Shown here: positions 1 to 64,000 of the stretch, piece by piece
Position numbering within the stretch: the stretch's first letter is position 1
Layout of the letters: each line of letters starts with the position of its first letter
Source: an uncultured cyanobacterium
GTDB lineage: Bacteria > Cyanobacteriota > Cyanobacteriia > Cyanobacteriales > CAWUOF01
DNA length: 64,000 nt
Assembly (NCBI GenBank): GCA_963744145.1
Contig: CAVUSO010000001.1
Coordinates: forward strand, 928,001 to 992,000
Reading direction: 5' to 3'
Made by a program: the position numbers and the translations under genes
Notes under the pieces: generated by a model
Seen by the model: the letters and a program-made list of their open reading frames with translations, nothing else
Database searches by the model: none
Told to the model about the DNA's origin: nothing

Positions 1-1631
1 TACTCTATCCCTTGATCTAATACCTTGCTAATATCATAATTATCACTAACACGAGCATTTCTCAGTAAATTTTCTAACCGATTCCAGCGAAAACTGCCAT
101 CTTTAAACAATAAATCTCGTAAAGACGATCGCAATTCTGGAGCTGGATCGGTTAATAATCGTTTCGCGACGTAAGGATAAGCTTTACTCAGCACTTTGAA
201 ATTGGGATCGACTTTAATCGCAATTCCTTCTAATGTTACCAGTGAACGAATAATTAAAGCGTAATAAGCGGGCACCCGGAAGGGATACTCATACATTAAA
301 ACTGAGAACTGATCAGTAATGCTTTTAAAATTAAGTTCAGCTACACTAGCACCTAAAGCATTACCAAAAACCCGGGTCAAAGCCGGAATTATGGGTGTTA
401 AATCAGTATCTGGTGTTAAAAACTCTAACTTGATATAATCTTGAGCTAATGCTTCAAAATCTCGGTTAACTAAATGAACAACTGCTTCAATTAAACCATA
501 GCGTTGATAGGGTTTGACCTCGCTCATCATCCCAAAGTCTAGGTATGCTAATTGACCATCACGAGTAGCTAATAGGTTACCTGGATGAGGATCAGCATGA
601 AAAAATCCATGTTCTAGGAGTTGACGGAGGGAACACTGTACACCGACTTCAATTAAATAAGTAGGATCGATACCTTGAGCTTGAAGTTCGGCAATTTTAG
701 TTAATTTAGTACCCTCAATCCATTCCATGGTTAACACCCGTTTTCGGGTATATTCCCAATAAATTTTGGGCACGTAAATATCTTTTATATTACCATATAA
801 ATCCGCAAATCTTTCGGCATTCCGCCCTTCTTGATTGTAGTCCATTTCTTCAAAAATGCGACTACCAAATTCATCCATAATTCCCACTAAATCACTGCGA
901 ATTCGTTTAATATTAGTTTTTGCCCAAAACGCTAATCGACGTAGTAGGTAAATATCCAGAGCAATACTTTCCGCTAATCCTGGACGTTGCACTTTGACCG
1001 CAACAATTTCACCTGTTGGTAGTTTCCCCTGATAAACTTGTCCTAGAGATGCTGCTGCAACTGGATCGGTGGAAAGTTCAGCATAGATATTTTCTGGTCG
1101 ATCACCTAATTCTTCTTCAATAAATTTATATGCTAATTCGTTGGGAAATGGTGGTAGTTGATCTTGTAATTTGGCTAATTCTTCTAAATATAATGGTGGT
1201 ACTAGGTCAGGTCGAGTTGATAAAGCTTGACCGACTTTAATAAAAGCTGGACCTAATTTAGTTAATATTTCGCGGAGTTTTACGGCTCGAATTGGTTGAT
1301 TTTCCTCTAATTTACCAGTTCGGCGATCGCATAATAGACTAAAATAAAAGCTCACTAATGGCCAAATAACCCCAACTAATCGCATCCATACCTGAATTGG
1401 TCGCTGGTTATAATAAGCAGCGATCGCTTCTGGATCATAACGTAACGGTTCAGTTGCTGATGGTTCGGCTGATTTTAACCTAGGTGGTATTTCTGAGTAG
1501 GGATCGAGAGCAACTAAATGGGGGGTTTTTACGCTGATGCTGGGATCTAGTTGTTCAGTCTGGGTAAACTTTTCAGCTCTTACCCCCGATTCTAAATATT
1601 TTGACCCTGCTGATCCTGTCTTAACTTTCAT
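1..1631 (-). CDS. AarF/ABC1/UbiB atypical protein kinase, 3' end outside window
   Basis: Manual minus-strand translation from ATG at 1631 (MKVKTGSAG...) contains LGPAFIKVGQALSTRPDL, AAASLGQVY, VAVKVQRP, FFHADPHPGN and YLDFGMM, the ABC1 kinase motifs. Absent from the ORF track because it runs off the edge. Confidence 0.93.
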   Translation of the reverse strand, partial: MKVKTGSAGSKYLESGVRAEKFTQTEQLDPSISVKTPHLVALDPYSEIPPRLKSAEPSATEPLRYDPEAIAAYYNQRPIQVWMRLVGVIWPLVSFYFSLLCDRRTGKLEENQPIRAVKLREILTKLGPAFIKVGQALSTRPDLVPPLYLEELAKLQDQLPPFPNELAYKFIEEELGDRPENIYAELSTDPVAAASLGQVYQGKLPTGEIVAVKVQRPGLAESIALDIYLLRRLAFWAKTNIKRIRSDLVGIMDEFGSRIFEEMDYNQEGRNAERFADLYGNIKDIYVPKIYWEYTRKRVLTMEWIEGTKLTKIAELQAQGIDPTYLIEVGVQCSLRQLLEHGFFHADPHPGNLLATRDGQLAYLDFGMMSEVKPYQRYGLIEAVVHLVNRDFEALAQDYIKLEFLTPDTDLTPIIPALTRVFGNALGASVAELNFKSITDQFSVLMYEYPFRVPAYYALIIRSLVTLEGIAIKVDPNFKVLSKAYPYVAKRLLTDPAPELRSSLRDLLFKDGSFRWNRLENLLRNARVSDNYDISKVLDQGIE

Positions 1632-1714
1632 CGTGTGGGCACGCCATAATGAGAGGTTACTTAAAATATTGTAACAATTATTTGGTGCGATCGGTCAAAA
1701 TTAATCTCAACCTC

Positions 1715-2461
1715 TCAATTCCATTGCCAACAGCTCAATTGCCAGTTTTTTCCAGCGATCGCGATGGCGGCTGTATAATCTGGATGGGGATTTAAGCTTG
1801 CTAGAGTCCACTCCCTAGCTGCGATCGGATTGTGAGCGGTGCTTAACAGGATAGCTGGTTCGTTGGGATTGACAGATACTTCAAATTGATTTAAAGGTAG
1901 AGTCAGACCTTTACCTGTGGCTTTAATATAGGCTTCTTTACGAGTCCAGCAATTAAAAAAGGCAACTGGTTGTTGGTGATGGGGTAATTTTTGAATAGCT
2001 AAATACTCTGATGCAGAAAAAAAACGCTTGGCTAACTGTTCTAAATCAGATATAGGACGCATATATTCAATATCAATACCAATTTCCCGGTTTTGAGCGA
2101 TCGCATATAAGGCTAAATAATTGGCATGAGATACATTAAAATATAATTTTGGGATAGTGGGATGAGCTAACATGGGTTTTCCATAAGGACCATAGGCAAA
2201 TTGCACATCTTCCGGTTTTATTCCCAAATATTGTCCTAAAATGATTCTTAAGGTTCCCCTAGCCGTAATAAAACGCCATTGATCCCGCTGAAAATAAAAT
2301 CGGTTTGCTCTTTTTTGTTCATCCTCAGCTAGGAGGGTACGAAGTTGTTGAATTTGGTCGAAATCTTGGTCGAGAGAAGCACACCAAACATGGACATCAG
2401 GACTGACTAAATCGAATTTTTCTGGTTTTTGTTGCCACAAACAATTAAATTTAGTCATCAT
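1715..2461 (-). CDS. hetI: Sfp-type 4'-phosphopantetheinyl transferase (HetI-like, W/KEA type)
   Basis: Motifs YGKP, FNVSH, IGIDIE, CWTRKEAYIKATGKG. Confidence 0.9.
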   Translation of the reverse strand: MMTKFNCLWQQKPEKFDLVSPDVHVWCASLDQDFDQIQQLRTLLAEDEQKRANRFYFQRDQWRFITARGTLRIILGQYLGIKPEDVQFAYGPYGKPMLAHPTIPKLYFNVSHANYLALYAIAQNREIGIDIEYMRPISDLEQLAKRFFSASEYLAIQKLPHHQQPVAFFNCWTRKEAYIKATGKGLTLPLNQFEVSVNPNEPAILLSTAHNPIAAREWTLASLNPHPDYTAAIAIAGKNWQLSCWQWN

Positions 2462-2526
2462 TGATTAATTTTAGATATAGATTGAAGTTTTAACCGTGAT
2501 CGGCCAGATATAACATAGTATAATGT

Positions 2527-2551
2527 GTAGGGACGTATGACAATACGCCCC
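2527..2551 (+). repeat. GTAG-headed REP-like short palindrome
   Basis: GTAGGGACGTATGACAATACGCCCC: GTAG tetranucleotide followed by an imperfect hairpin; intergenic. Confidence 0.55.
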
Positions 2552-2569
2552 AGAGACATCCAGATGAGG

Positions 2570-2818
2570 TTAATCAGATTTGAGTCTTTGAGCAATCCAG
2601 CTCGAGATCCCACTGAAAATTGCACCTACCATTAACAAACCAATAGCTGGGGTGAAAACTGGCTCCCACAGACGATACCATAGATCCAGACCCAGACTGA
2701 CATGAATCGAACGACCAAAAACTGCGATCGCTAACCAGATAAAGCTAATCAACACCAGGAATACATCCGCGACTAAAAACAGATTTAACCATTGCAGGAG
2801 TTTATCTTTCATTACCAA
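2570..2818 (-). CDS. Small two-TM hypothetical membrane protein
   Basis: 82 aa ORF with two hydrophobic segments flanking GLDLWYRLWEPVFTPAIG. Confidence 0.75.
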   Translation of the reverse strand: MVMKDKLLQWLNLFLVADVFLVLISFIWLAIAVFGRSIHVSLGLDLWYRLWEPVFTPAIGLLMVGAIFSGISSWIAQRLKSD

Positions 2819-3009
2819 AAATTAATTTTATTACCAATCTATTCAAATTTTATTTTACACTCTGATCATAAACATCAAGGTCATTACTCAAACTAACCGT
2901 GGTCATGGACAACCCTAACTGACCCATTATCCCTAATCAATATCGCTCAAATTTTTGAGAATTAGTTATTATTAGGGTGATTTAACTTCATAACCTGAAC
3001 GATCTACCA

Positions 3010-3609
3010 ATGTCAAAACTCAAATCAATTTATCAACTTGTCGCTACTACCTCGTTATTATTAGGGATCGGAATTTTGGGTAGAGAAGTTGCACAAGCAG
3101 AATCCTCGGTCTTTCTCACTGATAACACCTGTGTGAACACGAGTGGGGGTAATTGGGGGGTGGATAACTCCCCAGTTGTTGTCAATAAAGCAGTATATAC
3201 CAGTTTTTTATTTATGGGGGCTGGTAATACTGTGTCCTCAATGACCTGTTACATTAAACCAGAAAAGCCTCAGAAACATCCCAAGATATTTAAAAGCTTT
3301 TATTTGGAATTTGGGATGCGTGACAATGATCGAGGTAGTCCTTCAAATATTGTCAAAGTTTATTTAGATGGGATACTATCTGCGACACAAAGAGTTTCCC
3401 CCGGTCAAGCATTTTATTTCCCATTTGACGTTTCTAATGTTAGCAATATTTCGATCGAAACTATCTGTGATGGTCAATTACAATATTGCGATCGCGTTTA
3501 CTTTTTTAATGCTTCCTTAGACGAGCGACCATTACCAATTAGCGCACCAACCCTACCATCCTTAACTCCGAATCAAATTCAAACACCACCTCCTCCTCCA
3601 AACCAATAA
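3010..3609 (+). CDS. Secreted hypothetical protein, possible NPCBM-like beta-sandwich, Pro-rich tail
   Basis: Signal peptide ending AQA, beta-rich core (FGMRDND...VKVYLDG...FDVSNVSNISIET), four Cys, PPPPP C-terminus. The domain call is an inference. Confidence 0.65.
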   Translation: MSKLKSIYQLVATTSLLLGIGILGREVAQAESSVFLTDNTCVNTSGGNWGVDNSPVVVNKAVYTSFLFMGAGNTVSSMTCYIKPEKPQKHPKIFKSFYLEFGMRDNDRGSPSNIVKVYLDGILSATQRVSPGQAFYFPFDVSNVSNISIETICDGQLQYCDRVYFFNASLDERPLPISAPTLPSLTPNQIQTPPPPPNQ

Positions 3610-3619
3610 ATGAGATCCG

Positions 3620-3649
3620 GGCTAATAGTTGTTTAATTAACTATTAGCC
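3620..3649. terminator. Intergenic hairpin
   Basis: GGCTAATAGTT-N8-AACTATTAGCC, perfect 11-bp inverted repeat just after the stop at 3609; no U tract. Confidence 0.5.
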
Positions 3650-3669
3650 AGAAATTAGTAGCCGAAATT

Positions 3670-4065
3670 ATGAAACCACAAATCACCAATATGATCGCAT
3701 GGCAACAGGCTGAAATTCTCATGCAGCCTGCCCTAATTCGTCTGATTGATAATATTCGTAAACAGCTAGAAACCTCAGCATGGAAAGGTAGTTATGAAGA
3801 AGTGCAAACTCCTTATCCCGGCTATCATTTGTGTTTACAATATCAAGATCAGCAAGTGCGAGTTAATTTGTGGGAAATCTGTTATCAAATATGTTTTCGC
3901 AACTATATTCCAGCTATAGAAGAGGAAGGGATACAAGAAGTAGAAATAGATCCCAGTTTGATTAATGAAATGGCAGAAGTAGATTGGCAATCCTTAGAAG
4001 ATAAGACTAAACAAATTGTAGAACATCTATTTGCTAGTTTACCTGGCACCGACAAATATCTTTAA
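3670..4065 (+). CDS. Conserved cyanobacterial hypothetical protein
   Basis: 131 aa ORF with AWQQAEILMQPALIRLIDNIRKQLE and LWEICYQICF. Confidence 0.8.
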   Translation: MKPQITNMIAWQQAEILMQPALIRLIDNIRKQLETSAWKGSYEEVQTPYPGYHLCLQYQDQQVRVNLWEICYQICFRNYIPAIEEEGIQEVEIDPSLINEMAEVDWQSLEDKTKQIVEHLFASLPGTDKYL

Positions 4066-4081
4066 AAAAGTAGGTAACAAA

Positions 4082-5128
4082 ATGAATCAAGAATTACATC
4101 AGATCCAAACTATTGCAGGCGCAATTTTCGCGGAAAATAACTTAGTACCAGTTAGTTTTTGTCAGGATGAAATGGCAATTGAAGCCACCAAAATTGGAGT
4201 TGCACTATGCGATCGCAGTCATTGGGGTCGGATTCAAGTTAGCGATCGCGATCGCATCCGTTTTTTGCATAACCAGAGTACCAATGATTTTAATATTCTG
4301 CAACCAGGACAGGGATGTGATACAGTTTTTGTTACCTCTACTGCACGAGTAATTGATTTAGCAACAGCTTATATTACAGAGAATGATGTAATCCTGTTAG
4401 TTTCTCCAAATCGACGGGAAAAACTAATGCAATGGTTGGATCGTTATATCTTTTTTGCTGATCAAGTAAAATTAGTAGACCTCACTGAAAAAACTATTAC
4501 ATTTAGTTTAATCGGACCGAAAAGTAATGCTATTTTAGAGCAGTTAGGTGCGATCGCAATCACCACCCAACCCCAGAGTAATCACCAAATATTTTTATTA
4601 GATCATCAACCAGTTAGAGTTGCAGTTGGGAGTGGATTAGTTACCCCAGGATATACCTTAATTGCAGATGCTAATCATGCTGTGTCCTTATGGAAAACCT
4701 TAACTGAAGCAGGAGCAATTCCTTTAGGTGATCGGGTTTGGGAACAACTCCGAATTGCTCAAGGAAGACCAGTACCTGATCAGGAACTAACGGAAGATTA
4801 TAACCCCCTGGAAGCAGGTTTATGGCAAACAATTTCCTTTAATAAAGGTTGTTATATCGGACAGGAAACTATTGCTCGATTAAATACCTATAAAGGTGTA
4901 AAAACCCAACTCTGGGGAATTCACCTCGAAGCACCAGTCACACCAGGAACTGTAGTGACAATCGATGAAGAAAAGGTAGGAAAATTAACCAGTTGTACTG
5001 AAACTGCACAAGGTTATTATGGATTAGGATATATTCGCACTAAAGTAGGTGGTGCTGGTTTAAAAGTAAAAGTGGGAGAGATCATGGGAGAAGTAGTTGA
5101 TGTTCCCTTTCTAACTCATGTCCCTTAA
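4082..5128 (+). CDS. ygfZ: Folate-binding protein YgfZ (GcvT family)
   Basis: Signature KGCYIGQE. ATG at 4082, preceded by AGGT, preferred over the overlapping start at 4031. Confidence 0.93.
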   Translation: MNQELHQIQTIAGAIFAENNLVPVSFCQDEMAIEATKIGVALCDRSHWGRIQVSDRDRIRFLHNQSTNDFNILQPGQGCDTVFVTSTARVIDLATAYITENDVILLVSPNRREKLMQWLDRYIFFADQVKLVDLTEKTITFSLIGPKSNAILEQLGAIAITTQPQSNHQIFLLDHQPVRVAVGSGLVTPGYTLIADANHAVSLWKTLTEAGAIPLGDRVWEQLRIAQGRPVPDQELTEDYNPLEAGLWQTISFNKGCYIGQETIARLNTYKGVKTQLWGIHLEAPVTPGTVVTIDEEKVGKLTSCTETAQGYYGLGYIRTKVGGAGLKVKVGEIMGEVVDVPFLTHVP

Positions 5129-5146
5129 TCCTCGGTTGAAATTAAT

Positions 5147-5425
5147 CTAGTGAGGATGAAATTTAGGATATAACATCATTAAAACCGGTTTACCCCCTAA
5201 TAAATGTTGTTCGACGATTGCAGCTACTTCATCCACCTGAACATGATCATACCAAACTTCATCGGGAATGATTAACACCATTGGTCCATTACCACATTGT
5301 CCCAGACAAGCGATCGCTTCAATCGAGAATTCGACTAGAGAGCGATCGCAAAAAGCTTTGAAAACCGCAATTGCACCTTGTTTACGACAACTGCGACTTT
5401 GACAAACTAATACTCGTTTAACCAT
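5147..5425 (-). CDS. Thioredoxin-like (2Fe-2S) ferredoxin
   Basis: VLVCQSRSC ... CLGQCGNGPMV ... WY motif. ATG at 5425 overlaps the NRPS stop region by 8 nt. Confidence 0.9.
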   Translation of the reverse strand: MVKRVLVCQSRSCRKQGAIAVFKAFCDRSLVEFSIEAIACLGQCGNGPMVLIIPDEVWYDHVQVDEVAAIVEQHLLGGKPVLMMLYPKFHPH

Positions 5426-8400
5426 TGGTTTGAGTAAATTCTGCAACAGCTTTGTCAATACAAGACTTTAATTTAGCTGCTAATATTTTAATATGTGGTT
5501 CGGCAAAAAGATCCAGATGTGTACCTGGAATATCTTGGATATCAATTCCACCAGTAGCTAAACCATCCCAACCTAAATTCGGTAGATCATGAGCCCAAGA
5601 TTGCTTTTCTTTCACCCGAAATAGGGTAATCTGACCAGGATACACCTGTGGTTTATATTTCCTCTGTCCTGCAAGAGCTGCTTGTTGAACTCGACGAATA
5701 TGTTCGGGCATATACCAAGGTGCTAATTCTGCTTTCCCATAGTAATATTTTTCCATCAACTTTTGATATTTTGGTTTGAGGAATGTACTGATGCGCTCAT
5801 AGATATACATCAGCTTTTCCTGGGGTGGCAAATTGACCAGATTATAGCCAAAAATTTGCAACTTACTCAATAGTTTCGGTCTTCCCATTTGGATTGAGAT
5901 CGGACTATAGGTATCTAACAACCCTACCAGAATGACTTGATGACCTTGGGAAATTAGTTGTTGGGCAATTTCAAAAGCAATAGTTCCACCCGAACTATGT
6001 CCGATCAATAGAAAAGGACCTTCAGACTGGACAGTAAACATTTCTTTAATATAGTCTGTTGCCATTTCTTCAAACGAGTTTTGGGGATAGCTATGACCAT
6101 CTAATCCCTTAGCTTGTAGTCCGTAAACTGGTTGTTCCTCACCGAGATAAGGTACTAAGTTCTTATAATCAAGAATATTTCCACCCATCGGATGAATACA
6201 AAATAGAGGTATTTTCGCTCCTTTGGTCTGAATCGGGACTAAACTTTGCCAGGAAGCTGACCATTCTTCAGTGCTAATAATATTTGCAAGTTGTTCGATT
6301 GTTCCTGCTTGTAATAAAGTTGCGAGGGGTAAATTTTTGCCAAAAACTTTTTCAATTTGAGTAAATAACCGTAACGCTAGGAGAGAGTGTCCTCCCAATT
6401 CAAAAAAGTTATCTTTGATGCTGATTGGATGAATATTTAAAATCTGTTCCCAAATTTTCGCTAATTGACATTCTAATTCAGTGCTGGGAGCAACAAAAAT
6501 ACTTTCTTCTTGACGTTCTCCCGATGGTGCTGGTAAAGCACGACGATCTACTTTCCGATTTGGGGTGAGCGGTAAAGATTCCAAAAATACAAAGATCGAA
6601 GGCACCATATAATCAGGTAACTTCTCTTTTAAAACTTGCTTCATGTCATTTACGACTGGAGTCTGTTCTGGATCAGGAACAATATATGCTACCAGTCGTT
6701 TATCTCCAGGAATATCTTCCCGGACAGTAACTGCATTTTGCCATACCCCTGGATATTTAGCTAATACAGATTCTATTTCCCCCAGTTCAATCCGAAAACC
6801 CCGAATTTTTACTTGAAAGTCGATTCTTCCTAAGCACTCAATCTCACCATTAGGTAAATATTTAGCTAAGTCACCGGTTTTATAAATCCGATCTCCTAAT
6901 TTAGTGCTAAAAGGATTAGGAATGAATTTTTCAGCATTTAACTCTGGTCGATGTAAATAACCTCTAGCTACACTAGCACCACCAATATGTAGTTCTCCGG
7001 AAATTCCGATCGGTACGGGTTGACCACTCGGATCTAAGATATAAATCTCTGTATTCGCGATCGGACGACCAATAGGAATAGTGCGGTTGACTTGTTTAAC
7101 TTGATAAATAGTAGACCAAACTGTGGTTTCAGTCGGACCGTACATATTCCAAACCGAACCTACTCGTTCGATGAGTTTTTGGGCTAAATCTGGTGACATT
7201 GGTTCACCACCACAGAGAATTTTTAGTTGCTGGTTTCCTTTCCACTCTGCTTCTAATAATAATCTCCAAGTAGCTGGTGTTGCTTGCAATACTGTCGCTC
7301 CCGATTTGACCATTAATTCTTGTAATCTTATTCCATCAGTAGCTACTTTCCGACTCGCTCTTTCAATTCGACCACCGACAATTAGGGGTAGGTAATGTTC
7401 TAATACAGATATATCGAAGGATAGGGTGGTGACGGAAAGTAATATATCGGAGGAGGTAAACCCAGGTTCTTCTTTCATAGAGATGAGGAAATTTACCACA
7501 GCTCGATGGGGAATTTGGACTCCTTTAGGTTTACCCGTAGAACCAGAAGTATAAAGCACATAAGCTAAGTGATCTGATGTGGTTTGATTAGCTAAATTTT
7601 CGGTGCTAGAAGTGCTGATATTTTGCCATTCTTGATCTAAACAAACAATTTTGGCTGTGGCTTTTGGTAAGATATTTAGTAAGTTTTTTTGGGTTAAAAT
7701 TACTGACAATTGAGCATCTTCGGCAATTAAAGCTAACCGATCGGTAGGAAATGCTGGATCTAATGGTACATAAGCTCCTCCAGCTTTTAAAATTCCCAAC
7801 ATTCCCAGAATTTCATCAGGAGAACGCTCCACTGATATTCCCACTAATACATCTGGACCAACTCCCAGCGTCCGCAGATAATGAGCTAATTGATTAGCTT
7901 TTTGGTTGAGTTCTCGATAGCTCAGTTGTTGATTTTCAAAGCTATAAGCGATCGCGTCAGGACTTTTTTCTACTTGAGCTTCAATTAACTGATACAAACA
8001 TAAATCTGTGGGATAATCTGTTTGGGTATTATTCCACAGGGTCAACAATTGATGTCGTTCTGGTTCGGTCAATATGGGTAAGTCTTTAAGTTGACTCGTC
8101 ACCACTACCATACTTTCTAGTAAGGTTTTTAAATGTCCACCCATCCGCGCGATCGCTTCGGGATTGAACCGATTTTGATCATATTCTAATTTCAGTCCTA
8201 GGGAAAAAACTTGGGGTGCTATTTCATCTTGTTCAGCATATAAACAGAGGGGATAGTTGTTCATTTCTAACAGCTTAAACTCCCGCTTTTCCCAATTTCC
8301 TCCTAGCGATCGCAAGCGCGAATTCAAAGAATAGTTTTCAAATATCACTAGACTCTCAAACAATGGTGTTCCAAATGGGATATTGCTCCATTCTTGGATC

Positions 8401-9410
8401 TTAATTATTGGGGTATGTTCATATTCTCGATATTTCACCCACATTGATCTCAATTGCTCTAACCAGGGTAATAATTCTGCATCTGGTAGTACCGATACTC
8501 TGACTGGAACTGTATTAATCAGTAGTCCTACCATTTTCTCCGTTTCTGGAAAACTGGACTTCCGACAATTTCTAGTTGCACCAAATAAGACCTCGGTTTC
8601 TCCACTATAACGACTGAGCAAAATTGCCCATGCTCCTAATAGGAAAGTATTGAGAGTTAGTTTTTTTTGTTTCGCGATCGTCTCCAATGCTGTGATTACT
8701 TGAGATGCTATTTCTATTTTGTATTGACCCGGAATTTTTTCTACTATTCTGTCTGGAGTAGTTGTTCCCATTAGGGGAGTAGGTGAGGTAAATCCTTGCA
8801 ATAAATTGCGCCAAAATTCTTCTAGTCCAGGGGGTTGATAGGTTTGCAGCCAATTGATATAGTTTTTATATGGTTCAGGATCATTTAATTGCCGATCTTC
8901 TCCCAGACAAAAAGCTTCATAAAAAGTAAAAAATTCCTGTAGCACTATGGTTAAAGATCTACCATCTAGCAAAGCATGGTGAAATGTCCAAATAAACCAG
9001 TAATCACTTTCACCAATCCTGAATAGTTTTGCTCTCATTAATGGGGGTTGATCAAGTTCAAACCCTTGCTGTCGATCGCTTTCTAAATAAGCTTGTAATT
9101 GCTGTTGGAGTTGTCCATTTGTTGCTGTCACCCGCCAATCTTTTTCTTCGATCAAAAAATTAACTACTGGATGAATAACTTGCTCCGGTTCATCCTGATT
9201 TTGCCATTGGAAACTGGTTTTTAATACCTGGTGACGTGCTAAAATCCTTTGCCAAGCTTTTTGAAATGCTTCTAGATTAATACTTTCATGGCATTCACAT
9301 ATTATTTGTTCAATATCTACCCCAGTTCTTTTAGCATATAAGCTATGGAATAACATCCCCTGTTGTAAGTGGGACAGTGGATAAGTATCTAGCTGATTTT
9401 CTGTTTTCAT
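5418..9410 (-). CDS. Single-module NRPS, C-A-T-TE
   Basis: C domain HHALLDG; A domain YTSGSTGKPKG, YGPTETT, YKTGD, LPLTPNRKVDR; T domain FFELGGHSL; TE GHSSGG and PGTH. Confidence 0.96.
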   Translation of the reverse strand: MKTENQLDTYPLSHLQQGMLFHSLYAKRTGVDIEQIICECHESINLEAFQKAWQRILARHQVLKTSFQWQNQDEPEQVIHPVVNFLIEEKDWRVTATNGQLQQQLQAYLESDRQQGFELDQPPLMRAKLFRIGESDYWFIWTFHHALLDGRSLTIVLQEFFTFYEAFCLGEDRQLNDPEPYKNYINWLQTYQPPGLEEFWRNLLQGFTSPTPLMGTTTPDRIVEKIPGQYKIEIASQVITALETIAKQKKLTLNTFLLGAWAILLSRYSGETEVLFGATRNCRKSSFPETEKMVGLLINTVPVRVSVLPDAELLPWLEQLRSMWVKYREYEHTPIIKIQEWSNIPFGTPLFESLVIFENYSLNSRLRSLGGNWEKREFKLLEMNNYPLCLYAEQDEIAPQVFSLGLKLEYDQNRFNPEAIARMGGHLKTLLESMVVVTSQLKDLPILTEPERHQLLTLWNNTQTDYPTDLCLYQLIEAQVEKSPDAIAYSFENQQLSYRELNQKANQLAHYLRTLGVGPDVLVGISVERSPDEILGMLGILKAGGAYVPLDPAFPTDRLALIAEDAQLSVILTQKNLLNILPKATAKIVCLDQEWQNISTSSTENLANQTTSDHLAYVLYTSGSTGKPKGVQIPHRAVVNFLISMKEEPGFTSSDILLSVTTLSFDISVLEHYLPLIVGGRIERASRKVATDGIRLQELMVKSGATVLQATPATWRLLLEAEWKGNQQLKILCGGEPMSPDLAQKLIERVGSVWNMYGPTETTVWSTIYQVKQVNRTIPIGRPIANTEIYILDPSGQPVPIGISGELHIGGASVARGYLHRPELNAEKFIPNPFSTKLGDRIYKTGDLAKYLPNGEIECLGRIDFQVKIRGFRIELGEIESVLAKYPGVWQNAVTVREDIPGDKRLVAYIVPDPEQTPVVNDMKQVLKEKLPDYMVPSIFVFLESLPLTPNRKVDRRALPAPSGERQEESIFVAPSTELECQLAKIWEQILNIHPISIKDNFFELGGHSLLALRLFTQIEKVFGKNLPLATLLQAGTIEQLANIISTEEWSASWQSLVPIQTKGAKIPLFCIHPMGGNILDYKNLVPYLGEEQPVYGLQAKGLDGHSYPQNSFEEMATDYIKEMFTVQSEGPFLLIGHSSGGTIAFEIAQQLISQGHQVILVGLLDTYSPISIQMGRPKLLSKLQIFGYNLVNLPPQEKLMYIYERISTFLKPKYQKLMEKYYYGKAELAPWYMPEHIRRVQQAALAGQRKYKPQVYPGQITLFRVKEKQSWAHDLPNLGWDGLATGGIDIQDIPGTHLDLFAEPHIKILAAKLKSCIDKAVAEFTQTNG

Positions 9411-9453
9411 TTGTCTAACCTCCTCGGAAACCTTTTGATTAGAAAATTAGGGC

Positions 9454-9471
9454 TTTGTATAGTTTTGTAAC
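9454..9471 (-). promoter_or_regulatory. HLR1-like (RpaB) direct repeat upstream of NRPS
   Basis: Minus strand GTTACAAA-AC-TATACAAA; one mismatch to (G/T)TTACA(T/A)(T/A)-N2-(G/T)TTACA(T/A)(T/A). Confidence 0.55.
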
Positions 9472-9488
9472 AAAAATTATCTAGCAGT

Positions 9489-9628
9489 TATACCAATTTT
9501 TGATGAAACTGCATATAATCCGATCCCCCCAACCCCCTTAAAAAGGGGGAGCCAGACTTGAAAGTCCCCCTTTTTAAGGGGGATTTAGGGGGATCAAAAT
9601 CTGTGCAACTTTACATTAAATTGGTATT
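9489..9628. mobile_element. MITE-like palindromic dispersed repeat
   Basis: Terminal inverted repeats TACCAATTT/AAATTGGTA, imperfectly extending to TGCA, enclose CCCCCTTAAAAAGGGGG and CCCCCTTTTTAAGGGGG hairpins within GATCCCCCC...GGGGGATC. Confidence 0.75.
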
Positions 9629-9858
9629 AAGTAAAAGCTATTGGGATTTAAAATTTCTTTTTATAAATCATTAAAAATTCCTTTTGAATAACTTTATATT
9701 TACCTATTATTCAAGATAATTATAATATTGTCAAGGGTTCAAATTGAAAAATTGAGAAATTATCATATATTTTGACTATAGATGCTGACTTTTAACGAGC
9801 TAATTTAGCCGACTAGGAGGGATACTAAAGCGACAGGAGAACTGCGGAGAATTTAGAT

Positions 9859-10773
9859 TTACAGACTAGTGAGAAAGTCCCATTCGGATGAATCATCAGA
9901 TAACTCCGAAGTTGGTGTAGTTGATACAGTTTCGGAAGGCAATTTGCCAGTTTGTAACAATGATTCATATTCACCGGAATCAACCCATTTAAAAAGTTCT
10001 GCCATTCTCATAATTGTCCAGGGGAGACGAAATTCTGTAAAACTAAATATTTTCGTTACCTGATCTAAAGTATCCAGATTATTGTTCATAAAACTACGAG
10101 ATTGCTCGACAAAATCATCAATAGTATCTAAGGTTAAATATTCATTAGGTAATCCACCTAATTTCATCAAAAACGCGATCGCTACCTCCAAATCCTGACA
10201 AGCTAACAACCCACAGCGATCGCTGGTAAATCTAGAGGTAACGATCCAATTTTGAAGTGCCACTTCTAACCCATTGGAGGCAATTCCACCTAGACCAAAA
10301 GTGGTATTATTAATCAGTGTCTTAATCATGGGCATGACATAAGCTATTTGTTGATAATTAATATATTGACATTTAATCTTAATTAATTCATGCCCAAATA
10401 AGAAATATAACTCCTCTTGAGTCAACCATTCCATTGCTTCTAAATTGATCCCGATGATTGGTTTTTCCACACCGATCACATAAGTAATAATCCGTCCTGC
10501 ACCTGCACCTAGATATAGTTCTGGGACAGGATTAATATCTAAAATATTGCAGGTATCGTTCAAGATATCGGAGAGTTTAGGGAAATTTCGGGAGGTAACT
10601 TTAAACTCACTTCCCAAAGTTTGAATTCTCAAAATCCGATCAATTCCATGTTCATTGATCTTCTTTAGTAAAAATGATAATCCGGGCATTTTTTCCAGAG
10701 CTACCAAAGCTTTGCGATCGGAGGGATGTTGATATAATTCCGGACTAAACCGAATCAAACGTTGCTGAACCAT
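9859..10773 (-). CDS. M48-family metallopeptidase homologue, predicted inactive
   Basis: YQHPSDRKAL N-terminus, DRCGLLACQD, MKLGG; HEXXH degenerate to HELIK. Confidence 0.85.
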   Translation of the reverse strand: MVQQRLIRFSPELYQHPSDRKALVALEKMPGLSFLLKKINEHGIDRILRIQTLGSEFKVTSRNFPKLSDILNDTCNILDINPVPELYLGAGAGRIITYVIGVEKPIIGINLEAMEWLTQEELYFLFGHELIKIKCQYINYQQIAYVMPMIKTLINNTTFGLGGIASNGLEVALQNWIVTSRFTSDRCGLLACQDLEVAIAFLMKLGGLPNEYLTLDTIDDFVEQSRSFMNNNLDTLDQVTKIFSFTEFRLPWTIMRMAELFKWVDSGEYESLLQTGKLPSETVSTTPTSELSDDSSEWDFLTSL

Positions 10774-10947
10774 AGACTTTAGTTAGTATTTGTACTTATT
10801 GGTCAATCTAGCATAGATTAAGATACAGCTAATCATAGGGGTTGGATGACGCGATCGCCAAAATTTCTCCCCTGAACACACCCTTATTTCCGAGGAAATC
10901 TGACTATTAAGATTTACTGACTTGCATGAGCAAATACCCTAATTAAG

Positions 10948-10956
10948 TGATATAAT
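10948..10956 (+). promoter_or_regulatory. Extended -10 promoter element for thiC leader
   Basis: TG-A-TATAAT about 10 nt upstream of the riboswitch P1. Confidence 0.65.
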
Positions 10957-10966
10957 ATACAGCTAA

Positions 10967-11044
10967 AGCTAGGGGTGCCCAAACTAATGGGCTGAGATTA
11001 AACCCTGAGAACCTGACACCGGGTAATACCGGCGGAGGAAAGCT
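10967..11044 (+). ncRNA. TPP riboswitch
   Basis: AGCTAGGGGTGCCC...GGGCTGAGA...ACCC...GAACCTGA-CACCGGGTAATACCGGCG-GAGGAAAGCT directly upstream of thiC. Confidence 0.96.
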
Positions 11045-11059
11045 GTTTATTGAGGATAA

Positions 11060-12439
<1,380 letters not shown>

Positions 12440-12454
12440 GGGATTATTAAATAT

Positions 12455-12515
12455 AGGTGAGAAGAGATGGGAAGACGAAATTATCTTTTCTTTTGTTCCC
12501 GATTTTCTCACCTTT
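12455..12515 (+). terminator. Long hairpin after thiC
   Basis: AGGTGAGAA...GGGAA / TTCCC...TTCTCACCT followed by a short T-rich stretch. Confidence 0.5.
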
Positions 12516-12669
12516 ATTGAATCATCAAATTACAGCTTCCAGATTTTGATGTAACTGGGTTGATGTAACTAATTTTCATCAAAAAAAATAAAGATTTGTT
12601 GGGAACATTTTCTGGCTTCGCTCAAATGTTATGATAGATATAATTAGAATATTTCACCTCTTTTTTTTT

Positions 12670-13272
12670 ATGAAAAATCATCGATTGCTGATTCCTTTTC
12701 TATTGGCTTTTCTGAGTCTAACCAGCATTGGGGTCAAAGAAGTTCGCGCTGATGTAGCCCAAAGCTCCAACGGTAGTTATAGTCAATCCGGTCAAAACAG
12801 CTCCGATAGTAGTAGTAGTAGTCAAAACAGCTCCGGTAGTAGTAGTAGTAGTAGTAGTAGTAGTCAAAACAGCTCCGGTAGTAGTAGTAGTCAAAACAGC
12901 TCCGGTAGTAGTAGTCAATCCGGTCAAACCGAAACTTGGGGCCATCGTAATGGCCAATCCGGTCAAACCCAAAATTGGACCAATCGTAATGGCCAAACCC
13001 AAAATTGGACCAATCGTAATGGTCAAACCCAAAATTGGACTAATCGTAATGGTCAATCCGGTCAAACCCAAAATTGGACCAATCGTAATGGATCGGAACG
13101 TTACCAAGTTAATCAGGAATGGCAAAATCGCGAACGGGTGCGGGTCGAAGCGGAACGTCGTCGTTGGGAATGGGAACGGACCGAAGCTGCACGTCGTGAA
13201 GCTGATCGCAACGATCATCGTGATCATCGTTATGTAGAAGCAAAAAGACAAAGACGTTACGTTCACTATTAA
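12670..13272 (+). CDS. Secreted low-complexity Ser/Gln/Asn tandem-repeat protein
   Basis: ATG at 12670 gives signal peptide MKNHRLLIPFLLAFLSLTSIGVKEVRA, then SQNSSGSSS repeats, QTQNWTNRNG x4 and an R/E-rich tail. Confidence 0.8.
   Translation: MKNHRLLIPFLLAFLSLTSIGVKEVRADVAQSSNGSYSQSGQNSSDSSSSSQNSSGSSSSSSSSSQNSSGSSSSQNSSGSSSQSGQTETWGHRNGQSGQTQNWTNRNGQTQNWTNRNGQTQNWTNRNGQSGQTQNWTNRNGSERYQVNQEWQNRERVRVEAERRRWEWERTEAARREADRNDHRDHRYVEAKRQRRYVHY
12781..13090 (+). repeat. Coding tandem repeats
   Basis: AGTCAAAACAGCTCCG(G/A)T-(AGT)n units x4, then 30-bp CAAACCCAAAATTGGAC(C/T)AATCGTAATGG units x4. Confidence 0.95.
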
Positions 13273-13301
13273 AGATAAACAGCAAAAAATCACCAACATC
13301 T

Positions 13302-13328
13302 GGGTAGAATTATTTCTACCCGTTTTTT
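13302..13328 (+). terminator. Intrinsic terminator
   Basis: GGGTAGAA-TTAT-TTCTACCC-GTTTTTT. Confidence 0.75.
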
Positions 13329-13371
13329 GATGTTCACCTAATTACTCACGATAGACAAGTGGGGGTAAATC

Positions 13372-14619
13372 TTGAAAAGGAATTTTATTGCTGGTAAAAA
13401 AGCTTTATTGTTTGGGTTAAGTGGAGCAGGAGGAGGATTTCTTGGTAACTTAATCACCGAAAAATTTTTAGAGTTTGACTATTACCATCGGGAATCATTC
13501 TTTGTTTCTGTGCTACATACTGCAATCTGGTTTGGAATCGTTGGTGCTGGAATTGCTACAGGGATTTTAATCGGATATAACTACTACTTGAAACGTCGTT
13601 GGCAATTTGCTCAACTGATTACTCAAGGTGTATTATTAGGTTTAATTGCTGGGGTGATATCTGGAGGTTTAGCTGAAGCGATTTATAGTGGAATTGGACC
13701 GGATAACTTGTTACTAAATGAATTGTTACGAGTAACTTGTTGGGGAATTGCTGGAAGTTTATTAGGATTAGGACTTTCCTTTCGGTTACCTAACTTAGGA
13801 CGTATTCGTGGAATGTTTGGTGGTCTAGTTGGGGGTGGATTAGGAGGAATTTTATTTATCATTTTTGCTTATACTTTATCCGGTACAATAGGTCGTCTCA
13901 CTGGTTGTGCTGCGATTGGCTTTTTTATTGGTTTAATGTTGATTATTGCTGAGACTTTATTTAGTAAAGCTTGGTTATTAATTACTTATGATAATGGGGA
14001 AACTCGCACTATTAATTTTGGTAAAGAACCACTGACGATTGGTAGTGACGATAATCGGTCTATTATTTATGTTTTAAATGTAGCACCTGTAGCCTTAAGG
14101 TTTACTTTAGAGCAGGGACAAATTATCAGTGAAGATGTACCAACGGGAACCAAAAATTATTTAAAACCTGGTTATCAAAAGCGTGTTGGTAATTGTACAA
14201 TTACGATCGGTGGGACGGAAGAAATTAATCTAATTTCCCCTGATCCATTACCATCCTCTCCGATTCAAGAATTAGCTCCGACAGTTCTCCATCAAGAGCA
14301 GTCCCAAAAACAAGTAGCAACTCTCACTCATTTTACCTCCCAAGAAGCGATCGCCTTAATAAATTTTCCTTTTACTATTGGACGAGAACCTAGCAATAAC
14401 CTAGTCCCCGAAGAGCCAAAATGTTCCCGTTATCACGCTCAAATCACTCGTGAAAATAATGGTAGTTTCCGCTATCAAATTATCGATTTAAACAGCTCTA
14501 ATGGTACTTTTGTGGATGAAGTAAGATTGATCCCCCATCAACCTTTATGGTTAAATGATGGTGATATAATTAGAATTGGTGAACAAAAGTGGACTTTTTC
14601 TAGTAATTCTGTTGTCTAA
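13372..14619 (+). CDS. Gly-rich multi-TM membrane protein with C-terminal FHA domain
   Basis: About 6 Gly-rich TM segments; FHA motifs TIGR, SRYHA, DLNSSNGTFV, LNDGDIIRIG. Confidence 0.88.
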   Translation: MKRNFIAGKKALLFGLSGAGGGFLGNLITEKFLEFDYYHRESFFVSVLHTAIWFGIVGAGIATGILIGYNYYLKRRWQFAQLITQGVLLGLIAGVISGGLAEAIYSGIGPDNLLLNELLRVTCWGIAGSLLGLGLSFRLPNLGRIRGMFGGLVGGGLGGILFIIFAYTLSGTIGRLTGCAAIGFFIGLMLIIAETLFSKAWLLITYDNGETRTINFGKEPLTIGSDDNRSIIYVLNVAPVALRFTLEQGQIISEDVPTGTKNYLKPGYQKRVGNCTITIGGTEEINLISPDPLPSSPIQELAPTVLHQEQSQKQVATLTHFTSQEAIALINFPFTIGREPSNNLVPEEPKCSRYHAQITRENNGSFRYQIIDLNSSNGTFVDEVRLIPHQPLWLNDGDIIRIGEQKWTFSSNSVV

Positions 14620-14683
14620 AAATAGAATTTAAGCTCACGAACTGGAAAAAATCGTCAAAATTGTTGCTTCAAGACTGATCACA

Positions 14684-15247
14684 ATGGAATTGAAAAATGC
14701 TCTATTTGATTTACCGACTCTCAAAACTGAGCGATTGCTGTTGCGTAAAATTACCCTGAAAGATGCTAAAGATATGTTTGAATATACTAGCGATCCAGAA
14801 GTCGCTAAATATACTCTTTGGTATGCTCACCAATCGATATCAGAAAGCAAATATTTTATTAAATCTGTGATCGAACAGTACCATAACCATCAAGGTGCTG
14901 ATTGGGGAATAGTTCATCAAGCTGATCAAAAATTTATTGGTACTTGTGGATTTACAGAATGGGTTAACCTTGATGATCGAGGAGAAATTGGTTATAATCT
15001 CTCCCGGAAGTATTGGGGAAAAGGTTATATGTTAGAAGCAGTTCGAGCGATTTTGTCTTTTGGATTTAGCCAAATGCACCTCAATCGGATTCAAGCTAGA
15101 TGTAAAATTGCTAATGTGGCTTCAGCTCGGGTCATGGAAAAAGTAGGTATGAAATATGAAGGTACTTTGCGACAATATATTTTCGCTAAAGGTGCTTATC
15201 ATGATCTTAAACTGTATTCGATTCTGAAACAAGAATTTTTGCCTTGA
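14684..15247 (+). CDS. GNAT N-acetyltransferase (RimJ/RimL type)
   Basis: LKTERLLLR, EIGY...YWGKGY, NVASARVMEKVGMKYEG. Confidence 0.92.
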   Translation: MELKNALFDLPTLKTERLLLRKITLKDAKDMFEYTSDPEVAKYTLWYAHQSISESKYFIKSVIEQYHNHQGADWGIVHQADQKFIGTCGFTEWVNLDDRGEIGYNLSRKYWGKGYMLEAVRAILSFGFSQMHLNRIQARCKIANVASARVMEKVGMKYEGTLRQYIFAKGAYHDLKLYSILKQEFLP

Positions 15248-15268
15248 CCAACTGGTTTTTTTATAAAT

Positions 15269-15934
15269 ATGAATCTGTCCTTACCTAGTTCTACCCCCTA
15301 TCTGATTTCTCCCCAGATCTCACCAAATTTAATGCGAGAATCTGCTCCCCTCCATGCACCATTAAAATTGGGGATCATGTCATCAGGAAGTGGGAGTAAT
15401 TTTGAAGCGATCGCCCAAGCAATCAATCAGGGTGAACTTAATGCCAAAATTCCAGTCTTAATCTATAATAATCCCGATGCTCAGGTAGTTGCTAGAGCAG
15501 AACGATTAGGAATACCTGCAATCTTAGTTAATCATCGTCAATTTAAACATCGTCAAGATTTTGATCAGAAAATTGTCGAAATTTTGCAGAGCTATGAAAT
15601 AGAATGGGTGGTGATGGCGGGTTGGATGCGAATTATTACTCAGGTGTTGCTTGATGCTTTTCCCGCTCGCATCATTAATATTCATCCCAGTTTACTACCT
15701 AGTTTCCCAGGTATTCACGCAGTTGACCAAGCTTTAGCTGCGGGAGTTAAAATTACTGGTTGTACAGTACATATTGCTTGTTTAGAAGTTGATACTGGTC
15801 CAATTATTATGCAAGCTGCTGTACCAATTCTTCCTGATGATACCCCCGCAACTCTTCATGCTAGGATTCAAGTGCAAGAACATCAGATTTTTCCTGCTGC
15901 GATCGCGCTAATTGCATCCCAAACTAACAAATAA
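15269..15934 (+). CDS. purN: Phosphoribosylglycinamide formyltransferase
   Basis: SGSGSNF, MAGWMRI, INIHPSLLPSFPG, VDTGPII. Confidence 0.97.
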   Translation: MNLSLPSSTPYLISPQISPNLMRESAPLHAPLKLGIMSSGSGSNFEAIAQAINQGELNAKIPVLIYNNPDAQVVARAERLGIPAILVNHRQFKHRQDFDQKIVEILQSYEIEWVVMAGWMRIITQVLLDAFPARIINIHPSLLPSFPGIHAVDQALAAGVKITGCTVHIACLEVDTGPIIMQAAVPILPDDTPATLHARIQVQEHQIFPAAIALIASQTNK

Positions 15935-15952
15935 AATCGGGAAATAATTCAA

Positions 15953-17512
15953 TTAAGTCCGAAAAATTATTTGACCATTAAGCAGTGCTACTAATTGGAT
16001 TTTTAAGGGTCCAGCAGTATAAGTGACATCAGCTGCGATCGCTTTAATATCAATCGTGGCTGTTTGTTTTTGTAATTGTTCTAAAAAGCTAATCAAAGTC
16101 GTAATTCGACCGTCACCAATTTGGATTGTATCCGCTAAAATTCCCAGATTACGAGCGCGAAAATTAGAAGCGACCAACAATTGGTCTATTCTTTGTTGAA
16201 TTTGGCTTTGGGACATATTTACTGGATTAACCGAAGTTTCTGCTACCACATCACCAGGATGAAACACCACTTGATTACGAACTGCATCAGCAAATACTTG
16301 AACTGGTATTTCACCCTTTAAATAATTAGCAGCTCCCAAAATTCGCACCACATATTCTTCCCCATCTTTAATTTGACTCATCAGAGATTGGACTTCAAAA
16401 TTAGAAATTTGAATCACCTGTTCATTAACATTATTTTTTTCCCCCAATTTGATCACCGCTTGATTAGCTTTTTGTAAAAGTTTATCGACCGCACTTTTAG
16501 TAGCATTCGGATCAATAATCCGCACTATTCCAGTCGCAAGAACTTGACCACGACGAATAATTACATTACCCAAACGTAACTCTTTAAAATCCTGTTCGAG
16601 GGATAAAATATCCTGTTTCAGAAAATTTTGCTGTGTTTCTAAACTAACCTGTTCTTTTTCCAATTCTTTTAAACGAGACTCACGACTAGCTAAGATTTTA
16701 TCGCGATTGGTAATTTCTTGTTGTTGTTGCTGCAATTTTTGATTACTTTGTTGCAGTTCTTGATTACGATCAACAATTAGTTGATCCTTATCAACTAATT
16801 GTTGATCCTTATCAACTAAATTTTGGTTCAGCAATCCTACCTTTTGATTTTGCTGGGAAATTTCTTGTTGACGCTGAGTTAATTCTTGATTTTTCTGGGC
16901 TAATTGGTGATCTTGTTGAGCAATTTCCCGATCGCGTTGAGCAATAGTAGCTTTAATTTGCTGTTGCTGACGCTTTAAATTTTGACGTTCCGTTTGTAAT
17001 TGTTTAATCTCCAACCGGAGCGCATCTTTTTGGCTAATAGTTTGATTTAATTGACTTTGAACTTTGGCAAATTGTTGTTGAGTTTCTTGTTGTTTAGCGA
17101 TCGCTTGGTCAAGTTTACTTAAAGCACTTTGTAAAGATTGATTAATATCATTTAACTTGGCTTGAGCCTCAGTTTGCTGAACCCGGGATTGAGCTAATTT
17201 AGCTTCCACCTGGTTTTTTTCTGCACTGACTTGCTCCAAATCTCGACTAGCATTTCTTAATTTTTTTTGAATTTCATCAAGTTGAAAAATTCCTTGACGT
17301 AAAGGTTTGCTCGTGGCAAACAAAATCCCTAAAGTAGAACCAGCAATAATAATACCTGTCACAATCGTTACGACCACCGCAGTTTGACGGGGACGTAGCT
17401 TAAACAAACTCAGCCGCGCTTTGCCCACGCGAGTGCCTATGCGATCACCTAGTGTGGCGATCGCACCGCCCAAAATTAAAATGGCCAAAATGAGGATATA
17501 CCCGATGGTCAT
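15953..17512 (-). CDS. DUF3084-type membrane-anchored coiled-coil protein
   Basis: GGAIATLGDRIGTRVGKARLSLFKLRPRQTA N-terminus and long Q-rich coiled coil; lies downstream of ntcA. Confidence 0.88.
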   Translation of the reverse strand: MTIGYILILAILILGGAIATLGDRIGTRVGKARLSLFKLRPRQTAVVVTIVTGIIIAGSTLGILFATSKPLRQGIFQLDEIQKKLRNASRDLEQVSAEKNQVEAKLAQSRVQQTEAQAKLNDINQSLQSALSKLDQAIAKQQETQQQFAKVQSQLNQTISQKDALRLEIKQLQTERQNLKRQQQQIKATIAQRDREIAQQDHQLAQKNQELTQRQQEISQQNQKVGLLNQNLVDKDQQLVDKDQLIVDRNQELQQSNQKLQQQQQEITNRDKILASRESRLKELEKEQVSLETQQNFLKQDILSLEQDFKELRLGNVIIRRGQVLATGIVRIIDPNATKSAVDKLLQKANQAVIKLGEKNNVNEQVIQISNFEVQSLMSQIKDGEEYVVRILGAANYLKGEIPVQVFADAVRNQVVFHPGDVVAETSVNPVNMSQSQIQQRIDQLLVASNFRARNLGILADTIQIGDGRITTLISFLEQLQKQTATIDIKAIAADVTYTAGPLKIQLVALLNGQIIFRT

Positions 17513-17616
17513 CTAGCTTTCGGGATGCCTTTTACTGAATATAAACAATCCAGATCCAGCGTAACCCCGGATCGTCATCTTTTCTAAAGAAAGATTTCCC
17601 AAATTTGGCGTACTAA

Positions 17617-18288
17617 CTAGGTAAATTGCTGACTCAAGATCACTGGATTATGAACAGTAATTTTTTTCTTATGGATCGAAATCATTTTTTCTTGACGTAA
17701 ATCTCCTAACAAACGAGTGACGGTGACTCGAGTTGAGCCAATTGCTTCAGCGATCGCTTGGTGAGACAGCTTTAAATCAATTGTAATCCCATCTCCTGAG
17801 GGCACCCCAAAATCGCGACAGAGGATTAACAAAAAACTGACCAACCGCGAACCCATATCACGGTGGGCCAGAGTTTCGATCATCATTTCGGTTTGTAAGA
17901 TGCGCGAGGAAAGTCCCTGGAGCATCATAATCGACAAATCCGGATCATCTTTGAGGGCTTTTTCCACCTGTTCAATCTGGATCGAGAGCAATTCCACTGG
18001 TGTAAAAGCGACCGCGTGATAAAAGCGATCAGATCGATGACCAGTAATTAATGACAAAACACCGAAAACGCTATTTTCCCTCAATAGGGCTACTGTAATT
18101 TCTTCTCCAGCTTCATAAACTCTGGAAAGCTTGACCGCACCCTTCAGTAAAAAATAAACTCGTTCAGCAGGATCTCCTGGAAAAAATATTGTTTTCCCTC
18201 GCTCGAAGCTTTCCACCACTGGGGGAAAAGCCCCGCTGCCCATTTGCCGAAACACATTTGCTAGTGGTCGATCATGTGTCATTACCAT
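17617..18288 (-). CDS. ntcA: Global nitrogen regulator NtcA
   Basis: [27 protein letters not shown] and [24 protein letters not shown]. Confidence 0.99.
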
Positions 18289-18426
18289 ATTCCATTGCCT
18301 GAAGCAGTCCCCTATAAACCTTGGATGATACTTTTGCGCTCTAATTTACTAATAACTAGCTTAGTGTTACAGATTCTTGACTTTAGAACACTGTAAAACA
18401 ATTAAACTTACTTGGAGATGGTTTTT

Positions 18427-18442
18427 TGTACCAATAGATACA
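18427..18442. promoter_or_regulatory. NtcA binding site in ntcA-fabI intergenic region
   Basis: TGTA-CCAATAGA-TACA, perfect GTA-N8-TAC with T/A flanks. Confidence 0.85.
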
Positions 18443-18559
18443 TAATTTTTGAGGAGCTAATTCTCTGATCACTATTCAGATTAGTTTCCTGAGTTATCTG
18501 GTTATTTTTTTGACCAAAATCATCCTTACCTTGATCCTTTCTTTGTTAATGGACTGTGT

Positions 18560-19338
18560 ATGCTAGATTTAACTGGAAAAAACGCGCTAGTCACTGGAAT
18601 TGCTAACAATCGTTCCATTGCCTGGGGCATTGCCCAACAATTACACAAAGCGGGTGCCAATCTCTGTATTACTTATCTACCTGATGATAAAGGGCGTTTT
18701 GAGAAAAAAGTTGCTGAAGTGGTAGAACCTCTAAACCCCAGCTTATTTTTACCTTGTAATGTCCAAGATGAAGCCCAAGTTCAGTCTACCTTCGGAATTG
18801 TTGGAGAAAAGTGGGGACATTTAGATATTTTGATCCATTGTCTGGCTTTTGCTAACAAAGAAGGCTTATCTGGAGATTTTACTAATGTTTCCCGCTCATG
18901 TTTCACTGAAGCTTTGGAAATTAGCACCTATTCTTTGACCCAGCTTAGTGCTGCGGCTAAACCATTGCTTAGAGCTGGTGGTAGTATTGTTACTCTCACT
19001 TATCTAGGTGGAGTCAAAGTAATTCCTAATTATAATTTAATGGGAATTGCCAAAGCTGGTTTAGAGATGAGTGTTCGTTATTTAGCGGCTGAATTTGGCC
19101 CATTAAATATTCGCGTGAATGGGATTTCGGCTGGACCAATCCGCACCCTGCCGTCTCTTCCGCAGTTGGTGGGATTTTAGATATGATTCATCACGTTGAA
19201 GAAATTGCTCCCCTACGACGTACTGTGACTCAGTTAGAAGTAGGTAATACAGCAGCTTTCTTATGTAGTGATTTAGCTTCGGGTATTACTGGTCAGATTC
19301 TTTATGTGGATGCGGGTTACGAGATTATGGGAATGTAA
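18560..19338 (+). CDS. fabI: Enoyl-ACP reductase, frameshift near 19150
   Basis: ORF to 19180 has GIANNRSIAW, YNLMGIAK, ISAGPIRTL; the C-terminus SAVGGILDMIHHVEEIAPLRR...YVDAGYEIMGM* continues in another frame to TAA at 19338. Confidence 0.95.
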
Positions 19339-19366
19339 GTTGGTTTCAACCGCTTAAAATGCAAGT

Positions 19367-19431
19367 TGGGCTAATCGTTGCAACGTAATTAAACGGAGGA
19401 ATTCGGAGTAATCTGAACCTTGATTAGCCCA
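19367..19431 (+). ncRNA. Candidate structured RNA / 5' leader of hisB
   Basis: TGGGCTAATC/GATTAGCCCA closing stem, inner GAGG/CCTT and TTCGGA-GTAA-TCTGAA GNRA hairpin; TAAAAT 6 nt upstream. Confidence 0.45.
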
Positions 19432-19486
19432 GATCCCACCTCTGTCTTTTTGGTTAATTAAATACAATCTTAATTGTAGCTCAATT

Positions 19487-20128
19487 ATGCAAACAACTGA
19501 TCTCCAAATCACTCAAATCCTCAATGACGATCAGCCGATCCAGAGAATTGCCTCAGTCAACCGAATTACTGGTGAAACTAATGTGCAAGTAATGCTTAAT
19601 CTTGATGGGACAGGAAAATGTCAGGTGGCTACAGGTATTCCCTTTTTAGACCATATGCTCCATCAGATTGCTTCCCATAGTCTGATTGATTTAGAAGTTC
19701 GGGCTCAAGGTGATTGGGAAATTGATGATCATCACACCAATGAAGATGTGGGGATTACTTTGGGACAGACTTTAGCCAAAGCTTTGGGCGATCGCCAAGG
19801 AATTGTCCGGTTTGGGAATTTTCTGGCACCTTTAGATGAAGCATTAATTCAAGTAGCTCTAGATTTTTCTGGTCGTCCTCATCTTAGTTATGGATTAGAA
19901 ATCCCCACTCAGCGCGTGGGAAATTATGATACTCAATTAGTACGTGAGTTTTTTGTGGCTTTAGTTAATCATAGTCACATGACTTTGCATATTCGTCAAT
20001 TAGCGGGGATTAATTCCCATCATATTATTGAAGCAACTTTTAAAGCTGTAGCGCGATCGCTACGGATAGCTGTGGAAATTGATCCGCGTCGTGCTAACTC
20101 CATTCCTAGTTCTAAAGGTGTATTGTAA
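19487..20128 (+). CDS. hisB: Imidazoleglycerol-phosphate dehydratase
   Basis: [35 protein letters not shown]. Confidence 0.98.
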
Positions 20129-20142
20129 CTAGCAGTTAAGTG

Positions 20143-20172
20143 GTCGAGATCCTCACAATTTTGGGTCTCGAC
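20143..20172 (+). terminator. Hairpin after hisB
   Basis: GTCGAGATCC-N10-GGGTCTCGAC; no U tract. Confidence 0.45.
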
Positions 20173-20328
20173 TGACCGGATCAGCGCATCTAAAATATCT
20201 CAAGCTTGAGGAGAAGATAAAATTTCGTTAACCTTTATTAACCATTTATTATTCTGGTTAAGTTAGTTTTTATTGGGAATTTGAGGAGCGATCGCCTTAA
20301 AATAATTAAATATTCGGATTAGATTATA

Positions 20329-20595
20329 AACCAATCCGGTTCAGTTAGCTGTAGGGGCAAAGCATTTCGGCGAATCAATGATGGCTTCAACGAAGAATAA
20401 TATGACCGAAATGCTTTGCCCTCACCATTTATGTAGCCAACAGATCAACTATATATCAATAGGATTCAGTTAAGGATATTTTTGGAGATCTCGGTGCAAA
20501 AGAAGGGTGAAGCATTCGGGTATAATATTGCTGGTTCGATCGCTAAATTGTCGCCCGAATGCTTCACCCCTACAGTTAACTGAACCGGATTGGTT
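20329..20595. mobile_element. REPIN/MITE-like element with 29-bp terminal inverted repeats
   Basis: AACCAATCCGGTTCAGTTAGCTGTAGGGG ... CCCCTACAGTTAACTGAACCGGATTGGTT (1 mismatch); two internal hairpins, AGGGGCAAAGCATTTCGG/CCGAAATGCTTTGCCCT and GGGTGAAGCATTCGGG/CCCGAATGCTTCACCC. Confidence 0.85.
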
Positions 20596-20692
20596 GATCA
20601 ACTGGGAAAAGTTATTACTAAAAACTTTGGCTCAGAAACTTACTACAGAAATCCGATCGCCATAAAAAATATCTAAAAAATAAAATCTCAAT

Positions 20693-23476
20693 ATGTTAAA
20701 GACAAAATCTCCTCAAATCAATAAATCTGAGCCAGATCAAGTTGAGCGTCCCTCAGTTCCACTGAGGTTAATCCTGATTGCTCCCTTTGTAATGCAAATA
20801 TTTGCTGCGGTGGGATTAACTGGCTACCTGTCCTTTCGCAATGGTCAACAAACAGTTAATGATTTGATTCTCCAATTACAAACTGGAACATCAAACCATG
20901 TGCAACAATACCTGACTCAATATATGGCAAATCCCCGCAAAATTGATGAAATTAATGTTGATGCGTTTAATCATGGAGTGATCGCTTTAGATGATTTTCG
21001 GCGGATGGAACATATTTTTTGGAAGCAACTACAAGTTCATCAGGTTAGTTACGTTAACTATGGTAATCAAAAAGGTAAATATGTTGGAGTAGGCTATTAT
21101 GAAAAAGACCCAACTAAAATCACCATTGATACCTTTGATAAAACCAAGAGCAACAGAGCAGATAGATATCTTACTGATCAGCAGGGAAAGAGAATAAAAT
21201 TACTTTCTGACCATCCCCTATACGACTTTACAACGGAGGGCTGGTATGCAGATGGACTTAAAGCTGGTAAACCAGCATGGAGTAATATTTATATTTGGGA
21301 ATTTCCATTAAATATATCTATCTCTTGTAGCTATCCAGTTGTGGATAAAAAGGGTCATCTTGACGGAATTATGGGAGTAGACTTGGTCTTAAGTGATATT
21401 AGTTCCTTTCTTCGCAATTTAAAAATTAGTCCATCAGGACAAGCCTTTATTTTAGAACGCAATGGGCTAATTGTTGCTAGTTCTAAAATTGAACCATTTC
21501 AGAAAGTAGATCATAATTTGCAACGGTTAGCTGCCATTAATGCCAATGAGCCTTTGCTCAAACTAACCACTCAGAAATTATTAGAAAAATTTGGCAGTTT
21601 AGCAGAAATTAAGAATAATTCTCAATTTAACTTTGATATTAACAATGAACGTCAATTTGTCCAAGTAAATCCTTGGCGCGATGCGCTTGGTTTGGACTGG
21701 TTAATTGTAATAGTTATTCCTGAGTCAGATTTTATGGGACAAATTAATGCTAGCCAACGCACCACAATTCTTTTAATTATTGGAGCTTTAGGAATTGCAA
21801 TTATTCTTGGTATTTATACATCCCAATGGATTTTAAAACCGATCGCTCGCTTAAACAAAGCATCTCAAGAAATCACTAGAGGTAATCTTGACCAAAAAAT
21901 CCAACCGGAAAATATTAAAGAATTAGATCAGCTAGGACAAACTTTCAATGAAATGAGTCACCAACTCCAAGCTTCTTTCTATACCCTAGCCCAGACTAAT
22001 ACTGAACTAGAAAAACGAGTAGAAGAACGTACCGCTGAACTGAAACAAGCTAAACAATTAGCAGATAGTGCTAATCAAGCTAAAAGTGAATTTTTGGCTA
22101 ATATGAGTCATGAACTACGCACACCATTAAATGGTATTTTAGGTTATGCTCAAATTCTCGGACGCATGAAAGGACTTCCTGAAAAGGCCAGTAATGGAGT
22201 TAATATTATTCACCAATGTGGCTCACACCTACTAACCTTGATCAATGATATTCTTGACATTTCTAAAATTGAAGCCCGTAAACTAGAATTAGTACCCAAC
22301 TCGATCCATTTACCGTCTTTCTTGCAAGGTGTTGTAGAAATTTCCCAAATCCGCGCTCAACAAAAAGGTGTTGATTTTAAATATTTACCTGATCCGAATT
22401 TACCTAAGGGTATAATCGTTGATGAAAAGCGGTTGAGACAGGTATTAATTAATCTTTTAGGTAATGCGATTAAATTTACTGATCAAGGCAGTGTGATCCT
22501 AAAAGTTGAGCAATTAAACTCAAATACTAATCCAACTCTCTTCACTTACCTACGCTTTTCTGTTGTAGATACAGGTGTTGGTATTAGTAAGGAAGATATC
22601 CAGAAATTATTCCGGGCTTTTGAACAAGTGGGCGATCGCACTCGTCAATCTGAAGGGACGGGATTAGGATTGGCAATTAGTCAGCAAATTGTCCAAATGA
22701 TGGGAGGGCAAATTAAAGTTGAGAGTACCTTGGGAGTCGGGAGTAAATTCTTTTTTGAAGTCGAATTACCCTTAAATGAGGAATGGAGACAGCAATCAAC
22801 AAGTAATACAGGTAATATTATTAGCTATAATGGGGAGCCAAAAAAAATATTAGTAGTAGACGATCGCTGGGAAAATCGGTCAGTAATTGTCAATCTATTA
22901 GAACCCATTGGTTTTGTAGTTATGGTCGCTGAGAATGGAAAAGACGGTTTAGAGAAAATCAGAGAAAATCATCCAGATTTAGTCATTACAGATTTAGCTA
23001 TGCCCGTCATGGATGGGTTTGAGTTTCTTAAAACATTACGCAATGATGAAGCTTTAAAATATACAAAAGTTCTGGTTTCTTCAGCTTCAGTAGCGCAAGT
23101 AGATCAACAAATGAGCTTAGACGCGGGTGGTGATGACTTTCTCGCTAAACCAGTTAATGCCCAAGATTTATTTAATCTCTTAGCTAATCATTTAAAAATT
23201 ACTTGGAATTATGAAGAAGTAGAAACATTAAATCAACAAGAAATGGTATTTCCACCAACTATTGAACTTGAGCAAATCTATCAAGCTAGTCGAATTGGTG
23301 ATATGAATACGGTCATAAATGAAGTTCATCGGTTAGAGCAATTGACATCTGAATATCAACCTTTTGTTGCTCGTTTAATTGAGTTTGCCGATGAATTTGA
23401 TGATGCTGGTATTGTTAAATTCCTCGAACCAATTATGCGAATCGCAACTATTAAATCTGATCAGAATCTAGACTAA
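20693..23476 (+). CDS. Hybrid sensor histidine kinase (Cache-HAMP-HisKA-HATPase-REC)
   Basis: Two TMs, [37 protein letters not shown]...TDLAMP...KP. Confidence 0.95.
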
Positions 23477-23491
23477 AGACTCCTGCTCGAC

Positions 23492-24427
23492 CTAACTGAA
23501 TAAACTATTTCTTTGTGATGAGATTTTTAAATTAATAATAGACCATCCAAAAATTAACAAAAATAATACTAATCCGATCGTACAAGCATAGCTCATTTCT
23601 AAATCTTTAAAAGCTTTTTCATAAAGATAATAAACGATAGTTTTAGAACTATTTAGCGGTCCTCCTTGAGTCATAATATAAACTTCTTCAAATACCTTAG
23701 TTGCTGAAATTGCCGAAATTACCCCTACCAATACTAAATAAGGTCTCATCATTGGTAAAGTTACATCCCAATGCTTCCGTAAACCTTCTACCCCATCAAG
23801 AGCCGCAGCCTCATATAAATCTACAGGAATCGATTGGAGTCCTGCTAAGTAAATCACCATATAATATCCCAATCCCTTCCAAATTGTTACTACCATGACA
23901 CTCATCAGAGCTAAATTAGGGCTGGTTAACCAAGGAATTCCCTCGGTCATAGTTCCGAAACTAAATATTTTTAACCCTTGATTTAGTAACCCATTTTCAG
24001 CGTAGAGCCATTTCCAGGCAATCCCCGCAACTACCATAGAAATTATGACTGGTGTATAATAAGCTGCCCGAAACCAGCGAATTCCTTTAAGTTTCTGATT
24101 GACCAAAATTGCCAATCCTAACGGTAGAAATACTAAAATTGGCACGACACCAATTAGGTAAAATAAAGTATTGCGGAGAGTTTGCCAAAAAACTGGGTCA
24201 GTCCATAACTTCTGAAAATTCTTTAACCCTATCCATTGGGGATTTTGTCCTAACCCAGCATAATCGGTAAAGGAAAGATAAAAAGCTTGGACCGTTGGCC
24301 AAAAAACCGTTAAGCTTAAAACTATTAAGGCTGGTAATAGGAATAGATAAGGGGTAATTTTGTCTTTAACCAATTTCCCATCTGGCAAGTTTGCTTTTTG
24401 CATATTCATAAATAATAAATTTTTCAA
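23492..24427 (-). CDS. Carbohydrate ABC transporter permease
   Basis: EAA motif YLAGLQSIPVDLYEAAALDG, MTQGGP. Confidence 0.93.
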   Translation of the reverse strand: MKNLLFMNMQKANLPDGKLVKDKITPYLFLLPALIVLSLTVFWPTVQAFYLSFTDYAGLGQNPQWIGLKNFQKLWTDPVFWQTLRNTLFYLIGVVPILVFLPLGLAILVNQKLKGIRWFRAAYYTPVIISMVVAGIAWKWLYAENGLLNQGLKIFSFGTMTEGIPWLTSPNLALMSVMVVTIWKGLGYYMVIYLAGLQSIPVDLYEAAALDGVEGLRKHWDVTLPMMRPYLVLVGVISAISATKVFEEVYIMTQGGPLNSSKTIVYYLYEKAFKDLEMSYACTIGLVLFLLIFGWSIINLKISSQRNSLFS

Positions 24428-24492
24428 CTATAACATTTTTTTCCCTAGTTTGGTAAATAATAGCGTTATGGTAACTTCTACCTGAAAGATTA

Positions 24493-24513
24493 AGGGACTG
24501 AAGTCCCTACTAC
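24493..24513 (-). repeat. GTAG-headed REP-like palindrome
   Basis: Minus strand GTAGTAGGGACTTCAGTCCCT; related copy GTAGGGACTTTAGCCCC at 48920. Confidence 0.55.
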
Positions 24514-24527
24514 TAACCATATTTGGG

Positions 24528-25025
24528 CTAAGGTTGCTTTTGATCTTGTCCAAGCATCATATCCCGATCTAGAAATCTAGCTTCATGCTTTTCTGCTAAG
24601 TGTTTGAGTCGTTGAAGTTGAGATTTCATATCAGCTTTGGTGAAATTAGCTGCAAATAAATGGAAACCAAATCGAATCAGGGGGTTGGGAATAGTAAACT
24701 CAAAGCGATTAAGTAGATCAGTTCCCTGGGGTATGGGTTGACATTCCCAGCGATCGCGTCCCTGAAAAAAACCATCAAATTCCCAGACGATTAAACCTGG
24801 ACCTCGTTCCACCACGACATTTTCCAGAGTGGGGTATAACCAAGGGATTTGGATCACAAAACGACTAGGACTACCGATCGCGGTACTCCACTCACCCACA
24901 GGTTCACAACTTAATAGAGGATTCAACCAGCGGTGCATTAAATCAAGTTCCGTAATACAACGCTCTACTACTGGGACAGGGGCAGAAATTTGGATAACTT
25001 GTTCAAAAACTTGACTAGATGACAT
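24528..25025 (-). CDS. SRPBCC (polyketide cyclase/dehydrase-like) protein
   Basis: FEQVIQISAP, LMHRWLNP, FDGFFQGRDRW, QLQRLKHLAE. Confidence 0.85.
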   Translation of the reverse strand: MSSSQVFEQVIQISAPVPVVERCITELDLMHRWLNPLLSCEPVGEWSTAIGSPSRFVIQIPWLYPTLENVVVERGPGLIVWEFDGFFQGRDRWECQPIPQGTDLLNRFEFTIPNPLIRFGFHLFAANFTKADMKSQLQRLKHLAEKHEARFLDRDMMLGQDQKQP

Positions 25026-25247
25026 TTGTCCCCCAAACTAAAGGGCCTAAGTATCTCGGCAAAATCTCAAAAACCTTTAAGAAAATTTAGTTGGTATTTT
25101 TATCTTTTTCTGTCATGATTTTCGTAGCTGTAAAGAACTTAAATTGCACATTCTAATTAGGTTTTTGATGATTGTTTTGAGAATCAAACGCTAATCAACA
25201 ACTGTAACTTAATTCTGAACGGCTTTCTTCGGAAAATCCCCAATTCA

Positions 25248-26948
25248 TTGGAGGAAACCATGACTGAATACTGGCAAGAGATTACTCATACAGTGGTTGG
25301 TTTACCCATTATATCACTCACTGATATAATGGCGCAAAATCCACCGCCACCTAATCAAGGTCCAAATGTTTTGCAGAGCTTAATCAACGGTCCGGTTGGT
25401 CAATCTTTGATGAACCTAGCAATGGCAGTAGTCATCCTTGTGGTTGGTTGGTTAATAGCAACAATCATTGCTGCTGTGATCGGTCGATTACTAAATAGTA
25501 CCAGCTTAGATAATAAATTGGCGACATGGATTACAGGTCGTCCGTCCGGTGCAGAATCACCCCCAGTTGAAAAATGGATTACATCAGGGATATTCTGGAT
25601 CGTGATGATCTTTGTGTTGGTAGCCTTTTTTAACCAACTCAATCTGACGGCTGTTTCTACACCTCTAAATAGCTTTCTGAATCAAGTTACCTCATTTTTA
25701 CCTAGATTAGGTCTAGGTTTAATCTTGCTGGCAGGGGCTTGGATTTTAGCTACTGTCTCAAAAATGGTGGTAACGCGCTCACTCCAAGCCCTAAAAGTTG
25801 ACGAACATTTGGGACAGCAAGTGGGAGGGACAAGGACAACAGAGTCAAATCAGTTGGTGATTAGTGACACTTTAGCTAATACTCTGTTTTGGTTTATCTT
25901 GTTACTGTTTCTCCCATCAATTTTAGAGACGTTAGGGTTACAGCAAGCCTTAGTTCCAGTCCAGAATTTATTAGACCAAATTCTGGCGGCTCTACCGAAA
26001 ATCCTCAAAGCAGTAATTATTGGTGCTACTGGTTGGTTGCTAGCTCAGGTAGTACGTCGGATTGTCTCCAATCTTTTGCAAGCTACGGGTACAGATCGTC
26101 TTGGCTCTCAGTTTGGGATTACTGGGACTAATAACACCCAATCCCTGTCTGGGCTAATTGGCACGGTGGTTTATGTGCTAATTTTGATTCCGACAGCGAT
26201 CGCGGCTCTTAATGCTTTGGAAATCGAGGCAATTTCGACTCCAGCGATCGGGATGCTGACTCAAGTCCTGAACGTTATCCCCCAAGTGTTCACCGCTGGA
26301 TTCATTTTAGGAGTTGCTTATTTTATCGGGCGTTTTGTCGCTGATTTAGTTACCAATATCTTAACTGGTTTTGGCTTTAACAATCTGTTCTATTGGTTAG
26401 GTTTGCAATCAAAACCTCCAGCAGCAACTCAAACAACAACTTCAGATGTCAGGGATGAGCAAGCGACGGTCCTGCAACCGTCACCAGAATCAGCAAAAAC
26501 CCCTTCAGAAATTGTTGGGTTGATTGCCCAAATCGCCATTATCCTCTTTGCTACAGTCGCAGCTACGAATATTCTGAATATTCAAGCTTTGACAGCAATT
26601 GTCACGGGTATTGTAATTGTAGCTGGTCAGATTCTAGCCGGATTAATCGTATTTGCCATTGGGTTATATTTGGCTAATTTGGCGTTTAAACTGATTAGTT
26701 CGGCTGGCGATCGCCAAGCCAGGATTCTAGCTCAGACAGCGCGAATTGCGATTATTACTCTTGTTTCAGCCATGGCTCTGCAACAAATGGGTATTGCTAG
26801 CAATATTGTCAATTTAGCTTTTGGCTTGTTGTTAGGTGCGATCGCGGTGGCTATTGCGATCGCTTTTGGTTTAGGTGGTCGTGATATTGCGTCTGAACAA
26901 ATTCGGGAATGGTTAGATACCTTTAAGCAACCAAAATCACCTCAATAG
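25248..26948 (+). CDS. TM-helix-repeat protein (mechanosensitive channel/CmpX-like)
   Basis: Repeated LPxI..A..I...GW TM units; C-terminal AIAFGLGGRDIA. Start may be the ATG at 25260. Confidence 0.85.
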   Translation: MEETMTEYWQEITHTVVGLPIISLTDIMAQNPPPPNQGPNVLQSLINGPVGQSLMNLAMAVVILVVGWLIATIIAAVIGRLLNSTSLDNKLATWITGRPSGAESPPVEKWITSGIFWIVMIFVLVAFFNQLNLTAVSTPLNSFLNQVTSFLPRLGLGLILLAGAWILATVSKMVVTRSLQALKVDEHLGQQVGGTRTTESNQLVISDTLANTLFWFILLLFLPSILETLGLQQALVPVQNLLDQILAALPKILKAVIIGATGWLLAQVVRRIVSNLLQATGTDRLGSQFGITGTNNTQSLSGLIGTVVYVLILIPTAIAALNALEIEAISTPAIGMLTQVLNVIPQVFTAGFILGVAYFIGRFVADLVTNILTGFGFNNLFYWLGLQSKPPAATQTTTSDVRDEQATVLQPSPESAKTPSEIVGLIAQIAIILFATVAATNILNIQALTAIVTGIVIVAGQILAGLIVFAIGLYLANLAFKLISSAGDRQARILAQTARIAIITLVSAMALQQMGIASNIVNLAFGLLLGAIAVAIAIAFGLGGRDIASEQIREWLDTFKQPKSPQ

Positions 26949-26973
26949 AGTGATTCATTACTAGATTCAATGG

Positions 26974-27001
26974 AAAAGCTACCAATCTGGTAGCTTTTTT
27001 T
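26974..27001. terminator. Bidirectional intrinsic terminator
   Basis: AAAAGCTACCA-ATC-TGGTAGCTTTTTT between convergent genes. Confidence 0.8.
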
Positions 27002-27023
27002 CACTAGGGAGTCAAAATAGTGA

Positions 27024-27740
27024 CTAAGGTATCCATTCCAGTGCAATACCAACCCGATGATCGTGATTTTCTCTAGCATTTTGCGCTTGCAGATCTGTAG
27101 AAATTCGGAGGTTATGGGTGAAAGCATAACCAATGGAAAGAGTCGTGAGACTTACTTCTGTATTAGTGGTAGGTGTGATCCAACTTTGGGTAAAAGCGAT
27201 ATCAGCAGCACCACCACGAGACAAAACGAATAATACGCGCACACCCGAATTAAGCCCACTGCTAGAATAGTGGTCTGTTTCTAAATACCGATAACCTAAA
27301 ACTGGAGCGATGTTAATATAACTACCTAAAGGACGGAGGTAGTAACGTAAATCTGCTCCCCCACTGTGGCGATCGCCGTGAACAGATATTTGATAATCTC
27401 CACCTACCGTCAAACCTGTACGTCCAATGAACTGATCTTCAATCCCAATACTCCATCCACCGACTTGATGAGCAGAGGGAAACGGAGCAGATCCGAAACG
27501 AACCAGGGTGGAAAAACTGGGGTCATTTTTAATTTCTTCTAAAACATTAGGAACTTGACGTTGCCAACGCTGCAATACTGGACTATTTTTAATGACTTCT
27601 GGGTTTAAATCTAAGTAATCAGCCGGAGTAGAGTTACTTGGTGTTGGACTTGGGAGAGGTTCGCTATAACCCGCGGTAACCATACTCAATAACAAGCTTA
27701 TACTCAATCCTAAACATTCCCACCAATACCATGTCAACAT
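27024..27740 (-). CDS. Exported hypothetical protein, possible small beta-barrel
   Basis: Signal-like N-terminus, SPVLQRW...PNVLEEIKNDPSF motif, alternating beta strands ending VGIALEW. Confidence 0.75.
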   Translation of the reverse strand: MLTWYWWECLGLSISLLLSMVTAGYSEPLPSPTPSNSTPADYLDLNPEVIKNSPVLQRWQRQVPNVLEEIKNDPSFSTLVRFGSAPFPSAHQVGGWSIGIEDQFIGRTGLTVGGDYQISVHGDRHSGGADLRYYLRPLGSYINIAPVLGYRYLETDHYSSSGLNSGVRVLFVLSRGGAADIAFTQSWITPTTNTEVSLTTLSIGYAFTHNLRISTDLQAQNARENHDHRVGIALEWIP

Positions 27741-27868
27741 ATATAATAGCTAATGAGTCAGGAAAAAAGCAAGTTTTCATTATACAATTAGCTATCTATG
27801 ACCTGTTTGATCGACTACAAGATAGTCCTAATTGAAATAACTTTATAATATATTAAGAATCTTAATAC

Positions 27869-30049
27869 ATGACGAATATTAATGACCAAAACACAACCAG
27901 TCGGATTTTTACCCAGGGGACTTTACTAAATCGGATGACCCATCGGATTAGACAATCTCTGGAGTTAGATGAAATATTGTCTACCACAGTAGCAGAAGTG
28001 CGAGCATTTTTGCAGACAGATCGAATCAAAATTTATCGATTTGACCAAGATGCGACTGGGGAAGTGATTGCGGAGTCAGTTGATCACAAACGATTACCGT
28101 CGTTATTGGGTCTGCATTTTCCGGCTGGAGATATCCCTCCTCAGATCCGAGAAATGTATGTAAAAGCACGTCAGCGAAGTATTGTAAATGTGGCTACCCA
28201 ACAAATGATCTTAAGTCGGCTCGATAGTTCCGAAACCTCCCTAGCACTGACGGTAGAAGAAGTACAGCAAACACCAATCCAGGATATTTTGACTCGACCG
28301 GTTGATCCTTGTCATCTCCAATACCTCCAAACGATGGGAGTACAGTCGAGTTTGGTGGTGCCAATTATCGATCATGTTCAGGCTTGGGGATTGTTAATTT
28401 CTCATCATGCCCAACCTAAAGACTTTAGTGAGGAAGATTTACAAATTGTGCAAATGGTAGCCGATCAGGTTTCTATTGCGATCGCCCAGTCTAATTTGCT
28501 CAATCAAACTCGAGCCAGAGCATCAAGAGAGGCTCTAATCAATCAAATTTCTACTCTTCTGCACGCACCATTAACTATTAAAAAAATTCTCCAAGGTGTT
28601 TTGAAAAAAGTTGTTAATGCTGTAGATGGTGCTGGGGGGAGACTTTATTTAGTCCCGGTGGAAAATAATACTTCTGCCGAACTTTATACCTATGGAATTC
28701 AACCCGATCTACAAGCAAATAAGGATAACTTGACCTTATTAGAAGACTGGCCATATTGGCAAAATTTAATTCGATATTCTGGAGAATTAGAAGGAGCAGA
28801 TAATTTTTATTTAGCGGATAATAATCCTTGGGAAAATTATCAAATTAGCGATGATAGAAGCCAAATTTTTTACCATCAAACCGGTACTCAAATCCAGGTA
28901 ATTAATGACATTTACCAAAACCCACAGTTAGAATCCATTGCTTTTGCATTTCGGGTTACTCCGTTGCGGAGTCTAATCGCAATGCCATTAAAATATAGCC
29001 AACATTCATTTGGTTGTTTGACGATCTTCCATTCCGAAATAAATACTGATATAATTTGGGCGGGCAGATTTGATCCAGACGAGCGCCAGCAAAGAGTTCG
29101 TCAATCTTTCCAAGCATGGCAAGAATTAAAATTTGGTCAAGCTCGTCCTTGGACTCTTGATGAAATTGAACTGGTTCAAGCTATTGGGACTCATCTTTCA
29201 ATGGCCGTAATGCAAAATCGACTTTATCAATGGGAAAGAGAACATCGAATGTTGATAGAAATGCGTAATCAAGAACTAAATTTGGCTCGCTCTGCTGCCC
29301 AGGAAGCTAGTCGTTTGAAATCAGATTTTCTCTCCTCAACTAGCCACGAATTACGTACTCCTCTAACTTCGACGATTAATTATTTAAAATTGCTCAAAGA
29401 AAAATTTTATGATAACGAAGAAGAATTAGCAGAATATATTAACATTGCCTATCAGTCAGCGGAACATCTAGTGGCGATTCTCAATGATATTTTAGACATT
29501 GCTAAAATTGAAGCTGGTCCGATGATGGTCAACATAGAGCTGATTGAAATTAAGCCATTTTTAGAAAACCAATGTCAACTATTTAATCTTGAAAGTCGTC
29601 GTAAGGGGATTAATTTAAAGATTGAATGTGAAGTTGAAAGAGTTTGGGCGGATGAAATTAAATTAACACAGATTTTGTTGAATTTACTTGCTAACGCTTT
29701 TAAATTTACTAGCCAAGGGTCTGTACGACTTAGAGTAATTCAACGACCGATTTCTCCTGAGTCTCCTGAAAAATTAGTCGTAGAGATTTCAATTACCGAT
29801 ACAGGAATTGGGATTGATCCGGATCAAAAAGATAAACTATTTGAAGCATTTGTTCAAGGAGATGGCTCAATTAAAAGACGCTATGGTGGTACAGGTTTGG
29901 GTTTAACTATCTGTAAACGTCTGATTGAACTCATGGGGGGTCGGATTTGGCTGGATAGTCCTGGTAAAAATCAGGGTACTACAGTTACTTTCACTTTACC
30001 ATGTCAAGATCATCAAGAAAATTTAGAGTTCTCTAGTAAATTTGCTTAG
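27869..30049 (+). CDS. Knotless (PAS-less) phytochrome-type GAF-PHY histidine kinase
   Basis: LGLHFPAGDIP, VDPCHLQYL (bilin-binding Cys-His), tongue WAG...[21 protein letters not shown]. Confidence 0.9.
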   Translation: MTNINDQNTTSRIFTQGTLLNRMTHRIRQSLELDEILSTTVAEVRAFLQTDRIKIYRFDQDATGEVIAESVDHKRLPSLLGLHFPAGDIPPQIREMYVKARQRSIVNVATQQMILSRLDSSETSLALTVEEVQQTPIQDILTRPVDPCHLQYLQTMGVQSSLVVPIIDHVQAWGLLISHHAQPKDFSEEDLQIVQMVADQVSIAIAQSNLLNQTRARASREALINQISTLLHAPLTIKKILQGVLKKVVNAVDGAGGRLYLVPVENNTSAELYTYGIQPDLQANKDNLTLLEDWPYWQNLIRYSGELEGADNFYLADNNPWENYQISDDRSQIFYHQTGTQIQVINDIYQNPQLESIAFAFRVTPLRSLIAMPLKYSQHSFGCLTIFHSEINTDIIWAGRFDPDERQQRVRQSFQAWQELKFGQARPWTLDEIELVQAIGTHLSMAVMQNRLYQWEREHRMLIEMRNQELNLARSAAQEASRLKSDFLSSTSHELRTPLTSTINYLKLLKEKFYDNEEELAEYINIAYQSAEHLVAILNDILDIAKIEAGPMMVNIELIEIKPFLENQCQLFNLESRRKGINLKIECEVERVWADEIKLTQILLNLLANAFKFTSQGSVRLRVIQRPISPESPEKLVVEISITDTGIGIDPDQKDKLFEAFVQGDGSIKRRYGGTGLGLTICKRLIELMGGRIWLDSPGKNQGTTVTFTLPCQDHQENLEFSSKFA

Positions 30050-30466
30050 GTGGTAAACTTGAAAATATTATTAGTAGATGATGATTATATTCTCGCTCGG
30101 GGAACCGCCAAACTAATTGAGCGTCTGGGAGGTTACAAAGTTCATATTACTGATGAACCAGGAGAAATTTTCCGTCAATGTCAATCAGGAGAGATTGATT
30201 TGGTGATGATGGATGTCAATTTACCTGGGGCAACCTGGGATGAGCAAGAAGTTAGTGGTGTGGATTTATGTTTGCTGTTGAAAACTCAATCAGATACTGC
30301 TCATATTCCGATTATTTTACTCACTGCTTATGCCATGTATAATGAAAAAAAAGATGTTTTAGCAACTTCTAGAGCAGATGAGTTTTGCAGTAAACCGATT
30401 ACAGATTATCCTAAGTTAATTCAATTGATTACTGATGTCGTTGAAAAAAGTAAAAGTCAGCTCTAG
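30050..30466 (+). CDS. Single-domain response regulator
   Basis: LLVDDD, MMDVNLP, LTA, SKP; start abuts the kinase stop codon. Confidence 0.92.
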   Translation: MVNLKILLVDDDYILARGTAKLIERLGGYKVHITDEPGEIFRQCQSGEIDLVMMDVNLPGATWDEQEVSGVDLCLLLKTQSDTAHIPIILLTAYAMYNEKKDVLATSRADEFCSKPITDYPKLIQLITDVVEKSKSQL

Positions 30467-30491
30467 GTCAATTAGGTGTCCTAACGGAAGT

Positions 30492-32250
30492 TTAGGTGAA
30501 AGGGGTTATTTTACTAGCGATCGGCATTCTCCAACCAGTACCGAAAGCACGATCTGTAACTTTTAATCCTGGTGGGGCTTGTCTACGTTTAAATTCGGCT
30601 TTAGTGACCATTTGGATGACTCGTTCTACAATGGTTTTTTGGTGTCCTGCGGCTATAATTTCACCAGGAGATTGATGTTCATGGATGAGTCGATGGAGGA
30701 TATCATCTAAGATATCATAAGGTGGTAAAGAATCTTGATCAATTTGACCTGGTTTGAGTTCAGCACTGGGTGCTTTAGTCAGAATATGGTGAGGAATTGG
30801 GTTGTCGGGATTGGGGATTGCTTCTGTGAATTGCTGCGATCGCCAGCTAATATTGAGCCAGTGACAGATTGAGTATACTCGAGTTTTGGGGAGATCAGCG
30901 ATCGCGGCTAATCCTCCATTCATATCTCCATAAAGGGTACAATATCCCACGGCTATTTCTGATTTGTTACCAGTGGATAGTAATAAATGACCGAATTTAT
31001 TTGCGATCGCCATTAATAAATTACCACGAATTCGGGATTGGAGATTTTCTTCAGCAATTCCGAAGGATGTACCCTTAAATAAATCAGCTAAGGTGCGATC
31101 ATATTCTGTCATTAAATCGCCAATCGGCAAAATAGTTGTCTTAATTCCGAGATTTTTGGCTAATTCTAAGGCATCATTAATAGAGTGATCAGAACTATAG
31201 GGTGATGGCATTCAGGACCCCAAGGACATTTTCTGCACCAATTGCTACCGTTGCGATCGCTGCTACTAAAGCTGAATCTACCCCACCACTTAACCCAATT
31301 ACTACTTTCTGAAATCGACATTTTCCCACATAATCCCTGACACCTAATACTAAAGCTGCCCAAATTTCTGCATCGGCTGATTCTGGGAGAGAATTGATTA
31401 AACTCGGGATTAAATTTTGGCGATTTTCTGCATATTCTAAACTGATAAAATCCGACTCAAAAGCTTTAGCTCGACCGACAATTTGACCAGTGCGATCGCA
31501 AGCAAAACTATTCCCATCAAAAATGAGATCATCATTACCACCAACTTGATTGACATAAATGATTGGTTGGTGGTAATGTCGGGTACTATTACGTAACATA
31601 GCTTCCCGAACTTGTTGTTTACCAACAGTATAAGGAGAAGCGGAAATATTCACAATTAGATCAACATTTTGTTTAGCTAAATCAGCTAAAGGATCAGCTC
31701 GATAACTCCGTTTCCCCCAAAAATCGACATTGTTCCATAAATCTTCACAGATAGTAACACCAATTTTCATTGGCGATCGCGACTCGCTCTTGACTAAATT
31801 TTCTAATTCTTCCCCAGGTTCATCAAGAGTAAAAAAACTACTTTCCTGACCGGGTTCAAAATAGCGATCTTCATCAAAAACATCATAAGTCGGTAATAAA
31901 CGCTTATAAAAAAATTGCCGAATTTGTTGATTTTCTAATAAAGCAGCACTATTAAATAAAGGTTTCCCACCTTCTATCCCAGCTTGAGGATTAGGTTTAA
32001 CCGTTCCCACTAAAACTGCTAAATTTTTAGGTAAATCTCTAGCTAATTGTTGGAGAGTAACTTCCATTGCTTCAATAAAACTGGGTTGGAGCAATAAATC
32101 TCTTGGTGGATAACCACATAAAGAGAGTTCAGGAGTAAGGAGAAGTCTAAATCCGAGAGCAGATGCTTGATTTGCTGCGGTCAGAATTAAAGCAGCATTA
32201 CCAGTCAAATCACCAATAGTTGGATTGAGTTGGGCGATCGCTATTTTCAT
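30492..32250 (-). CDS. nadE: Glutamine-dependent NAD+ synthetase, frameshift near 31212
   Basis: Nitrilase-type domain (PEL, KRLLP, ICEDLW) and GLSGGVDS in 31195..32250; ENLQSRIRG, TGNKSE, PSAEL in 30492..31211. One extra base in CTG-A-ATG splits GVL/MPSPYS. Confidence 0.95.
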
Positions 32251-32318
32251 ATTTCTATCTGGATTGCTAATGGTTAATCGAGCAATAATTTTTCTGATTC
32301 AGACCGAAACAAAGACAG

Positions 32319-33071
32319 CTAAATAAACACTAAAGGTTTATCTTTCAAGGGTGCAAAAGCAGCAGCATCAAATCGATAAAGACTAGCAGGTCTACCAGCA
32401 CCGCGTGATACTTTCACCCCTGTATCATGGAGAAATCCTAATTTCAGCAAGCGAGAACGAAAGTTAGAATAATCAGAAAAATTTTCTCCTAATACAGTAG
32501 TATAAAGCTGGTAAAGATCGCTGAGGGTAAATAATTCCGGCAAAACTTCAAAAGCAACCGGACTATATTCCAATTTATTTCGCAGTCGTCGATGACCATA
32601 TTGTAAAATTTGGTTATGATCGAAAGCTAAGGTCGGTACTTCTTCCAGCGGATACCAAGCAATCCCCCGGACTCCACTGGTAATTAATTCTGCTTCATCA
32701 AAACGAACTAAAGCAAAATAACTGACTGCTAAATAACGCACACCATAACTATCAGGAGATTCCCGGGGATCACGTCCTGGACCACCAAAGGTATACAATT
32801 GTTCTAAATAGAGATTTTGCACCAGAATTTTCTCAGCCAAAATCCGATAAGCTGCATCTTCAAGGGATTCTCCGTGACGAACTAAAGTACCAGGAAAACT
32901 CCATGAACCTAAAAAAGGTTCTTCTTGTCGCATTACCAACAACACTAGCAGTCGATTTTGTGCCATATCGACAGAAAAAATTACATTATCAACACCAACT
33001 TTAAAATCTGCTAAAGGTTGTTGATTGACTGGAGATCCAACTTTTTTTATCTTGGTGTCGCGTCCTGACAT
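32319..33071 (-). CDS. nrtR: NrtR-family regulator (Nudix + wHTH)
   Basis: YLEQLYTFG...RDPR, LAFDHNQI, FTLSDL, NFRSR, GRPASLYRF; located in the NAD operon. Confidence 0.92.
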   Translation of the reverse strand: MSGRDTKIKKVGSPVNQQPLADFKVGVDNVIFSVDMAQNRLLVLLVMRQEEPFLGSWSFPGTLVRHGESLEDAAYRILAEKILVQNLYLEQLYTFGGPGRDPRESPDSYGVRYLAVSYFALVRFDEAELITSGVRGIAWYPLEEVPTLAFDHNQILQYGHRRLRNKLEYSPVAFEVLPELFTLSDLYQLYTTVLGENFSDYSNFRSRLLKLGFLHDTGVKVSRGAGRPASLYRFDAAAFAPLKDKPLVFI

Positions 33072-33631
33072 GCGTACAATTGCTCGCGATGGATATAAGC
33101 TTTCACATTAGGAGTCAAAGCTTCTGGGTCTTTTTGTTGACGGTAAGCAGTCGAAGAGACAGCAGGTGCAGATAGATCCGCGATCGCGAATGTCGCGCCT
33201 AATTGTCTCAGGTTCTCTAAACTGGTATCTTCTATAGGATATCCAGGTCTAGGCACTACCAGAATCTCTACTTGCTCAAATAGTTCTCGAATCCGATACC
33301 ACCGAGGTAACTGGGGAACTAAATCAGACCCGATGACGAGGGAAAATACCGCTTTACTCCATCTCATTCTGGCTAAATTAATTGTCTCTAAAGTTCTGGG
33401 ACGACTCAGCTCAGGATAAAGACCAATATTAGATCGGGGTAAATCAAGATCCGCAATTAATAGCTGGAGCATCGCAAAACGATGAGGAAGGGGACTTTGA
33501 TGGGTCTTGAGGGGATTATCCGCAGCCCAAACGACTACCAAGTCAAAATGTTGTGACAACCAACTCAGGATCGCTTGATGTCCCGCAGTGGGGGGATCGG
33601 CACTTGTCCCAAACAGAGCAATTTTTTTCAT
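33047..33631 (-). CDS. nadD: Nicotinate-nucleotide adenylyltransferase
   Basis: FGTSADPPTAGH, VIGSDL, VSST. Confidence 0.92.
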   Translation of the reverse strand: MKKIALFGTSADPPTAGHQAILSWLSQHFDLVVVWAADNPLKTHQSPLPHRFAMLQLLIADLDLPRSNIGLYPELSRPRTLETINLARMRWSKAVFSLVIGSDLVPQLPRWYRIRELFEQVEILVVPRPGYPIEDTSLENLRQLGATFAIADLSAPAVSSTAYRQQKDPEALTPNVKAYIHREQLYACQDATPR

Positions 33632-33633
33632 GG

Positions 33634-35055
33634 TTAATGCTTTTTGGTTTGCTGAGTTAGTTCTAACAGTTGGGGAGACATTTCGACTCGCAGGGGTTGA
33701 GGATTAGTTAAATGTCGAGTTGCTAGAGGTAGACTAGCAACTGAAGCCGCAGTACGTTGGGCGATCGCTGTTAAGCTTTCTGGTGTCTGTAACCTTTTTC
33801 CTTCTGCAAATACTAACTGCATCAACGGGATCTGAGTTGAGGAATTTGGCTCTTGATTAATTAATCCCAAGCAATCCCCTTGAACCTGTCCCGATCGTAA
33901 CTCCCGAAATATTTGCTTGCGACCTGGATAAGTAATTTTACCCGTTGACTCTTTCATCACGGGCATACCATCAATTTCTACCAGTTTATATACTCCATTC
34001 ACTGGTGAACCACTGACTAAGCGAGTACCGAGTCCATAACCATCAAGACAAGCACCTGCATCTTTAAGTTTAGCAATTTCCCATTCATCTAAATCGCCAC
34101 TAGCAAAAATCGGAACACCTGGAAGAATTGAGCGGATCTGTTGGGATAAAGTAACTAAATCTCCAGAGTCTAAACGCACACCAGTTAATTTAATTTCGCC
34201 TTGTTTGATCTGTACTGCTAACATTTGGGCAGCAGCGATCGAGTCATAGGTATCGATTAATAACGGGGCACCAGGAAAATATTCTTGAAATATGCTAAAT
34301 GCTTTGGCTTCGCTGCCTGCTATGGTCGTCAAAGCCATTACTAAAGAATGAGCCATGGTTCCGACAGGTTGGTGACCTAATTTTAAAGCTGCTAATACAT
34401 TAGAAGTCGCATTTAATCCACCTGCAAGAGCAGCTCTAGCAGCCCACAGGGCACCTTGGGGACTAAAAGCTCGACGGGTCCCAAATTCCATCAGGTTGGT
34501 TTCTGGTCCGACGAGATCACGAATTCTGGCAGCTCTAGTCGCAATTAAGGTTTGATAATTAAGGGTATTAAGTAGATAAGTTTCCACTAACTGAGCTTGC
34601 CATAAAGGTGCTTCAATCCGGAGTAAGGGTTCATTGGCAAAAATAGCTGTACCTTCTGGGACAGCCCACACTTGCCCAGTGAAACGAGTATTTGCTAATA
34701 ATGACCAAAATTCCTGCGGTGCATTGTGAAAAATTCCCGTTGCTTGCAAAGCTTGGATTTGGGCTGGATTAAACCGGAATCTTTCTAGATATTCCAATGC
34801 TTGGGCTAGTCCCATCGCAATCAAATAGCCAAAATCTGTTGGTAATCGACGCACAAATAGCTCAAAGCTGGCTGGTGTTTGCGCCAAACCCTCTCCTGTG
34901 TAGCAAGCTGCCATTGTCAATTCATAAAGATCGGTCAAGAGACTGTAATCTTCTGGGTAGATGTTCAGTTCTTGGGTAGTTGCCGCTTGGCCAATTTTTT
35001 GCGGTTTTTCTAGAAATTCTTGGTCGATTTGGTCCCAATCAGTACAGGTTTTCAT
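33634..35055 (-). CDS. pncB: Nicotinate phosphoribosyltransferase
   Basis: LLTDLYELTM, EFGTRRA, GTMAHS, LIDTYD, VRLDSGD, VYKLVE. Confidence 0.95.
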   Translation of the reverse strand: MKTCTDWDQIDQEFLEKPQKIGQAATTQELNIYPEDYSLLTDLYELTMAACYTGEGLAQTPASFELFVRRLPTDFGYLIAMGLAQALEYLERFRFNPAQIQALQATGIFHNAPQEFWSLLANTRFTGQVWAVPEGTAIFANEPLLRIEAPLWQAQLVETYLLNTLNYQTLIATRAARIRDLVGPETNLMEFGTRRAFSPQGALWAARAALAGGLNATSNVLAALKLGHQPVGTMAHSLVMALTTIAGSEAKAFSIFQEYFPGAPLLIDTYDSIAAAQMLAVQIKQGEIKLTGVRLDSGDLVTLSQQIRSILPGVPIFASGDLDEWEIAKLKDAGACLDGYGLGTRLVSGSPVNGVYKLVEIDGMPVMKESTGKITYPGRKQIFRELRSGQVQGDCLGLINQEPNSSTQIPLMQLVFAEGKRLQTPESLTAIAQRTAASVASLPLATRHLTNPQPLRVEMSPQLLELTQQTKKH

Positions 35056-35083
35056 CGTTAAGTCCCATTCTTGATTAACTTAA

Positions 35084-35104
35084 TTATAGTATGATTTACC
35101 AAAA
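35084..35104. promoter_or_regulatory. Candidate NrtR operator overlapping the pncB -10 box
   Basis: 21-bp imperfect palindrome TTATAGTATGATTTACCAAAA with GT-N7-AC core; minus strand includes TATAAT. Confidence 0.75.
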
Positions 35105-35188
35105 CTGACTAGAGGTAATTTGATATTTTTTATAAAAAATTTGGTTTGAGCCATTGAGGTTCAGTTGGGCCTTGATTTGGGTAGATGA

Positions 35189-35264
35189 ACCACCAAGACA
35201 CCAAGGACACCAAGGTGAGGAAATTTGGTCTGATCACTTCTTCGTGTCTTCGTGTCTTGGTGGT
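35189..35264. repeat. Palindromic element built of short tandem repeats
   Basis: ACCACCAAGACACCAAGGACACCAAGG ... CTTCGTGTCTTCGTGTCTTGGTGGT. Confidence 0.75.
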
Positions 35265-35299
35265 AAAAATCCTATAACTCACTTCGCTAGAAAATCTAT

Positions 35300-36670
35300 T
35301 TAACAATGGATACTCCAGCGATCGCGACCCTGTTGTTTAGCAACATACAAAGCTTTATCCGTATTAGCAATCAGTTGATCTGGTGCAATTTCCAGTTGGG
35401 GAATGAGTGAAGAAATACCCAAACTAACTGTGATAAAATTATTGACTTCTGACCGAGGATGGGACAGGGCAAGATGATGAATTTCTTGCTGAATTTTTTC
35501 GGTAATCTTAATGGCTTTTTCTAGATCTGTATTCGGTAGAATTACCACAAATTCTTCTCCACCATAACGCGCTACTAAATCAGTAGGATCAGGAACTACT
35601 GTTTGTAATATTTCCGCAATTTTCACTAAACAATCGTCACCAGCAAGATGACCATAGTAATCATTATAGGCTTTAAAACAGTCAATATCCAACAAAATTA
35701 AGGAAAGTGGTTGCTGTGCTTGTGCTAAATGTTGCCATTGGTTTTGAAGATACTCATTAAAACAGCGACGATTAGCTACATGAGTTAATCCATCGAGATT
35801 TGCTAATACTTCTAGTTTATGATTAGCTGCTTGGAGTTCTAGTTCAATTTGTTTACGTTCAGTAATATCACGGATCGTAATCGCAAAACCATCACCAAGT
35901 TTAACCGCGACAAAATGATACCAACAAGATTCTCCTGATGGATAATAAAAATCTCGTTTGAGAGGAACTCCTGTTTCCACCACATTAATGAAGCAATTAA
36001 ATAGTTCTGGCTCCACATTACTCAAAAACTTTTTTAGGATCAATCTCCCGATAATCTCATCACGGGTACGTTGAAAAACTCTAGCAATCACTGGATTGAC
36101 AGCTAAACAACGAAAATCATCAATATCTCCGGTGACCGGATTACGGACACATTGCATTGCAGCAATTCCATCTAGAGAACTATTCAAAATGCTAGAAAGC
36201 AAAGCTCTTGACTGATATAGTACCTCTTCAGTTTCACGACGCTTAATATTTTCTTCTTCGAGCATTCGCTGCTGACGTTGAATGATTAACTGATTTTCCA
36301 ATCGAGCGACTACTTCTTCAATCTGAAATGGTTTGGTGATATAGTCTATTCCTCCGGATTCAAAAGCAGTTACTTTGTCAAATACATCATCTAAAGCACT
36401 AATAAAAATCACTGGAATGCTGCGTAAATCTTCATTTGCTTTCAGAGCTTTACAGACTTGATAGCCATCCATTCCTGGCATTTTAATATCTAAAAGAATC
36501 ACATCAGGTCGTTTGACCATTACTGTTTTTAAAGCCATTTTACCACTGGTAACACTGCGAACTGTATAGCCAAGTTTGAGCAGTGCATCACTTAATAATT
36601 GTAAGTTTTCGAGAATATCGTCTACAACTAGAATGTTACCTTTGGTTTTGCTGTCAAAATTAAGATTCAT
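35300..36670 (-). CDS. REC-PAS-GGDEF diguanylate cyclase
   Basis: REC LVVDD/LLDIKMP/TKP; DGLTHVANRR, DIDCFKAYND, RYGGEEF. Confidence 0.94.
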   Translation of the reverse strand: MNLNFDSKTKGNILVVDDILENLQLLSDALLKLGYTVRSVTSGKMALKTVMVKRPDVILLDIKMPGMDGYQVCKALKANEDLRSIPVIFISALDDVFDKVTAFESGGIDYITKPFQIEEVVARLENQLIIQRQQRMLEEENIKRRETEEVLYQSRALLSSILNSSLDGIAAMQCVRNPVTGDIDDFRCLAVNPVIARVFQRTRDEIIGRLILKKFLSNVEPELFNCFINVVETGVPLKRDFYYPSGESCWYHFVAVKLGDGFAITIRDITERKQIELELQAANHKLEVLANLDGLTHVANRRCFNEYLQNQWQHLAQAQQPLSLILLDIDCFKAYNDYYGHLAGDDCLVKIAEILQTVVPDPTDLVARYGGEEFVVILPNTDLEKAIKITEKIQQEIHHLALSHPRSEVNNFITVSLGISSLIPQLEIAPDQLIANTDKALYVAKQQGRDRWSIHC

Positions 36671-36928
36671 TAGTGATTAGGATGGCAATTATATTAACAA
36701 GTGTTTAGGGGAAACTCACCTAAATTTAGATCAGCGATCGAATTAAATAAGGTTAAGTTGGGGGAATTACCGCTAGCAATTATAACATAAGGTTGGGATT
36801 AATTTCGGGAATAAACGGCGATCGCCGTCTGGCCATCTCTTTCTCTATTGGAGCTGAGTCCGATCGCTTGTCCAATTTGAGCGGTTTTCCTCTTAGTGAG
36901 GGATCATACTCACATCAATATGGAAATT

Positions 36929-39763
36929 TTAGCTGTTAGTATTCTGCAACAAAGGTTCAACCAATTCAATTATCTGTTCAAAGTCAAATTGCTGTGCCAT
37001 TTTCGTCAAACATTTGCTTAGATCAACCTCACTTGTTGGAATCTCTTTCACCAACTTTAAAACCAAACTATGATTAGCTTCTAGAGCGGCTTGATACAAT
37101 TGATTGAGCCACTCTAATGACATTTGAGTAAAACTAGCAGAAGATAATTTAATCTCTGGGAGATTGGCCAAATGCACTATAGGGTTCTCAACATAAATAT
37201 ATTTTACACCCAAATGTTTCGCCAGAGTTTCAAAAATGGTATGTTCTGCAAAAGGTTTTCGCACAAAGTCATCACAACCAGCAGAAAGTATAATTGCTTT
37301 TTCCTCTTCTAACACACTAGCAGTTAGGGCAATAATTGCGGTAGCATTACCTTTAGTGGTAGATTTAATGTATTTGGTCGCTTCATAACCATCCATCACG
37401 GGCATTCTCATATCCATCCAAATCAGATGGGGTTCCCATTCTGACCAAATCTCGATCGCTTCTTGACCATTAATGGCTTCTTTGACTTCAAATCCCAAGG
37501 GACTAAGTAACTTAATTAATAATTGTCGATTAATCGCTTTATCATCCACTATCAGAATTTTGTAGATAGGTTGGTTAGGAGCAAGTGCTAAGATTTTTGG
37601 ATCTGCTTCGATACTTTTTTTAACAGTTATTTGACCTAATTTTGCTTGAATATAAAATTGGCAAGTTGTGCCTTTACCTAATTCACTTTCGAGTCGAATA
37701 TCTCCACCCATTAATTGCACAAATTTCCGACTAATGGCTAAACCTAAACCCGTTCCTTCTTGACTTTCTTTTCCCGCTTGACCTTGACTAAAAGCATCAA
37801 AAATTTTGGGAAGTTCTGTTGGAGCAATCCCTACTCCAGTATCACATACCCGAAAATGGAGATCAATTATATCTGTGGTTTTTGCTTCTTCCTGAAAAAC
37901 TTCAAGAGTAACTTGTCCAGCGACAGTAAATTTAATCGCATTACTGAGTAAATTAATTAAAACTTGCCGAAGTTTGACTTCATCGGTCTGAATATAGCGA
38001 GGGAGATTTTCACTGCGATGAAATATTAAATTTAACCCAGCATTATCAGCTCGTAAATGTAACATATCCTCCAAATCATCTAACAAGATATGCAGATCAA
38101 AGTCTTTCGGATTAAGAGTGGCTTTACCTGCTTCAATTTTAGATAGATCAAGAATATTATTAATTAGTGTCAGTAAATATTCGCCACTACGATAGATTAT
38201 TTCTGCATTTTCATAGAGATTAGGTGGAATGTTTTTAGTGCAGATCATCAATTGGGAAAAGCCCATAATTGCATTCAGTGGCGATCGCAATTCATGACTC
38301 ATATTAGCAATAAATGTACTTTTTGCTTGATTGGCAACTTCCGCTTTTTCTTTAGCAATTTCTAACTCCGTTGTTCGCTGTTGGACTCGTTGTTCTAAAG
38401 TTTCAAAAGATGTTTGTAACTGATTTACCATCTGATTAAATGAATCCGCTAGAGTTCCGACTTCTGTAATATTTTGATATTCTATTGACCCGATAATCTT
38501 TTTTATCCCTAATTTTTGCCATTGCTCCAAAGCTAATTCCTGACTAGCTCGATTTAATCGTAAAAGCGGAATGGTAATCAAACGAGCAGTAACAATTCCG
38601 ATGGCGATCGCGATCAATAAAGTCATCCCACAGAGGAAAATTGTCCAGTTAATATTGCGCTGAATTTCGGTCATAAAATCAGCTTCAGGAATTACTACAA
38701 TTGTCAACCAATCTAAATCTTTTTCACCTTGTAATGGGACAATTTGGACGAAGTAAGTTTGTTGATCGACAAAAATCCGAAGTTGCTTGATTTCCTGGAT
38801 TTCCTTAAGATCGGGCCAAGACTTATTTAAGTAATTGCCAACTTTTTTAGTGAGTAAATTACTACTTTTTAGAATACTTAATCGTCGCTGGGATGAATCA
38901 AGATTTTTAGTGTTTTTTTCCCATGATGTATAATTTTCTGGAGCTAATGCACCCTGAATAAAAGGAGTTTCTCCGGTAGAAGTAGCAATTAATAGACCCT
39001 GACGATCTATAATAAGAGCTTGACCAGTTTTGCCGATTTTCAAACTTTGCAAAAAATTCCCCAATCGAGATAGAGATACGGCTGCTACTAGCACCCCATT
39101 AAATTTGTTTTTCTGATCATAAAATGGTTGACACTTAAGAGTAAACAACGTCGGTTGATTAACCTGAAATCTGGCAACAACTAACCGCCAAATTGGATGA
39201 TTTTCTCTTTTTGTTTGTTCGTACCAGGGATTATTAGGGGGATCTTTATGGGGATCATATATTTTTGAACGTCGGACTAATTTGATTGGATTTCCTTGAT
39301 CATCAGCAATATAATTGTCAAAATAATAATTAGTAGATTTGTCCCGGAGACGAATTGCCTTTGTGCCATCATCATTTTTTTGAATAATTAAAATCTCTTT
39401 TTTTTCATTAGCAATAGCTACAGAAGCGAGACTATCAAAATTTTTTAATTGTCGCCAAAAATATTGCTTAATTATTCTTAAATCTTGCCAATTAAGTATA
39501 CCTAAGTTAATCAGATCGGCATTATGTTGATTAATTTCTGTAGGTTTATGGAGATAATTAGTGAGATTTTGATTAATGCGATCGCCAATTTCTGCAATCA
39601 AATATCTTGCCAGATCAGCTACTGCTTTTTGTCCACTCTGATAGGAAAGATAACCGACTAAACCCACCGCAATGACAACTTGCAACACGAAGGGGACGAT
39701 TAGCAATAATCTCAGGGATATGGGTCGAGCTTTAGTGGGGGGATTGACAGACTCCGGGATCAT
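36929..39763 (-). CDS. Hybrid sensor histidine kinase (Cache-HAMP-HisKA-HATPase-REC)
   Basis: [37 protein letters not shown]. Confidence 0.95.
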
Positions 39764-39894
39764 TATTGCTGAAAGTAGGATTTTCTGTATAGATATACTT
39801 TACACCCAGATATTTAGCTACAATATCAAAAATTATAGGTTCTGTAAAGGATTTGCGCCCAAGGTCATTACAACCAATTGAAAAATTATTAATC

Positions 39895-41367
39895 TTACCA
39901 TCGGAGTAATTTTAACAAAAACCAAACACTCAAACTAGCGATCGCACCGGTCATGATACTGGTATAAAAAACTGGTGTCAGTACAAAAAAAGTATTCTCT
40001 GGTGGTGGTTGATTTACAATCATTACGTGAGTCGTAATACTACTAGCAGCTAATCCAGCTCCAACACAACCGATGGTAATAGTTAAATTGCGATCGCTTC
40101 TAGTTTGCTCAATTGTAATTATTCCACCAATCATACTAATTACATTTTCCAATAACTTCAAACCAGGAGCTAGATTATTTCGCTCTGACTCCAGTTGTTC
40201 GCGATATTTTTTATCGACGAAAATACTAAAATTTTTTAATAAACTTAAATCACTACCAGTTTCTTCCTCCAACTTTTCCACCCGTTGCTGATAATTTTCT
40301 AAATTTATCTTCATCGTTTGTAATTGAGCATCTAAATCATTTAAAGCGATCGTATAGTCGGCTAAAGTCGGCAAATATTTGATTAACATTAACTCTAACT
40401 TATTTAAACTTATTCTCTCCCTAGTTAGAGCCGACTGAGACAATTGACTAGAACGGGTGAAATTTTTGAGATTTTTTGACAATCCAATCCCTTGCTCAAT
40501 CAAGGTTTTAATACCTGTATAAATTTGTTCTAATTCCGATTTTTGATAACGACTTTGCCAATAAGCAAATAATATCTTATGTCGATCGCAAAATAACCGA
40601 ATTAAATCAAAATTAATCTCCCTCACCTTCTTAGTAATCTTCGCGATCGATTCACCTGGTGGAAACAGCAAAATAATCAAATGATAATTCTCTAATCGGA
40701 CTTGATACCATTCTTGATGCCAATTAGTAGGAAGATGCCAATATTCAAATATAGTCCCACCTAAAAATTTTCCATGTTCCTTAAAATTCGGATTCCATTC
40801 CGCATTTGGTGTTAATTTATTGTAACAATCTCTTGCTAATTGATTTACATCCACATTCCCATTAGCTATTTGTCCCCAAACCAACCAAGTTTGTCCAATC
40901 GTACCTTGTTTATCTGCTTCAATTTCCGTCTTCACATCATGATGATTTAGGGCACAAACAATATGATGTTTGAGAGTGTGTAAAGAATTAATATTTTGCT
41001 TTTCATTCAGACCAGAACAATTCACCTGAAGTGCATAAGTATCACCGAGCTGCACCGGAAAATAATGACCATCTTGAGGAGCTTGAAACTGTTTTGGTTC
41101 AAGTAAAGCATAATCAGCTTCGGGATTTTCTAAATCAGTTAATTCCTTCAGCCTTTGATCATACCAAATTTGGTCAAATACTACCTTCTGCTGAGAACTC
41201 TTTTTAAAATAAATACTATTGATCTGGGCATCAATTTTACTCCAAAACTGTTCTCGGTTACGACTTATTTCTGCGGCATCATCATTTAATCCGTTCCGCA
41301 GATCATAAAGAAATAAATCAACTGTAGGATAGATTAAATCAGTTTGTTCTTTCATGCAATAGGCCAC
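39895..41367 (-). CDS. Hypothetical protein with long helical stalk and two C-terminal TMs (CorA-like topology)
   Basis: Alpha/beta N-terminus, coiled coil, then NLTITIGCVGAGLAASSI and VFYTSIMTGAIASLSVWFLL hydrophobic helices with a basic end; no GMN motif. Confidence 0.75.
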   Translation of the reverse strand: MAYCMKEQTDLIYPTVDLFLYDLRNGLNDDAAEISRNREQFWSKIDAQINSIYFKKSSQQKVVFDQIWYDQRLKELTDLENPEADYALLEPKQFQAPQDGHYFPVQLGDTYALQVNCSGLNEKQNINSLHTLKHHIVCALNHHDVKTEIEADKQGTIGQTWLVWGQIANGNVDVNQLARDCYNKLTPNAEWNPNFKEHGKFLGGTIFEYWHLPTNWHQEWYQVRLENYHLIILLFPPGESIAKITKKVREINFDLIRLFCDRHKILFAYWQSRYQKSELEQIYTGIKTLIEQGIGLSKNLKNFTRSSQLSQSALTRERISLNKLELMLIKYLPTLADYTIALNDLDAQLQTMKINLENYQQRVEKLEEETGSDLSLLKNFSIFVDKKYREQLESERNNLAPGLKLLENVISMIGGIITIEQTRSDRNLTITIGCVGAGLAASSITTHVMIVNQPPPENTFFVLTPVFYTSIMTGAIASLSVWFLLKLLRW

Positions 41368-41395
41368 CTAGATCAACTAGATTGCTACTTCATCA

Positions 41396-44302
41396 CTAGG
41401 AAATTTTTCCAGCGATCGTAAATCCTGCCCAATAATAGGGATGAGCATAAGGTTTTTCAGTTCCTTCTATTTGATTGATACCTCTTAATTGGGTCTTAAT
41501 AAAAAGACGAATAATTTCTTCATCTTCCGGAAGCTTAGTCAAAATCTCTTCACACCATTCTATCAATTGTCGAGCTGTGATATCCCGTAACCACCTTACG
41601 GTCTGATTTAACACTAACTCCTCAGATTTATTTTGCCATAACTGAAAAAATTGCATCATCACCAAAGCACTGATATCAGAGGGTACTGTCCACAAACTAC
41701 TGATCACATGGGAGACACCACTCTTTAAAAAAGCACTGACTAACCCAAAATATTCAGTCTTAATAATTTGGTTTTTAGTAATTGCATTTTCTCCAATAGA
41801 AAGATAAACTAGCTGATAGCTCTTGAGATTCATTTTGACAATTTTTTCAACTCTTAGATGTTCTTTTGCTGATAATACTAAAGCTGATTGACTGGGTTGA
41901 TTGAAGTTATATTCAGTCATGCCAATAAAACTAAAAATATTGTATCCTCCTAATAATGCTTGCACTACTGTTTCCTCAGTTACCTGGTCTCCTGTCATCC
42001 GTTTTGCATCAGCAAAAAGATAGCTCAGATATTCAGATTGCACTGTCGTACCAGAGAGTTCTGTTAGTGGTTGATCATCAGTTTTTCTGTTATTATTATT
42101 AGAGTCAATATTGAGAATATTTGGCATGATATTTCCTTCCTGGTGCAGACTTAGCCCCATTTCTAGACTAGGTAAATAACTAACAGTAAATTTATCTGTA
42201 AATAAAGCATTGAGAGGAAAGCGATGCAAATCCCGATGGGGAATTAGAATTAGGTAATTAATATCCTTCAGAACAGATTCAATCCTAGCAATATCGAGAA
42301 TTTCACCCAGACGCGATATCAATTCTGGTAAATTATTATACCAATTAGATTTTGTTTCTTCCACTTGATTTTCAGATTGGCCATATTCCTGATATTGTTG
42401 ATCCCAATCGTTGATCCAATTCTCAAATTGGATCAACCGTCGGACAGATTCAGGTATTTCTGTTTCTGATATTGCAGTCAGCACTAGCGGTACGATCGCA
42501 TCATCCTTAAAAATAAAAGTCTGCAAAGCTACTGGACTGATGTGCCAGTAAACGATCGCCAGATCAGGTTTCAATAATTGTTTAATTTCTTCTGAGCTAG
42601 GTTGAGGAATATCTTCACCCCAATTAGAGAGTAACCAAGTTAAACAGGAATTTTTACCTTTCTCGGCAGTTTGCCAAGCTTGCTCAATTGCACCAGACTG
42701 GATATATAAATCAACCTGAAGCTGTTGAAAACCTACAAATTTTAGTGCTAATTGTTTTTGACTAGCGGTGGAACGATTAGATTCACCCAGCAAACGGTCT
42801 AATAAATCTGAACCAGGTTGTGCTAATTCTTGAGCTTCTGCTATTCTTCCCAAACTTAATAATGTCCGAATTAGATTTTGCAATAACTCTAAATGTAATT
42901 CAGGTGTTTCAATTTCTGTGAGGGTTTGTTGGGCGAAATGGTAACTTTCGATCGCTTTTTGCCAATATTGATCAGGATCTGAATCTAATCGTCCTTTTTC
43001 ATAGTAAACATTGCCAATCATCAAATGCAATCTGCCCCAACCTACTGGATTAGTATCGAGAAGACAATACTTTAAACCTTCTTCATAATTGGCTAAACTT
43101 CCCTCATTTCCAATTTGATTTAAGTTCGGATTTTGTTCAGTTAACGGACTTGGAGCATCTAAAAAAACATCCTGATTGGTTAAACTACCAACTGTAATCC
43201 CTCGGTTAATCCAAGCTAAAGCCAGATTGGGGTTAATTTCTAAAGCACGATTATAGGAAGCGATCGCTTCTGCTAAACGTTCTAATCTTCTCAGCGCATT
43301 ACCACGAGTATTCCAGACCGCATCTAAATTGGGATTAATTTCTAAAGCTTGGTCATAGGAAGCGATCGCTTCTTCCCAACGTTCTAATTTACTCAACGCA
43401 ACTCCCCGATTAAACCAAGCTATATCATAGGCATGAATAATTGCTACAGCACGATCAAAACAGACGATCGCTTCTTCTAAATTTTCTAAATCACTCAGCG
43501 CACTACCTCGGTTATTCCAAGCTGCTTCATAATCAGGTTTCAGCTCGATCGCACGGTCATAACATGCGATCGCTTCTGCCAAATTTCCTAATTTCTGTTG
43601 CTGAAAACCTTGATTAAACCATCCTTGGGCCTGATCTGGTTCAACCTCTGTTGACTGAGTTTCCCCCGCCGCACTAAGATTAAATTGATTCACCAGAGTT
43701 TGCATAATTAATTGGGGATCAGTTGAATCAAGTCCCATTTGTTGAGCTACGATCTGACGTAAGTTAGGATCTTGTTCCAATCTGACCAATAATTCATCCA
43801 AAGTAATTGCTTCGGGTGGTGGTAATTCCTGGTAGGGTGGTGGATTAATCGCATTAGCATCCGGACCATTATACTCCCAAACTACTCCTGGAGCAGTTTG
43901 TTGAGTTAACACTTGAACTCCAATCTCATAAGCGACCTGTCCCATAGTCCGCAAAGCAGGAGTTCCTTGGATTAATTCACCTAATTGCACCAGTCGAGCT
44001 GCTAATTCATTATTAGGTGTTGTTCCTCCTAACAATCTTTCCCCAAAACTCTGCAACCACTCCACCCATTGTGCTGGGCTAATTCGATGTTGCAAATCTA
44101 AAATATATTTTACTGCCCAGGTATCACCTTTACCGCGATGCACACCTTCGAGCAATTGCATGAATAGATATTCATAATCTGTAGAAGTCAGAGGTGGTGG
44201 AGCGTCCGGCTGAATGTTTTGGGTTCTGCTATTGGAGTTGTTTACCACTGCAAATAAACGTTGCCACAATTTCACCAACCATTGCCAAATTCGCCGAAAC
44301 AT
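41396..44302 (-). CDS. TPR + CHAT domain protein, catalytic dyad absent
   Basis: 34-aa TPRs (EEAIASYDQALEINP), CHAT motifs LILIPHRDLHRFPL, VISSLWTV, HPYYWAGF. Confidence 0.92.
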   Translation of the reverse strand: MFRRIWQWLVKLWQRLFAVVNNSNSRTQNIQPDAPPPLTSTDYEYLFMQLLEGVHRGKGDTWAVKYILDLQHRISPAQWVEWLQSFGERLLGGTTPNNELAARLVQLGELIQGTPALRTMGQVAYEIGVQVLTQQTAPGVVWEYNGPDANAINPPPYQELPPPEAITLDELLVRLEQDPNLRQIVAQQMGLDSTDPQLIMQTLVNQFNLSAAGETQSTEVEPDQAQGWFNQGFQQQKLGNLAEAIACYDRAIELKPDYEAAWNNRGSALSDLENLEEAIVCFDRAVAIIHAYDIAWFNRGVALSKLERWEEAIASYDQALEINPNLDAVWNTRGNALRRLERLAEAIASYNRALEINPNLALAWINRGITVGSLTNQDVFLDAPSPLTEQNPNLNQIGNEGSLANYEEGLKYCLLDTNPVGWGRLHLMIGNVYYEKGRLDSDPDQYWQKAIESYHFAQQTLTEIETPELHLELLQNLIRTLLSLGRIAEAQELAQPGSDLLDRLLGESNRSTASQKQLALKFVGFQQLQVDLYIQSGAIEQAWQTAEKGKNSCLTWLLSNWGEDIPQPSSEEIKQLLKPDLAIVYWHISPVALQTFIFKDDAIVPLVLTAISETEIPESVRRLIQFENWINDWDQQYQEYGQSENQVEETKSNWYNNLPELISRLGEILDIARIESVLKDINYLILIPHRDLHRFPLNALFTDKFTVSYLPSLEMGLSLHQEGNIMPNILNIDSNNNNRKTDDQPLTELSGTTVQSEYLSYLFADAKRMTGDQVTEETVVQALLGGYNIFSFIGMTEYNFNQPSQSALVLSAKEHLRVEKIVKMNLKSYQLVYLSIGENAITKNQIIKTEYFGLVSAFLKSGVSHVISSLWTVPSDISALVMMQFFQLWQNKSEELVLNQTVRWLRDITARQLIEWCEEILTKLPEDEEIIRLFIKTQLRGINQIEGTEKPYAHPYYWAGFTIAGKIS

Positions 44303-44427
44303 CGATTCTCTCCCTCAGGTTTTACTATCTTAAATCTTAATGTGATCAGCTCATCAGCATTTAATTCGGAAATTGAGGAAATTTAGGACTATGGCTCTTA
44401 AATTTTGATCAGATATTTTTTAGCCAT

Positions 44428-44450
44428 AAAAAAGGTGGGCATTGCCCACC
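44428..44450 (-). terminator. Intrinsic terminator / REP-like palindrome after RNase II gene
   Basis: Minus strand GGTGGGC-AAT-GCCCACC-TTTTTT just after the stop codon. Confidence 0.75.
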
Positions 44451-44454
44451 CAAT

Positions 44455-46473
44455 TTAAGTTGCAGCTGATTGTGCTGCTTCAATCATTTCTCGAAATTCG
44501 ATCCGGTCTTGACGTGGATCAGCATAACTAACTCTCACATCTAAGCGATCGCCCAGAGCAACTGTCCGATGAAATCGCATGGCTAATTCTAGTCCTAACT
44601 CTTCTAACAAAATTAAGCCTAGATTTTCATCTTCGCGCAACCAACGTAACATTAAGGCTTGCCAGATTTCATCCCCGTGACGTCGGAGATATTCTAATCC
44701 CCAATAGCGATTGGTTTGTCGTTCTACCCAGGAAGCTTCTTGAGCTGCGGTGGTCACACTTAACATGAGTTCCTTGATCGTGTCAGCCGAAAAAGGTAAT
44801 TGATCGCCACGCAAATGGGCTTTAATCTGGAAATGGGCTAGTAAATCCGTATAGCGCCGAATTGGTGAAGTTACTTGAATATAATTATCTAATCCCAAAC
44901 TAGCATGACGACCAGGATTAATACTGATTTCCGATCGGGGCATACAACGACGCATCGCACAGGAACGGACCGGTCCTGCGGGTAACAACATTAATTCTTG
45001 GGCTGGAGGCAATTCTGGTTGGGATTGGGTCCGATAGGGCAGGGGCAGATTTTGGGCTTGACCATAGCGGGCCGCTACTTCTCCCGTTAAAATCATCATT
45101 TCTGCTACTAATTGCCGCGATCGCGAATCTTCAAGCAGATGAATATCAATCTCATCTCCTTTGACCTTAATCACTGCTTCGGGCATAGAGATACTAATTG
45201 CCCCTTGGGACTGACGCCATTCTAAGCGACGTCTCGCCCAAGCTGAAATTGCTTCGATTTCTGATTCTGCCCTTACCCCCAATTCCAGCATTTCATCGAC
45301 ATCTTCATAGGTAAGTCGATAGGTGGGTTTAATCTTGCTGGCCTTGATGGCATACTCATTTATTGCTCCAGTTTCATCTAAAATCATACTGAAACTCAGA
45401 GCGCAGCAGATTTGACCTTGAACTAAACTCATTGGACCTGTTGCCAATTCGGGCGGAAACATGGGCACCATTCCCGTGGGCATATACAGGGTGGTAGTGC
45501 GTTTTCTCGCTTCTAAATCTAGTTCATCTCCAGGAGATAACAAACGGGTAGGATCAGCGATGTGAACCCATATTCTTTGTCTACCATCTGCTAGATATTC
45601 TAAACTTAAGCCATCATCAATCTCTTGGGTGCTTTCATCATCAATGGTATAAACCTTCAGATGAGTTAAATCAAGACGATGATCATGATCGAGGTCCGGA
45701 GGCGGAGTATTTAAACATAATTGGGCCACTTCCAATACCTTGGCAGAGAAAGTTGTGGGAATTTGACTGCGCCGCATAAATAAGTTTTCATGCGGACTCC
45801 ATAAACCTAAATCTACCAAAAGTTGAAACGCGGCTTGGGATGTATCCGAGTATCCTAAGGCAATTAGGGTTTCTTGGGCGGCGGCACGACCGATGGCTTC
45901 TTCGCCTAAAGCTGCAAATCTTTCTACTGCATCTAAACGAGGGCGATCGCTCTGAGTCCACTCTACCTCTTTTCCCAGTTTCCGGTTTTGCACACGACTC
46001 AGAAATCCTGCTAATTCCTGTTGTCGCTGCTGTTCTACTTCTTGCTGATGCTTGATTTCTGCGACTTGAGCAACCGAACGGGGTTCATAGCGATCGCCTT
46101 TTTGCTTGAAATAAAGTTTATCTTCAAATAGCAAACTGTGTGCAGCATAACACTGCGGTGGACTAGCTTCGGAAAATAATAGGATTGCCATTTGAGCAGG
46201 ATCTACCCCTGCTCCATCTTCCACCAGTAGTTCCCAAGCCACTTCTAAACTTGAAGGGTCTATATAAGGATCTACTGTTTGCAGAAAGCGAGGAATGTCT
46301 GAATATTTGTAAGTTTGATCCTTAACCTCATAGGTAATTTGGCCCGGATCGATGGTATGAGGTTGTCCCCTTTCATCGATCACCACCCATTTTTTCTTAC
46401 CTTCTGGACGTTCGACCACAGCGAGACGCCGTTCTCTGTGCAGCCGAAATTCTATTAACGTTCCTTTCTGCAC
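44455..46473 (-). CDS. rnb: RNB-domain exoribonuclease (RNase II/R family)
   Basis: YTIDDESTQEIDDGLS, VHIADP, VAEMMIL, TSPIRRYTDL. Confidence 0.93.
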   Translation of the reverse strand: MQKGTLIEFRLHRERRLAVVERPEGKKKWVVIDERGQPHTIDPGQITYEVKDQTYKYSDIPRFLQTVDPYIDPSSLEVAWELLVEDGAGVDPAQMAILLFSEASPPQCYAAHSLLFEDKLYFKQKGDRYEPRSVAQVAEIKHQQEVEQQRQQELAGFLSRVQNRKLGKEVEWTQSDRPRLDAVERFAALGEEAIGRAAAQETLIALGYSDTSQAAFQLLVDLGLWSPHENLFMRRSQIPTTFSAKVLEVAQLCLNTPPPDLDHDHRLDLTHLKVYTIDDESTQEIDDGLSLEYLADGRQRIWVHIADPTRLLSPGDELDLEARKRTTTLYMPTGMVPMFPPELATGPMSLVQGQICCALSFSMILDETGAINEYAIKASKIKPTYRLTYEDVDEMLELGVRAESEIEAISAWARRRLEWRQSQGAISISMPEAVIKVKGDEIDIHLLEDSRSRQLVAEMMILTGEVAARYGQAQNLPLPYRTQSQPELPPAQELMLLPAGPVRSCAMRRCMPRSEISINPGRHASLGLDNYIQVTSPIRRYTDLLAHFQIKAHLRGDQLPFSADTIKELMLSVTTAAQEASWVERQTNRYWGLEYLRRHGDEIWQALMLRWLREDENLGLILLEELGLELAMRFHRTVALGDRLDVRVSYADPRQDRIEFREMIEAAQSAAT

Positions 46474-46708
46474 AAATTCTGATCCTCATAAAGATTTAAG
46501 TAGCCCAAAATAAGAGTAAATCAGAATACATCGAAGTAAATTGGTCGCGTTACCTAATCCGCCAATTTTAGATTTGTATTTTTCAACCCAAAAATTTTTC
46601 AACCCTGGTTTAGATTATTTGCAAGAGTTACTACCTGGGAGATTTTTCACCAATTTAGTCAAATCTGCCCTAGGGGTAAAAATCTTGCATTTAATCTCTA
46701 AAAATACC

Positions 46709-46924
46709 TTATCCTTCTTGGTTAATAAAGGGCAATAAGGCTAATAATCGGGCGCGTTTAATTGCGGTGGTCAAGTCTCGCTGTTGTTTGGCGGTTAAGC
46801 CTGTGATCCGACGGGGCAGAATTTTGCCGCGCTCGGTGATAAACTTGCGTAATAGATCGACATCTTTGTAGTCGATCGGTTCTTCTGGTTTAATCGGGGA
46901 AAGACGTTTGCGATAATAACTCAT
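46709..46924 (-). CDS. rpsR: 30S ribosomal protein S18
   Basis: [26 protein letters not shown]. Confidence 0.99.
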
Positions 46925-46976
46925 GGGTATATACTAATTGGTCACTTGAACATTGGTAATTAGTAACATACTTCCC

Positions 46977-47165
46977 TTATTTAATTTCTTTGTGGACAGT
47001 ATGTTTGTTGCAGTGGGTACAGAACTTTTTCAGCTCTAACCGCGCGGTGGTATTGCGACGGTTTTTGGTAGTTGTATACCGGGATACACCTGGTGATCTT
47101 TTATTGGTGTTAGTACGACACTCGGTACATTCCAAGGTCACGATAATCCGGACGCCCTTAGCCAT
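46977..47165 (-). CDS. rpmG: 50S ribosomal protein L33 (Cys-containing type)
   Basis: LECTEC...[10 protein letters not shown]...[10 protein letters not shown]...HKEIK. Confidence 0.99.
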
Positions 47166-47216
47166 AATTTTCCAAAATCAACAATTTGAGGGACAAACAA
47201 AATTAGACACAGCATT

Positions 47217-47745
47217 CTATCTTCTCATATAATTGCTGACTCGATCAAGTAATTTTTTAACTTTTAAATCGAGGGAGTAACCCCGACGGGTAGGGATAAC
47301 GATCGTCCCACTAACGCGATCGTGGAAAGCTTGACGATAGTCCTCATCCACAAAAGCGGTACTACAGTCAGCGATGAGGGGCACAATCAAAATTAAGGGA
47401 GACCCATTTCCTGGTCCAATATTGAGCAAACCGACTAGGGCTAAGTAAGCACAAGTACCTAAAATTAATTCTCGTTTAGCTAGATATTTGAATTTCTGGG
47501 GTTTTCCCAAATCTAGGATCGACTAATTTTAGGTCTAAACTCCAACGTCCCAAGCTTTGTCCCCGATTTTTAAAGACCAAAATTACGCGCAATAGTAGCC
47601 AGATCAGCATAAATCCTAGGATCTGGAGCAAACCGGTCAGGGATGAGATGATTAACCATGTACCCAAGAGATCGATGGCAGTGGCCACGCCCCGCCGCCA
47701 AATTGGTACTCTGAGGAAGCGGATTTTGGGTCTTTCTGTGAGCAT
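47217..47745 (-). CDS. RDD family membrane protein, frameshift near 47488
   Basis: WRRGVATAID and GQSLGRW in 47476..47745; YLAKRE...QAFHDRVSGT in 47217..47510. Removing one A from CAAA restores IQYLAKRE. Confidence 0.85.
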
Positions 47746-47777
47746 GGTAAGTTGATGAATTACGACTAGCTACTTTT

Positions 47778-48827
47778 CTAGTTTGAACGATCTCCTAAAC
47801 GACGTTGGATTTGCTTTAAGGATTGATAGATTTCGGGGAGACGATTATAAATAGCAGCAGTTTTCAGAAAAAGTTTGTGGGGGATAGCTGGTAATCCGGT
47901 GACAATAGCACCTGGAGCAACATCACTGTGAATTCCAGCTTTAGCTGTAGCGATCGCACCATCCCCAATTTTGACTTGATTAGCAATGCCGACGTTCCCG
48001 GCTAAAATGACATTCTTGCCTAATTTTACGCCACCTGACAATCCCACTAATCCTGAGATGGCACAATTTTTGCCAATTTTACAACCGTGACCAATTTGGA
48101 CTAAGTTGTCGATTTTGGTATTTTCACCAATCCGAGTTTCTCCGGTTGCTGGTCTGTCAATGGTGCTGTTACAACCAACTTCTACTCGATCTTCTAAGAC
48201 TACATAACCTGATTGTTCCATTTTTGACCAACCGGTTGGGGTCGGGACAAAACCAAATCCTTCCGCACCGATGACTACTCCACTATGAATGACACAATCC
48301 GCGCCAATTTGAGTCCGTTCATCAATGGTGCAATTAGCGTGTAAGATCGTGCGATCGCCAATCTCCACTTCTGGGTAAATCACCACATTGGGATGAATTA
48401 CCACATTTTTACCAATTTTGACTTTAGCTTGAATTACGACATGGGCACCGATATAGACATTTTCGCCTACTTCTGCTAAAGGATCAATCACAGCCGTGGG
48501 GTGAATTCCTGGAGCTGGTTGAAAAGGTTGATAAAAAAGTGCGATCGCTTGAGCAAATAAAAAACGGGGATCGTTACTCCCAATCCAAGCAATCCCGCGC
48601 TGGGTAGCCTTCTGTTGTAAAATTTCATCCTGGGGCAAAATTAAGGCGCTAGCATTAGTTGTGTTTACATAAACAGAAAATTTTCCCCCTTCGATATAAC
48701 TCAGTGTTCCGCTCGATGCTTCATCAATTGGTGCAACACCACTAATTTCTGGATCAATGTGGGTACATATTTGGGTAGTACCTGTACAGGTGGAGCTGAG
48801 TTTTTGACCAATTTCACTAAATTTCAT
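47778..48827 (-). CDS. lpxD: UDP-3-O-(3-hydroxyacyl)glucosamine N-acyltransferase
   Basis: IHPTAVI, hexapeptide repeats, IGAEGFGF, TIDRP, KIDNLVQIGH. Confidence 0.97.
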   Translation of the reverse strand: MKFSEIGQKLSSTCTGTTQICTHIDPEISGVAPIDEASSGTLSYIEGGKFSVYVNTTNASALILPQDEILQQKATQRGIAWIGSNDPRFLFAQAIALFYQPFQPAPGIHPTAVIDPLAEVGENVYIGAHVVIQAKVKIGKNVVIHPNVVIYPEVEIGDRTILHANCTIDERTQIGADCVIHSGVVIGAEGFGFVPTPTGWSKMEQSGYVVLEDRVEVGCNSTIDRPATGETRIGENTKIDNLVQIGHGCKIGKNCAISGLVGLSGGVKLGKNVILAGNVGIANQVKIGDGAIATAKAGIHSDVAPGAIVTGLPAIPHKLFLKTAAIYNRLPEIYQSLKQIQRRLGDRSN

Positions 48828-49433
48828 TGCTGAGTAAAGTAATATCTAATTGTTAATGGCATCTTACTCCAAAAGGATTTTGTGGCATATTGAATCTGGT
48901 CAATTACACCTGGGTCAGAGTAGGGACTTTAGCCCCCACTCATAGATTTGCTGATGAATTAATTATCATTACCCTATTTTTTTATTTTTTAAGGTATTTC
49001 TGGTTCCTGATTATTAGTTTGCAAATAGATTGGCTTTAACCTACTAGCTAAAAACAGCGCTACTATTAAGGCTTGAGCAAATTCACGCTGCTCGATCATC
49101 TGAGCCGTTGCGATCCAGGAAAGGCGAAATTCCATAATTTTAGAATCTTATATCTGAGTACCTATTCAAAGTTCCCCTCATGCTCATCAATATAACTTTT
49201 TGTTGTCTTTCTACATAATTTCTTTACCTATAATTTATCAAAAACACATAATTAGCAATTAAACGTGGCATTTGACCTAATTTAAATAGAAAAACAACTA
49301 AAAAGTTGTTTATATGGAGAAAATTTCAATTCTGATTTTAATAAGTAATAGGTTTGATAAGTTATTATAATATTGAATTTTTTATGGGTAGTCTAGTGGA
49401 TAGAGAGATGCTGGTGATGGCCATATTTTTAGA

Positions 49434-50216
49434 TTAACTAGAAGCACTGGTATAGAAGCGTAAAGCAAAACGCCAGAATCGGGTAGAAATAAAAAATAAA
49501 GCGATCGCTAAAATCCCTGCACCAATGACAGAAACTAGATTACCCCGACCTAAAATCATTTCAGCGGGAACATTAGTGAGAAAAGCGACGGGGACGATAA
49601 AGGTAAAAAAGAAACGATAAGCGACAGGATAAGCTACCATAGGATAGCGACCAGCTTCTAATAAACCTCTCAGGATTTCGGTGACATTATAAACTTTGAC
49701 GAACCAAATACTAGTAGCACCCAGGATAAACCAGAGACTGTAAAGAATGATTAATCCAAACAATAGGGGAAGCGCTCCCATGAGATAATTAATAAGGGTT
49801 AAGCCAAGTTTATTACTAGCATAAAAAAGTAATATCATTCCCGTCACTAAATCGGGTATTCCCCAGAGGGAAAAGCTACGAGTTGAAAGCCAAAATTGAC
49901 TACTAATCGGTTTTAATAACACAAAATCTAAAGTTCCTTGTTGAACTTGTTGGACAATTTTGTTTAAATTCGGTGCTAAAAATGTACTGGAAAAACCTTC
50001 CATTATGGTAAAAATACTTAAGACTACTAAAGACTCTTCCCATTGCCAACCATTGAAAGTGTAACCAGTCCGGTAAAATAAAAATAAGCTAAATAAACCA
50101 CCACCCATCCCACCAAGACTACTGAGTGTTGCTACTAAAAAGTTAATGCGATATTCCATTTCAGCTGCGATCGCTGCAATCCAGAAGATTTTTAAAACCG
50201 TTAAATATTTGCCCAT
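49434..50216 (-). CDS. ABC-2 family (DUF990-type) transporter permease
   Basis: MEYRINF, GTLDFVLLKP, GRYP, VPVAFLTNVPA. Confidence 0.9.
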   Translation of the reverse strand: MGKYLTVLKIFWIAAIAAEMEYRINFLVATLSSLGGMGGGLFSLFLFYRTGYTFNGWQWEESLVVLSIFTIMEGFSSTFLAPNLNKIVQQVQQGTLDFVLLKPISSQFWLSTRSFSLWGIPDLVTGMILLFYASNKLGLTLINYLMGALPLLFGLIILYSLWFILGATSIWFVKVYNVTEILRGLLEAGRYPMVAYPVAYRFFFTFIVPVAFLTNVPAEMILGRGNLVSVIGAGILAIALFFISTRFWRFALRFYTSASS

Positions 50217-50228
50217 CGATCAATTCCC

Positions 50229-51017
50229 TTAAGCTCCCATTCCAGAATAGCGCTGTAACCCTTTTCTCCACAACCATCGGTTAACAATAAAAAAGATAAT
50301 TCCCCAAATTAACATCACTAATAATCCTTGTCCTAGATTAACTGGAAAATCTATTAATAGAGCTGCTGGAAAATAGACAAAATAGGGAAAAGGAGTCCAG
50401 AGGACAATCTGGTGGATTAACTCTGGAAAAACTTCTATTGGTGCAATTAACCCGGAAAGAAATAGATAAAATAAATACCATAATTGTTCAATTGCTGTAG
50501 CTCGCTCAATCCAAAAAGTTAATAAAGCGAAGGTATACTGGATTAAAAACCGGAGCAAAAATGCCAGGATTGAGATCATGAGAAATAATAAAAAACTACC
50601 TAAACTGGGAATCCAAAAACCTTGGGGATAAAGCAGAAAAAATAATCCGATTAATAAGATAATAAATGGTAATCGAGAAAGTCTTTCTGCGATATGAGTT
50701 GCTAGATGGTGCCAAACTGGGTCTAAAGGTTGTAATAAGCGTGAAGATAACTTACCTTCTATTAATTCCCTTTCAAAATCCCAAATTACCCAAACCACAT
50801 TCATTTGTCTAGCGAGAAAAGCAGCTAAGAAATAATGAATAAAATCTATTTGAGTTAATCCAAAATTTCCGACCTTTGCAGCTTTTATCCATGTTCCCAT
50901 TAAGATAAATGGTAAGGAATTGGATAGAGCCCACGCAATTGTTTCGAGTTGGTACTCTAACATATAAGCATAGTAAGTTGCAAGGAGATTTTGGCTAATT
51001 TTAATGATCCGATTCAT
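50229..51017 (-). CDS. ABC-2 family (DUF990-type) transporter permease
   Basis: GKLSSRLLQPLDP, LSGLIAPIEVFP, TPFPY, GLQRYSGMGA. Confidence 0.9.
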   Translation of the reverse strand: MNRIIKISQNLLATYYAYMLEYQLETIAWALSNSLPFILMGTWIKAAKVGNFGLTQIDFIHYFLAAFLARQMNVVWVIWDFERELIEGKLSSRLLQPLDPVWHHLATHIAERLSRLPFIILLIGLFFLLYPQGFWIPSLGSFLLFLMISILAFLLRFLIQYTFALLTFWIERATAIEQLWYLFYLFLSGLIAPIEVFPELIHQIVLWTPFPYFVYFPAALLIDFPVNLGQGLLVMLIWGIIFFIVNRWLWRKGLQRYSGMGA

Positions 51018-51990
51018 GCAATTTTCCCTGTCTGAAATACGCGACCAATTACTTCTTCTATCGGTGGATCAGTAATGGTTAAATCTATTACATCTAAATC
51101 TGCCAAGATTTTAGCTACTGTAGCTGTCAAATTTTCCTGTTTCACTAAAAAACGGACTTCACGTCCTAATTGGGATTCTAATTCACCATAGATAGCTAAC
51201 TTTTCCTGAGCTACAGGTTGACTAAGTTCTATTTTTACTTCTCGGTAGGGAGCAAAATGCTCGAATAAAGCATCTAAACTACCGTCATAAATTAACCGAC
51301 CTGCATAAATTACAATTACCCGCTGACATAGAGCCGTAATATCTGCCATATAATGGCTAGTTAAAATTATGGTTGCACCTGTACGTTGGTTATATTCTCG
51401 TAAGAAATCACGTACTGCTACTTGAGCATTAATATCTAAACCTAAAGTCGGTTCATCTAAAAAAAGAACTTGAGGTTTATGAATCAGTGCTGCTAGTAAT
51501 TCAGCTTTCATTCTTTCACCTAGAGAAAGTTTCCTTACTGGTAACTTGAGTTGATCTTCTAAGGAAAGCATGACACTAAGTTCATTTAAGTATGAGTGAA
51601 ATTGTTGATCAGAAATTCCATAAATAGCAGCATTAATTTTGAGGGAGTCTAGGGGTGGTAAGTCCCAAATTAATTGCTGTTTTTGTCCCATGACTAAGGT
51701 AATCTTTTGCAGAAAAGATTTTGTTCGACGATAGGGAATTTGATCTGCTACTAGAATTTTACCACTAGAGGGATAAATTAAACCAGTGAGCATTTTTAGG
51801 GTCGTGGTTTTTCCGGCCCATTTGGGCCTAAAAAGCCCACAATTTCACCTGGCTCAATCTTAAAACTTACCTCTTTTACTGCTTCTACCATCCGATAGGT
51901 CCGATGGAAAAAATGGCGTAATGTTCCTTTTAATCCTGGTGTTTTGATTGCAACAGGATAAAGCTTGCTGACGTTTTCAGCCAGAATCAT
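51014..51990 (-). CDS. ABC transporter ATP-binding protein, frameshift in Walker A near 51818
   Basis: Restoring one G in GGGCC gives GPNGAGKTTTLKMLTG; LSLGERMK, FLDEPT and TSH downstream. Confidence 0.93.
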
Positions 51991-52269
51991 TAGACTTGTC
52001 CGAAATATAATTTATGGTCAAAAAAAAAGTAGGGTAGAACGGTAATTGTAAACACTACTGTTAACCTACCATATTTATACAATATGTTCCATTATTGCTA
52101 TTGGCGTACTTTGGAGTGTATTTGACCTACCTAACCGATCGCGCTCTTTACAGGTAATGAAATCCTCTTGTTAGCGCGAATTTGCGGACCAAATCAATTT
52201 CTTGCAAAATCTTGATGATCGCTACACAGAACAATTAGAATTAAAAACAACCAAAAATGAAATGAGCTA

Positions 52270-52956
52270 ATGGGATCTACTACTGGAATTTCTCTGCCTT
52301 TAACAATTCCTCCTTTAGAAAACGGCGATAAGCTTACCCGTTCTGAATTTAAGCGTCGCTGTCATGCCATGCCAAATTTGAAAAAAGCCGAATTAATTGA
52401 AGGAGTAGTTTATATGGCAGCGGCGTTGCGATACAAAAGTCACGGAGAACCTCATGCTTATATTATGAGTTGGCTGGGAGTTTACAAAGCCGCGACTCCT
52501 GGTGTCGGAATAGCTGACAATACTACAGTTTGCCTTGATGCTGATAATGAACCTCAACCTGATGCACTAATGAGAATTGAAAGGGGGGGACGATCGGGGA
52601 TTACTGAAGATGATTATCTCGAAGGTGCGCCGGAATTAATTGTCGAAATTGCCGCTTCTACTGCTTCTTATGATTTACATGAAAAACTAAAAGTTTATCG
52701 GCGAAATGGTGTACAAGAATATTTAGTATGGCGAGTTTATGATGGCGAATTTGATTGGTTTAGGTTAAATGCCGGAGAATATATTAAATTAGAGCCTGAT
52801 GGTAATGGTATAATTTATTCGCAGGTTTTCCCCGGGTTATGGTTAGATAAAGCAGCTTTGTTAGGGGGAAATTTAGCCAAAGTTTTAGAGGTTGTCCAGC
52901 AGGGATTGGTCAGTGAGGTACATCAAGATTTTGTGCAACAATTGGCTAAGGACTAG
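52270..52956 (+). CDS. Uma2 family (PD-(D/E)XK-like) endonuclease
   Basis: PPLENGDKL, AELIEGVV, EPQPD, APELIVEIA, KLKVYRRNGVQEY, SQVFPGLWL. Confidence 0.93.
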   Translation: MGSTTGISLPLTIPPLENGDKLTRSEFKRRCHAMPNLKKAELIEGVVYMAAALRYKSHGEPHAYIMSWLGVYKAATPGVGIADNTTVCLDADNEPQPDALMRIERGGRSGITEDDYLEGAPELIVEIAASTASYDLHEKLKVYRRNGVQEYLVWRVYDGEFDWFRLNAGEYIKLEPDGNGIIYSQVFPGLWLDKAALLGGNLAKVLEVVQQGLVSEVHQDFVQQLAKD

Positions 52957-52982
52957 GTAGGGATTTCCAACGGGACCCTACC
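52956..52982. repeat. GTAG-type hairpin between convergent genes
   Basis: GGTAGGG-N13-CCCTACC. Confidence 0.45.
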
Positions 52983-53032
52983 CGATCGCTACTGAGATGG
53001 ATTTTGCTAACTTGACAAACTTATCAAATTAA

Positions 53033-54673
53033 TTATTCGATTTTACACCGATCGTGGCAACGTGCATCTAAGCTACAACATAAAGAACAGATTGGACCAT
53101 CGTAAACCGGACAATAGGTCATATCTTCTTGAGCGTATTTATATTCGCAAATACAACAGTTAATGAGACTGGTCTTACTGAAATTACTGAATTGGATGGG
53201 GGGTCTAGCTAGGTAGTATTTACTTTTGGTGATGATGGCAATGATTGGTACTAAAATAAAGGCTAAACTTAAAGCGATAAATGGTGAAAATGCTTGAGCA
53301 ACTTCTCCCATGAAACCAAAAAATGCTAATAGTGATACGCTAAAGGCAATTAGCATTGACCCAAAACCAACTGGGTTGACTTGATAGAGATGACCTCTTT
53401 TAAATTCGATATAGGGGGGACTTAATCCTAAAGGTTTGTTAATGACTAAATCTGCTACTAATGCTCCAATCCATGCGATCGCTCCATTCGCATAAAATGC
53501 TAAAACTTTTGCGAGAGTTTCAAATAATCCAAATTCCATTAATAACAGAGCAATTCCGATATTAAATACTAACCAAATTACTCGTCCCGGATGAGCATGA
53601 GTTAAGCGAGAAAAGAAATTAGACCAAGCTAGTGAACCAGCATAAGCATTGGTGACATTAATTTTAATCTGGGAGATAATGACAAAAAAGGTGGCGATCG
53701 CTAAAACTACACTAGGATCTACAAACATTGCTTGAAATCCAGATAAGTACATCTGGATCGGTTCATTTGCTTTGGTGATATTAATTCCCTGACTAACAAC
53801 TAGAGCTGCTAAAAATGAACCTCCTAACTGTTTAGCTGCACCTAAAATAATCCAACCTGGTCCTGCAATAATTACAGCACTCCACCATTGAAATCGATTT
53901 TTTTCAGTTTGATTGGGCATAAAACGGAGATAATCTACCTGTTCTCCGATTTGAGCAATTAGAGAAAATGATACACTTGCTGCACTGCCAAATAATAGGG
54001 GATCAAAAGCTGCTCCACTGGGAGAATTCCCGGCAAAATTTAGCCAATTAGACCAAGATTCTGGCTCTTTAGATAGGACAAAAATGTAGGGGAGGATCAT
54101 CAAAGTTATCCAGATCGGTTGAGTCCATAATTGTAATTGAGCAATCAGGGTGATCCCAAAAACAACGAGGGGAATAATGATGATTGAGCAAATTATATAG
54201 CCGATCGCTAAAGGTAAATGAAAATACAATTCTAAAGCTTGCGACATAATTGCTGCTTCTAGCGCAAAGAAGATAAATGTAAAAGAAGCATAAATTAAAG
54301 AAGTAATAGTAGAGCCAATATAGCCGAAACCTGCTCCTCTAGTGAGTAAATCCATGTCGATATTATATTTGGCTGCGTAATAGGAAATGGGGATACCAGT
54401 TAAGAAAATTATCACCCCAGCTACTAAAATTCCTCCAATTGCATTCGCTGACCCATAGTTAATTTCTAAGGAACCACCGATCGCTTCTAATGCTAAAAAA
54501 GATATCCCTCCAATTGCCGTATTCGCTACAATAAATGGTGACCACTTTCTGAATGATGGTGGTGCATAGCGTAGAGCATAATCTTCCAGTGTTTCATTGG
54601 CAACCCAAGCATTATAGTCTCTTCTTGAGCGAGTAATCCTTCCCACTTTAGAGCTAATTTCGATTTGCTTCAT
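53033..54673 (-). CDS. Purine-cytosine permease-like (APC-fold) membrane protein with Cys-rich tail
   Basis: RRDYNAWVANETLEDYALRY, DMDLLTRGAGFGY, QIGEQVDYLRF, NVTNAYAGSLAW; about 12 TMs; tail CCIC...CPVY...CSLCCSLDARCHDRC. Confidence 0.85.
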   Translation of the reverse strand: MKQIEISSKVGRITRSRRDYNAWVANETLEDYALRYAPPSFRKWSPFIVANTAIGGISFLALEAIGGSLEINYGSANAIGGILVAGVIIFLTGIPISYYAAKYNIDMDLLTRGAGFGYIGSTITSLIYASFTFIFFALEAAIMSQALELYFHLPLAIGYIICSIIIIPLVVFGITLIAQLQLWTQPIWITLMILPYIFVLSKEPESWSNWLNFAGNSPSGAAFDPLLFGSAASVSFSLIAQIGEQVDYLRFMPNQTEKNRFQWWSAVIIAGPGWIILGAAKQLGGSFLAALVVSQGINITKANEPIQMYLSGFQAMFVDPSVVLAIATFFVIISQIKINVTNAYAGSLAWSNFFSRLTHAHPGRVIWLVFNIGIALLLMEFGLFETLAKVLAFYANGAIAWIGALVADLVINKPLGLSPPYIEFKRGHLYQVNPVGFGSMLIAFSVSLLAFFGFMGEVAQAFSPFIALSLAFILVPIIAIITKSKYYLARPPIQFSNFSKTSLINCCICEYKYAQEDMTYCPVYDGPICSLCCSLDARCHDRCKIE

Positions 54674-54840
54674 AAATTATCACTACCTTCACGATTATTT
54701 CTCTAACACCAAATAAGTAAATTTGGTGATGCTTATTTTTTTTGACATAATAATCTAGATTAATTATTACGGCTCCTTGGTGAAATTACCTAAAAGGATA
54801 GGATTATATTTCTGTACTATACAAAATATCTTAGTAGACT

Positions 54841-54886
54841 AGGATAAAGTTAATCTAGTTTATATTTTGTAGTTTTAGCTACAAAA
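54841..54886 (-). promoter_or_regulatory. NtcA-activated (class II) promoter
   Basis: TTTTGTA-N8-TACAAAA palindrome (54865-54886). On the minus strand TAC is followed by exactly 22 nt, then TATCCT (TAN3T, 54846-54841). Confidence 0.88.
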
Positions 54887-55104
54887 TTAAAAAAAATATT
54901 CATGTATAGTAGTTTAGATGTAAATAATTTGTTTATTTTTACTATTAAAATTATTATGAATTTGAAGCAGAAAAATTTTCTAAATCAGAAAGTTGGTAGC
55001 ATTCCAAGTTGATCAGAAACATTCAAATTGGTGCTATAAAGGAAACTTGGTAAAATTAACCAAGGTTTTTAAACAACTTGAGGAAAAATTAGGAAATCAG
55101 AAAA

Positions 55105-57027
55105 ATGTTGAAGCAAAATATGTCCCATCAAGTAGGTTCACAAGTTGTAATTAGAAAGTTTTTAACTATTTTTTTATTTTTAGCAATTTTGGCAGCAATT
55201 ATTGTCGGGTTATTTTACTATCAAAGTATCAATAGTGCGATCGCTAATTTGATGGTAAAAGAAACTATCTATCCTGTCCAAGAGGTAACTCCCACGGTAG
55301 TCAAACTTAACCAAAATTGGAAAATTGTCTGGCAAATTTCACCAGAACTTTTGCAGACTACATCTGAGAGAATATTAAAACAATTTTTACAAATATATGC
55401 AGGTTTGATCGTCTTCATCGGAATAGGTACTTGGTGGGTTGCATTGTCCGAAATGAGTCGTCAATTATCGGACGTAGAAATCGAACAATCAGCAGCAGAA
55501 ATTCAAGCATTAGGACAACAAGAGAATTTATTTAAACGTCGTTTATCGAGTCAAATTCGTAACTCCCTGGAATTAGATGTAATTCTCCATACCGCAGTAG
55601 CAGAAATTCGGCATTTATTAGAAATAGATTGCTGCAAATTTCTGGAATATAAAACTGATCTTGAAACACCGGAATTTGAATTAAATTATGAAGCTAGTAA
55701 CCAGAGGATACCTAATGCTTGTCCAATCGATTTAATCACAACCACTAAAATCTTAGGACAAGCAATATTAGAATTTAATTTATTACCGAGAAACTCAATT
55801 GATGAAAAAACCTGTAATTTAATTCGGATTAATAATGTTACCACCACTCAGAAAATTAATGATCAAGTTAGGGAACTGCTGACTTCCTTGGGAATTTTAT
55901 CCTTATTAGCAGTATCAATTCGCACCAATTCAGGACGAATGGGTGTAATTGTTTGTGAACAGATCAAAGGATTTCATTATTGGAGCGATGATGAAGTAGA
56001 ATTATTACAAGCGATCGCCGATCAAGTAGCGATCGCGATTGAGCAAGCTGAATTATACCATAAAAGTCGCGTTGCAGCAAGTATTGCTACAGCTCAAGCT
56101 GAACAACTAAGTAAAGCGCTAAGAGAATTACAGCAAACTCAAGCACAGCTAATCCAAACCGAAAAAATGTCAAGTTTAGGACAGTTAGTAGCAGGAGTTG
56201 CCCATGAGATTAATAATCCAGTAAACTTCATTTATGGTAACATTGCCCATGCTAGTAGCTATACCCAAGATTTATTAAACTTAGTGCTGCTATATCAAAA
56301 ATACTATCCCGATCCAGTGGGAGAAATTTCAGATTGGGGTGAGCAGATTGATCTGGAATTTTTGATGGAAGATTTGCCAAAAATGCTCAACTCAATGAAA
56401 GTTGGTGCTGACCGGATTCGTCAAATAGTTTTAACCTTGCGGAACTTCTCCCGACTCGACGAATCAGAAATGAAACCAGTCAGTATTCATGAGGGGATTG
56501 ATAGCACTCTATTAATTTTACAGCATCGACTGAAAAATAAACCAGAGCAAGGTGGGATTAAAATCGTTAAACAATATGGAGATTTACCACAAGTAGAATG
56601 CTATGCTGGACAACTAAACCAGGTATTTATGAATATTATCGCTAATGCGATCGACGCCTTAGAAGAATATAACTCCAAGCGATCGCCATTAGAAATTCAG
56701 CAAAATCCTAGCCAGATTACAATTCAGACCGAAACCATACATTCTACCCATGTCATCATTAAAATCATCGACAATGGACCAGGAATGTCAGCCGCAGTCA
56801 AATCACGGTTATTTGATCCTTTCTTTACCACCAAACCAGTAGGAACAGGAACAGGATTAGGATTATCAATCTGTTATCAAATAGTAGTAGAAAAACACGG
56901 GGGATCGCTCTGGTGTGTATCTGAACCCGAACAAGGTACAGAATTTTGGATAGAAATTCCGGTGAAACAAAATAATCACTATTTGCTCAAAGAAAAGACT
57001 AATCAAGTCGAATTAGTATCTTATTAA
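55105..57027 (+). CDS. Membrane GAF sensor histidine kinase
   Basis: Two TMs, GAF (IRNSLELD...WSDDEVELLQAIADQVAIAI), EKMSSLGQLVAGVAHEINNP, FDPFFTTKPVGTGTGLGL. Confidence 0.93.
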   Translation: MLKQNMSHQVGSQVVIRKFLTIFLFLAILAAIIVGLFYYQSINSAIANLMVKETIYPVQEVTPTVVKLNQNWKIVWQISPELLQTTSERILKQFLQIYAGLIVFIGIGTWWVALSEMSRQLSDVEIEQSAAEIQALGQQENLFKRRLSSQIRNSLELDVILHTAVAEIRHLLEIDCCKFLEYKTDLETPEFELNYEASNQRIPNACPIDLITTTKILGQAILEFNLLPRNSIDEKTCNLIRINNVTTTQKINDQVRELLTSLGILSLLAVSIRTNSGRMGVIVCEQIKGFHYWSDDEVELLQAIADQVAIAIEQAELYHKSRVAASIATAQAEQLSKALRELQQTQAQLIQTEKMSSLGQLVAGVAHEINNPVNFIYGNIAHASSYTQDLLNLVLLYQKYYPDPVGEISDWGEQIDLEFLMEDLPKMLNSMKVGADRIRQIVLTLRNFSRLDESEMKPVSIHEGIDSTLLILQHRLKNKPEQGGIKIVKQYGDLPQVECYAGQLNQVFMNIIANAIDALEEYNSKRSPLEIQQNPSQITIQTETIHSTHVIIKIIDNGPGMSAAVKSRLFDPFFTTKPVGTGTGLGLSICYQIVVEKHGGSLWCVSEPEQGTEFWIEIPVKQNNHYLLKEKTNQVELVSY

Positions 57028-57248
57028 ATCAGTTAATTTTCCATCTGGTTGATTGCACCCCTGCTGCCAGTTTAACAGCGATCGCGTTAGTTGTAAACGG
57101 CAAGTACACCCTTTAGTATTACGGTTGTTACCACTAGATTAGCCAGAGCAAATCGGGATAGAGTAATTTTATCTAACCTAAATAAAAAATTATCTTCGGG
57201 TGATCCTGATCAGCCCAAATTTAAACACCTCTCAAGAGATGAAACTCC

Positions 57249-59738
57249 ATGTTTGAACACTTTACAGACAAAGCGATTAAAGCAATCATGCTCGCTCAGG
57301 AAGAAGTTCGTCGTCTAGGTCATAACCTAGTTGGTAGTGAGTTTCTGCTCCTGGGACTAATCTCAGTAGGAACCGGTATCACCACCGAAGTGTTGACAAA
57401 AATGGGTGTGACTCTCAAACAAGCAAGAGTGGAAGTCGAAAAAATTGTTGGTCGAGGTCCAGGAAATATCCCATCCCATATTCCTTTTACCCCCAAAGTT
57501 AAGCGCGTATTTGAGCTAGCTTATGGACAAGCTCGTCAATTTGGGTCGAAACAAATTGCTCCGGAACATCTTCTATTAGGGTTAACTAGCGATGGAGAAG
57601 GTATTGCAGTTAAAGTGCTAGAAAATTTAGGAGTTGATTTAGCACAAGTTCGGACCCAAATTCTTGACCTAATTCAAGATCAGGGTAAAGTTGGGGTTAG
57701 TCTTCAGGGAGACTTGTTTACGAGTGAAGGTTCGACCGCTCAGACAGAGACATTAGCAGAATTTAGCATCAATTGGACGAAAATGGCAGCCGCAGGTAAA
57801 CTCGATCCAGTGGTTGGTCGTCAACCAGAGATTGAAAGAGTAATCCAGATTTTAGGACGTCGGACTAAAAGTAATCCTGTATTGATTGGAGAACCAGGAG
57901 TTGGAAAAACAGCGATCGCTGAAGGTTTAGCCCAACGGATTATTAACCAAGATGTACCAGAGCTACTAATTGATAAACAAGTAATAGCACTAGATTTGGG
58001 ATTACTGATTGCCGGAACTCGTTACCGAGGAGAATTTGAAGAACGTCTGAAAACAATCATCAATGAAGTTCGCAATGCTGGTAATATTATCCTGGTTATT
58101 GATGAACTTCATACTCTCATTGGTAGTGGTTCACTTCAAGGTGGTTTAGATGCGGCTAATCTGCTCAAACCAGCTTTAGCAAGAGGGGAATTGCAGTGTA
58201 TTGGTGCAACTACCCTAGATGAATACCGCAAATATATTGAACGTGATGCAGCTTTAGAACGACGTTTTCAACCAGTGATGATTGGTGAACCGACAGTAAC
58301 CGAGACAATTGAGATTTTGTCTATTTTGCGGGAACGTTATGAACAACATCACCAAGTGATCTTCTCTATTGAAGCACTAGAAGCAGCAGCGAAACTGTCC
58401 GATCGTTATATTTCCGATCGCTATCTACCAGATAAAGCAATTGATTTAATGGATGAAGCAGGTTCGCGGGTAAGTTTGCGTAATCCTACTCCCATTGGTG
58501 ATCAATCACTCAAACGAGAATTGCGTCAGATCACTAGAGCAAAAGAAGATGCAATTAAAGCTCAGGATTTTGCCCAAGCTAGAAAATTACGCGATCGCGA
58601 ACTCCAAATTGCTGCGGATTTGTATGCGAACACAGGGGATCAAAATTTAACACCTGAGCATTTCCCTAAGTCTCCAATTGTCAATGAAGAAGACATTGCT
58701 CAAATTTTGGCTAGTTGGACAGGAGTACCTGTTCATAAAATTACTGAATCAGAATCAGAAATGCTGTTGCATTTAGAAGATACTTTACATCAGCGTTTAA
58801 TTGGTCAAGATGAAGCAGTCACAGCAGTTGCTCGGGCAATTCGTCGGGCAAGAGTAGGATTAAAAAGTCCTCATCGTCCGATCGCTAGTTTAATTTTTTC
58901 TGGACCGACAGGTGTGGGAAAAACAGAATTAGCCAAAGCATTAGCTTCCTATTTCTTTGGTTCAGAAGATACCATGATTCGACTCGATATGTCGGAATAT
59001 ATGGAAAGTCATACTATATCTAAGTTAATTGGTTCTCCTCCTGGTTATATTGGCTATGATGAAGGTGGTCAACTGACTGAATCTGTCCGTCGCAAACCTT
59101 ATAGTGTGGTGCTATTTGACGAAATTGAAAAAGCTCACCCTGATATCTTTAATTTGTTACTCCAAATTTTAGATGATGGTCGTTTGACTGATGCTCACGG
59201 TCGGACAATTGATTTTAAAAATACCTTGTTGATTATGACCTCTAACATTGGTTCTCAAGTAATTGCTCAAGGTGGTAGTAGACTGGGATTTGAGGATTTG
59301 GATCAATCTGATTCTCGTTATCATCACATCCAGCAACAAGTCAATGATGAACTAAAACAACATTTCCGACCCGAATTTCTGAATCGTCTAGATGAGATAA
59401 TTGTCTTTCGTCCATTAACGAAGGATGAGATTAAGCAAATTGCTGATCTGATGATTCATGAAGTTGCTCATCGGTTAACGGAGCAGGGAATTCAACTAGA
59501 GGTAACCGCAAGATTTAAGGAACGAGTAGCGATGGTCGGTTACAATCATCGATATGGAGCGCGATCGCTACGTCGGACTATTACCCGACTCTTAGAAGAT
59601 AGTTTATCTGAAGCTATTCTATCTGGTCAGATTCATAATGGACATACTGCAATAATTGATGTTGATGATGATGGTGAGATCAAAATATTGTCAAATCATC
59701 TGCAAGATTTAATGTTACCATCCCTGATATCAAGTTGA
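57249..59738 (+). CDS. clpC: ATP-dependent Clp protease ATP-binding subunit, ClpC paralogue
   Basis: Clp-N repeats, GEPGVGKT and GPTGVGKT Walker A motifs, UVR-like coiled coil, LGF ClpP-docking loop, [11 protein letters not shown]. Confidence 0.92.
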
Positions 59739-59781
59739 TGATTAAGCTCGGAAAAGAGTAGATTCTATTTCCTACTTTTTC

Positions 59782-59889
59782 ATCTCGGTGCAGAAGAAGG
59801 GTTTACCCTGAGCGTAGTCGAAGGGTGAAGTTTAATTTTTCAATTATCGCTAAACATGCTTCACCCCTACACTTAACTGAACCGGATTG
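59782..59889. mobile_element. Partial copy of the 20329-20595 element carrying a 24-bp insertion
   Basis: ATCTCGGTGCAGAAGAAGGG...TGAAG...ATGCTTCACCCCTACACTTAACTGAACCGGATTG matches 20488-20592. Confidence 0.8.
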
Positions 59890-59924
59890 AATTAAAGCAT
59901 TAAATTAGATTCAGAACGATCGCC

Positions 59925-61478
59925 TTAATAATGTTTGAGTAAACTAGCTAACAAAAATCCAATGATCACTCCAGAACCATGTCCGATCGCACTGACATTG
60001 GGAGTAATTAGATCAAAAAATACTTGTAAAATAATAATCGATAAAATTACCTGAAACCGCTGGGAAGCAATCCGAGATTTTTCCCTTCTCCACCCACGTA
60101 ATAATATTGCTCCCATCGCTCCAATAATTCCCATAATCGCTCCCGATGCACCGACGACAAAATCTGCTTGAGAATAACCAGCTACCGTCATTATAGCTAC
60201 TACCAACATCGAGCCAATTCCTGTCGTCAAATAGAGCAAAATATATTGCGGTCTTCTTAAAGCAAACTCGACAAAAGGACCTAAATAATAAAGAGCTAAC
60301 ATATTCATCAACAGATGGAGCCAGCCAAAATGTAAAAAAGTAGCAGTAATTAATCTCCACCAAGCACCATGAATAGTTTCTTCAGGAATTAAGGCACCCA
60401 ACTGATATAAACTATCAGGATTTTCTGCACCTCCACAGGCAATTTCTAAACCAAATACTAGGCAATTTAAACCAATAATTCCATAAGTAATGATTGGGTT
60501 TTTTTGTTGGAAATCTAGTCTTACACTGTAGCGAGCTTCCTGTTCCAATTCATTGATTAATCTCCCTAAAATCTGACGAGATGATTCAGTGAGCATCAGA
60601 TCTGGATTAATTTGGGCTTGGGATAAACGTCTAGCGATCGCTTGACGTAACCGAAAATCACCGCGATCGCGCATCATTAAGAGTTGTTCTCTTGCTCGAG
60701 TGGAATTACCCGCAGCAATTTCGGCTGTTGCTAACCAAAAATCCCGGACATCCTGGGGATAAATTGATAATGGACCATGCAAAAGTTTAGCAACTGGTTC
60801 TGGTTGTCCGCAAAATGCAAAAACAAATAAACGGATTAAATTCCACAAATTGAGGTTAGTTTCCAGCACTTTAGTGGAGCGATCGCACATTTGGAGTAAA
60901 CTATTAAAATCACCTGTTTCTCCTAGCGATCGCAAGTAATAACAGAGCAAATGTGCATCTTTGAGTAATATCGCTTCGGTAATATTTAATCGCATCCACT
61001 CCAACAACTCTTCCCAACGAGCATCGAGCTGATATAATGTGATTGTGGCTTCTCGTCCAATCCATGTATTGGCAGTTTTATAGCGGTTTAAAATTGTTGT
61101 CGCTGCTACTAGATCTCCGCGCTGTCCTAATTCCAATGCTCTCAACAATTCCGGTTGTTCACGCCAACCATCAGCAGGGTGTATCCATTTTAGCAACATT
61201 GCTAGTCTGCGGGCTTGACCATATTTTTGTCTGGCAATCAATTGGTTAACTTGTTTGAACCCAAACAAAGGGACTAAAATCAGTATCCCCCATAGACATC
61301 CCCCAATTAAACCACTTATGGTTGGTGCCAACAAATAGATAATTCCGGTGATGATCAAAATTAATCCTGAGATTGTCATCCAACCACCACTTTGATGGAT
61401 TGGCAAACGCCGTCCATAAATTATGATAGAAATACATGATACAGCAACCATCCAGAGTAAAAAATGATTTAGATCCAT
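59925..61478 (-). CDS. Rhomboid intramembrane serine protease with long N-terminal extension
   Basis: WWRLITATFLH, HLLMNM, VGASGAI, GHGSG. Confidence 0.93.
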   Translation of the reverse strand: MDLNHFLLWMVAVSCISIIIYGRRLPIHQSGGWMTISGLILIITGIIYLLAPTISGLIGGCLWGILILVPLFGFKQVNQLIARQKYGQARRLAMLLKWIHPADGWREQPELLRALELGQRGDLVAATTILNRYKTANTWIGREATITLYQLDARWEELLEWMRLNITEAILLKDAHLLCYYLRSLGETGDFNSLLQMCDRSTKVLETNLNLWNLIRLFVFAFCGQPEPVAKLLHGPLSIYPQDVRDFWLATAEIAAGNSTRAREQLLMMRDRGDFRLRQAIARRLSQAQINPDLMLTESSRQILGRLINELEQEARYSVRLDFQQKNPIITYGIIGLNCLVFGLEIACGGAENPDSLYQLGALIPEETIHGAWWRLITATFLHFGWLHLLMNMLALYYLGPFVEFALRRPQYILLYLTTGIGSMLVVAIMTVAGYSQADFVVGASGAIMGIIGAMGAILLRGWRREKSRIASQRFQVILSIIILQVFFDLITPNVSAIGHGSGVIIGFLLASLLKHY

Positions 61479-61528
61479 AATTTAATGAGCAATATCTGCA
61501 CTAGACTTAGGGAAATAATCGGGAAAAC

Positions 61529-62797
61529 TTGATGTCTAACCAAAACTCTAATTTTAAACCCAAACACATTGTTTTAACCTCCCATCCCTCTAATTTTGGC
61601 CCGAAACCAATTCCTATTCATTGGGGAGAAAAAGATCCCATCAAACGCGGACCAATTATCGCTACTCACACGAATCCTGCTCAACGTAATGTGATTGGTA
61701 CTCACTCTGGATCTTACGCTATTTATCGGGCTTTAGCTATAGCGAGGGGAAAATTACAAGCAAATCATCGTGCGGATCTAACCAATACTGCTCCAGCAGA
61801 ACATATTGGTCCTCACCCCAGTTGGTTTGACCCGAAAAAAATTATTGCCCTTGACCCATTTGGAGCATTAGTAGGGGAAATTTATCAGGAATTTTATACC
61901 CAAGGATATGATATTCGCCCGACAATTGCAATTACTAAAGCACATATTAATATGCCCGAATTGCAACAAGCGGTGAGTGAAGGTAGGTTGCAAATTGATG
62001 GCAAAATCATGAAAGATGGTGGCGATTTAGTTGTGACTAAGGCTGCAATTGAACCAGTTTGGTATTTACCAGGAATCGCGCAACGTTTTGAAGTAGTAGA
62101 AAGTGATTTACGTCGGACTTTATTTGAAGAAACCGGAGGAATGTTTCCCGAATTAGTCACCCGTTCAGATTTAGAAGTTTTTTTACCACCGATTGGAGGT
62201 TTAACTGTATATATTTTTGGCGATATTAGCGCGATTACTGACCCAGATAAACCAGTAGCTGTCCGTGTACATGATGAGTGTAATGGTTCGGATGTATTTG
62301 GTTCAGATATTTGTACTTGTCGTCCCTATTTAGTGCATGGAATTGAAGTTTGTGTGCAAACAGCACAAGCTGGAGGTGCAGGGGTAATTGTTTATTTTCG
62401 GAAAGAAGGAAGAGCTTTAGGAGAGGTGACGAAGTTTTTAGTTTATAATGCTCGCAAGCGTCAAGAAGGTGGCGATCGCGCTGACTCCTATTTTAATCGC
62501 ACCGAATGTGTTGCAGGAGTTCAAGATATGCGCTTTCAAGAATTAATGCCAGATGTGCTACATTGGCTAGGAATTAGCAAAATTGACTATCTAGTTTCCA
62601 TGAGCAATATGAAATATAATGCGATCGTGGAATCTGGAATAGAAGTCGGACAAAGAGTAGCAATTCCTGAGGAATTAATTCCTCCTGATGCTCAAGTGGA
62701 AATTATGGCAAAAAAAGCAGCAGGTTACTATAATGAAGGAGAGCTACCAGATGCAATCCTGTTGGCTCAAACTCAGGGAAGAGGGTTAGTAGATTAG
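61529..62797 (+). CDS. GTP cyclohydrolase II-like protein, URC1/Urg1 type
   Basis: N-terminal RNVIGTHSGSYAIYRALA extension; VRVHDECNGSDVFGSDICTCRPYL, RKEGRALGEVTK. Confidence 0.9.
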   Translation: MMSNQNSNFKPKHIVLTSHPSNFGPKPIPIHWGEKDPIKRGPIIATHTNPAQRNVIGTHSGSYAIYRALAIARGKLQANHRADLTNTAPAEHIGPHPSWFDPKKIIALDPFGALVGEIYQEFYTQGYDIRPTIAITKAHINMPELQQAVSEGRLQIDGKIMKDGGDLVVTKAAIEPVWYLPGIAQRFEVVESDLRRTLFEETGGMFPELVTRSDLEVFLPPIGGLTVYIFGDISAITDPDKPVAVRVHDECNGSDVFGSDICTCRPYLVHGIEVCVQTAQAGGAGVIVYFRKEGRALGEVTKFLVYNARKRQEGGDRADSYFNRTECVAGVQDMRFQELMPDVLHWLGISKIDYLVSMSNMKYNAIVESGIEVGQRVAIPEELIPPDAQVEIMAKKAAGYYNEGELPDAILLAQTQGRGLVD

Positions 62798-62836
62798 CAA
62801 GAACCAATTAATCTTAATCAATCTAGGGGAGTAATT

Positions 62837-64000
62837 GTGGAACAGAAAGAATTGGAAATCATCAATTACTTGCGATCGCCCAGAGCAATTCGTGAACGTT
62901 GTCAACAAATATTTCTTTGGGGATGTGAAGATCAGTTGGCTCATTTTCAATGCGATTTGAGTCAATTAGAACCAGTTGCGGATTATGTGATTCAAGTCAT
63001 CAAAAATAATTATCCAGATTTAAACATTCCCATTCATTCCCGTTGGAGACATTTTGAAGTTGGCCATGTTCCCCGTTTAAATCAACTCAATCAAAATTTA
63101 CTCAGATTAAATACGATCGAAAGAGCCAAGATTAAGTTTGATCTGATCATCATTAGTGTATTATTAGATGCTGGTGCTGGTGCCTATTGGCAATATAATG
63201 AAATTGAAACCGGACAAGTTTATCGACGCTCCGAAGGTCTAGCTGTCGCAACTTTGCGAATGTTTTGTCATGGCACTTTTTCGAGTAATTCCAATCAGTT
63301 AATGCAAGTTGACTCTGGAGGACTGTTTAAGTTAACTGAAGCTCAACTAGCTCAAGGATTTCAAGTAAATCAATTAAATCATTTAGTTGGGTTGGGTGGT
63401 CGTTTACAACTATTACACCAATTAGGAAAAGCTTTAGAAAGCTATCCAGAGCTGTTTGGTACTGAAAATCAGCGTCCTGGAAATCTCGTCAATTATTTTT
63501 TAGGTCAAGCCAAAGGTGGTAAATTACCAGCTAGCGCAATTTTAGAGACAATTCTCTCCAGTTTAGCGGAAATTTGGCCGGGAAGATTCTAAAATTGGAG
63601 AAGTAAATCTAGGCGATGTTTGGTCCTATCCAGCTTTACAAACAGAGGATTTTGGTTCGGAATACATTCCTTTTCATAAACTTTCCCAATGGTTGACCTA
63701 TTCATTGTTAGAGCCATTAACAGAACTGGGTGTAGAAATTATTGAATTAGAAGCACTCACCGCTTTACCAGAATATCGCAATGGTGGATTATGCTTAGAT
63801 TTAGGTTTAATCAAAGTCAAAAATCCCGCACTCTTAAATAAATCCTATTTACCAGGAGCTGAAATTATCGTTGAATGGCGATCGCTGACAGTAATTTTAT
63901 TAGATCGAATTGCCACAGTAATTCGGGAAAAATTAGGAATGAGTGAGCAAGAATTACCGTTAGTGAAAATCTTACAAGGAGGAACATGGGCAGCAGGTAG
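62837..64000 (+). CDS. URC4/Urg3 family protein, frameshift near 63589, runs off window
   Basis: IPIHSRWRHF, SVLLDAGAG, RSEGLA, RPGNL. After one extra base the frame continues NLGDVW...PFHKLSQWLTYSLLEP...LPEYRNGGL...LQGGTWAAG. Confidence 0.9.

Follow-up and report, generated by a model that had tools for sequence, protein, structure and literature searches.

A probable TPR-CHAT pseudo-protease paired with a predicted membrane protein in a cyanobacterium, and the three-gene module to which it is related

The gene pair and its TPR-CHAT protein

Two uninterrupted ORFs lie side by side on the minus strand of the window, the whole stretch of 64,000 nucleotides that was analyzed. The ORF list, together with Pfam TPR and CHAT matches, assigns the upstream gene (41396..44302, 968 aa, ATG start) to a TPR-CHAT protein composed of an N-terminal domain, a TPR region and a CHAT domain. 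Downstream of it, on the same strand, the second gene (39895..41367) encodes its partner, a protein of 490 aa when read from a GTG codon. The spacer of 28 nt in the ORF list (41368-41395) confirms the first-pass annotation, which had described two co-oriented genes 28 nt apart. The partner more likely starts four codons further, at the ATG at 41355, since the identical public protein (P0001) comprises 486 residues and the homologues open with MxxxxxLIYPT; this start would widen the gap to 40 nt. A scan based only on consensus patterns returns a terminator-like hairpin (44433..44451, minus strand) in the interval that separates the CHAT gene from the RNase II-family gene upstream of it, and none in the spacer that precedes the partner gene. 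The neighborhood is unremarkable, with genes for an RNB-domain RNase II-family protein, a dCache hybrid histidine kinase and a REC-PAS-GGDEF protein. The DNA of both ORFs has a G+C content of 35-39%, and since each ORF has homologues in the hundreds, the gene pair is not due to chance.

The N-terminal domain of the TPR-CHAT protein (43658..44302, minus strand; residues 1-215) does not return any Pfam match, and BLASTP finds it both on related TPR-CHAT proteins encoded beside partner homologues and on TPR proteins devoid of CHAT, including one of 368 aa encoded in the same genome. The ensuing TPR repeats (43193..43657, minus strand; residues 216-370) are reported by Pfam in four stretches (TPR_1, E 2e-38) and by matches to TPR structures of the PDB. 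They are followed by a helical middle region (42443..43192, minus strand; residues 371-620) that is conserved in the family, with BLASTP matches in 53 ORFs and 42 of 49 relative-invariant positions kept. The C-terminal part (41399..42442, minus strand; residues 621-968) is the caspase-fold CHAT domain, predicted to be catalytically dead, to which Pfam gives a firm assignment (PF12770, residues 674-965, E 4.9e-29, 102 bits against a cut-off of 24). Its closest relatives share 51% identity over the last 409 residues, a distance indicating that the lineage is old. Of the 80 positions at which its 22 nearest relatives do not vary, this domain keeps 64 (a fraction of 0.80), the lowest value of the 23, all 22 relatives keeping at least 0.90 of the otherwise invariant positions.

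At the His site (41915..41932, minus strand; residues 791-796), SFIGMT stands for HFTGHG, with Met795 at the position of the catalytic His. At the Cys site (41786..41803, minus strand; residues 834-839), LSIGEN stands for LSACET, with Gly837 at the position of the catalytic Cys. Both motifs had been read in this way in the first-pass annotation, which proposed a pseudo-protease. That proposal is supported by an alignment with 51 CHAT ORFs of at least 600 aa, each located upstream of a partner homologue: 49 of them read H-F-x-G-H and x-C-E-x, with both catalytic residues intact, and the two others (L020 and L026) read SAWH at the Cys site. Met795 and Gly837 also align with His585 and Cys627 of the solved Craspase TPR-CHAT protein in phmmer, at weak E-values (0.05-0.08), and an active relative aligns with the Craspase TPR-CHAT chains in the same register (E 5e-4). 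His585 and Cys627 form the catalytic dyad of that enzyme, the activity of which is reported to be abolished by C627A and C627S (PMC9729208). The changes are concentrated near the active site (S731N, E733D, P735N, H791S, H795M, A836I, C837G), and by this dyad check the CHAT protein of the locus is a predicted pseudo-protease. Pseudo-dyads are common in this CHAT family: among the 120 nearest CHAT proteins, this one included, the His of the HG pair is absent in 28, the Cys in 11 and both in 7.

The partner protein and its resemblance to CorA

The partner was modeled by AlphaFold2 with a mean pLDDT of 80.6 and a pTM of 0.76. An α/β head (40648..41367, minus strand; residues 1-240, with strands and helices at 10-235) is followed by a helical stalk (40096..40647, minus strand; residues 241-424) made up of helices 241-307, 321-370, 375-399 and 401-424. 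Two hydrophobic segments (39901..40089, minus strand; residues about 428-451 and 459-489) come after a conserved EQT(K/R)SDR motif; the model places helices at 432-452 and 465-489, and 19-residue windows with a mean Kyte-Doolittle value above 1.4 start only at 428-433 and 459-471. These segments are predicted to form a membrane hairpin with a short loop. The GMN motif is absent from the whole translation, so that model, hydropathy and translation agree with the layout first described: a head, a helical stalk, two C-terminal transmembrane segments and no GMN. Neither a Pfam nor an NCBIfam family was found for the partner. The unnamed family to which it belongs is large (925 clusters at 50% identity); in this analysis its members come exclusively from cyanobacteria, the named matches being mostly from filamentous genera. 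The partner keeps 34 of 38 family-invariant positions, a conservation similar to that of other members. Folded alone, the head reaches a pLDDT of 90.9; its best VIA-align match is MupZ (Z 5.3), its best Foldseek match is YwmB (E 9.8e-3), and a head-only search of the ESM Atlas returns no named match. The head thus appears, on these model comparisons, to have no clear solved relative.

The first-pass annotation called the partner CorA-like, a label that suits its overall layout but not the fold of its head. In some type III CRISPR systems, CorA-like proteins serve as membrane effectors. If the partner were a divergent pentamer of the CorA/ZntB/CmaX superfamily, the TPR pseudo-protease could gate ion flux. 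The parts do come in an identical order (head, long helices, two C-terminal membrane segments, short loop, basic C-terminus), Foldseek analysis of the whole model puts CorA, CmaX and ZntB chains first (8tmc_C, E 4.6e-3; probabilities up to 0.92), and VIA-align reports hits with CmaX (Z 9.5, 116 residues, rmsd 3.4), MRS2 (Z 8.3) and the cytosolic domain of E. coli CorA (Z 7.9). However, every Foldseek E-value exceeds 1e-3, with TM values of 0.10-0.20, and the VIA-align matches are confined to the helices (residues 270-430), within the range of unrelated helical proteins: they stay below the Z of ~13 that is reached by chance with helical models, and STAT (10.6) and BAG1 (10.1) score higher. The likeness amounts to the part order and the top Foldseek rows. 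The sequence models differ, with no Pfam CorA match at E ≤0.1 and no GMN, and so does the head, which alone has no CorA-family chain among its 50 best VIA-align matches. Four helices also precede the first membrane segment of the partner, as compared with one continuous stalk in CorA. A CorA-type channel is accordingly a very improbable identity for this protein.

The usual three-gene module

Reading of 80 partner-homologue loci, with intact-dyad CHAT genes counted at ≥600 aa, indicates that the usual module comprises three genes, which encode an N-domain/TPR/CHAT protease, a protein of ~135 aa and then a partner of ~465 aa with the same layout of α/β head, helical stalk and predicted C-terminal hairpin. 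The middle protein is fast-evolving and devoid of any membrane segment. An intact-dyad CHAT gene and the small gene are found together at 48 of the 80 loci. At two loci the CHAT gene is Cys-less and the small gene is missing, 13 lack both genes, three have the small gene without a CHAT ORF of at least 600 aa (the CHAT gene being split in two of these three), and 14 are interrupted by a contig end. The small gene is thus present in 48/48 intact-dyad loci versus 0/16 of the cases in which CHAT is dead or absent (2 + 13 + this locus), a count that is not phylogenetically independent and that uses a small-protein HMM built from the same loci. The co-loss cases fall in several separate clades of a quick tree of the partner, in which this locus sits on a long branch (0.69), and the clade of this locus has repeatedly lost the small gene along with protease activity or with the whole CHAT gene. 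No small-gene homologue was found in the six frames of the 64-kb window. L020 and L026, from two Oscillatoria species, represent an intact second pseudo-protease pair, with the Cys replaced by Trp and no small gene. Where the upstream DNA extends over at least 4 kb (66 loci), a same-strand CHAT ORF of at least 600 aa lies upstream in 50 and a split one in two more; partner homologues do consistently follow TPR-CHAT genes, a point that had been left for checking. The motif R[SNT]K[GS], considered as a cleavage site, occurs in 42 of 51 small proteins and in none of the 5 homologues of the small protein that this genome encodes. The first-pass annotation had missed both the small gene that separates the CHAT and partner genes in the normal module and the membership of this locus in a partner clade with repeated loss of the small gene and the protease.

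The same genome holds two complete triads with intact dyads (modules A and C) and a broken module B, the CHAT gene of which is split into pieces of 251 aa and 181 aa. The paralogous copies are diverged, with four in this genome and up to five matches in one relative. Of the 41 genomes searched, which include this one and all belong to the same taxonomic order, only 17 have a match. The best partner match among the 40 related genomes is 44% identical, and no close orthologue was found.

Related systems and possible roles

Several known systems share features with this locus. Craspase (type III-E, TPR-CHAT Csx29 and its substrate Csx30) has the TPR plus CHAT architecture in common with it, and the dyad positions align. 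Its logic, in which a sensor-activated CHAT protease cleaves a small neighboring protein and thereby releases an output (PMC9729208), may be likened to that of the three-gene module. In contrast with Craspase, the protease is predicted to be dead here, the output would be an unrelated membrane protein, the match to the NCBIfam Csx29 model (28.8 bits) falls below its cut-off of 300, and no gRAMP/Cas7-11 gene was found among the ORFs of 36-48 kb. CHAT represents the separase-like branch of the caspase fold, and securin is described as a bound pseudo-substrate that inhibits separase (PMC9729208). CATRA, a caspase-dependent ternary conflict system (PMC8195603) called "phyletically restricted" (PMC12657218), resembles the module in its multi-gene organization, its restricted phyletic range and its ~500-aa protein that belongs to no other family and stands beside a caspase-fold protease joined to TPR. 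A feature search of the ESM Atlas retrieves a CATRA cluster (0.88, 174 shared features), a match that the search tool rates as a lead only; that cluster is mostly actinobacterial. Pfam CATRA-N and CATRA-C give no match at E ≤0.1 in the partner of this locus and are not among the best 25 of 91 families matched by 21 partner-family members. Bacterial gasdermin systems likewise combine a membrane-acting effector with an adjoining gene for a caspase-like or CHAT protease, and gasdermin cleavage by TPR-CHAT has been raised as a possibility (PMC9729208). The partner, which has no gasdermin match in Pfam or PADLOC, differs from a soluble pore precursor by its predicted C-terminal hairpin anchor. The dead CHAT domain itself may be compared with the vWA-MoxR systems, in which ~70% of the effector-position caspase domains are catalytically inactive, such domains being proposed as regulators in bacterial conflict systems (PMC7159879); neither vWA nor MoxR genes were found among the ORFs of 36-48 kb.

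Binding between the two proteins, suggested in the first-pass annotation, passes in silico at a grade of weak support. The prediction for CHAT residues 371-968 with partner residues 1-400 scores 0.38 (runs 0.39, 0.38 and 0.00; best of three controls 0.00), the runs sharing at least 0% of their contacts, with a partner pLDDT of at least 77 and no interface given. Of 157 solved complexes, 116 attain the mark used for this score, as do 2 of 215 mismatches, and scores of 0.60 or below comprise only 18 of the 157 solved complexes plus both mismatches.

In the usual module, the TPR/N-domain part would sense a signal, and the CHAT domain would either cleave the small protein as a substrate or be restrained by it as by a securin-like inhibitor. 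This step would control the membrane protein, which would be the output, through membrane permeabilization (cell death or phage defense) or signaling. The reading we favor, at about even chances, is that this locus arose from such a module by reduction to two genes and gave up the link to proteolysis. The pseudo-protease would then act as a non-catalytic TPR scaffold that directly binds and regulates the membrane protein, or would compete with active paralogues for a common signal or partner. The first-pass suggestion of a regulator or decoy of an active paralogue is at least possible, given the active modules in the same genome, and the initial interpretation as a whole is partly upheld.

Decay and ordinary physiology have to be weighed against this derived two-gene form. 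A decaying remnant, in which a former triad lost its small gene by deletion and its dyad under relaxed selection, leaving two functionless proteins, would fit the clustering of the changes around the active site and the divergence of the CHAT domain, and would be in keeping with the broken module B and the failure to find a close orthologue. Yet the ORFs of 968 and 490 codons are both open despite an identity of only 51% to the nearest relatives, most scaffold motifs of the CHAT protein are kept (e.g., LIPHRDLHRFPL and PYAHPYYWAGF), the conservation of the partner matches that of the rest of its family, and the analogous Cys-less pair without a small gene is intact in two species, which makes decay quite unlikely. 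Somewhat less unlikely is a housekeeping or developmental module of filamentous cyanobacteria, serving, for example, regulated proteolysis during differentiation, the breakage of filaments or the organization of membranes rather than phage conflict. It is favored by the cyanobacterial, mostly filamentous range of the named matches, by the ordinary neighbors and lack of defense-library matches, and by precedents: in heterocyst development, PatU3 is described as a substrate of the CHAT protease HetF (PMC9457339), and a phenotype resembling that of HetF was obtained with another CHAT gene, all2170 (PMC10811720). Against it speak the several diverged paralogues per genome, the frequent losses and breakages and the fast-evolving small protein, all of them traits met more typically in conflict systems than in core developmental genes, and also a presence in only 17 of 41 genomes of one order.

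The defense role proposed in the first-pass annotation did not find backing in the PADLOC defense library, in which neither protein has a match, nor in the neighboring RNase II-family and two-component genes. We nevertheless infer a defense or cell-death role and lean towards an effector of the conflict or cell-death type, because systems joining a caspase fold to TPR are so described and several diverged copies of the module occur per genome. No published paper on this module was found. Judging from the loci compared, the module appears to be widespread and uncharacterized in mostly filamentous cyanobacteria, and this locus would represent a stripped-down two-gene copy of it.

The pseudo-protease gene and its surroundings

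ORF listing confirms a co-oriented pair on the - strand, in which the gene of a predicted TPR-CHAT pseudo-protease (41396..44302, 968 aa) is followed after 28 nt by that of the partner (39895..41367, 490 aa). Translation of the partner probably starts at the ATG at position 41355, four codons inside the listed ORF: a public entry with an identical protein has 486 aa, and the N-termini of homologues read MxxxxxLIYPT. A consensus scan, the only evidence used for terminators, reports a terminator-like hairpin at 44433-44451 (- strand), just ahead of the CHAT gene, and none between the two genes. The gene upstream of the pair encodes an RNase II-family protein with an RNB domain, and 131 nt downstream of the partner lie two further co-oriented genes (35300-39763, - strand), one for a 944-aa hybrid histidine kinase (dCache-HAMP-HisKA-HATPase-REC), the other for a 456-aa protein with REC, PAS, and GGDEF domains. 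Neither the kinase/GGDEF genes nor the RNase II-family gene recur at those related loci whose ORFs were listed, and no PADLOC-DB 2.0 family of known defence components matches the CHAT protein or the partner at E <=0.1. Further along the window, two overlapping short ORFs of the same strand (47217-47745, - strand; 89 and 97 aa), both hydrophobic, may represent a frameshifted single gene or two small membrane proteins.

Pfam analysis of the 968-aa protein reports four TPR repeats (residues 216-370) and a CHAT domain (PF12770, residues 674-965, E 4.9e-29; score 102.1 bits, the curated cut-off being 24; profile positions 15-288 out of 289), a sequence match that places it in the CHAT family with its separase-like caspase fold. 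Residues 1-215 did not return any Pfam family. This unnamed N-terminal domain of ~215 residues (43658-44302, - strand), which starts with MFRRIWQWL and contains a conserved DYE(Y/F)LF stretch, recurs on related TPR-CHAT proteins as well as on CHAT-less TPR proteins. It is found again elsewhere in the window's own genome (G000:C1:4835058-4836164) and at two loci around partner homologues (L014:1590-2768 and L020:1858-3153), and some of the CHAT-less proteins are encoded directly beside partner genes.

The first-pass annotation had described the CHAT domain as that of a pseudo-caspase, and this description is borne out by two alignments. When aligned with 51 CHAT ORFs of at least 600 aa located upstream of partner homologues, the protein reads SFIGMT at the His site and LSIGEN at the Cys site, while 49 of the 51 ORFs exhibit HF(T/S)GH together with (A/S)CE(T/S). 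The motif SAWH(S/T) occupies the Cys site in 2 of the 51, from loci L020 and L026, in which the Cys is therefore lost. Against the solved Craspase TPR-CHAT chains, phmmer places Met795 on His585 and Gly837 on Cys627, with a weak E-value, and an active relative aligns in the identical register (E 5e-4). His585 and Cys627 form the catalytic dyad of the Craspase TPR-CHAT protein, Csx29, and the C627A and C627S substitutions abolish its activity, as stated in PMC9729208. The replacement of both dyad residues by Met795 and Gly837 identifies the CHAT protein of the window as a pseudo-protease.

Its CHAT region keeps 64 of the 80 positions that are invariant in the 22 nearest relatives, and its middle region 42 of 49. 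None of those 22 relatives has diverged as far at the invariant positions of the CHAT domain (0.80 vs >=0.90), and several of the window protein's departures lie close to the two dyad motifs. Judging from the retention of most invariant positions, the protein is not simply rotting. The nearest CHAT relatives in the protein collection share at most 51% identity with it. As read from these motifs, pseudo-dyads often occur in this CHAT family: among the 120 nearest TPR-CHAT proteins, the window's included, the His of the HG pair is missing in 28, the Cys in 11, and both in 7. A sizeable subgroup of this set (P0121-P0240), with many members 1220-1330 aa long, reads HFTGYV / LSACEN, with the Cys kept and the His lost, which points to an entire subfamily in which the CHAT domain is half-dead.

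The membrane partner and its family

The partner belongs to no family in Pfam, NCBIfam, or PADLOC, which return only coiled-coil noise, and a PDB-sequence search with a profile of the partner family likewise reports only coiled-coil matches (E >=0.013). A PF26095 assignment, precomputed for three homologues, was not reproduced by a direct Pfam scan and was set aside. The AlphaFold2 model (pLDDT 80.6, pTM 0.76) comprises an alpha/beta head (residues 10-235), four long helices (241-424), and two C-terminal helices (432-452 and 465-489) that coincide with the sole hydrophobic windows of the protein, the first of which is preceded by a conserved EQT(K/R)SDR motif. The partner retains 34 of 38 invariant positions. 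A word-indexed search reports 203 matches to the family, which comprises 925 clusters at 50% identity (E <=1e-3; 764 of these at <=1e-10) and 293 loci in species-representative genomes. All matches bearing an organism name are cyanobacterial, mostly from filamentous genera. Within the taxonomic order of the organism, 17 out of 41 genomes, its own included, contain a partner match, and among 40 related genomes no close orthologue was found, the best match sharing 44% identity.

The partner had also been proposed to be CorA-like but devoid of the CorA/MIT signature GMN. The signature is indeed absent from the translation, and the likeness probably extends no further than the overall layout of a head, long helices, and two C-terminal segments. 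No CorA model is reported by Pfam (E <=0.1) or among the PDB profile matches (E <=10). Foldseek analysis of the whole model ranks chains of CorA, ZntB, and CmaX first, with E >=4.6e-3 and TM values of 0.10-0.20. VIA-align covers only the helices, with CmaX (Z 9.5), MRS2 (Z 8.3), and the cytosolic domain of E. coli CorA (Z 7.9), values that lie in a range reached, according to the tool's own note, by helical models without kinship, and that unrelated helical proteins exceed here (up to 10.6). The head folded alone (pLDDT 90.9) finds MupZ as its best VIA match (Z 5.3), no CorA-family chain being present among the best 50, and YwmB as its best Foldseek match (E 9.8e-3). Regarding a true CorA-family channel, most of these results stand against membership, and we consider this assignment very improbable in spite of the shared layout. 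ESM Atlas leads for the partner (a CATRA cluster at 0.88, DUF3422 at 0.89, and MJ1566_N at 0.91) were not confirmed, and a head-only search returned no named match.

A three-gene module and the loss of its small gene

Eighty of the 293 loci around partner homologues were read. The usual order, on one strand, is a TPR-CHAT gene (~1000-1200 aa), a gene of ~135 aa that often overlaps the start of the partner, and the partner gene. The small protein is named only 'hypothetical' and has no Pfam family. That homologues of the partner follow CHAT genes, a check proposed by the first-pass annotation, is seen in 50 of the 66 loci with enough upstream DNA, in which a TPR-CHAT ORF of at least 600 aa lies upstream. 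The partner of the window is also located directly downstream of a TPR-CHAT gene of the family, and the 28-nt gap holds no small gene. A six-frame search of the window found no homologue of it, the best match (E 0.025) falling inside the kinase ORF.

Forty-eight of the 80 loci combine an intact-dyad CHAT with the small gene. A further 15 are devoid of it, 2 of them with a CHAT gene that has lost the Cys and 13 with no CHAT gene, and 3 have the small gene without a CHAT ORF of at least 600 aa, the CHAT being split in two of them. The other 14 end at a contig edge (6 with and 8 without the small gene). The small gene therefore accompanies every intact-dyad CHAT (48/48) and no dead or absent one (0/16, window included), these counts being phylogenetically non-independent and obtained with a small-protein HMM trained on these very loci. 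A candidate general cleavage site of the small protein, R[SNT]K[GS], occurs in 42 out of 51 sequences but in 0 out of 5 copies from the window's genome, and was rejected.

A quick tree of the partner places the window, on a long branch, within a clade of 19 rows (SH-aLRT 97). The small gene is absent from 16 of these rows, which comprise the window, L014, 12 Coleofasciculaceae loci, and the two Cys-less Oscillatoria loci. The gene upstream of the L014 partner encodes the N-terminal domain and TPRs, the CHAT domain missing. Of the Coleofasciculaceae loci, 8 have no CHAT gene in at least 4 kb upstream and 4 are cut by the contig end. In the three that were scanned, a TPR-only protein of ~720 aa is encoded just downstream of the partner (L002:8643-10796, L011:7385-9610, and L001:8376-10568; 717-741 aa, ~20 repeats, no CHAT). 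The TPR-CHAT protein of L052 has a similar N-terminus, which makes this protein look like a CHAT-less descendant. Losses are also found in other clades, in Moorena, Mojavia, and locus L067.

The window's genome encodes three other copies outside the window. Module A (C1:563491-568040) comprises a CHAT protein of 859 aa (HFNGHA / LSACET), a small protein of 137 aa, and a partner of 471 aa, and module C (C1:4666107-4671344) a CHAT protein of 1109 aa (HFTGHG / LSACET), a small protein of 161 aa, and a partner of 411 aa. In module B (G000:C1:3072652-3075679), the CHAT gene is broken into ORFs of 251 and 181 aa, the C-terminal piece still reading LSACET, while the small gene (153 aa) and the partner (445 aa) are intact. 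The intact dyads of modules A and C argue that active paralogues of the pair are present in this genome, as the first-pass annotation had envisaged. A similar cohabitation is observed in Oscillatoria sp. PCC 10802, which carries the Cys-less pair L020 and, ~20 kb away from it, the active triad L015. Elsewhere in the window's genome (G000:C1:1072392-1078864), tandem ORFs of 185 and 146 aa give weak matches to the small-protein HMM (E 4e-5 and 4e-6), flanked by a divergent 549-aa ORF and by ORFs of 485 and 755 aa. Since no partner-family gene adjoins them, the small-protein family may serve other modules too.

Proposed mechanism and relation to known systems

In the usual triad, a signal would be received by the TPR/N-domain part, and the CHAT domain would act on the small protein, or be restrained by it, a step that would in turn set the state of the membrane-anchored partner. 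The small protein is tied to the protease step because catalysis and the small gene are lost together, and its loss wherever the dyad or the CHAT is gone leads to the hypothesis that it is a substrate or an inhibitor of the protease. Csx30 with Craspase and securin with separase, both described in PMC9729208, would be analogues. The pair of the window would no longer have the proteolytic step, and its pseudo-protease probably acts through binding; inactive caspase-like domains have been proposed as regulators in other bacterial conflict systems (PMC7159879). The pair was modelled, as suggested by the first-pass annotation: a complex predicted between residues 371-968 of the CHAT protein and residues 1-400 of the partner scores 0.38, two of three runs giving 0.39 and 0.38 against 0.00 for the best of three controls, but the third run also gives 0.00 and the verdict of the tool is 'weak support'. 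The mark set for this score is passed by 116 out of 157 solved complexes and 2 out of 215 mismatches, scores of 0.60 or less accounting for 18 of the 157 and for both mismatches. Contact agreement from run to run is at least 0%, and the partner pLDDT at least 77. The output of the partner could be a pore and cell death, an ion flux, or signalling.

Taken to its full extent, this reading would make the triad a new cyanobacteria-specific protease-gated membrane effector, with a securin-like inhibitor or substrate and a partner that forms an oligomeric pore killing or silencing the cell, and whose control switched repeatedly. We hold this joint reading tentatively, as one that is unlikely to be true in all its parts. 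If it is true, one and the same effector has passed several times from regulation by proteolysis to regulation through its binding to a TPR scaffold, as seen in the pair of the window, in the Oscillatoria pairs that have lost the Cys, and in the Coleofasciculus loci without CHAT, which would form a natural series from a protease switch to a pseudo-enzyme switch. A developmental or housekeeping role, similar to that of HetF, is an unlikely alternative for the same genes. That the window pair is instead a decaying remnant would fit the broken module B and the divergence of its CHAT domain, the highest in the set, but the ORFs have stayed open although the divergence is old, the partner retains nearly all of its invariant positions, and two Oscillatoria species have kept the analogous Cys-less pair intact, which makes such decay decidedly improbable.

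The module recalls Craspase in its TPR-CHAT architecture and in the proposed logic, which is Craspase's, of a protease cleaving a small neighbour. However, the CHAT protein scores 28.8 bits with the Csx29 model NF041237, whose cut-off is 300, and no gRAMP/Cas7-11 or CRISPR context is present among the ORFs of the window from 36 to 48 kb. As in CATRA systems, the partner is encoded beside a TPR and caspase-fold protease (the 50 of 66 loci), whereas the CATRA-N and CATRA-C models (PF20269 and PF20270) do not match the window's partner at E <=0.1 and are not among the 25 Pfam families shown for 21 partner-family members. A PF20269 search found no match in the window's genome, but none in 14 control genomes either. 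Literature searches, with subscription journals and preprint supplements outside their coverage, returned no paper on this module. Modules in which a caspase-fold/TPR protease is accompanied by an effector are a known kind, and this one differs in its unnamed membrane partner and its pseudo-protease state.

Two of the three protein families of the module are without a name, a Pfam model, or a paper that we found, while the partner family by itself accounts for 925 clusters at 50% identity and is present in bloom-forming and mat-forming cyanobacteria, with as many as several members in a genome. The window's genome has dead, active, and broken modules side by side, which makes their comparison possible. 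Should the membrane protein act as an effector of death or defence, a caspase-linked system would be added to the known immunity and programmed cell death of multicellular bacteria; if it does not, the module would still be a clean case for how pseudo-proteases keep a role.
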